Below the pieces are notes generated by a model. It made no database searches, was not told the DNA's origin, and was given only the letters and a program-made list of their open reading frames with translations. Position numbers and translations under genes: made by a program. DNA of 48,753 bases from Lenisia limosa (Eukaryota > Protista > Breviatea): the NCBI GenBank assembly GCA_001655205.1, contig LPNZ01007964.1, positions 1 through 48,753 of the forward strand, read 5' to 3'. Positions 1 through 48,753 of the stretch are shown piece after piece. The first letter of the stretch is position 1. Every line of letters starts with the position of its first letter.

Positions 1-166
1 TCTCTGTTTTTTTTTCATAAGTGAAGCATAGTTGTTTTCACTCAGGTTTTGTAAATAGGTTTTTTTGTAAAGTATTACATGCATGTTCGTTACCTTTTCC
101 ACTGCCAAGAAAGATCTATATTGTGTACATAACAATAACATAATGAGAAATTACAAATATGACAAA

Positions 167-2595
167 CTACATGCTTTTGTGGCTTGTTGGTAGTTTAACA
201 AGCTTCAAACCCGCTGTATGATCATTTGAGTGAGTGGAGCAGTCCTTGCTGTATTGAGACTTGGGGTTCGAAACCAAACTGAAGACGAGCACGTGAACAG
301 TTAATTGTGTTCGTTGACACAATCTATTCAATGAGACCATATTCACATTGAGAAAACGGTTTTTTAGAGTTATAGAAAAGCTGAGGATTGGGCGAGAAAC
401 TGAAACTGAAAGTAAAATGCAACAGGGTCCACGCCTATAAGTAGCATAGTATATATGCATATACAATAGTATACATAATATAGTATATATAATATATCAT
501 GACATACTATTATATATTTTTTATTACTAATATTAATTCACTCTATTGACCTTACAACTCTGTGCACACAGCTTTCTATATGCCTCCCCATCTTACCTAC
601 AAGGATTAGATTCATGAAGAACAAAAGCCTCTGTACACTAACCCAGGTAGGACCTCCTAAATCCGTGGAGCAAGATGGATGTAGGAGGTCCCAGAGAGTT
701 GGAATTGTAATATAGTAGGGAAATGATTGGTAGAAATAATAGATAGGAGAGCACCCAACATTTCGCGGTCGGGGGCGGACAACGATTTTGGGACGCACAC
801 CCAAGACAGATGAGGCGGTAGTCAGAAGCTCAACAGCTGTCATATCTTTACCACAGATGTTGGCAGTCTGAAGAAGGTGACAAACTCAAAGTTGTATATT
901 TTCTTGTGATTCTTCATGCAAACTATGTTGTGTTAAATAGCGATAATGAATCGTGCAAATACTTCCCAATATGTACAACTACCCAGAAACCCAACTCACA
1001 ATAGCCATGTTGGCGTCAAGGGCCGTGACAACTGCGTCTGCCGCGTCTCCAACAAATATCCATGATCGCTTCATCGAAATCAGCGGCACTGCCTGACTTT
1101 TAGACTAGAGGGTTAACTAATTTAGGCACAATAAAGAGCCACTTCTTACGAGAGCATCGAAAGGCTCCAAAACAACACTGGCCAGCGGCATTGAAGGTCC
1201 GTAAACCTCGGATATCCTTAAAACTACAACAATTATAACACTGTAACTAGCGATTCACTTCGTTTCGGTAAAATATCGATGGATATCCAGGATTTATAGA
1301 GAAATACAACCTTTAATTGAACAAAAATGAAACCCTAACTATAACGCTATCACCTTACCTGTAACTTTAGAGTTTGCAAACGGCTTGACAACTAACTCTG
1401 AAGTCGCAGCCATAACACCCAAATTTCTAACTTATCAGAAAATAGAGAAACTTACGACATGGGTTTTAAATCATCAAATTCCTTTCCTCCCTCTATTTCT
1501 CCGTAAACTTGAGATGATGAGATGAGCACCATTGGAATGTCAAAGAGCTGGACAGTCTTAAAGTGTTTTACAAAAATAACATGCATTACCTCAATAGAGG
1601 GTAAGACACATTTGATATAAGTATCCAATTTGGTAGTTTCTCCCGAAACTTTATCATAAAAAAACATAAATGGTAACACTTACTCGGTGGCACAACAACA
1701 ACATGTGTAATCCTTGCTGATCTTACAAGATTTGCAACTGATTCACTAGTACAATTCAGAGGTATAACCTAGGCTATGAGTGACTTTTGTTGGCGCTTCC
1801 TTTCTGAATTTTTTTCAAAAAGACAATTTGCTCTTTCCTATTTTCCTTTTTGTTTTAGCTCTTCAACATGAGCTCATAGATTCTAATCTAAGACAAAGCA
1901 ACGTCAACATGAAATTCGTTTATAACCCATTATATTCTGTTGCCTTTCATTTTTCTTCCTCCCTTAAAAATATCTCCACATACCTTCAGTCTTGGGCTTT
2001 GAAATCCACTGGAATTTGCCTAATGCATAACAGCATTCAATGCACATACCTCATAAGTTTCAAGCGTTGGTATAGAAAACACAAAGTCCCGCCTATTGAT
2101 AAGCTGATTCACCAGTTGTGTACCTAACAGACGTTAAACCAGCCAACACAGCCCAAACATTTGCCCCGCCCACCGATATAACACTTGCCCCGCCCACCGA
2201 TATACGTATCAGACCCAAACACGGCAACTCGCTTTGGCGGTCCGGGGTCAGGACGCGCTGGTGTTGGCCGATGGGCGTTGGTCAAATGACTAGCCAGGGA
2301 CATGAACTTGGAGGTGAAAGCAAAAAATAGAGGTGACGGGTAGTGGAAGTTTTTTAAGGCATTCTAATAATTTGGTTACACGTACATAGTCCCCAGACTG
2401 ATACATATTCTCCTTTCTCTTTCTACACTTTAATTCGAACATTTCGATAATACTCGAAGAAGAAAAGAGAAATGTGCCTACTTTGAGTAGAAACATGAAG
2501 ACAAATATTGATAAAAAGGCAGCCAAAATTATTGCGAGGGGCCGTTGCGACGGGGGTATCGTACCAAACCTGCAAACAACATGACAACCTATCAT
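167..2595 (-). CDS. Multi-exon NAD-dependent epimerase/dehydratase (extended SDR)-like protein with N-terminal transmembrane anchor; 5' and 3' ends uncertain
   Basis: Spliced translation gives a hydrophobic segment (PLAIILAAFLSIFVFMFLL), a Rossmann beta1 strand KRVAVFGSDTYIG|TQLVNQLI, then ITHVVV, MVLISSSQVYG, VLRISEVYGP, RSWIFVGDAADAVVTAL and TANICG. This is the order of extended-SDR motifs. Segments are bounded by GT-AG introns. Confidence 0.65.
2161..2204 (+). repeat. Perfect 20-bp direct repeat with 24-bp period that duplicates an exon end and 5' splice site
   Basis: ttgccccgcccaccgatata at 2161-2180 and 2185-2204. Confidence 0.95.
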
Positions 2596-2869
2596 ATCAT
2601 ACCTATTCAAAAATGAGTTGAAATTGAAAAGAAATCTTTGAACTCTCATTTTCAGATCTCACTCTAGCCAAACTACTATTCACTCAGCACTCAGTTCACC
2701 TAAAGATAGAAAAAAGGCGAAGTAAGCAACGGCGGCGGCGTTTCTCGTTTCCTTTTAGGTACCAGCCCCCTTTTCCTCTTTTCCCTCAAATCGAATTCCC
2801 AAGTTTCCGTTGTTCCCTTCTGTTTATTGTTGTCACCCATATTCCCGCATCATGACAGTCTGCGATAGA

Positions 2870-5800
2870 GATATGTGATCTACCCCTCTCCTTTATTCAT
2901 CGTTGATAACGTTTCCTGGGTCAAAAGAAGAATGCTTCAGGTTGGCTTTAAAAGTTTAATGCTTGATTTGTCATGGATATAACCACGCAACAACTCAACA
3001 CAAGGCTGTAACTGTAACTGCACCCAGATTGTACCGCCTCCCAAAGGACAGACTTGCTACCATCTAGCCAGTTCCTGTGTTTGAGGGTGAATAGAAGCAA
3101 ACTTTTTGCTATGAATTTATGAAACAGTGTTATGAAGAGGATTTATCTGAAATTTTAAAAATTGGAACAATTATAAATGTCACAAAATAGGGGAAGGTTC
3201 TTTTCCAGGGTTCATTTGATACTGGTAAAAATAGCCCAGTTGAGTCTTCTGACCAGTTATGGAAGTCTGCCGTAGGTATTCCTATGGTGGGGTTAATTTT
3301 TAGGTTTCATTTCCCCACTCTATTCTATGGATTTCTGGGAATTTGACAATAATACAACGGTATTGTTTTCATTGAAGTTCATTTTTAGCTCGATACTTGT
3401 TGTTTGTACGACCGAAGCGCTCTACTCGTTTGAGATTCTTGGCTGTTTGTTCTGCTTTCTTGAATAAGTTGACTTTTTAGATTTACAATGGAAACTGCTT
3501 GGTGTTACAAAACATGATGTGACAAGTCTTAGTTTGGTTGACGCGAGCAAGTGGGTCTCATGAATCCATTTTCATCCACAAGCGGTCTTCTTTTTCTGCA
3601 ATCCGCAACATCAAACCTCCTTTTTGACCCTTCATATGAAGCTTTGCCACGAGTAAGACTGTATCTGAGTTTTTACATTAAGCTCGCTGTGATCTCAAAT
3701 CTGACAATTGGTAAAGGGAAGGCAATCTGCTTTCCAGCCCCTATTGAGAAGGACCAATTTACTTTTTACACACAATTGTAGGGCCCTGTCCTTTTTTTTC
3801 ATTGTTTAGTGATGGTAAGGGAAATGTTGTGGTCTATACTCCTGGGGATCCTCAGGTTTGTTACATTACAAACTCATCCCTTAGATTCGAACATTGAACT
3901 ACCCAAAAAGCCTCAGCAACTTTTGTTCTATTAACTGTCTTCTCTTTGAAGCAACAGTTGGAGAGTCACATGTCACATGCCACAAGTGGGATCGCCTTAT
4001 TAATGAAGATGCTACACCCCATGGTATGTGAGAACCTTTGTAGTTCATGTTTTAGGATCGGTGGAAGTGAAAGAAATCGAATGCATCAGCCATATTCCGG
4101 GAAGTGATGTACTTTTATGTTGGTTCTGCTTCTAGTTTCTCTAACTTTTTCTTTTGCAGTAACTTCTTTTGATGGTAACTATCTTCTCCATATGGTAACA
4201 GGGCTCTTCGCAACAATGTAGAAATGTAGAGGAAAATAAGTATAAGCAAAAGTATCAGGTGAAACCGTAAACCATCATAATTTTGATTGGGTTATGAATT
4301 AAATCACCATCATTTGTTGTGCTACCCCCAAGTATTAAATGAACAATTTTTTTAATATATCCCTTTTACGCAATAGGAACCCTATGAGGACGGGGTAAAA
4401 CTCTTTTCGGTTTCCTCTGAGTTTTCATTTTTGAAAGTTCATGCAATGGGCAAAGTAAGACATAGCTTCCATGACATCCAGTTTGTTGTGTTTGATTTTG
4501 ATGATGAAAGTTTTCATTTAATTCGACTTGACAAAAGTGAACAAGTTGGTTGTTGCCATTTGAATATTGATTCCAGGTTTCTCTTGTGCGTGGTTTATTG
4601 CCCATTATTTCCAATGAAGTGAATAGCCTGACCCAATTCCCAGGTTTTAAGGTTCGCCTCTTTTTGACTCACTTTGCAGTATGCCATCCCTGCCCAACAC
4701 TTTATCACTCAAAACACTATTGCTTCATTCCCAGCTATCAGCCCACCTTCCTTATCAGCTACTGGGTTGGTGCTTTGAAATCTGATCCTTTTAGAACACT
4801 TCATCCCCCCACTTCTGTTTCCAATACCCTGACCAGCTCGGCTCCCTTTTCTGACGGAGCACTATGGGATCGCCTCTCCAAGTTGCCAAATCAGGAAAGA
4901 CTTGAATCTGCGGATACTCCTGTTGTAATTCGAAGGTAGTTCCTCCTCTGATTCACTGTTGTAGACCAAATGACTGCAGCCTGCTTTTTAAGTCGCAAGA
5001 CAAGACTAAAGAGTTACACCTATCTGTCAGCGTTTCAAACGTTTGTACCAGGTTAGCATTGTCATTTTTAGGGCACGACCCATGGAGTAATTTCCTTTTG
5101 CGGAACTTCACAAGTAAGAGCATGCCATTTTCAATGCACAATATTGTTAAGTTTAACAGTCGCAGAGTGAACAAACTGTTGATGTGTTCAATGTTAAGTC
5201 TTCCTGTTTAATTCGGGATGCCTTGAGTATGTGAAACTCCCGTCTTCTAATACTGTAGCCCCATGCCTTGCCATTTTTGGGCAGTTGACCAACACTTCAC
5301 CGGTCTGTTTGTTCATAGCCACTGTCGTTCGAGAACAAATTTTAATAGTAAGGAAAGCCGTTATGGTAATATTGTAGGATGAAACCCCAGTCAAGCCTCT
5401 CTCTCCTTCATCATTGTGCCACTCAATCTGTGCTCAAAATTTTTCAGGTCTAAAATTCGAAGACTTCCTTCAACACGGCGACCACAATGGTGAAGAGTCT
5501 GAGGACTTTTTCTCTGCCACATCGTCCGTAGACTCATCTGGTTCTTCGGATTTTGAGTTTAGTGATGAAGATGACGTGGAGTTGTCCGGTGATGATTCAC
5601 AGTTTATCTTTAATGGTGCAGTGTTTGCCGTATCTTCTGATACCACTATCCAAGGCAGGGGAAGTCAAGGTTTCGCTTACGTTGTAGTCTTCACCTTCCC
5701 GGATGTTCGTGTTGTGAAATCCCTTTCCTTTGACAGCCCAATTCAATCGGTAAAAGCCTTTTGATTCTCATTAAACAGATGGAGCTTCTGCTGCTTCATA

Positions 5801-7866
5801 ATGAGCTTTACATATTGGCCCAAGACTTTGTTGGTCAACTAAATGTTGTGAAAGTGTTCAACGGAACGCTTCAGGTGTTGCCTAAACCATGCAGTCACGC
5901 TGTGTCCTTTGGCGCAGTAAATCTGAAGGATGGACTAAAGTGGGCTGCCATTCCTGAATTCACTGTTTAGACTGGCTAGGTGTTTACATTCGAGCCCAAT
6001 AGTCGCATTGATATGCAATGGTTCTCTTTTTGCCTTGTCAATGAAGGTTTGAGCTTCTACTGTAATATCAATTCAGGGTTCGGTTTTTGAAGTAGTCCCC
6101 ATATTTTGCAATACCATTTCAGCAGTTCTGTCCAATTCTGGTTTGATTATTTGTTTATAACATCCAGGCGATAAATTGGAACTTGTTTGTTTAGAAGACA
6201 ATTTGACACTAACACGCGTTGGTGTCACTCCTCTCTTATCAATTCGCTCGGGCTATATATCTCTATTCAATGAAACGTTGGGAAATTACTGGTTTTTTTA
6301 ATAATGCATACAGTAGAAAAGATCAAGCTGTCATATTAGACAAGGTTCCTCTCTCTGTTGGACCTTCAGTAGGATGCTTATTGCCATGACAATTTAGTAT
6401 GGAAATGTTACTCAAATAACAATGCAACCAGATATGAGGCTGTAAGTTCGAGAAATCTGACGATTCAGAAAACTTCACGTTTGCTCATGCTCATTATTCA
6501 ATGGAGTTCTGTTTCTTGATGGACAAAACCCAAAAGAACTATTTTTCACTGACAACAAGCAGTCGTATAGTGTCATTTCTTTCCACAAATGGTATTGAAT
6601 TTTAAGGTAACAACAATCTAGCCCGTCCTCTGTTTTCTCTGACGACACTCTTGTCTTCATCCGATTTATGAACTACATCGACGTATTTCGAGCAGAGTAA
6701 GTTGTTTATTTGTAATAGACAATGTCAAACAGTCTTCTCTTTGACATACATTTCGACAATCCTGGAGGCTGACACAAGTACTTGCTGCTTTGCAGCGCTA
6801 CCCAACTCAAATGGACTGATTCAACTTGCAATCAAAGACCAAATGGTTCAAGCAACAAAAATGCTGGCCGAGCCAATGAGCATCGTTTGTTTACAAGAGT
6901 TTGATTGCTGTAGAAGTTGTTCCCTTACCTTTCCTTTGTAATTTGTGATACTTCTGAATTTGAATCACCTGCTCTGAGAAGATGCAGGGTTTGTTGCCCT
7001 CAATCATCAAAGGTATGTATGTGTCTTGGCGTCTTATGCTGTAGCTGTGTTTTGTCTTGACTTCGGAAAACCTCCCACCTGTCCATTTGCCAGTTGATGT
7101 GTCGTAAACGGCATTGGTGTACTTTCCCAACCATTGAACGCTTCAATAAACATAGTTTTCTGCTTTTGTAGTGTTTATGGTTTATGGTAAAAGGCTTTTT
7201 GGGGGGGTGAAATGAATCATTGTATCGCATTTTACTTCATTTCAAACGTGTCTCTATTGATCCATCCTGGAGTATCACGGTAGTAGAGACCCATGATATG
7301 GCAGTATTCTACCCATAATAATTGACTGAAAAGTCTCAGCAGCCTCGTCTCAGCAACTCAGTTCAGCGATAAACTGAAGAAGACTCGACGCATAATATAT
7401 CATACCATGATCAAGCAGAGGGCAGGGCTAAGATTCCACCCCGGGCCGCGATCGATTTTTTTTTATTTTTTTTTTTCATTTTTTCATTTTTTCCAGTCGT
7501 TCAATTATAATTTTATAAATTGCTTTTTTGTCAACAAACTAACTAGACTAACTAATGTGTATCTGATGCAGCGAGCACCGAAGAAGAGGCGCNNNNNNNN
7601 NNNNNNNNNNNNNNNNNNNNNNNNNNNNNNNNNNNNNNNNNNNNNNNNNNNNNNNNNNNNNNNNNNNNNNNNNNNNNNNNNNNNNNNNNNTTCAATTCTG
7701 TCATGCACCAGAGCTGAATGAAGTGTTATTTTCTGATATGCTTCAAGGTGAATCTGTGTTTTCCAAGTATATTGGGGCGTTTCAATCTGCAATAGCTGCG
7801 CTTGTACCGGATAAAGTAAGAGGTGGATTGTCGGAACTCAATTTCGATATTTATTGGATAAATTGA
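2870..7866 (+). CDS. Large uncharacterised multi-exon protein, beta-strand-rich (possibly propeller-like); ends uncertain and may be more than one gene
   Basis: Chain of open exons between GT/AG sites, e.g. SILVVCTTEALYSFEILG, DGKGNVVVYTPGDPQ, FVVFDFDDESFHLIRLDK, SGCLEYVKLPSSNTVAPCLAIFG, an acidic patch at 5480-5600, and FCHAPELNEVLFSDMLQGESVFSKYIG after the 7593-7690 gap. No family motif recognised. Confidence 0.4.
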
Positions 7867-8058
7867 AATGTGTTGTTCTTGTAGCTTTGTTTTTATTTTA
7901 AGGTAAAACTTATTGTTTCAGACTGCTTTTTCAGGGGGGAAAGAAGAAAACGGAGAAAACAGCAGAAAGGAAGAAAACAAAGAGAAGGTTGGTGTTTGTT
8001 CGAAAAGTTAGCGCAGATGATGAAATGATAACTGTTGATTGTAGATAATTCCTTAGTA

Positions 8059-9599
8059 ATGGCAGCCTCAATCACCCTCCTTCCACACATTGGAGTGGCG
8101 AATATTTACTGCCCTGAGCAATGGGTAAATGATGCAGTAGTGGAGGTCAAATTCCTTTCTTCAAATCAGGTTAGACTATGAAGGCCATTTGTCTCTCTTT
8201 TTTTGTTTTCTATGACTCTTTAGATTCAGGTGATATGTGGAGTGAAGTTCTTGAACGTATTTATTGGAGGTGGGAGAGAATTGTGACAGAATCAAATACA
8301 AACAGCAGAAAAAAGGATGATTGAGACATAATCCTTCAGATACGCCATACTCATTTGCAGTTGACGGCAGTGAAGCGTATTCACCTCCGAGCCTCACCAA
8401 CAATGTCCTTCGGATGTCTTTGGATGTCCAAAGCTGTGACATCATCCCCGAGGCTGCAAGGCTTGTTATTGACCCACGGGACTTTGACAGAGCCAAAACT
8501 TCAGTCTTGAGGTGCCGACAGTGCAGCACTCATCTCACGTCCGAGCCTTTTGAAGAGATTTCTGGAGAACCCTCGGCTTTATGGGCTGACCTTGCGGACC
8601 TCTGGATATGTTGGAGGGTTATAGAAGCATATGAAGAATTGGCGAGACCCACTTAGCTTTGAAGAGAATAGTTAAAAATTATGAAAAGAATAAAATGGTT
8701 ATATCCCCCAGGTGGGCATATTGGGCAAGAAGCTTGCCATGCAGGTGCTGACGTCACCAAACCTGTGCATCCCGCCCCCGGCAGACTACTTGTTGGTGAA
8801 AGTACTTTAAGGTATGACCTATTCTATGATAAATTTGGAGTTTGGTGTGACTTTCAGATTTCGGAGTGAATTGCTTGTACAATCTTCCGTGAAGGATGAT
8901 ATAGAAGCGGGTGTCATTCGATGCTCGCAGTGTGACACTGCCATTGGGCCATTGTTGAGCAGAGGTGACGTGTACAATGAGGGCAGAACTGAAGTCGAAC
9001 TTTGGGCTTTCCGGATTATACAACCGGGGCGGGACACTGCGAACCTTCTTGAGTCATCAAGCCTTGGCCAAGCTATTGCCTCTGATGCAGTCAGTGTGTG
9101 GGCACGACAAGGTCAACAATGGTGGGGCACGTGACTTTTCTTGTGGCGGATATCTGTTCTTGTCCGTGTTCCTGATTGTTGCAGGTGGGCAATTACCGAT
9201 AACATTTCGGCGGAAGTATCACGTGAGTCACTATCTTCAAAGTTCACTGGCGTGTCTCTGGGAGTCGTTTATCAAGATGATGCTAAAGTTAATGGTATGA
9301 TGTTTTCAATTACTTTTGAGGCTACTGAGGAGAAGTGTACTGTATGGGATAATATATAATGCACATAGTCAATGCTTTATCATATTGTTTATTTGCGTAT
9401 TATCATTTGTCACAGAATGAGATACATATGTATGTTTGACTTTTTCCAAGACGAGTCTTCGATATCGCTCTTTCCAAAGAGGTTCCTCAGATTTGCCGAG
9501 ACCGCTGCACCTTTACCCGAAGGCCCTCGCCCGCTGGAGGAATTGGACAGTGATGATGACTTCGAAGAGATTCAACAGAGAAGTGGGAACTTCCCTTGA
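8059..9599 (+). CDS. UBE3D: UBE3D-like (HECT_2 / E2-binding) ubiquitin ligase
   Basis: LRCRQCSTHL...PSALWADLADLWIC|GH matches the CxxC...PSxxWxxLxxxWxCH motif of UBE3D. A second CxxC follows (IRCSQCDTAIG...VELWAFRI). ATG at 8059, last exon ends ...GNFP* at 9599. Confidence 0.75.
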
Positions 9600-10105
9600 C
9601 CATTGTTTTACATATTTCCGCTCTAGCGTATTTAGCCTACTAATAACGATAAACACATCCCGCTTCATTTAACTTGTCTTCAGAAGCAGCTGAAAAGGGG
9701 ACCAAATCAACATGTTGTCATGGTGCGTGGGGTTGGATACATTCCTGATGAGATATATTTGATTGAGTAGGTGCTTCGAAGTCAAACGTAACAACTGTCG
9801 CCGTTTTAGCCATCCATGATGCTTTGGTTGACGAAGCCATTCAGGTATTAACAAAGGCAAAGGAATCTGGCTTCCTCCCACTTTCATAGGTTGTCCCTGG
9901 TACTATGGTGTTGATGCTAATATTTATTCTGATTTAAGATTTAACTGTTTTTTGGAAGCCACGAAGTATTGTACAACATAAATAATAATAAAGAAACCCA
10001 ACTAAAGGTCCCTAAATATTTCGCCATTACAGAGCTTCAAAATAGCCTGAGCCTTGAGAATGAGAAATGACAGCACCACACCTTGGAAGGTACCATGATA
10101 GACCT

Positions 10106-13100
10106 TTACATATCTCTTTCGCCTCGGCAGATTGAACAGCCAAAACAGAATTCGTTTCCATTTGGGGGGTGAACTGTGTTACATGAGCATTTAGGTAGTT
10201 CGTTGTGAGGTCTGAAAGGACATTAAAATGAATCTAGAACGTACTTTCGTGCAATTCTTGGAGCAATTTTATGGCATTCGTCACAAAAGTGTGTTGTTCC
10301 CTGAAGTCATCAGAGAATTCTGATGGTGTTCCAAGGCAACCCACTCACCCAGCAGTACCACACAGCAACTTTGCAACAAAATCGACATTTGTATTGACTA
10401 AATTGTCATATTGGACAAAAAAAAAAAGGCACCTTCCTTACATAAAATCAGTTCCATGCTTTTTGCATCCTTTAGTTTGCCCACTACAGGAGGGGCACAC
10501 AAGGTCCTCTCGCTTGATATTGGATTCCTACAACCGCATTAGCACTTAGCAGAACTTTCATACCTCAACATCGACAGCGCCACAAGCTCGAAGCCCTCCA
10601 AAGTACGGCGTCTACGGGATAAGTAACTGTAACTGATCTGTGTCTCATGTTTCAAGACCCACATTGCACTTGAAGCAAAGATAGTAATTGAAGACAGAAA
10701 GGGCAAATTGAAGGGGGGTCATGTCCTTCTTCTTTGCTTCGTCCTCTCTAGAAACGGAATAAAGTCCAGAAAATATGACCGAACCCACATACACATCAGT
10801 AAAACAGTCTACCATATCAAACAAATAACACATTATTGCTGTGTCAAATACCCACCAACCTTTGTTCGTATTTGAGTCTACGAACAGCCCGATCCTAAAG
10901 CAGTTAATGCGACAGGACGTTGTTGGTCAAACACACGTGATAGTCCTTTTCAAGCTGCAAGTCCTTTGTGATGTACTTGGTTAATCTGTCGTGGTCCATT
11001 CGCGTACTGCAAAGAGGGCAGTTCAAGAAGTTGAAGCCTGTACGAGTGACCAGAGTTTTAAAAATATTTCAAAATATGATAATTGAAAAAGGCACATGAT
11101 AATGATTCAATACAGAGGGAAATGAATCCACAAACTCATGCGAGAAGTCGGCCATCGAGCTTTGACTTTGTCTTTGATGCACTGCCAATGAATAACATGT
11201 CCACATTTGAGCTGAATACTGGGTTCATCTGATAAGCTGGACACACTACAATGTGTCAAGATTTGATTGCGTGTATATAGTATAGGTATCAGCCATCACA
11301 GACAACAACGTGAATGCACAAACAGCTCACAAGCAAATGTTGCAAAAATCTTCAGCATTTGTAGGCATCTTTCCTGAGGGGGGGTTGCAGACCTACATAT
11401 AGTATATATATATAAAAAAAAAGTTAGACAATCGAAATGCACGGTATCAAGCCTCCCCTCCTACGGCCTCGTTGAATTCGACACAATCTTCCCGGAGACA
11501 GCCGATATGATCCTTTTCATGAGCAATACCGCAGCACCAATGTCCACATGGCAGCTTCGATGCACAACATGACTTATACAGGGTGTGGCATTCAGTGGAG
11601 TCGCAAACCTCCTGCCTATATCCTCTTGCACTAAAAAAATTATCATTAATACTCAGTTCTGTTGTTCATTATCTCATGGGACTCACTTTGGAAGAACAGC
11701 TGACTGACAAAAACGACATTGTTTCCCCTCAAGACGGAACTTCTCCTCATCACATGTGCGGTTCTCGTGATAAGGGTGCGCCTGTTTCAATTAAAAGAGG
11801 AAAACTCAACTCACCTCACAAGACATGCAAAACTCGGAATTACACTGCGGACATCTAAATTGTCAAAAGAAACTTGAGACGTGCTACAACACGAAACAAA
11901 AGGCCATCCCTTGAAGCCCAACCTGGCATGGTATGTGGCATAGTGTTTTCGAGACTCTTCACTCATCTGCTGACCTTTGGACTGGAAACAATAAGACAGC
12001 AAATTCCTTATCAACATGACAGTATGATGCTAATGATTGTTGTTGTAAAATAGGAACAATATCATTACGAAAAGCTCATCTGTATATTTGAACAAATCAG
12101 CATATTTGCAGCCTCGGATGAACAAAAAAGAATGGTTCATCCAAATCAATTAATATGAGAAATGATGATTTAATAGCCAACAGCCCACGTCTTTCTGAGG
12201 AGCGGAATCTAGTTTGCCGTCTCCAAGCTGCATAGAAAACATGGTCTTGCAGGAAGGGCATTCCTTAGCCTTCAACGTTAAACAAGCACCATGCAGGACT
12301 CACATCTACGTCTGAAAGGAAGCGCTTGAGGACCGCCTTCTCCCATCTCGCAAACGCTTTCGGCGTCAACAGAATCTAGAATTGTGTCATTGTGAATGGA
12401 ACAGCCAACTCCATTATTTTGTGAGGAAAATAAATGAATTTTGAAATTAATAGGTCTCTCCCATACGTGGAAATGTGAAATATAACAAGGGAATAAATGA
12501 CCTTAGCCATCTAGGGTAGTCATTCATACATGAATTACATGTATATACTATATGATATAGTTTTTTTGGCCTTGACCCCATGAAGGTATATGATATTATA
12601 TGATATATTATGATATACTATATATTTTCAAAGTTTGGGGTCTGTATTCAAACGTTTCTTTGTATTTTCGATATAATTTTCCATAACCAATGAGAAATCA
12701 GTAATATTACGAATTTCTGAGAGTTTAACAACTTTAATCGGTGAACTCTCATTTACATCAGAATTACAATCTAAAATATATATTCAACATCTTACCCGCT
12801 GACCCCATGTGTGTATATATTGTANNNNNNNNNNNNNNNNNNNNNNNNNNNNNNNNNNNNNNNNNNNNNNNNNNNNNNNNNNNNNNNNNNNNNNNNNNNN
12901 NNNNNNNNNNNNNNNNACATCACATTATAAGAGCTATTTCATAGTACTTATTATCTGCACAGTAATAGGAAATCAAAAACAAGGAGCTTACACTGAAATC
13001 AGACTCCAACAACTGCATGCCACACTCCTTCTTGGTTTTGGGGTCGATGAATGGGCAGGTTGGGATGTCATGGCCTATGGATTTCTTAGCTCGCATACCC

Positions 13101-14101
13101 GCACAGGTCCGACAGACTCGATGGTAACATGCCTAAAGGGGTCATATTGGATCATATTCGCTCCATTTTGCAATGCTAACAAAAAACCTCAACCTACATC
13201 AAGAGTGTACATGTGGTCCAAAATGAACATCTTATCACACCATCGGCAGAGTTCTTTTTTGATTGAATTTTCCTCCTCTATTATCTTCAACGCCAGCCTG
13301 ATAAGTGAGTATAACTGTTAAAAATAATAATCATGACATCGTGACTGTGTTATCCCCCAAACAATCTGGTCTTCTCTACATTCTCTTTTTCCTTGGCAGA
13401 GATGACATCTAAGGCTATGAAATGAAATAAAGAAACAAAACCCTTCCTACCCATTTGATAAGAATGGTCCTCTCTTTTCTTCATTGCAGGAGTCGAGGTT
13501 TGCACTTTCCAGTCCCAATGATGGTCGGAAGGCTGAAACATGAGCCTCAAGCAACGTTCCAACCTTGGGTGTCTTTTGCTGCGGCGCATATGGAGCATCC
13601 CGCCTGACGGGTAAAGGGTCGGCAGAAAGAACCTGAACGTATTAGCAGTAACCATGACTATAGTTGGGTTGTTATGCCGACCTGTTTGGAGAGAGGTGTC
13701 ATTGCAGTTACGTCTTGGAGCCTTCTTGGTGGCATATTTTGAGGCCTACTCACTGAAGGAGCCTGGGGCTTGGCCTGGCGACTGAGCTTTGCCGGAGAGA
13801 TCACGTCCTGTTCGGAAGACCTCTTTAAACCCCACTTCTCCATGATCTCCGCATCATGGCTGCCAACATTGTTTTTTTCTTCCATTTGATTCAAACAAGC
13901 TTCTTTCTCGGGAAGAGGTGGGTTGCGAAGTTTATACGAGAGAGTTTCAGAATCGCTTTCCACTCTTTGTCCCTGTGGATAGTGTTGATTCGCGCTTGAT
14001 TGATGATCAGAAAAGTCCAAAACCGTTGGGACCAGATTGGAAGATTCACTAAATAAATAAGTGGAAATAGAATAGTAACTAACGCTGAACCTCTGCGCCA
14101 T
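10106..14101 (-). CDS. E3 ubiquitin ligase: RING1 + IBR fused to a MYCBP2/PHR-type RING-H2 + tandem-cysteine (RING-Cys-relay) module
   Basis: Spliced: CRWC..ACYHRVCRTC..CPFIDPKTKKEC (RING1); ECPSC..CPQCNSEFCMSCEAHPYHENRTC (IBR); CRFC..VCDSTEC..LPCGHWCCG; AEDFCNIC..IQLKCGHVIHWQC..RWP..FNFLNCPLC (RING-H2); [75 protein letters not shown]. The C-terminal half is co-linear with the MYCBP2 C-terminus. Confidence 0.9.
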
Positions 14102-14453
14102 TTTGCTCTTGGTTTACGTGGAGGAGGGTCCATAGATCATAGCAAGAAGGCGAAGGGGCGAAGGGAACAAAAAAATAGCAAAAAAGCAATAGAAGATCAT
14201 AGATCGTCTGCCTACCCACGTGTCGTGGCCCCATCACCAACAAGACAAGGCCAACAAACAACAAGGGAAAAAACGGACAAACGGACAAACACAGACAGCT
14301 TAAAAAACCCAGCTTCAGGAAAAATGTAACAGTACGCAGTTATTGTACGCTTCCCTTGCTGTCTGCTGCATGTGTTTTAGTATTACAAAGGATACATAGA
14401 ATATCAGGTAGCGTCTTTCACATTCAACAGTTCTTCCTTCAGTCTTCCTCAGA

Positions 14454-17400
14454 ATGGAGGTAGAATCCAGTGAGACCCACTCAGATTCTCTGCAAAATGA
14501 AGGTGGGGTTTTACATTTAAAGACACATTACTCAATTGAAGGAGGGGGCCCTGTCAAGAAAGCCAGCGAATTCAATCAGGATACCCACAAGTCTGTTCAA
14601 CCACTCTCAAATCAGGTATGCCTAATGATAGTAGTAGATATGTAAATGAATATGTTAATGATCTTGTTTTGTGTTACTCTCCAGTTTATCGGGTTTGCGC
14701 TTCCACCAAAGCCATCCACTCCAAAAAACCCATCTTTAAAGAACAAAGTCATCAATTTTTCAAAGTACACAAAAAACACTTTAAGTAAGGGCTTGTCTAT
14801 TTCAGAATACGTCTTACACTTTAGTTCCCCGGCTCTCTTTGCCTTCAGAATGCAATATTGTGGAAGAAAACAAAATGGATAAAGTTGAAAGTGACAATCA
14901 CGAAATAATAAAGGATGAAGAAGATATACAAGAAGAAGAACCTGATCTTAATGGGAGTGAAGTACTCTGCTCACCTTCTCCTAAGTCCCACAGGATCAAA
15001 TCCCAGCCGCGAGTTGTTCTGAAGCCGCTCGCTGTCCCACCATCCCTTCTTCCAGTTACCCAACCAAAGAGGCTGCGTAAGCGAACAAAACAGCCGCAGC
15101 CACCGTCACACCTGGGTATTCCGAGGGAAACAAGGGGACGAAGGAAGGACCTGTCAGAACTCTTTTCAGACAGTGACTCCATTGAGGACGACGGTGACGA
15201 AGATTTAATGATTGATCGGCCGAAATGTAACATTCCACACCAGTACGTTGACATCCAGGTACGTGGCGGTTTGTTTATCATTAGATCATCGATTTCACAC
15301 CCCGCAGGGTCCAAGCAGGTACAGAGAAGTTATGTCCTTTCTGTTTGGAAAGTCCAATTCACAGGTGCCTCTTTTGGACAAACCTTGTCAAAAAGGTGGG
15401 CTACTTTGGCCATCTTTTCTTACACATTAGGCAATCAGCAGAAAGTGCCGATTTTTGCAGCACATCTTAGGAGCCGGACAAAATCCCTTTCATTCGACCT
15501 CCCAATCCGGGCATATCCAACTGAAACGTAAGAACCATAAGGGGCTAAGTGGAGGGTGTGAATAGATACTTGAAAAGCACTAATGACTCAACAGGTACCC
15601 CTTCGTTTCCCTTGTTCCAGTTGTCAAGCCAACGGATAGGAAAGTTCCGAAATCTAGACTGTCTCCAATGATATCTGAAGGTGAATGGTGTCGCCACCCA
15701 ATGCCAAGTGTTACTGCAGACCATAAAGGAAGAGCTGAACCGAACTGGGATGAAATGACTGAAGCGAGGACTCGGCTTTATAAGGTGAGATCGCGGCCTG
15801 CTTACTAATGATGTTGTCAGGCCTGTGTCACGAAGGTCATTGACTTTGCTGCGGGGGTAGACTTCGGCTGGGCAACCCCAAAGGAATATATTCGACTGTA
15901 AGCTGTGTGGCCGTTTTTAAGCGCCATCTCAGTCTTATATTTCCTAACCTCTTAGAATTAACACATCACATAGCCTTTTGAACTCTGATAATTTGGTAAA
16001 GGGGATCAAGTGCAAGTGCCATTCAGACACTGCTACAAAACCGGGTCATTAATTCAATAAATCAACCTGTGTGCATCATTTTTATCAAAATATTCAGAAA
16101 AAACTTTACATACCTCCATAAACTCTTTTTTTTAAAAAAAAAAGCATTCCCCTCAATGTAATGCTTTAGGGCTCATCCCTTCTTCACTATGCTGCCCGTC
16201 ACTTGCCTCTCCCATTGTTTTGTGAAACCCTAACCCGGCAGCTACCTGTTGTTCCAAATGTGGGTCATAGATGGCAATCATGGAGTACTTACAAATATAG
16301 GCTCTTGGGCAAACCGCTTTTGATTGGGCTTCTACTGACGAGAAAAAAGCAGCATTAGTGGTGAGAAGGGAGTTTTCATTGTCATATTATCGTCATATTT
16401 GTCACCATAAATAGATTGTATACGGCCGGCCTGATGGTACACTTTCTGACTTCCCGGTGCTGATCCAAGGAGTACTCGAGTATGTCACTACATTGACTTT
16501 TGAATGTCTTGGTGTTAAGACTCCTCTCTTCATAATTGAATCTCAGTCGTCTTCTCTACCAGTTCTGTTGTCAGAGTAGCTATGTTGAACTTCCCAAGAA
16601 GTGGAACGAATCAACTCGCTCCGCGTTTCTTTCAAAGTAAGCTTGAAATAACAAGATCATCACATTCGGCATTCCTTCACTTCACAGTACAGATCACAAA
16701 TTAGTCCTTCACTCTTCAGGTATCGACCGGTGCACTTTCTGATTTCAGCGGACACCCGTAAAGAAGCTGTTTTGCCACCACCAGCCGCGCCTCTTTTGCT
16801 TCCGCCTCCCGACCCAAGGGACGAAATTCGAGCAACAATGGGGCTGCGCACACGCAAACGCTCACAGAAAGCAATGGCTATGCAAAATATCCAAGACAAG
16901 CCTCCTCCCTTAGTCGTTAAGAGGAAGGCCAAGAAAGCCAGCACCAAAAAGCCTGCTATTACAACAGTGAGCACCGAACCCGTGTCGCTCAATGAGGTGT
17001 TCCCGAATCCTCCTCAAGAATCGCCATCGTTACCACCTTTGTTGTCCCTTTCAACGCCTGTTACTTTGCCCCCAAGCATAACTTCAACCAAACCATTCCA
17101 GCCACCTGTCAAATTAAGCAACCCTCTACCAACTATTCCCGCACAAGCACCAGAGAACCAACAACCTGAACTTCAGCCCCCTCTAGACTCCACCACCCCA
17201 TTTGCCGTTCTAATCACCCCATTTAAGAGGAGCCGCAGCACTGCACGAAAAGTGTCGCACTCCACGCATCCCTCCTTCCTCCCACCTCTCCCAGTAGACT
17301 ACAAGCCAACCCTGGTTTCAACATACTACACCCCACCAAATGTTCCCAAACTGCCACATGGGTTTGTAATTGTCTATGTCGGCTCAAAACCTGCTGATTC

Positions 17401-19445
17401 TGAATTGCATCATAAACCGCCATCTCATAGTCACCGTCCCTCCACCGTGTCCGTTGTTGAGCCTGCTGTAGCTCAGATCAAAATGCTCAAGGAGAAGGCG
17501 AGGAAGCAAGCACTGATTGATGCTGCCAAGAGAGAATTGGCTGAAGAAGCTCGGATGGAAAAACGAAAGGCCAAAGAACAAAGAAGGCTGGAAAGAAGAG
17601 AAAAGGAAAAAAAGAGGGCAGCTCTGCGACTTGAACTCATTGAAAAAGCACGGAGAGAAGCCGAAAAAGCGGCAATGGAGTTGGCAAACAAAGAATACCG
17701 GAGCCCTGAGCCGACCCTCTCCTATGATGTTGATGTTGGTCTCACTTTAGATATGTCAGATGAAGTGAACGAAAAAGTGCCCAACACTCTGAAAGAAATA
17801 AAAGATACTAAGAATAAGTTCAAGCTCTCTTCTAGTTTCAAACCTATTCCCAAGGCTACTAAAATCGAGGTAAATGGATTTCCCTGACTTGAAAGTGTCG
17901 GTGTCATGTTTACTTTTTAGAGGAAACAGGAAGTCGTGAAAAAGTCAAAAGTGGCGTCCATCTCAAGTCGCCGTCGCCAACTTGCTGACAAACTGGCTAA
18001 ACCGACCCTCCCTTCCCATGAGTCTCATGAGCCCTACGACCCCCCTTTTGAGCCAGAAAGAACGGTTTGTTGCCCGAGGTTTGCTTTCATCTTCCAGTGG
18101 CCGGAACCCAAGACAGAAGAACCGCCTGTTGTCATTGGGCGTAACCCGTTCTACTTCCGTCCGCTCAAGTCCCTTTCTTTCGGCAAGCCGGTGGTTTGTG
18201 GCTATTTCATTTGTTTTCTTTTTATTATTATGTTTTTTTGCAAACAAAGGAGCCTATAACGCATATTTGACCTTTCTAGGTCCAAGAGCCTGAGGTGCTG
18301 ACTTCTAAACAACGCAAGTTTCTGAGTCTCCACTCGTCTGAAGAGATATCGCGGCCTGGTCCCATGCCAAATCAATACGTTGTGTTCCATGAAAAGCCTC
18401 TTAGGTTTGATTGATCTCAGCTGAATTCTTGGTTCTTGTTGTGACCTTTTCAGATTCATTCACAAAACGATTCAACAAATTGAGGCAGCTCTCACACGAA
18501 AACCCAAGTTGCAAACTCCAAAAAGGAAGGTTGAGAGAGCCAAGGCCAAAGTCCGAAAAGACCATCATCATCACCCATCCCGCCCGAATCCTTCCAAAAA
18601 AGTAATCCCCCCTGACGATGGTCTGGGACATTTCGAAGTGGGAGCGCCAATGTCATCTCCCGTTATCTCATCTCTCTTGGATTGTCTTCATGACTCCAAC
18701 GTCGAAAGTACTCCACAGGGCTTGGAGTTGACAGATATGAAGCAAGATGCAGAGAAGGAAGAAGAGAAGATAGAGCTTGATATCAAAGCGAAGGAGAAGA
18801 CAGGAGAGAAGAAAGAACCAGTTGAAAAAAAGACAGGTATTATTGAGGATAAGGAAGAACAGAAAGAGGAGACTGGTAAGACAATATTGGAAGAGAGGGA
18901 CACTGATGTGGATAAAGAGAAGGTAAAACCGAAGATCTTGGAGAGTAAAAAAGAAAAAGAAGAGAAGGTGTGTGAAGAAAAGTTAGAACAAAAGAATGTG
19001 GCGAATGAAGAGAAGAAAAAACATGAGAAGAGCAAAGAAGAGAAGGACAATGATGAGAGTAAGGAAAGCAAGAAACATGATAAGAGGAAAGAAAAGAAGA
19101 AGGAACATCAGAAGAAAGAGAAAAAACGAACTACTGAGCCTGGAGAAGCCCCACCCCTTGCCTCATCTTATCATGAGATGTCCAAGAAAAGGCATAAAAG
19201 TAGAAATCATCACTCTAGCGATAAACACAAACATGACTCAAGTTCGCGTAAAAGAAGCTCAAGTGATCGTCATCGAAGCCATCGCGACTATGATCTGGAG
19301 GGCTATGATCGCGATTCTAATTATCACAGATCCCACGAGAGAAGTCGCAAATATGAAAATCGTGGGATCATGGGTTATATTTATTGTCTGTTCTACAATA
19401 AGTGTGGCGTTCTAATCAATTTTAGGTAGTTCTTCTAGATGGTAA
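14454..19445 (+). CDS. Large protein with a short ankyrin-repeat region, Pro-rich linker, coiled coil and K/E-rich then R/S/H-rich C-terminus
   Basis: Exons GSSLLHYAARHLP (about 16170) and LGQTAFDWAS (about 16305) are ankyrin-type motifs. Long ORFs at 16730-17887 and 18509-19429 carry the low-complexity parts. Last micro-exon RSSSRW* ends at 19445. Confidence 0.6.
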
Positions 19446-19838
19446 CAAGTCGCTCTTTATCCATGATTTGATCTTGTTTTCTTTTTTTCAAGGTTTGAGA
19501 GTATTTATGTAATATATTATACAGAGTTACTATTATTATATGATATATAAATCATATTAGTGTATTATATAATACTTGTGTAATCGATGTGATGTGCATG
19601 TAGTGTTTTTGATGTAGTACTATATGATATACTGAAAGATATTATTTATTTCATATGATATATAGCTATGTATGATATGCTATTAAAAATTACAAAACTG
19701 ACATTTCAGATTCCGTTTCTTCAGTTATGTTTTTTGTTCACCTGTCATTATTTTTTTTACACTGTTTCTAGATCTTACTTATTTATTGATAGTTTCTTTC
19801 ATTACTAGAAGCAAATAAATAAAACAGGAAAAAAAAGC

Positions 19839-21074
19839 TCATGGTTCCTTATTTCGGTTGACTCTTTCTTCATGAGCCAGCGACACCAAAGCATTGAAAG
19901 GGGAGAAACTGGAAATGGGCTTGATTGTCTTGGAGGATAATTATACCAAGCTACTTCCTTACCTCATCTGAGGGTTTAGGCACAGAATTTTGACGTTTGG
20001 GGGAGATGGAGGGAGGGTTCATAGCAAGTAAGGTTTTAGGTCGCAAGTGGTGAGGAGATGCAGGGGGGGGCTGAAATATCATTTCATTACCATTCCATAC
20101 TGATTTCAACGGATCAACTCTTGTGCTTATTTTCTTGTCTTTTTTTCGCGGCCAAGAATCCTTAAGATTACACACAAAAGAGGTGTGACCAAACCATTTC
20201 GTCAGAGTCATCATCCTCATCTGAGAATGACCTCCTCTGAGGCTTTCTTCGCGTGACTATTTCTTCTGTCCGTCGACGATCTCCTGCAGGCAGTGTTGGC
20301 AGCATTCTATAGAGCCGTCAATTTCGCTGATGTCTACTCACTTTCCTTTTCCTGATTCTGCAATATGACGTTGCTCGTGTCGCTTTCTGTCACACTCCTG
20401 CTTGTTAAATCTGTCACCATTATAGCCCACCTGGAAAAAGCCTTGTGAGCATGTTGAACAAGGGTAGGGACGTTCATTTAAATGTCCTGCCAAAAGATGG
20501 TATTCCAAAGAGTTCACACGGTCATAAACCTAAGTCATCACAAAAGGAAAATGCAAAAATGCAAAAAAAAAAAAACTCAAACCTTAGTGCAGTTTTCTGC
20601 TCCACAAAACCATTGCCTAAGCCGCACATTAACATAAAAAACAATTTTTCGCCCAGAAGGTGCAAGAAAGTGGAACATTGGAAGCTCTAACTTGCTGTCG
20701 ATGTGCTTAGGGTATGAAGTTGGAGTTGAGAACTCTTTGCCGTCGAGCTGGTCATGATACTGCTGCTGAAGACTTTGGTGCTTAAAGAGTGTGGTTGGAT
20801 GCACTTCAACAGGCTGAAATTGCATTGATACATCACTGACTGAGGAATCGGGTAAAGAATCGGAGGCCGAGGGCGTTGATTCGGTCTTAGCAATCATTGC
20901 ATTAATCCGTTGGAAGGGGAGGGGGGAGTCGTTTACAGAACGCCATCCTTGCGAAGATGAAAACGTTGCTGTATAAGCTCCAGAAGCCGGAGGCGAAGGG
21001 TCAGTGGTGCTCGTTACAAACCGCAATGGACCACTAGCTTGTATCGTCGGAGCAACTGGTAACGGCTCTTCCAT
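19839..21074 (-). CDS. C2H2 zinc-finger protein with two fingers; likely transcription factor
   Basis: Spliced WFCGAENCTK|VYDRVNSLEYHLLAGH-LNERPY-PCSTCSQGFFQ|QECDRKRHEQRH gives two CxxC..HxxxH fingers joined by a TGEKPY-like linker. Confidence 0.75.
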
Positions 21075-21321
21075 TACATTGTCTAGCACAGGAAACTATC
21101 TTAATAAAGGTGTTTCTTTTCAAATCAAATATGCTAACTCTAATGTGAAACAATACGTAATTCCTCGAATCTATTTCTCCGAGGGCAACTTCAAATTACT
21201 TGAGAGAGTATAAACAAAACAACAACACCCCAGTCAATAAGCTGCAAAACAAAACAAATAATTATTTTTTTTGTAAAAAGAAATTTCACTAAAAGAGGAA
21301 GATAATATCACCAAAAAAGGT

Positions 21322-21395
21322 AGGTCAAACCGGGGTTCGAACCCGAGACCTTCAGCATGTTAGGCTGACGTGATAACCAACTACACCATTCGACC
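21322..21395 (-). tRNA. trnV-AAC: tRNA-Val (anticodon AAC), intronless
   Basis: Minus strand reads GGTCGAA TG GTGTAGTTGGTTATCACG TCAGC CT-AAC-AT GCTGA AGGTC TCGGG TTCGAAC CCCGG TTTGACC T. Full cloverleaf with A and B boxes, followed within a few nt by TTTTTT (Pol III terminator). Confidence 0.97.
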
Positions 21396-21461
21396 TTTAC
21401 GAAGGTATGTAATCTTAATTCTTTTCCGATCAAAGCTACTTATTTCATACCCAGGAATTAA

Positions 21462-21623
21462 TTACTATTTTGTCCTTTCAAAAATTATTACTTTATTTTT
21501 GTCTTTTCAAAAAAAATATTAATTATTCATCCTCACTAACACCTTCGTATTCTAACCTCAACCATAACCACCCTATAACCTCCAGTAAAAAAGAAAAGAA
21601 ATTAATTTGAAAGGACAAGAAAT
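21462..21623. repeat. Small inverted-repeat element enclosing degenerate (C)TAACC-like repeats
   Basis: ttgtcctttcaaa (21470-21482, with a degenerate tandem copy at about 21499-21511) is the reverse complement of tttgaaaggacaa (21606-21618). The interior has ctaac/ctaacc/cataacc/tataacc units. Confidence 0.5.
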
Positions 21624-22253
21624 GTATTATTCAGTACATGATAAAAAAGAAACATAGGAGAGCGGCGGCGGAGTGGACGGTGACGGAATGGTGTGTTCAC
21701 TTCTAGAGTGGTGCGTGCGGCTGGCGGACTTCTGGGCAGTGGGTAAGCAGACTAGCGGCGGGATGGTGACTTCTTTTGTGATGACGGGCGCGGCGGGTGA
21801 TCTGGGCACTTACAGTGCAAACCGTTTTACGGGGTTTCACCTATCAGATAATAATGCAATAATAATGTAACAGGGATGGTATTTAATTGTTGTAAATCGA
21901 AATTATTTGTATTACATCTACATTCTTGCAAAAAAATTAATTCCGCCAAGACTTCTCATCATGCCACCGCCTCAAAGCCTATTCTGTATTTCTGTTGACT
22001 TTGTTTTTTTGTTTTCTTTTTTGTTTTCTTTTTCACTGAATTAAATCAATTATAAATACTTTATTGTTCTTCAAAATGTCTTTTCAATTTTTTTTTTTTA
22101 ATTTAATATTGTCCGCCCCAGCACATGCATTTTTTTTAAAAATAAAATTCACTTTTTGTTTCTTCATTTTAGACTGTTTTAGAGTTTAGAGGAGTCAGAA
22201 GCAGTGTGTTACTTTACCCTACATCAATTTAGTCATTTAGATCTACCTTCAAA

Positions 22254-23209
22254 ATGGATCCTAAGAACATGTCAAACGAAGAGGTAGCGTAGTGCAGTTA
22301 TAACCCGTTCATATCACTCTAAATGTAAAAACTAACCGTTCTACATAGATTATGGGAAGAGTACGCAGCGAAATGGCTGTGAACAGTGCCCAGGAGCTCA
22401 TCTCCAGAATGACCCACTCTTGCTTCAAGATGTGCGTGCCTAGGTAAGCGCAATTGATAGAGAAAAACATCAAAGAAAGCAATTCCTCAAATCATTCACA
22501 TATGAAATCTGTTTTCCAGGCGCAGAACTTGTTGAATGCGCGATATCATTGATTTTATAACTAAATGTTTTATTTTTCTATTTTTATTCAATCAATTTTA
22601 ATAATGTGCTGCCTAAGGAGAAAACACTTTTCTTGTCGGTTCCGAAATGAACCTCTATTTATTGAACAACTTAACTTGTTAGCTTCTTCATTGCTATCGA
22701 AATCCAGTTGTCTGTACTCTTCTTTCTTCTTTCTCGCAAAAAAAATAAGTTACTTTCTTAATTGGTTGTTTTCTCTAAGTAATTATTGCCACCTTGATCT
22801 GGACTTTTGTCTTTTTCTTTGAATTAGTTGTTCCATTTACACAATCTTGCCTCTCACTCTTAAATGTGACTTAAGTCAAAGTTATTCACACGATCGCCAG
22901 TATTCGTGATCGATTTGTTTCACAAAGTATTTTATCCCCCCCNNNNNNNNNNNNNNNNNNNNNNNNNNNNNNNNNNNNNNNNNNNNNNNNNNNNNNNNNN
23001 NNNNNNNNNNGCCAAGTGCATGGACCGTTTCATGGAGAGCTGGAACCTCGTGGCTCAGAGTTATGCTGGACATATCCAGAGGGTTGGTGGCTTGAAGTTG
23101 TCTCTTTTGTTCTCTCTCCCTTATTTTGGACCATTCTAATTGTTCTTTTTTTGATGTATGTTATTTTTCCTCATTCTTTTAGCGCCAAGGAGCTTCTAAA
23201 CAAGAATAG
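22254..23209 (+). CDS. TIM13: Mitochondrial intermembrane-space small Tim chaperone Tim13
   Basis: MDPKNMSNEE|IMGRVRSEMAVNSAQELISRMTHSCFKMCVP|[gap]AKCMDRFMESWNLVAQSYAGHIQR|RQGASKQE*. First CX3C is intact; the second lies partly in the 22943-23010 gap. AQEL..RMT and CMDR.M..WN are typical of Tim13. Confidence 0.88.
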
Positions 23210-23599
23210 GCTTGTTTTGTAATTTTTAACATTATTGATTTTCTTGTAAATGTAATATGGCTTTGTTTCTTTCAGTAGAGGTCTTTGAATGGGATTAGGA
23301 TAATTGGGGGCAGGACCAACCCAGACGAAATAAAACTGTTTTTAGTGTGCCAAAAAGAGTTCTGTTGGATAGAAATATCTGAGCTTATTAGGATATGAGA
23401 GTCCCTGAACCAAACCTTATTAAATATTAAATAGCAATTACATTGGAATTAAAAATACAATAAAACAAGGAAACAATAATGCAAGATACAACCACTAAAA
23501 ATCAACACCCACTAAAACACAACCTATTTTTCTTTCTTTTTCTTTTTGTCAAAATCCTAACCCCACCACACAACCGATGCTATGAACCCAAGTCGAGAG

Positions 23600-24606
23600 G
23601 GAATGTCTCAATTTCCTCCACTCCACTTGCAGAGAGCACAGGTGATCTATGTTCGCACCTGGGGAGGGGGTTACTACTTCCGCGGAAAAAAAAAAACATC
23701 TCGCGCCGCGGCAAGACGAAGCAAAAAGCCCATAAAAACATGATTTATCTACAAACTCTTACTCCTCCTACCAGCGCTCATCACCTCTCAGTTTGCAATG
23801 GTGGCACGCCTGGTCGACACCTTTGGTGCATTTGAAGCAGGAATTGCTAAAAGGTTAGAATAGAACCAAAACAAGTGACATTGCCATAATTGTGCCAAAA
23901 TGACTGCCATACACGCAGAAACCCCTAGCAGTCCAGCAATGTAATCGTTTTCTAAATACAAAGCCCACCAGTGCCAGGTATTGACATCTTGACATTTGTG
24001 GCAAACTTCACTAAATTTGTTAGAGAATGATTGGTACCCGGGAGATCAGAGGACACCACCGGAAACTCACCAATGCCAGTAATCGTCGTATTTTAAGACT
24101 TTCTGCAGGCAGAAGGAGAAGAAGAAGAGCTCCTTACACTCGGGACATTTGTAAAACTCTTCAAAAAGCTGATTTGCAGGCACAAGCACATGAAGACACC
24201 TGAATATTGGTCAATTGGGGAAGGTAAGCTACTTCCAAGAATGGAAGAAAAAAAGCATCAAACGGTTGGAAACAATACCGGCTAATATTTAAAGAACAAT
24301 GTATAAATACCCACAAAAAGCATCCCTAGCTCACGGAAGAGTAATGCAGTGGTGAGGGTCAATTGATTCCAAAGAATGAGTTTGGAAATAGTGACATGAG
24401 CACGTAGACAGGTTATGGCACGGCACTTTGTTAATTTCGCGGCATCTTTGATGCGAATGGGACGTTTTCTTGCGTCGAGGACGTTGATTGACCTTCTCAA
24501 TTGACGTCTCAGCCTTCTTTATGTTCATTTCTTCGTCGTCAATAGTGTGATTACGGCGGTATTGAGGAAACATCGGCCAAGGATGATACTTTACGTCTTG
24601 AAGCAT
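23600..24606 (-). CDS. Small Cys/His-rich zinc-finger protein with WHCxxCxxC repeats; uncharacterised
   Basis: Spliced FYKCPECKELFFFSFCLQKVLKYDDYWHC|EVCHKCQDVNTWHC|NSCFKCTKGVDQACHHC. Stop is either at 23768 or, if GTAGGA is used as a donor, at 23600 (WCEHRSPVLSASGVEEIETFPLDLGS*). Confidence 0.65.
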
Positions 24607-25205
24607 AACTAGTTGAGGTAAATAGGAAGCGCTGATTCAAGCATACTAAAATAAATATTAAATCACTTTCTCTGTGTTGTAAATTGCAAAATAGGAATTA
24701 TTGGGGTAAAAAAATGATTAAAAAAGGCAAATCCGAGCCAGCTATCCCGGGCCGACCTTTCTGTCAAGGCTTTTCTGTCATGTCTATCATCTTCTATCTT
24801 ACTTCTATCCTTCTATTATCGTCAATATTTTTTTTGTCTCTTTTTGTCTATGGTTTTCTTCTCACATCTACTCATCTGCTATTCATCGTCTATTTGTCAT
24901 TTATGAGTCCGATTATTAAAGTAATATCAATATTTCATTTTTCTGTGAAATAGATTCGGGGATTTGGGTGGTTTATTGCGTCTCCATCTGTTGAATTTTA
25001 CGCGTTGTTGTTTGTTGCATATCTCCCNNNNNNNNNNNNNNNNNNNNNNNNNNNNNNNNNNNNNNNNNNNNNNNNNNNNNNNNNNNNNNNNNNNNNNNNN
25101 NNNNNNNNNNNNNNNNNNAAATACAAGGTAAACATAGAACAGAACTCAAAAATCCTTACTAACACAAATAGAAAGAGAAACATACCATTAACACCCCTTT
25201 ATATA

Positions 25206-28200
25206 TTATTTCTTGCTGATTAAAGAATCACTGATTGGGCGAGTGGGCTTTGTCCATCCAACTGGAACGGCCTGATAGTGAGAAAAGGAGAGCAATACTT
25301 TCAAGATAAAGATGATAAGTATAATGTAAAAAGAGAAATAAAACAACAATACTAATGAAACTTGAAAAACAATGGTGAAAGAAAAGCCACAAAAGAAAAC
25401 CACAAAATCAACATCCACCCTCCCCACCAAATCCTGCCGCACGCCATTTGAAGCAACTGGGGAGTGGACACTGGGCACCCGCGAAGACGTGCTCTGCACC
25501 ACCCGGGCCGTGCTCATTGGCGGTCGTTGTGAGCCCATGGCTGCAACTGACACGCTGGTGACCAGAGGGATGGCTGGAAGTTGGGACGGGATCGGAGTGG
25601 AATGAGGCGGCGCCGGGGGGGATGGCATTGGGAGGTTGGGAATTGATGGTGGCGGTGCGGATGAGGACGGTGGCGGTACGACGACGCGAGCTTTGGCCTC
25701 GGCTATTCGTTCTTCAACGGTCTTCATGTAAATCTGGAAAATAAAAACGAGATATCACTGGAAGAAAAGAGTCACAAAAAGACCGAGATTACTGAGTTAA
25801 ACTAATAGTGATTATGAATGATGCTTGAAATATGAAACGCGACAGTATTGCAGAAAAAAAAAGATCAAGTCTCCTAATTCATACCATGGCTTGACGCTTT
25901 CGAATATTGAACTCTCCAAGATTCTCTTTGTGGCTCACGGGGCTGACTATCTGCAGTGTTGCTGGCTGGAACATCTGAGGAGTGAGGGGGAGGGGAGGGG
26001 GCATAAAAAAAAAAAGGTATGAAACTTTTGTAGAACACACTAGGTAAGAGATGGCAAATATGCGAAACAAGACCCCCTTACAAAGCCCTCGTAGCAATGC
26101 CTCTTCGAAAGGCGGAAGCGCACACGCCCTTCAATGTGCTGACTCAGCTTTACCGCGGCTTTGAGGAAGTAAGCACTCTCGTTTTGAGCTGAAGGGTGAA
26201 GGGAAGGGAGAAGGTGAGGAGGGGGGGGGGGGAATATNNNNNNNNNNNNNNNNNNNNNNNNNNNNNNNNNNNNNNNNNNNNNNNNNNNNNNNNNNNNNNN
26301 NNNNNNNNNNNNNNNNNNNNNNNNNNNNNNNNTCACGATTCATTGTATGGTAGAGACGGGCGTTGTCGAAGAGCAAACGAACATCTGACAGGAACTCCTC
26401 GCGGGTGGGGTACGCGTCACAAATAATCTTGTCCTCAATACGGAAGAGGCCTGTAGGGGATAAGCTATTTCACAACAAGCTCTTGGATTTTAGTTTGGTG
26501 CAAGTATAAATAGCTCTTCTCTTGAACCATAATAAATTTGCCAAAACCCACAGATGGGGTTCTTGATGGTTTGGTAGTAATTCTTCACATCTTCAGCAAC
26601 GTCATAACGGAAATCGCTACGGGGTAAGAGCAAATAAACAAATGACAATGTGACACAGTTTCCACTTTGAATAGAGTCGCAATTATCCGAAAACCAACTT
26701 TGAGGTGTAATGGTCAAAAGCTTCCCTGATAATGGCGCGCAGTGACCGTTGGAAAGTCAAATGATCCGTTTTCTCCCATGAAGTACTAAAAAAAAACAGT
26801 CAGAACAAATCAATGATCGATAAAATCAGAGTGTTTTATCCTTTCAATCTGAATCACCCGAAGAACCCACTCCTCAGCCTTCCAATTCGAATCCGCCACG
26901 CCTGGAACGTCTTCAATCCTATACTCGGAAACCGTGGAGAAGTCCAGGCCTTTTTGGACGCTTGTGAACTGTCCCATTTGGTCGACTTGGGTCATGAAGC
27001 GCTGGGGGGGGGGGGGGGGNNNNNNNNNNNNNNNNNNNNNNNNNNNNNNNNNNNNNNNNNNNNNNNNNNNNNNNNNNNNNNNNNNNNNNNNNNNNNNNNN
27101 NNNNNATTCGAAAAATTTAAAGAAAAAATGAGGAAAACAACTTTTGCTCAAAAAAAACAAAAAACAAATAAAAAATCAGAACTCATCCTAGCTCCACCTT
27201 TCGGCTATTTTGGAGAAGGTCGTGGCTGGAGGTGTAGTTAACATGGGGGTGGATTCGGCACTCCATCAGAACAGCCCCATCATAATGCTTGATAAACTAA
27301 ATGACGTCAGCTTACTTGTCTTTTTAGAGCAATGGTTTTAGAGCAAAAGAAGAAAGGGGTTGATGAAAGCCCTAGCTCAAAGATTTGCATCCACAAATAC
27401 TCTCCTATCATCCACATCACCATAGAACAACACCTCCTGATCCCCACCTCTTGCCATCTCGAATCCGGAAGTCTCAACTCTTTGTCAAATCCTGGAGAAA
27501 TAAGAAAGGGGAAGGGGGAAAGGAAATGATTGGAAGAAAAAAACAGTATTGAGACAGTATTGAGTGCCGTTTTGCAGAATATTGAGGACAAGGATTCTAA
27601 ACAAACCTTGTTTTTTGAAGAAGGGTATGGCAAAATTGTCAGCATAGGTCAGGATATTGTGAATATTGTTCCGCTTGGCCCATTCCTGCGGAAATTAACA
27701 CTATCATAATCAAGCAATTTGTCGAAGAAATTAAACACGGTTCAATTCAAATGGAATATTTTCACTAAAGGGCTACCTTGAGATGGTTCATCATAAGTCT
27801 TCCGTAGCCCTTAACTTGGGAACCACTCGACACTGCACAGAACACCACCTAAAAAGAAAATTTAGCAATGATGACATTATCTACACATTCTATCAATATG
27901 ACACATGTAGGTTCAATCAAGTAATAGTGTTTACATCGGCCGGGGAAAGACCTGTGAAATAACACTATTCAGTCATATTCAGGGTAAAGCGAAACTCAAA
28001 GAAGAATGTTCTCAGAGGTGAAAAGTGTGACAAAGGGTAATTAATAATGAAAGGCTGAAAGCAGTCACCCCCCTCCCCCCAACCTCGACAAATCCATTAT
28101 CAGCGAAAGGCCGGAACGCAACTCCTCCGACTACNNNNNNNNNNNNNNNNNNNNNNNNNNNNNNNNNNNNNNNNNNNNNNNNAACACGCCGTAATGTGTC

Positions 28201-30747
28201 GTCGGTCAAACACTACCCTGCCTAAATGTGTCACCACTAGGGCTTCCCTAGGTCCGAAAAATACCGTTAAAATATCAATATTTATCAAGTATTTATCGAG
28301 AAATTCAGTCTCTTTTTTTGGGACCGTGGGTAGCCTCAGGGAAGCCCTAGTCACCAGAAAAAGTCCGCGGGATTTTTGCAAGGAAGTTACTCTATTTGAA
28401 CTGGCCTTATTATATTTCCCACCGACAGTATTTCAAGATTGTTCCTGACCCCCTTACTGATATAATCTCGAAGCATTTTTGGCATTCTTTTGATGAAGAC
28501 ATTTTTGGCCTGAAGGAGATGAGTCTAAAAACACTTGCGAATGAAAGCGAGAAAGAATAATTTAATTCAATTTGAGTCCTCGTAAAAAGTGGCAGAACTG
28601 ACCTGGTCAAGCCATAAGAGCGCCGATCGAGAACCATCGTTGTGGACTAGAATGACGTTGAGTGTGGCTTGATCCTCGTCAGGGGTCAGGACGGAGTGGT
28701 TGCCATGGTGGCCTGAAATGCGTTAATATCGATTATTTGAAGGATTTCCTTCTCCAAAACAACGCTAATTAGCCGAAGGTCCACAAAAACAGATGTACTT
28801 AGGAGATTCCTGATGTAGCTTACCTCCAGAAAAGAACTTATTGAATAGTGCCAGTTCTTCTCGCATCTCATCCTCCAGACCAAACTCCTGCCGGGGTAAG
28901 TTGGTTCGAGAAGGGATGAGCCAGTCCAAGTACCCCCTTCCTGTGCCATACTGTGAGAATTGTGTGGACAAAATCGGGGACGAGTTGGCGAGCATTTGCA
29001 GAAAGCTGGACTTGACGTAGCCTGAAGGGGATTAAAAACACACATACGACACAGACACACACACTTGAAGAGAATGTAATAAAATAGTAGATATGATATA
29101 TTCTCCTAGGAATGTATCAGTCCAACTGCAAACCTTGATAAAACAAGGGGGCCGAAAGCGGCAAGTAAGCTGCTTCCGAAGGCTCTAGTAACCGAAATAT
29201 TTGATTCAATACATTGCCTTAGTCTGTGGGGTTAATCAAATAAAGCTACGTTATTTGTAGGAGATTATCGGATTGAGGACTCAAGCTTCCCTACAGTCCA
29301 AAAAAAAATAATCCTAGAACAACAAAAAATTTTCGGAGAAATTAGATAAGACAATACCCATCTAGACGCCCTATCAAGAAGATGCCCAGCAAGGGGGACA
29401 GCATTACCCAATACCCACTTTGACTTCATGACATCCTCTTCAGAAGAATGGTCCAGGCTGAGGTAATAGGAATAGTCCTATGTCATAAGAGAGAGAGAGG
29501 GGGGTGAGGGGTACACTATCTGTTATTTTCAAAATATGATGTTGATTCCCCTAATTACCCCCCCCCCTCCATTTAAAATATCATGTTAAAGCATACAAAA
29601 TGATCAAAAAGCCTCAGAAACGCGAGTCCTGTTTCATGAAGCGCCTTTTGAAGTTTCACATGTCCGGCAGAGACAATCTAAGGATTAGACAGAAAAAAGG
29701 CGCGCAAATCAAAAACAGCACAAAATGGTTGCAAAAGCGAACCTGGATCGTAGCTGCGTAAAGAGTCTTCTCGTCAAACGTAGGAAACTCACCAGCCTGT
29801 TAAAATTAGCCATACTTCCCCACAAAAAAACAAAACGAGCGAAACGCGTCGTTTACCTTAAGAAGGCGGGGCAGCCGACTCAACGGCATCGTCTCGGTAG
29901 CCTGTTTGGGTGGAAGGTCGGTGTGCCATGGCTTATCAGCAATCTGAACCGGGTCGTCGTCCTTTGTAGATTCGGGAACAGCGGGGGAGGGGGATCGGGA
30001 GCGTGTGGGGTGGGCGGCAGGGATGTAGAGGGGAATGTTGGAGAATTGGTTTGCGGATGGTGCTGGGTATTGCGGTGCTGGGTAGGGGACAACAATCTTC
30101 TTGCGCTTTGGTAAGTTTTGGTGTCTGAAGCGTGAGAAGACTCCACAAAGAAACGAATGCAAAATAAGATAAAAAATGGAGAAAAAAAAAGAGAGAGAAA
30201 CAGCAACTACGTTTATCAGTTATTCCGTTGAGAGTAAAATCTGAATCGGAACCAAATTGCCAATTACCAACCTTTGAAGAATCTCAACATCATTGACTCT
30301 GTGGACAGGAGCTCTCCTCTCGCGAGGTTTCTCTGTGTATCCTTCAGGCTCCCTCAATGCACTGATGTAGGTAGGTCGTTTCGGCGGCAGTTGGCTGCCA
30401 GCAAACATTTTGTCAACAGTAAGCTGCGTCTTTTTGACGTTGGGAGAGTGGGAAGAGGCTGAGGAGATTAACAGTCCAGACTTTGCCTTACCTGCAACTC
30501 TAAAATAGTCTTTTCCATGCTTATGCTGCTCCTTAGATACCAAATTTGCGGAAGGTGCAGCGACAAGACCGCTCCGTTTAGGCAGAGAGGAAACCTTAGA
30601 AGGATCCTGTCGATTCGGCGACTGTTTAGAATTCATATCTACCAAAAAGTTGCCTTCAGCAATTCCTTGACGCTTATCTCTCCTTGGGGATTTGGAAAAG
30701 GTAGTCCTGAGAGGCTTCTGCCCATCTTCTGGTCCTTGTGGGGGCAT
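25206..30747 (-). CDS. GCN5: GCN5/PCAF-family histone acetyltransferase with bromodomain, long N-terminal region and Pro-rich C-terminal tail
   Basis: HAT: AKNVFIKRMPKMLRDYI|SRVVFDRRH..VVGGVAFRPFADNGFVE|VVFCAVSSGSQVKGYGRLMMNHLK|..LTYADNFAIPFFKKQ|GF..FIKHYDGAVLMEC..IEDVPG, with the catalytic Glu retained. Bromodomain: NYYQTIKNPI..YPTREEFLSDVRLLFDNARLY..AYFLKAAVKL. Confidence 0.93.
28240..28347. mobile_element. MITE (108 bp, TA-flanked, GGGCTT termini) in a GCN5 intron
   Basis: ta|gggcttccct ... agggaagccc|ta, with subterminal ggtccgaaaaa / ttttttgggacc. Shares 19 internal bp with the element at 47392. Confidence 0.75.
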
Positions 30748-31136
30748 AATTAACCCTTAAAACTACAGAACAGGTTCCATATGCTGGCTACAGCTTCTAC
30801 TCAAGAGGCTAGAAGTGAATGAAAATCGAAACCTGTGATACTTCCTATCTCTTCCAGATACAATACTATAGAATCAAAACATACACTTTAAGACGGACTA
30901 CAAGTGTTTTTACGGAGAAAAAAAATCACAATAACATCAACAGAATTGTTGTTCGTACTCCCACTTATCTATCTATATTGTCAATTTTTCCTTTTCCCGC
31001 CGTAGTCCTCCTCTCTGGAGTGAAATCGGAGTTCCCGCTGGCGAACAGATAAGCGGCTTCTTCTCTCCCTCTCCTCTCCCTTTCCATGTTGTGAATGGAA
31101 GCATTTAGGTAAAGTAGAAAAAATTAATACGGTAAA

Positions 31137-34100
31137 ATGGTAATTAGAGAAGATTCCTCAGACGTGTCTTTTGAAGATTCGGATCCACTCCTCAAAACTA
31201 CTTCCGTTGATGAAGCGGACAAACTGCAAAGTATGTACTATTGTGGAATATCCGTAAGCATAGTTTGTCTTGTTGTGCTGATAGCTCGCTGTACTTCACA
31301 GCATTCCTATCATTCCAGGAGCATCTTTCATTTGGAATTCAACCCTTGGAGGCGTATATATTCTTACTTAAGTGTATATATACCTCCTTGATTCAACCTT
31401 ATCTATGTTGTTTCAAAATGGTCCCCCTTGGTTTATTTGCTTCATCTAGACTAAAATGTGAGGGAACCATATAGTTTTCAATCCCTCAACTTTCAGAGAA
31501 GAAGTCTGGTGTTGTTCTTCTGGCCGTCATATCAATAACTTTCATTACCCTTTTCAGTACCCAGACTGTTTCAATTAAGGTTTGCATGCCTCAGTTTTAT
31601 TAGAATCAGCCAATTTGTAACTATTTTTGGGAGCAATCAGAAAACTGCTTATAAAGCTTATTAAGAGGTGTTAGTAAACGGATGGACTAATTCGGCCTTT
31701 TGTATCTATCTTCTTTTATCCTCCCTAATCTTTTCGAATTTAATTGTTTCAGGCGTTGAACTACATCTATGACATCAAGCTAGCATGGCTCACATGTGTG
31801 GTGCTCACAATTGCCTGGCCAGTAAGGGAAATGACTTCTGAACATTTTTATGTTTTTTTTTCTGTTTCATCCAATTCGCCAAAATGCTTCATAGTCACTA
31901 GGTCATCAATTCAATTATGGTTTGTTTCTTTCACTAAAAGTATTCCATTTATCCATGTCCAAGTACAAACAATGATAAGTTAAATAATTGAAACACTGGT
32001 TTACCTAATCAGGTGAATATGCTACTCTATGGAGTTGAACGGCTGAGGTCAAAAGGTACCAAGGCATTTGTGCCAAAAATCAACAAAATTGTAAGTAATA
32101 AGTCAAACATGAGTGGCACACTGTTATTTTTTGTAAACAGCTCATGGATTTTAACTCTTATTCTTATTTCTGCAGATTCTTTTGAAGTACTGTTCTTTAG
32201 GATTTCTTGATGCCATCCACAGTTGGCCTGGGGGGGGGGGATATCACTACATTAATATGGGTTTTCCATATTGGCAGTCATTGAATTTGCATAGATTAGA
32301 ATCTTTTATCTGCTTTTTTGTTCTTTTTATTTAGAATTATTTCCTCAAGCCATTTATAACTGATTAATAAAGCTAAATATCATCCCTTTAGTGTCACTTT
32401 TGTCTTTGGCTGTCACTGTTTTGGCGGGCTCCACATAGTGAGCAGCAATTCTAACTTATTTTGTTTTTCAAACCTCTTTTGTTTACAATCTCCAACATTT
32501 TTCATCTAGTATTTCTCATAATTTAGCATGATTCTCAAAACAACCTCGATTCTGTTCAACCTCTTTCTGTCAAGAATTATTCTGGACAAGAAGATCAACG
32601 TCTACCATGCCTTTGTATGATTCTCTATGTGATAATTTTGACAATTTTGACCGGATATAATAGATTTTTCCTTTATCATTCCAGCATACTTGTTTTTGCT
32701 TCAACTGGGAGTTACTTAGGGAGGGTCTAATTCAAACAGGCGATTTTCTTCATGTCGGGTTCCACTGTTCTTGTGGCAATGAACTCTAAAAAGGATGCTC
32801 CGGATGGAGTTTCTCACACCAGGTTTGTTTTGCTTTTTATTTTTTTGATTTCATACTAATCGTGATGGTATACAAGCTCAATTCTACACATTCTATCTAA
32901 TCCTCGGATTCTGACATTTTAACCTCCTAGGTACATGCTTGGGATCGCACAGGCAGTTGGTTCCGCTTTTGGTAGGTATTGGATGGTGTCTTTGGCGTGT
33001 AACACAGTCAGGGCCCTTGCTCTCTTATTCCTATCAGAGTGACTCATAACGGATTGTCAAACAGAGCCTGGTTATCTACCTAACTACTCACAGCAAAAAT
33101 GAAACGACATGAATATCACCATTGATAGTCGATACATTTCACCATCCATTACTCCAAAATCTCAGATTGTAATAAAACTGTCCTTATCCTAAAAAATGCT
33201 GATGTGGAACCATGAAGAAATGGAGACGGGGGAAGGGAACAAGGTTGACACTCCTGCTAGTAATCCATTCAATTACAAGTATTTGATAAATCACAGTGTC
33301 TGAAATGACTTGTCACAGTATCATGACATGTCCTACTTCAAATTTCCAGCCTTATTTCTCAATTATTGTCTCTCACCTTATTTTATCATTATCCTCACTA
33401 ACTGTAACCAAAAAGGTGACGCGCTTCACACCGTGCTCTCTGACATCCTTTTGAAGGACGTGAAGAAAAACAAGTCCGTTTTGACTGTCGCCCAAACTGC
33501 GTCATTCAATGGAATGTTTTCCTTCTTCTTTGTCCTGCCTTTTGCGTTCGTTTCGATGGAGTGGAAAGATTGGCCAAGGTATCCTAAAAATGTAGTGAAA
33601 CTATGCTTATATCATGACCCTTTATGATTTATAATTGTTTGGGGGGAGGGAGAAGAAAGCTATATGGCAGCTTGTTGGAAAGTGTTTTGCTTTGATCTCA
33701 TTTTCAGTACGTTCTCGGACGCAAAAGACGACAATAACCTCTATTATGTCATCGGTTTATTGGCCATTGTGGGTCTGACAAAGCAATTTGGTGAGCCATA
33801 TGTATAGTTTACGGTTTTGTTTGTCTTTGAGAGTAGACAATGATTTTGGATGATAGTATTAGAAACGTAGACATGTTGCGAGTCAACAAGTCCTTTCGTT
33901 TTGTATTTGACTTCATGTCATAATATTTCATATAGTATATGATATACTATATATATATACTATATCATATAATATATATACTAATTATATAGTTCAACAA
34001 CAAATCATCTGTTTACTCTCAAGGATATGTGTTGAAGTTTGCATGTGTTGCGCTCTCAAACGCAATGTTCGCAGGTGTTGTTGATTTGGTATGAGGGGTT

Positions 34101-34389
34101 GAATACTGCTGTTCTCTATTCTCTTATTATACCACTGCTAATTCAATATCTTGCGTGATAAGAAGGCTTCGGCAGATACAACCTTGTTTTTTATTTCTCA
34201 TTTCTATACATACCTACTGCTGGTAATCGCAATTCTCCTGTCCCTTTATGCGGTTTATTTACACGCTAGATCCGAAGAATGGTCGTGATCATTGCTACTA
34301 CTCTTCTCTTCAATGAGTTTTTCGGCCCTATGAAAGCCTTTGCCGTGTTTCTGACTATTGTTGGGTTCTTCCTCTATGTACAAGGTTGA
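31137..34389 (+). CDS. Drug/metabolite-transporter (DMT/EamA-fold) multi-pass membrane protein, purine-permease/SLC35-like
   Basis: Acidic N-tail, then many hydrophobic exons: GVVLLAVISITFITLFSTQTVSIK, GFLDAIH, RIILDKKIN, RYMLGIAQAVGSAF, SFNGMFSFFFVLPF, GYVLKFACVALSNAMFAGVVDL, IRRMVVIIATTLLFNEFFGPMKAFAVFLTIVGFFLYVQG*. The final segment has the typical DMT F.E...K...L...G..LY ending. Confidence 0.75.
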
Positions 34390-35034
34390 AGGGGAACAAT
34401 GGAAAATACACTGTCATTTAGCATCATCTGTTTTGATATGACACTATGATGCAATAGTCCAAATTTTTACCAAAACGTAACACCACTTTTCCGCTGTTGC
34501 TTACTGATATTATAGGAAAGGGTATTGTCCGTACGCCGGAGACAAAACCCCTCCTCAACTCACCAGCAGTGAATGTTTGATCCGCTTCAAGATGGTCTTT
34601 TATGTTATGTATTTTGGTACTTCATGGTAAATGTAGTAGTAGGTCAACTCATGGTGATTTTATTCATCTTTTCTGAGTATGATCTTGAGTATATGGTGGT
34701 ATGTTGGTGGTTTGAGTGTTTGACTGGTGTTTGATGAGTGCGATGCAAGGGCGACATACATTCAAAAAGGGATATTTCGTAACCCCAGTATTTTTATATA
34801 TAAATAGAAAATCTTCTCAGTCTTCTTCCTTTTCCCATAGTTTCCCGTTCCACTGTAGTTTTTTTAGATTAGTAATATGATTAACGGTGCAAACGAGGAG
34901 AACACTGCTTTGAAGCTCTTCACTTAGCCGTATTATTTCCCCTCTGAAGCTCTGTTCTGCTCTTTTGAAGAGAACAGTAAAAAACAACATCAACTACCCA
35001 AAAGTCGAAACCCCCCTCCCCCCCCCCCTCCCCG

Positions 35035-38000
35035 ATGAACCTCACTTCTCCACTGATAGTTTTTTTAACCCTCATCGCCTGTTCGCTTGCTTCGTATGAA
35101 GCGTTTAATCAGCCGAGTAGAAATATTGTTATCAAATATCTCAACACTCAATGGGTATGAGAGGGATGTGTTCCTCCTTTATATGACGTAATCCTTTTCT
35201 GAACTCTCATTTCCTAGGACGAAGTCAAGCACAACTTCGTTGGTAGCGATGTTGAAAAGGTTATTGTGAAAGGTAAGTTACACATTTTCCCGTTATGTTC
35301 TTTGTGCAACTGCCAGATATTTATGACCCTAGTTTCATTGAGACTTTACTTCCAAACAATACAAAATTAGTTTACTTCACCTTTCTCTTTCATTCTTATT
35401 TTCTGTCGATCCACTGTTGACCCAATAAGGCAAGAGATACCACTGTGTGCTTCCAGACCCCCCTGAAGTGCAGTGGCATACTAAGAGCGAAACTATCACT
35501 CAAGAACGACTGACCACCATCTTCAGTAATATCCACAGTTGGCAGGGAAATCAAGGTCATGACTCTAACTAGAGGATAAACTGGTTTCCTTGACTTTTTT
35601 TTATTTGTTTTGAATTATTTATCTTCCTGGATCACATTCTATACTGTGTCTTTATATATTAATTTATCTACCTTAACATTTAGAACTCCCCTGCCTAAAC
35701 CTCACCAACGACTGGCAGTCTTTCGAAGTATGTCCTGGAGAGAGTGTTTCACAGGAGTCAACGTCTCGGGAAGCCACAAAATCAAGACTGCAGGATCTGG
35801 CCGAAAAGGGAGGTCTGCATGATTATTGTGCTTTTGAGGAACACATGATTTCCGTGAAGTGAATTTGTTGTCACCCTACCCCAGGAAAGAAGGGCGATGT
35901 AGCATCCCCACAAAGAGATGACAAGTTCAGCCTCGGGAAATACAGTGTTGCCAAAAACAGGGAGTTGTCAGAATCCGTCCACTCCAATCCCATCGCCACT
36001 AATTATCAGGTAAGCCTCTCTAGTTAAATTTTATCAAATATAGAACTTAGAAATACAAAAAGGTGGTTTTGCTTATACCCTTTAGTACCTTTCGGAGTTT
36101 TATGACGAAGGAGACCTTTGCTATGAGACAAAGAAGCCGCGCAATGCTGAAGTAAGTATCATTTAGGAATAAAAGTGAAAAGCAACAAAACCCAATATTT
36201 TCCACAAGTGTTTTTTTTTTATTATTATTGTTTTCAGTAACGATGGTTTAGGTACGGTATATCTGCAATCCTGAAGAAGATGGAGTGTTAGCCAGCTCAC
36301 AGGAGCACCTTATTTGCAGGTATGTACCTACAAGCTCGCTTACTTTATATGTATTACATACATATATTCATGACTCTTTGTATTAATTGGGAAATTAATC
36401 ATTTATTTGAAGTGAATGACCTTTTCTTTTTTTTTTTGCATTTAAGTCACAATTGAAACTAGGATCATATCGGGCGATTGAACTGTTCACAATGGACATT
36501 CTGTAACCAGAATTCCATTTCTGGTACTTTATTTCTATTTTGTCATTTAATGACATGGAATACTAAGTATTTAGTTACATTTTCTTCATTGAGACTTCGG
36601 CCATTTGTGGCATCTTGGATCCTCAGACCAAAGTCAAAAATAACAATATCATTTGCTATCCTGATAAGGCAGAGAAGCCTCATTCCGTTTCGCTGACTAT
36701 CCATGGTAGGACCAAGAAAAGGACCAGGGATTATGCGGTGCCTTCTGAGCTTTGCTCTTAGTTCTTTTAAATCCACGTCTAATACCAATAGATCAAAAAA
36801 TCACACTTGGTGAACACACGTACCCTATTATTAGGTAAGTTGGTGGGAGAATTGTTAAGATTCTTCACTTTCCATTCTCAGGTTAGTTGTATCAGAGTGT
36901 TTTCTTTTCTTCCAATCTCGAACATTCTGATACCCCTCCCCCCGTTTTGTTTTCAATCACTTTCTGGGGTGTCACACATCACATCACATTTTGCAATTCT
37001 TTTTCGTTCGAAGTATCTATCAAGAGCATCTTTGACGGCAATTTTTTATGTTATAGTCCTGAAGAAGCGTTCAAAAAAGCGGTAGCGGAGTCTTTCGACA
37101 ATCTAAAGGAAGAGGGAAAGCTCATCAATGAGAGCAAGAAGACAACTTCGGACTACTCTTCTGAGTAAGTGGTGACCTGTTTCGAATGATGTCAGTCTTG
37201 GGAATATCATATGTTTAAATAAACGTTTTTAGCCGAAACTTTCCACACCTACAGAGTAGTAGTGCATTACGAACGTTCACCTGAAAACAGTGCTGGCTTT
37301 TTCGAAAAATCTTGTTTTATTCCCATTGATTACAATCGCAGGGATTCCAGATCCAGGGCTGACGAAGCCCGAAAAAAGTACAATCTTGAGAAAGATATCC
37401 AGGCGCCTGGTGCGGTGGTGGAGGACCATGAAACCCACACCATCGTCAAGCGCCCTGGAAAGTGTGAGGGGATGACATAATGCCAGCACAACCACTCTGG
37501 AAAAGACCGGAAAAGTACCTTATTGGTCGGGAATTTATTGAGATTTGCTTGTTTTTTGGAATCCAGCGGAAGCATTTGGCAGCATACTGAAAGAAACGAA
37601 AAGGAAGATACTCGACACAATGGGGTAACAAAGAACAATATTCAATTGGAACGGTTTTTTATCTTACCCAACAGGACGAGCTTTGTGGGTAAGAAAGGCT
37701 GGAAAGCATCCCCTCGAGATCCCTCGGATCTGGCCCCTCTTCCTGATGCAAATCAAGGCTTCCCTGCAATGCCAGGTATATGTGAGAAATTAGACTGGAA
37801 AAGATGGGTAAATAAGAGTATCATATGTTTGTAACAAATGGTGAAATGGAATGGTGGTTTTATTGAATTAATCTGTCAAGATGGTTCAATTCTGTTAACC
37901 TATGTAGCTGAGCAAAGAGCAAGGTTTAAATCGTGTATTCACCATAGCCAAGGATGGCAAAAGGTTGGTAATTATTTCGCTATTTCAACAATAACACAAT

Positions 38001-39250
38001 CAGATTGAACTTTGTTATGGCAAATATGTCAAGCAGTATCAGGTCAAAAATGGCAAGAAAACTGCAGCTGTCTTGGTAAGACGAATCACTTGTTCCCCTC
38101 GCAGTTTATTGGATTTCGTTCCCTCCATTTATTCTATTCTTACTTTCTTTTCTAGTTGGGATCTGCGATATCACCACCTCTTGCAATTGTAAGCCCCATT
38201 ATATTACTTTTATTGGTAAATCCTTGACACATTTTTATTATCTTTCTCTCCAAAGCCCTTCACCCCAAAAAAACAACAGGGAAAAAAAAAGTGAGTAGAC
38301 TAACCTCCCAGAATTATGACCTTGTGAACCCCCCACAAGATGACAAAGTACGTGTAATATATGACATATTACTACTACTATATGAAGAGCGCTAATAGCT
38401 CCAAAAAAAATATTCAAAGTATAAAATTATATTTTAGCTACATACTATATCATATCATATCATATAGTATACATATTTTTTTCTTTTCTTTTTTTTCTTG
38501 TTTTATCAGGTTGCTAAACAATTTTTTCTTTTCATCTCCATTTTGCAATCCCATTCTCTTACTCTTCAGTTGAGAACTGTTTTTTTTTTTTCATTTTCAC
38601 CTTTCTAGTGGCAAAATGCGCTGCATCGACCTTATGAACCATTCTACATTGAGCGATACGATAATGGAGATAAATGTGGCGCAACAGGTTTGANNNNNNN
38701 NNNNNNNNNNNNNNNNNNNNNNNNNNNNNNNNNNNNNNATGTCGTTTCCTTTCTGATAACCCCAATTTCGTAGTATTTAATGTCACAGAGACGCTTTTTT
38801 TTTTCCCTGTTGTTTTTTTTTGGCTTCCCAGAGATATGTCATCACCCCCCACAGGGGAACCGCGCACATGTGACGTGCGTTATGTGTGCGCTCATAATGG
38901 CCGAACAAACGTTGGCAGGGTTTTTTTAAAAAAATCTCAAGTTCTTCCTCTCAAAAACAATAATAGTTAGCTTGCTTGTTGCTGTTTGTCACTTCTTCAG
39001 ATCTTGGATATTTCCGAAACCTCGATATGCCACTACACCATCACCGTTGCCACTCCAATCGTGTGCTCAGACCCCCTTCTTTCCACTTCCTTGCATTCGG
39101 AGGAACAGTAGTTGGGTTTTCTTTCGTTTTCTTGACTTTGGTATGTTTCTTTTAATTTATTCCCGATTTTTTTAACAGATTGGTGGTTATTGGTATCAAT
39201 CTTTAAAGCTAATTTCAGTTTTTTACGACAAAGCACAGAGCAGAAAATAA
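35035..39250 (+). CDS. ERLEC1: ER lectin with signal peptide and two MRH (PRKCSH-like) domains, ERLEC1/OS-9 family; 3' end approximate
   Basis: Signal peptide MNLTSPLIVFLTLIACSLAS. MRH1: PCLNLTNDWQSFEVCPGESVSQ..SLGKY..FYDEGDLCYETKKPRNAEVRYIC..QEHLICSYIFFIETSAIC. MRH2: SCIHHSQGWQKIELCYGKYVKQY..YDNGDKCGATG..EPRTCDVRYVC..ISETSICHYTITVATPIVC. Confidence 0.82.
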
Positions 39251-39319
39251 CGTCATACATCTGAAATCAGCCACGATGATAAAACAGCCAAAAGGCAAAT
39301 CCACAGTCTAAGGGGAGGT

Positions 39320-42300
39320 CTACTTCTTCTTTCCGCGAACCTTCTTGTTTTTCTTCTTTTGAAGCTTTTTCTTAGCCAGAACAGCCTACAGGATAATCAG
39401 GGCGGTGGAGTTGTTTTGGACAATATGTCCGTAATTTCAGCACAAGACAGTATTTCAATACGCCGTTCCAACACTGTGTTGCTACCTAATGTTCTGGTTG
39501 CCCCCCCCCCCCCNNNNNNNNNNNNNNNNNNNNNNNNNNNNNNNNNNNNNNNNNNNNNNNNNNNNNNNAATCCTCATCCTCCTCCTAAACCGTCAGCAAT
39601 GGGCGGTTGGTGATGATGAAAGATTGAGATGAAGATCCGTGTGATTGTCATTCTGAGATCGCTAATTGGGCCATTCCCAACCCACGAATTTGGCGTTTGC
39701 CAGCTCCTCCATTGAAACGTCGTTGATGTCGGGGAGAGGACCGAGACAGAGACGGTCCTTGAAGTGATGGGCTACGGACGCTTCGTCCCAAAGCTGCCAC
39801 ACCTGGGAGGTGAAATGCCTGTTTCAATTTTATCCTCAATTGTGAAACCTCAAAAGCTTCAGTAACAAGAGACACTGAAATATAACTGCCCCCCCCCATC
39901 ATACTGCAAGCATTCCTTGTTCTCCGCCAAGAGCAACAGTGTAGGGGTTTGTGGGGTGGAAGGAAGACGTCATAATGCCTCCCTGAATCATTAGCATTAA
40001 ATGGCCATGAAATCATTTGCATTACGAAAATGTATAGAGGCATACCACAGCATTGAAAGACCTTGAAAGAACCGCGGTGGGTGACGGGCCGGAAATGTCC
40101 CAAACCTAAAGGGTAAAAATCCGAATTCAGTTATAAATGATAATAAAATCAAAGTACCTTATAATGTATTATTACAATATCCGTTTTGGGACCAAAATAA
40201 TCCCATAGCTCAACCTTGGCGGATTTGTCAAGGGACGTGGTAATAAGAAGTCCGGCAACTTTAGGCCTGGAAGAATAAAAGGATGAAGCGTGAGAGGCGA
40301 CTAAAACTTTCAAATTATTGCAAAAGAAGCCATATTGAAAGTGAACCCCAAGTCTACTGTCCATTAAAGACCCTTGCTCACGAGAAGGAGAGAGACGTGG
40401 TGGAAGTGGAGTGGGCATCGAACGTATAGAGAGGCTTGTTCTTGCGAGTGTCGAAGCAGAAGACGGTGCCGGTGTCGTTAGAGACGAAAAACTGGTCCTC
40501 GACAGTAGGGTTCCAAGCCAGGTTCTCAACGTCAGACTAGAAGGTGAGGCAAAGGGCCAGAAGGCGGTCGATTTGGACTCCAATGGTTTACTACTGAAGA
40601 AGCAGAAAAATGAGTTTGCTCAAACACGCTGACTAAATCATTCTTTCTTCTCATCAACGCTCAAACGTATGTATATAATTATGTAATAATGTGAGAATGT
40701 GTCATTTCTTGCCCAATGAACACTAATGTACATGCCTGGTACCTATGATAATGCTGATTATCAATATCAAGAGTCTGCTAGAGGAATGGCAAAGGTTCTT
40801 ACCATGACTTGGTATTTGAGAATGTCCTTGGGGGTGCGCATGTCCAGATAGCTTGCTGTGCGATCGAATGAACCTGGAAGAATAAAACAAAATATGAAGG
40901 GGGAGGGGGCTCCACTAAAACCCCAAAAGCAAACGGGGGTTGGGAAGAAGAAATGAAATAAGGTAACACGCCGACAAAGCAAGTACCCCCCAAGATAGGC
41001 TCTCTAACAAAGCAAAGTAAATCAGATGTAACATGGTAATTGTGAAACGTCCCTCAGATACAAAAACCATCGAAGCCTCTGAATGCTCTTATCAATAATG
41101 CATACCAGTTAGGAGGGAACTGGCCTTGGTAGGGTGCCATTTCACTGCCTGTATTGGTGAGGGTATATCATATTCATTGTATAGAATATCGGATATTCCC
41201 GAAATATCATATGTAGTAGTATTAATATATGAGATATATACCTTCAGTAGAGGCACATATTATAGGAAATAATAAAGGGAGATCTGACTGAAGCCGTCCA
41301 CATCATAATGTTTATTACGAGCTCAATATATTTAAGTTGCTCTAACATATTATATCAGATTATACAAAAGGAGAAACTGAGAGCATATTAAAAAAAAAGA
41401 AAAAAAGAAGAGGTAACAAGAAGAGATTCATTTGTAGGGATAAGAAATAAAAAGAGGCTGTATCGAGGTTAATCGAAAGAGCCAAAGAGATCGCCACAAA
41501 CCTGGACGGGAGCGGTATGGTGGTCGAAAGTCTGGACGACCTTCTGCTTAGTCACATCCCAGACCTTGACAGTCTTATCAGCTGAGCCTGAAGCAAGTGC
41601 AGTTCTACGTAAGAATAAATGGTTGCACTTGAAAAAAGAATGGTTTGCTTTTATAAACTTGACAAGATCAATAATATTCGTTTTTTGTTTCCAAAAAAAA
41701 ACCCCATCAACACCTCGCGCATACTTGAAGACCTTGTTCCAGTGGATACTGAGGACAGCGTCTGTGTGAGGACCAAGAGGGTCAACAACGGGCGCAGCAC
41801 CCTTCTTTTTCTTCTTAAGCTAACACGTAAGTGCAGACAACTCATATTAACATACTTCATTACGTACCTATCCATATTATAGCACTACATAGCAATGATA
41901 TGATGTGTAATTTTATGTTACATAATCGCATAATATATCATATGTTCATTTTATCACCATTGCATAATTTACACTCCCCTAAAGACAACTATTATCGATA
42001 AGTGATCCCCAACCAAAACGAACATTGTCCCCCATCCCGACTTGTCTGAACATCATATCTTCCACATTCTCAGCAACGCCAAGAACGGCAACAGGCTCAA
42101 CAGGCTCCTTGACATCCAGGTCCCAGATCTCAATATGGGGCATGAAAGATGACATCGCCAGGAAATTACCTTAGGAAAATAAACACAATTGAAGTGTTGA
42201 TAGTATATGATTAACCAAATGTAAACGCCAAAGCTGCCTTACCAGCAACATCGCCACCCAGGGGGTTAAGGTCGTTCCAGTCCACAGCAAGGGGGACCGA

Positions 42301-43571
42301 CGGGATTTGAATATCGTTGCGCACGTGCACAGTTGCGGTGTCCTCATTGTAGACTTGTACCCTGGGGCATTAATATGGGAAATATCCTGTGTTTTTTCCA
42401 TGTTATACAACCGAAAGATGATAATCAAAGATCTTCCTCAGCTCAAAATTTCCTTTGCCCAATAGTGATATTGCCTTCGCCCCCCCCCCCCCCCCNNNNN
42501 NNNNNNNNNNNNNNNNNNNNNNNNNNNNNNNNNNNNNNNNNNNNNNNNNNNNNNNNNNNNNNNNNNNNNNNNNNNNNNNNNNNNNNNNNNNNNNCCGCAT
42601 CGGCAGCGTCATCAACGTCGTCCTCATCCTGCGTTGTCAGTAATAGAATACTCCATTAGTTTGCCAATATGCTATTACTGCAGTTGGCATACAGGCAACA
42701 CCGATGTTTGAGACAAAACAAATAACAGATTGGTTATTTCATTTCATCTATCACAAACAATACAAAAACGTAACTTATGACTCCAGCAAACCGAGTCAAC
42801 GAAATGAGGGTCGTTTTCACCTCTCTTGTAATAGAGCATGTTTGAGATTGATGGGTCAAGAACCCGATCTACGGAGGTTAGCGAAAATATATATTTGAAT
42901 AATGTATCAATTTGCATTATTATAATCAAGCTTCATTCCAATTCAAAAAAATGACTGTTAAACAGATCATATCTACTTGTGCGGATTTGTTGACAACTCA
43001 GCCACTTAAAAGCATACACACCCAGCTTCTTCCACAAAACAATGTAAAAAACATACCATGAAGAGATGGACCTTCCTCTTCATCATCATAATCATCAAGA
43101 CCTAAAAAATGTCAAAATGCTCCACATAAAACAACAGTGACAAAAAGGACATCTCCGCTCTGACATACAAGCAGCACAATAAAAGAATGGGTTCAGGAGC
43201 CACCTACCATAAGTGTCAATGACGTCCTTGAGTTCTGAAGTCAACACACTGTGGTCTTTCTTCTTTTTCTTCACAGTCACCTCCTTGGAGGGCTCATCCT
43301 CATCGTCCATCTGATCTCCATTCTTCTCATCTCCGGAAGAATCAGTGTCTTCCCACTCCTCGTCGATAGTTTCGCTATAATTGAGTCATTTACAGTAACA
43401 TAAGTTAATTTAGCATTGTATGCACCTTAAGAAGGACACCTTACAAGCATACCCAATGAGACCTTGAGCATCCATTTTTTCCATCTCCTCAATTTCATTT
43501 ACACTCAACTCTTTTTCAATAAGAGTAGGATTGGCAGCGCCAGGAGGTACCCAGGCCAGTCCAGCGATCAT
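39320..43571 (-). CDS. PWP1: Periodic tryptophan protein 1 (WD40, ribosome biogenesis); 3' end approximate
   Basis: MIAGLAWVPPGAA; acidic region with GLDDYDDEE and DPHF; IPSVPLAVDW..GNFLAMSSFMPHIEIWDLDV..PVAVLG; HTDAVLSIHWN; LASGSADKTVKVWD; SDVENLAWNP..FDTRK..FDAH; Lys-rich tail. Confidence 0.92.
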
Positions 43572-43851
43572 AGTGAGACAACTAAACAAAGACTAACTTA
43601 TTCTCTATAAATATGCTCTAATTAATAACACACTAGGATGCAGAATGTCTAAAAGGGCCGTATTCCCATTATTTCTCAAAAAAGTAGAAGGATAAATCCG
43701 TGAATTTGCACAAGATTAATCCTTATCATCCTCACGTGACCTTCCCTTTTGTCTCGATTTATTTTTTTTACTCTTTCCTTTAGGATCTACCTGTTGAAGA
43801 AAACAGAGGTAAAATTAGCCTCTTTTGTTTTGTTTTTGACTTTAATAGACG

Positions 43852-44169
43852 ATGCCCAACCTTCTTAACACCCATCCCCGCAACTACGGCGCTGGCTCTC
43901 GCTCTTGGTAGGTAGAGCTCACCATAATGATACTGGAACTCTATTGGATAGGGCTAGTTGAAGTACTTTTTTAAAATGTGTGAGCTTCCTACTCGCGTCG
44001 CTCTTTGATGGCTGTTGAATATGTTTGACAGGCATTAGTGTGAAAAATAACCCATTTTAGCCGCGTCTGTGGTAACCACCACGGTATGATCCGCAAGTAC
44101 GGCCTCTTCATGTGCCGTCAGTGCTTCCGTCAGTATGCCAAGGACATTGGCTTCCTCAAGCTCCGTTAA
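43852..44169 (+). CDS. RPS29: 40S ribosomal protein S29 (uS14); exons 43852-43907 and 44061-44169, plus a probable 5'UTR intron at 43809-43848
   Basis: [19 protein letters not shown]|[35 protein letters not shown], with CxxC..CRQC zinc ligands. Confidence 0.98.
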
Positions 44170-44699
44170 ATACTTGTTGAGTTCACGCGCTTTCTAAGTG
44201 CACCTCTGTTCGATAGATGACTATCATCTTCATCAATTATGGCACGTTATTAGGGATATACTTGATTTTTGTATCCCTCATTTTTTTGTTTTTGTGTTCT
44301 TCGTGTTTTCTTCATGTTTGAAACATTTACCACGCATTTGTTGGAGTTATGTTGATTTCCTTATTTTCCTTTCGTAGGCATGTTTTTTATCTTCTATCTA
44401 CGCGTTGTGTTCTCTTCCCAAAACTATTTTTTGAGTATATTATTGTGATGGGGTGTATTCGCTGTATCTACTACCTGGCTGACATTAAAGGGGAGGAGGG
44501 GAATCTCAAGGGAATACTGGACAACTACTCAAATACGACGCACTTAACAAACAACCACCATGAGTGTTAGGATTGCTTTCTTCGCAAACCAAAATGATCT
44601 GTAGATCAGTTCCCCTTTTCACCCCTCTGCTCCCTTGCTCCTCCCTCTCTCATCTCAACAACAACACAAAAACAAAAGGACGTGTTTTGATCAGCACTG

Positions 44700-47630
44700 A
44701 AATTATATCAACCACAATCCTTCAAACCTCAGCTCTGCACGACCGTTACCGACCCTAAATGGGTGTAACATTGTAGGCCATACGGGTGATTGATACCTCT
44801 ACATATTAGTCATTCTTTCTGAAATGCTTTGAAATTAAACAGTTTAAATCAGCAACATATACCCTTGCTTTTACAGGAGCACATTATGTTCAGCCAAGGG
44901 GATATGGTGAATTATCTATCTCCTATGTTTACATCCTTTATTAGTATCTGGCTGAAACCTTGTCCACACTATAACGCTTATGTGAGATATTGGATTATAG
45001 CATGCGATCAATTCACCTACCCTTTTGCCTTACAGCTCTGTGTACACAGCTTTCTGCGCCCAAGACCAACAAGGATTTAGTAAATGAATAAAGACATGAG
45101 CCAGCACAGGCCCTTTTAGTCTGTAGAAGTGTTTAGTTAATGATTAAGGACATGAGCACCACATACTGTAACTGACCCTTTTAGTTTTAGTCTGTTTAAG
45201 AGTTTAGACCAGCACATATATCTGACCTTTAAATCATGTGCCAGCGTATATGACCCTTTTAGTCTGTACAAGTATTTAATTAATGAATAAGGACATGAGC
45301 CAGCACAATAGCTTACCTTTTAGTCTGTACTTTTGGGCGTCGGATGTTGCAGCTCGACTAGAGGCCTTGACCAAGGCCGTACAGAGTTTTGACCCTTTGG
45401 AAGTGTGCAGGGAGGGGGTTGACCCTTTGCTCAATCATTTGCATGACACACAGCTTTCTGCGTGCCTCCCCAGCATACCTACAAGGAGTAATATAGTAGT
45501 AGTATTACAATTTGAATAATATAACACTCGGAGGCTCCGGGAATTTGTCAATTGTTTGTTACCTCTCTATTGAGCACAGTATTTGCCTTACCCGACAAGG
45601 ATGGTAAATGGACAACATCAGTGGACTTCTACACTTTGATCCACAAAGCAGAAGAAATGGGTGCTGAGAGTAAGCGGTTTCATTCGATATGTTCTTTCTT
45701 GTTTACTGTTTTTGTTTTTCTTCTTTCACCCCTTCACCCCTTTCTCTGTCGGTTTTTGTTATTGTTATTATTGCCAACAGAGTCACCTTATTCACTATTT
45801 ACCCTATATTATAACGTTGCAGTCAACGAAGACATCTCCCAGTACTTCGCTGTTGTTAAGATGTCAGAACCCGAAAACTCAACTTGGATGGTTACTGATG
45901 ACGGTGGGATAACTTTAAGATCACCCTTCCTTGCTTTCAGAGTATTGAAAACACATTATCATGAAAACCGAACGATTATTTATTTGAAAAAATATATCAT
46001 AGTATAAGATGTATATATCATATCATATAGTATAGATATGCATATAATATACTATATAATATAGTATATCATATATATTACATACTAGTATATAAAACCT
46101 CGATTCATTTTGACCAATTTGTTCTCTACAGTGCTAAAAAATAAGGCCTTCTCAATTTGATCCATGTTGATATTTATTTCAGGATTATTGATGATAATGA
46201 GTGCGCACACATATATCTTTTTACTGTCACCTTTGGGACTTCATTTTTTAGTACTACGACATTATATTATTATATTTTGTTACTCAGCTATATTATAAAT
46301 GTATCTATCTTACTTTTTTTCATTGAGCATATCTCACCTGATATCTTATTATTTTAGGACAACTGTTTAGTGGAAGTAATATTCAGTCCTTAATTAGCCA
46401 GGTATGCAGCTGGTGTTTGTGTTTTTTTTCTTTTTGGATACAGTTTGGTGCCCATTCACCCTGAAAAACATCTCTAAGTACTTAGGTCACAATCTTTCGT
46501 TGTAAAAAGAACTACGTTGAAGCTGAGGTAAGGGGCTGAGCAGCGCTCGGAATACGTATTGATCTTATGCAGCTTATGTGGCGATAATTACTCCAGGGAT
46601 TGGTGTATCGTCTCGGTGATATTGTCTACAGATTGGGTACTCTTTCAATGGCGTGAGCGGATGAGAAATTGATATGTTGGGCATGATCCTAATGTTTTCA
46701 CCTTTTGTCTTCGCTTCTTCCCTTTGGAGAAACGGAAGAGTCGAAAGATGTATTTTTATTTATTATTTTAACTTTTCAGAGGCACATTGAAAGGTGTTGT
46801 TCTTGAGGTTTGTCAAGCAATACGAACAACAAGAGAGGTTTTCCTCATATGTTTTCCCTCTTATTGACAAATTAGATTGAATACCTCCCATTTTGTACCT
46901 TGGGTATCAACAAGGCCACCTTCCCTGACCAAATATTAGCAACTTTGCCTACACCGTGAGGATGAGGGATTACAAACAGGTCTTCGATATAAGAATAATG
47001 ATCATAGCTATGCTTCACTGTTTTAGATATCGAGACATGCCTGTGAAAGTTTTCAAGGTTTGCCCCGCTGTTTGACAAAGAACAGAACGATAGCCCAGAT
47101 ATCTGTTTCTCCTGGTCAAATCCTTTGATCCCTCTCACTTTGTAGCACTTCTTCAGTCCGCAGTTCAAAATCTTTTCTCATAAAAAGTCTGACCCCCCTA
47201 ACCAAGTGAGTTGAGTTTTTTTGAGAGCAGGGGATATAATAATAAGTAAATCTATTTCTGTTTTACACTGAAGAACAAAATTTTTATGGGGATGCAAAAA
47301 TAATCCTATGAAAAGTTGTAAAGGAACAATAATTACAGAAATTCGCATTTCGTTTTTACACCATGATCTATGATTGAATGATACCTAGGGGGGGCTTCAC
47401 TTCGGTTCGAAAAAAGACTGAATTTCTCGATAAGTCCTCGAAAACTACCGATTTTGCTGGTCTTTTTCGAACCGAAGTGAAGCCCTAATGGTACCCCAGC
47501 CCCAGCGGCCACAAATGATGATAGAATTCAAACCCGGGCAAGTTGCCCTTCAATGGGCACTTTTGCTTCAACACACACGACCCGTACCAGCACGACCAAC
47601 TTGACCATGGTTACCGCATCTTTCCGTGAG
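44700..47630 (+). CDS. Uncharacterised multi-exon protein; both ends uncertain, and interrupted by the insertion at 45044-45462
   Basis: Open exons between GT/AG sites: FALPDKDGKWTTSVDFYTLIHKAEEMGAE, NEDISQYFAVVKMSEPENSTWM, VTIFRCKKNYVEAE, IEYLPFCTLGINKATFPDQILATLPTP|YRDMPVKVFK|HFFSPQFKIFSHKKSDPPNQ|NSNPGKLPFNGHFCFNTHDPYQHDQLDHGYRIFP. Family not recognised. Confidence 0.45.
45044..45462 (+). repeat. About 400-bp degenerate minisatellite-like insertion bounded by 15-bp direct repeats
   Basis: acacagctttctgcg at 45044-45058 and 45448-45462. The interior has three copies of taatgaataaggacatgagccagcaca-like units and about six (tga)ccctttt(agtctgta) motifs. Confidence 0.8.
47392..47485. mobile_element. 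MITE (about 95-98 bp) with 23-bp perfect terminal inverted repeats
   Basis: gggcttcacttcggttcgaaaaa ... tttttcgaaccgaagtgaagccc, flanked by ta(gggg) on the left and ta on the right. Confidence 0.85.
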
Positions 47631-47822
47631 CCAAGTCCCATAATGTATTAGTTATGTGAATCAACTTTTGAAATTGAGAATTATCCATCATCCAATGGAT
47701 AATGCATCCTCTCTAAATGTGATTTTATGAACGGTGTTGGCCAAATGTAGTATCTCCTTTCACGAAATAATGAAAGAATAAATTTATAATGAAAAAAAAG
47801 TCCGTGAAGAAATCTCACACAT

Positions 47823-48753
47823 TCAGTAATGCATCAATGCTTCAAAAGACACTGAGTTCGAACTGCCCATTTCGTGTCGTTGTTCAGATCTAAATACATT
47901 TTCTTCCAATCCACAGAATCCAAATATCAGTCTACTGGATCTTACCCTTCGATTAGACACCAGAAAGACCGTCGTGTTGTTTGTGTTTTATCAAGAAAAT
48001 AATTCTCTGAGGCTGGTTTCGCATTATTTGCACTGTAACAACCCCCCCTCTCCCACTGATAAAAAAAACACGATTAGTGGTCCAAAACATAGACTATTTC
48101 ACATTAAATAGGGATACACGCAACAGTAGTTAGATCTAAAGTGTGAGAAATGGGAACTAGCGTGAGAAAAGGGGCATGGACATGTGCCTACCAAATTTCC
48201 GAAAATGGAGTCGTGTTCAATACAGAAGGATTCTACAATTCTTGTCTGATGGGTGGTATCCTAAAACTGTCAACAGAGGGCTTATGTTGAAAAAAAAATT
48301 CAAAAACAAATTTTATGTAAGAACATAGAAAAAACATCTCACTGCATCAAAAGAGTGGAAAAAAAAAAAAAAAACAATTTGGTAGGATGGCACATTGACA
48401 AGGGATAGCTCACCATCATAGTTTCCATTGTCTCGATTTCAGGCCTCAGAAGCGTGGGACCGAAAACAACACCAACGTTTTGAGGCGTCATTTTGTTGCT
48501 GCTGGCAAGAGCAGCGACCTGCGCGATTATAGGTTGGACAAACTGTAAAAAAAAAAAAACAAAAAAAAAACGAATTTCTCGGACAACCAAAGCTCGCATC
48601 AATTCAAGAAGAGATCACAGGCAGTTCTATGATCCTCATTTCTCCACTTCCAACAACGCACCCGCACACCTGGACCAGATAAGACATGAGGTAGACGAGG
48701 AGTCGCCGGTTGGCCAATGGCAGGCTTGCGAGGGTCTTTTTCACCGCTTCCAG
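47823..48753 (-). CDS. 3' part of a RhoGAP-domain protein; 5' end outside the window, stop position uncertain
   Basis: LEAVKKTLASLPLANRRLLVYLMSYL..AQVAALASSNKMTPQNVGVVFGPTLLRPE..DTTHQTRIVESFCIEHDSIFG is the RhoGAP C-terminal signature (Lp..N..L..L; NKMt..N...vFGPtl). Confidence 0.9.

Follow-up and report, generated by a model that had tools for sequence, protein, structure and literature searches.

A compact putative RCR-class ubiquitin ligase with RING1 and IBR domains ahead of a MYCBP2-type module in Lenisia limosa

The locus discussed here lies in a stretch of 48,753 nucleotides of Lenisia limosa DNA (the window), and it raises the question of whether RING1 and IBR domains and a MYCBP2-type RING-Cys-relay (RCR) module belong to one ubiquitin ligase and, if so, how such an enzyme would work. 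A first-pass annotation had described a grafted hybrid with two E2-docking RINGs. The reading favoured here, to which a probability of about 0.78 is given, is that of a compact (704 aa) RCR-class ligase from an old pan-eukaryotic family with RING1-IBR ahead of the MYCBP2-type module, in which ubiquitin would be relayed from RING-H2 to C600 and then to C650, with RING1-IBR acting as an accessory.

Gene model, transcript and assembly gap

Exon chaining on the minus strand yields an open frame of 704 codons plus TAA, distributed over 22 exons (10106-14101, minus strand) and interrupted by introns that are all GT-AG and range from 33 to 616 nt. The stop codon TAA occupies 10108-10106 (minus strand), its last base being the lower limit of 10106 given by the first-pass annotation. 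The following exons, listed from high to low coordinate, rest on the open frame and on an RNA contig.

14101-13682, 13632-13564, 13532-13451, 13414-13380, 13314-13198, 13132-12992, minus strand: exons 1-6
12375-12304, 12269-12189, 11981-11923, 11854-11815, 11781-11687, 11630-11465, minus strand: exons 7-12
11392-11331, 11245-11136, 11037-10937, 10894-10860, 10747-10663, 10611-10564, minus strand: exons 13-18
10527-10442, 10397-10349, 10300-10245, 10211-10106, minus strand: exons 19-22
9971-14093, minus strand: span of the RNA-seq contig (run X1, record 2), from length arithmetic
10053-10081, minus strand: 29-nt GT..AG mini-intron in the 3' UTR, absent from the RNA contig, which skips 29 letters at 10052
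12825-12916, no strand: assembly gap (N run), non-coding, inside intron 6

In the 5' part of the gene, an AA..AG intron at 13481-13415 was considered and dropped, and three canonical exons (13632-13564, 13532-13451 and 13414-13380) fit length, frame and coverage.

Transcript support consists of one assembled contig from one small RNA run. This contig (2213 nt) is spliced, with joints identical to those of the 22-exon model, and its length equals that of the model from 14093 to 9971 after intron removal; its 5' end falls 8 nt inside the putative start ATG at 14101. Throughout the purely coding-exon bins, read depth lies within 0.3 depth units of the coverage predicted by the model, and mostly within 0.1. 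The RNA-seq check of a single transcript proposed in the first-pass annotation can thus be answered from this contig, in which all 22 exons are joined in one frame, RING1-IBR and the relay module being parts of the same transcript, with no split into separate genes. The junction between IBR and the cysteine-rich module that follows it (ZnMid) is a 56-nt intron, also removed in the RNA contig.

An artefact, in the form of two adjacent genes, a mis-join over the assembly gap or a pseudogene, might be suspected, taking into account that an N run falls within the reported region and that the exons are very short. However, the gap is confined to intron 6, which measures 616 nt between the end of exon 6 at 12992 (phase 0) and the start of exon 7 at 12375 (phase 0). 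Exons 6 and 12 occupy positions 717-856 and 1204-1371 of the RNA contig record, and the 347 nt that separate them correspond exactly to exons 7-11 (72+81+59+40+95), so the gap conceals no exon. It is, moreover, bridged with 90 letters by a DNA contig from run X2. The two-gene and mis-assembly models are ruled out by the spliced RNA contig together with this DNA contig, and, since the single open frame is accompanied by a set of conserved residues that are all intact, an artefact of any kind is extremely improbable. The gene is confirmed as real and as expressed; it encodes a putative ubiquitin ligase of 704 residues.

Domain layout and catalytic residues

Homologues served as queries for Pfam, AF2 and fold searches, and the 704-residue protein was mapped onto them. 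A domain-free N-terminus is followed by RING1, IBR, ZnMid, RING-H2, linker helices and a tandem-cysteine (TC) domain, at the positions given below.

13380-14101, minus strand: N-terminal region, aa 1-202, exons 1-4, without recognisable domain
13022-13248, minus strand: RING1, C3HC4, with ligands C225, C228, C243, H245, C248, C251, C267 and C278
11752-12260, minus strand: IBR, C316-C382, exons 8-11 (family IBR HMM 1e-18)
11483-11718, minus strand: ZnMid, Cys-rich, C394-C453, with motifs CRFC, VCxxxEC, CGHxC and GCLxxxC (HMM 1e-16)
11009-11344, minus strand: RING-H2 of the relay module, with ligands C476, C479, C494, H496, H499, C502, C523 and C526
10678-11008, minus strand: linker helices from RING-H2 to the TC domain, in continuous alignment with bat MYCBP2
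10127-10677, minus strand: TC domain, C586-C698 (TC HMM 3e-46)
10582-10584, minus strand: C600 codon (upstream relay cysteine), within the mediator-loop motif GGLRAC, aligned with MYCBP2 C4520
10504-10506, minus strand: codon of the triad acid D614, at the position of MYCBP2 Glu E4534
10352-10354, minus strand: C650 codon (downstream cysteine, the esterification site), aligned with MYCBP2 C4572
10271-10273, minus strand: codon of the triad histidine H661, aligned with MYCBP2 H4583

The approximate ranges of the first-pass annotation for RING1 (13010-13250), IBR (11740-12270) and RING-H2 (10990-11360) fit the mapped spans of 13248-13022, 12260-11752 and 11344-11009, and the RNA contig and the family HMMs agree on its description of one gene with RING1 and IBR, no Rcat and then a complete MYCBP2-type module. 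Likewise, RCC1, PHR and filamin domains are absent, as it had stated, there being only about 220 residues ahead of RING1 and no Pfam match in the 140 residues of the first exon. Alignments to nearly all homologues begin only at about aa 180-290, and the N-terminal region is probably lineage-specific and disordered.

Pfam searches with individual exons gave weak RING matches only, one of them on the exon-14 piece, because introns split the domains; the RING1 coding sequence itself is interrupted by a 65-nt intron. Family HMMs run against the 704-residue protein detect RING1 at 2e-06 and RING-H2 at 2e-27, the latter with the E2-contact-type residues I478 and P524. In the IBR a long insert separates the first and second Zn-ligand pairs, and Pfam IBR (PF01485) scores above cut-off in the homologues P0031 and P0021. 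The ZnMid HMM matches bat MYCBP2 (3e-15) in the module directly upstream of the animal RING, which is also where the BLAST alignment to bat MYCBP2 begins.

The protein itself is absent from the protein collections searched, where the best matches are 37-39% identical. It shares 37% identity over 486 aa with Anaeramoeba P0001 (E 7e-112) and 36% over 332 aa with the C-terminus of bat MYCBP2 (E 8e-66), and keeps 81 of the 84 family columns conserved at 90% or more, every Zn ligand included. A family profile run against the PDB retrieves MYCBP2 5O6C (1e-101) and the RING1-IBR of ARIH1 (1.4e-10). The AF2 family model, predicted for a 37%-identical homologue, has a pLDDT of 91.7; its residues 249-483 align with 6T7F (Z 19.3), helices 309-359 superposing on the same structure, and its residues 3-168 match the RING1-IBR structures of HOIP, RNF216, HOIL-1, parkin and ARIH2 (Z 9-11). 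Against RBR RING1 domains the model gives Z 9-12.

An upstream RING with an E2 surface and a TC domain with all Zn ligands, as in RING-Cys-relay ligases, are both present. As in MYCBP2, ZnMid, RING-H2, linker helices and TC domain follow one another in the same order with all Zn ligands, the upstream cysteine belongs to a GG-x3-C loop whose length is the same, the 20-residue mediator loop aligning gap-free with that of bat MYCBP2, and the downstream cysteine lies in a C-[FW]-G-T-T-H-F-C motif. Both cysteine codons are where the first-pass annotation had put them, at 10584-10582 in YFGGLRAC and at 10354-10352 in the second relay motif. Among 40 family members, the C600 column is Cys in all, the C650 column is Cys in 39 and the H661 column is His in 39, whereas the triad-acid column holds 22 E, 11 D, 5 H and 2 N. 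MYCBP2 uses a Cys/His/Glu triad (PMC9527308), whose histidine is kept here; the acid position has Asp in place of the Glu, and the downstream cysteine is followed by Trp where MYCBP2 has Phe. In contrast to MYCBP2, of about 4600 aa, the protein has 704 residues and lacks RCC1-like, PHR, RAE1-, FBXO45- and Myc-binding regions, and, unlike the animal MYCBP2 fragments, it carries an upstream RING1-IBR.

With the RBR ligases (ARIH1/HHARI, ARIH2, HOIP, HOIL-1, RNF216 and parkin) it shares the succession of a C3HC4 RING1, a helical connector and an IBR of RBR fold, over an alignment of about 130 residues. Unlike them, it has neither RING2/Rcat nor the RBR catalytic cysteine, and ZnMid follows the IBR. 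RBR structures align solely to family-model residues 3-168, and in the homologues Pfam IBR gives a single match. ZnMid found no match in the PDB by sequence (phmmer, exon 12) or by fold. A degenerate Rcat at this position was considered and rejected, there being no sequence match and only Foldseek E values above 2 and a VIA Z of 2.6 with an isolated ZnMid model of moderate confidence (pLDDT 74.6); judged from that model, ZnMid could be an Rcat only by a very distant relation.

Proposed relay and the role of RING1-IBR

The mechanism of the relay module is adopted from that described for MYCBP2 (PMC9120709; PMC9527308). Thus, E2~Ub would dock on RING-H2 through the conserved surface formed by I478 and P524, and ubiquitin would be transferred by transthiolation to C600, on a mediator loop of MYCBP2 length, and relayed from there to C650. 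Discharge from C650 would be aided by H661 and D614, the acceptor probably being a Thr/Ser hydroxyl or another non-lysine nucleophile; by analogy with MYCBP2, a non-lysine activity is plausible.

The two RINGs differ in their conservation. Identity outside the Zn ligands is 41% in RING-H2, 31% in IBR and 14% in RING1, which is the least conserved domain, and this poorly conserved RING1 surface sets the family apart from RBR ligases. At the E2-contact-type positions RING-H2 has Ile in 38 of 40 members and Pro in 37 of 40, whereas Ile appears at the equivalent position of RING1 in only 10 of 40, the others having K, L, V or S. Since RING-H2 keeps the E2-contact residues and RING1 does not, RING-H2 is the likelier E2 dock, and the two E2-docking RINGs of the first-pass annotation are not favoured. 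The Zn ligands of RING1 are nevertheless kept in at least 90% of full-length family members, so this domain is under selection for some function. RING1-IBR is unable to act alone as an RBR ligase because no Rcat cysteine domain is present, and most likely it is an accessory that would bind ubiquitin or E2~Ub, exert an allosteric or autoinhibitory effect, or select partners.

It might be proposed that RING1-IBR instead holds an open E2~Ub and passes ubiquitin to C600, alone or beside RING-H2, giving the enzyme two E2 entries, possibly for different E2s. The RBR fold of RING1-IBR, including the inter-domain helix, and the profile match to ARIH1 speak for such a route, as does the presence of eight out of eight RING1 ligands in the 704-residue protein. 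Its RING1 also has a Pro after the seventh ligand, a feature of many E2-binding RINGs. The divergence of RING1 and its variable contact positions weigh against this route, and animal MYCBP2 functions without RING1-IBR (PMC9120709); it is regarded as quite unlikely. Alternatively, RING1-IBR could serve solely in partner or substrate recognition or as a scaffold, without contact with ubiquitin or E2, catalysis proceeding exactly as in MYCBP2. The RING1 surface differs strongly between lineages, as would be expected of a specificity module, and the N-terminal additions of the relatives differ as well. However, the IBR is fairly conserved outside its ligands and RING1-IBR is retained as a pair in about 80 of 141 proteins, which suggests a job shared across the family and not one particular to a lineage, and a purely recognitive role is considered unlikely. 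The accessory role of RING1-IBR beside a relay fed by RING-H2 is preferred to both.

Family spread and origin of the architecture

The domain order of the 704-residue protein recurs in more than 100 homologues, which are spread over many eukaryotic supergroups, in agreement with the first-pass suggestion that related predicted proteins may exist in other protists. The best 40 matches are 31-42% identical over about 310-620 aa, and the databases have automatically named these homologues "E3 ubiquitin-protein ligase MYCBP2" or "RCR-type E3 ubiquitin transferase". Named relatives come from Anaeramoeba ignava (P0001), A. flamelloides, Planoprotostelium, Piromyces and Moneuplotes, and AFDB holds F0ZCM3, Q55BN2, D2UXL3 and L8H7M3, which are presumably Dictyostelium, Naegleria and Acanthamoeba entries. 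No experimental study of the RING1-IBR-RCR family was found in the literature, as the first-pass annotation had also stated, although a Dictyostelium "mycBP2/Highwire-like" protein, DDB_G0284853, has been named in passing (PMC6743453).

In the tree, the 704-residue protein falls together with the Anaeramoeba copies at 97% SH-aLRT support, animal MYCBP2 forms a single clade and all other branches are IBR-bearing protist proteins. The architecture accordingly seems old, with the animal form as the derived one. A hidden RING1-IBR in animal MYCBP2 was also sought. The AFDB alignments of two entries (about 500 and about 940 aa) begin at family-model residue 32, but unfiltered family HMMs and Pfam detected neither RING1 nor IBR in seven animal fragments with 170-470 aa upstream or in two shorter nematode fragments (110-200 aa), and on these fragments the idea was rejected. 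Taking into account that the same order is common to homologues of many supergroups, the idea of a grafted hybrid is probably wrong, and from these sequence comparisons RING1-IBR-RCR looks ancestral. One step further, the RCR class could have arisen when an RBR-type ligase exchanged its Rcat for ZnMid, RING-H2 and TC domain, animal MYCBP2 having lost RING1-IBR, and the ancestral pair would still engage E2~Ub or ubiquitin, gating or feeding the relay. This is possible but doubtful; if true, the enzyme would have three stations, with a pair of RINGs and a pair of catalytic cysteines, a type undescribed so far.

From this locus and the related proteins it is seen that the relay module has a pan-eukaryotic distribution, that proteins as small as 450-800 residues can carry it and that non-animal versions regularly have it behind an RBR-type RING1-IBR, suggesting an evolutionary link between the two classes of RING-dependent transthiolating ligases. 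Compared with MYCBP2, small natural enzymes of this kind, among them the 487-aa Anaeramoeba protein, are much more amenable to expression and crystallisation, and would open the relay, its hydroxyl selectivity and the role of the second RING to testing. They also provide a candidate enzyme for non-lysine ubiquitination in protists, with Dictyostelium, a model organism, among them.

Some variation is seen within the family. At the first Cys of the ZnMid CLPC motif, the 704-residue protein and those of Anaeramoeba have His, whereas most other relatives have Cys. N-terminal extensions vary among the uncharacterised protist proteins, and the additions seen in relatives include C2, RanBP zinc finger, discoidin and Macro domains. 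Bivalve relatives (P0137 and P0143, and also P0150, P0153 and P0164) have a MYCBP2-type RING and linker, some of them with a full TC domain, and a Macro domain takes the place of RING1-IBR at their front. Three of them (P0150, P0153 and P0164) have an IBR/Rcat-type Zn domain at the position of the TC domain, which makes these three the opposite kind of mosaic.

The ligase gene and its transcript

The ligase gene (14101-10106, minus strand) belongs, as a new member, to an unstudied family that forms a new variant within the RING-Cys-relay (RCR) class. Databases automatically name its relatives MYCBP2 or RCR-type E3. A full-text literature search returned no paper on non-animal RCR proteins or their RING1-IBR, the only passing mention found being a Dictyostelium 'mycBP2/Highwire-like protein', which failed a binding test according to a passage of PMC6743453. 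For ubiquitin enzymology and evolution, the family as a whole is more relevant than the single locus.

The region carries a eukaryotic gene with numerous short introns. Exons were chained by reading frame and GT..AG ends, which yielded 18 over the part described in the first-pass annotation, and contigs from two public runs, X1 (RNA-seq) and X2 (DNA contigs), were aligned to positions 9400-14900. Record 2 of X1, a spliced minus-strand contig of 2213 nt, spans 14093 to 9971, and its joints are exactly the predicted splice sites (e.g., 10211/10245, 10397/10442, 10611/10663, 10747/10860, 11245/11331, 11630/11687 and 11854/11923). Four extra 5' exons were introduced because the positions of the anchor exons in record 2 require them; 14101-13682 and the canonical exons 13632-13564, 13532-13451 and 13414-13380 fit length, frame and coverage. 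The final model comprises 22 exons, with a CDS of 2115 nt encoding 704 aa. In bins with coding exons only, predicted coverage departs from the depth table by at most 0.3 depth units, mostly at most 0.1, and the length of record 2 is fully accounted for by 2107 nt of CDS and 106 nt of 3' UTR. ATG 14101 is the likely start codon, short of proof since the 5' end of record 2 lies 8 nt inside its exon.

An N run (12825-12916) lies inside intron 6 (616 nt). The 347 letters separating exon 6 from exon 12 in record 2 are exactly exons 7-11, and therefore the run hides no coding sequence. An X2 DNA contig bridges it with 90 letters; several short DNA contigs at 12730-12772, adjoining the gap, reach depths of 50-135 against a local 38 (two to three times), and a repeated element in intron 6 is suggested as the cause of the assembly gap. 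The possibility of two separate genes was rejected, because the junction between the IBR and the downstream part is an ordinary 56-nt intron, spliced out in record 2. Thus, the single transcript anticipated across 13300-10106 was recovered as one contig, assembled from one small run.

A 29-nt GT..AG piece (10053-10081, minus strand) in the 3' UTR, 25 nt past the stop codon, is absent from the RNA contig and is a very small spliced intron. A convergent neighbour gene (9450-9900, plus strand) is represented by an RNA contig of 811 nt, spliced at GT..AG borders (9582/9684 and 9721/9770); it ends at 9900, which leaves about 70 nt to the ligase transcript 3' end (9971). Elsewhere in the window, six ORFs or exons (170-385 aa; 14839-19429, 20577-21089, 25206-25727, 30220-30747) had no Pfam match, and an Atlas search with the 385-aa ORF gave no convincing neighbour.

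Domain layout and comparison with solved structures

The layout observed in the first-pass annotation was correct as written; its observation is confirmed overall, and its interpretation is partly supported. The 140-aa first exon had no Pfam match.

Domains of the window protein
14101 to ~13260, minus strand: N-terminus, residues ~1-220
13248-13022, minus strand: RING1, residues 225-278 (C225, C228, C243, H245, C248, C251, C267, C278)
12260-11752, minus strand: IBR, C316-C382
11718-11483, minus strand: ZnMid, a Cys-rich module, C394-C453
11344-11009, minus strand: RING-H2, C476-C526
11008-10678, minus strand: linker helices, residues 527-585
10677-10127, minus strand: tandem-cysteine (TC) domain, C586-C698

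The family profile covered the full length of 5O6C and 6T7F, crystal chains of the MYCBP2 RCR module (E 1e-101), and matched the RING1-IBR portion of ARIH1, ARIH2, RNF216 and HOIL-1 with E 1e-10 to 1e-7. An AF2 model of P0001, a 487-aa Anaeramoeba ignava homologue, computed with 102 relatives (pLDDT 91.7, pTM 0.77), superposed through residues 249-483 on 6T7F (Z 19.3) and through residues 3-168 on RING1-IBR of HOIP, RNF216, HOIL-1, parkin and ARIH2 (Z 9-11). No RING-between-RING (RBR) structure aligned past model residue 169, and ZnMid folded alone (pLDDT 74.6) matched nothing in the PDB; therefore the RBR catalytic RING2 is absent, as had been claimed. ZnMid is part of the MYCBP2-type module, since it directly precedes the RING in MYCBP2 fragments of bat, turtle, insect, barnacle, sea-spider and nematode.

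Relay cysteines and the probable E2-docking RING

In the RCR module, the E2 binds the RING, a first thioester forms on a mediator-loop Cys, and ubiquitin is relayed over ~24 Å to a Cys/His/Glu site that esterifies Thr or Ser (PMC9120709, PMC9527308). Both relay cysteines named in the first pass are present, C600 (codon 10584-10582) and C650 (codon 10354-10352), aligned with MYCBP2 C4520 and C4572 (5O6C chain index + 4377). H661 and D614 align with H4583 and E4534, reported to be the MYCBP2 triad residues (Pao et al. 2018). The mediator loop, from the GG motif to the acid, is equally long in the two proteins (20 residues), and its alignment has no gap. The upstream Cys occurs in 40/40 relatives, the downstream Cys and the His each in 39/40; in the acid column 22 relatives have E, 11 have D, 5 have H and 2 have N.

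Mean pairwise identity, Zn ligands excluded, is 14% for RING1, 18% for the RING1-IBR connector, 27% for ZnMid, 31% for IBR, 41% for RING-H2 and 42% for TC. RING domains usually touch the E2 at two positions, one lying two residues past the first Cys and the other being a Pro that follows the seventh ligand. These positions are kept in RING-H2 (Ile in 38/40 sequences, Pro in 37/40) and variable in RING1, and for this reason RING-H2 is favoured as the probable E2 dock, as in MYCBP2. The proposal of two E2-docking RINGs is thus not favoured. RING1-IBR would be an accessory module with a conserved Zn scaffold; binding of ubiquitin or E2~Ub, allostery or autoinhibition are natural guesses for its job, because RING1-IBR does such things in RBR ligases.

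Relatives and history of the family

The window protein itself was absent from the searched protein collections. A phmmer search with exon 12 gave 24 representatives, the best match being P0001 (37% identity to window residues 225-699, E 7e-112), which as a query gave 138 proteins. Named sources in this search were Anaeramoeba, Planoprotostelium, Piromyces, Moneuplotes, Rhodelphis, a pavlovalean haptophyte and two 'Eukaryota sp.' strains, presumably Provora; further relatives, from Spongospora, Diplonema, Pseudocohnilembus and a fern, came out of a second search. AlphaFold DB clusters contributed entries titled 'RCR-type E3 ubiquitin transferase', which from accession numbers we take to be Dictyostelium, Naegleria, Acanthamoeba, Oxytricha and Chara. 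With domain HMMs cut from the family alignment, the order RING1-IBR-ZnMid-RING-H2-linker-TC was found in ~80 of 141 proteins; most of the remainder are shorter at the N-terminus, many of them on short contigs, and may thus be truncated. The related predicted proteins suspected in other protists do exist. The window protein retains 81 of the 84 columns conserved at ≥90%, with all Cys and His columns among those kept.

Unfiltered runs of the family HMMs detected no RING1 or IBR in seven animal MYCBP2 C-terminal fragments (170-470 upstream residues) or in two shorter nematode ones (110-200), and Pfam found the RING alone in a 700-aa bat fragment. In a quick, unrooted maximum-likelihood tree of the ZnMid-to-TC part (short search), the 13 animal rows all fall into a single clade (99% SH-aLRT), every non-animal branch consists of IBR-bearing rows of other lineages, and the window protein clusters with Anaeramoeba copies (97% SH-aLRT). 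Taking into account that the family spans fungi, Amoebozoa and distant supergroups, the more parsimonious interpretation is that RING1-IBR was lost on the animal stem. Thus, of the 'grafted hybrid' first described, 'hybrid' stands as anatomy and 'grafted' is probably the wrong history.

Other arrangements were also seen. P0003 (744 aa) has three tandem ZnMid-RING-H2 units before one linker and one TC domain. Bivalve proteins P0150, P0153 and P0164 (Mercenaria, Mya) carry Macro, partial ZnMid, MYCBP2-type RING and linker helices, followed, in the place of TC, by an IBR/Rcat-type Zn domain (Rcat, the RBR catalytic RING2), a reverse RCR/RBR mosaic; P0137, P0143 and P0144 combine Macro with a complete RCR module.
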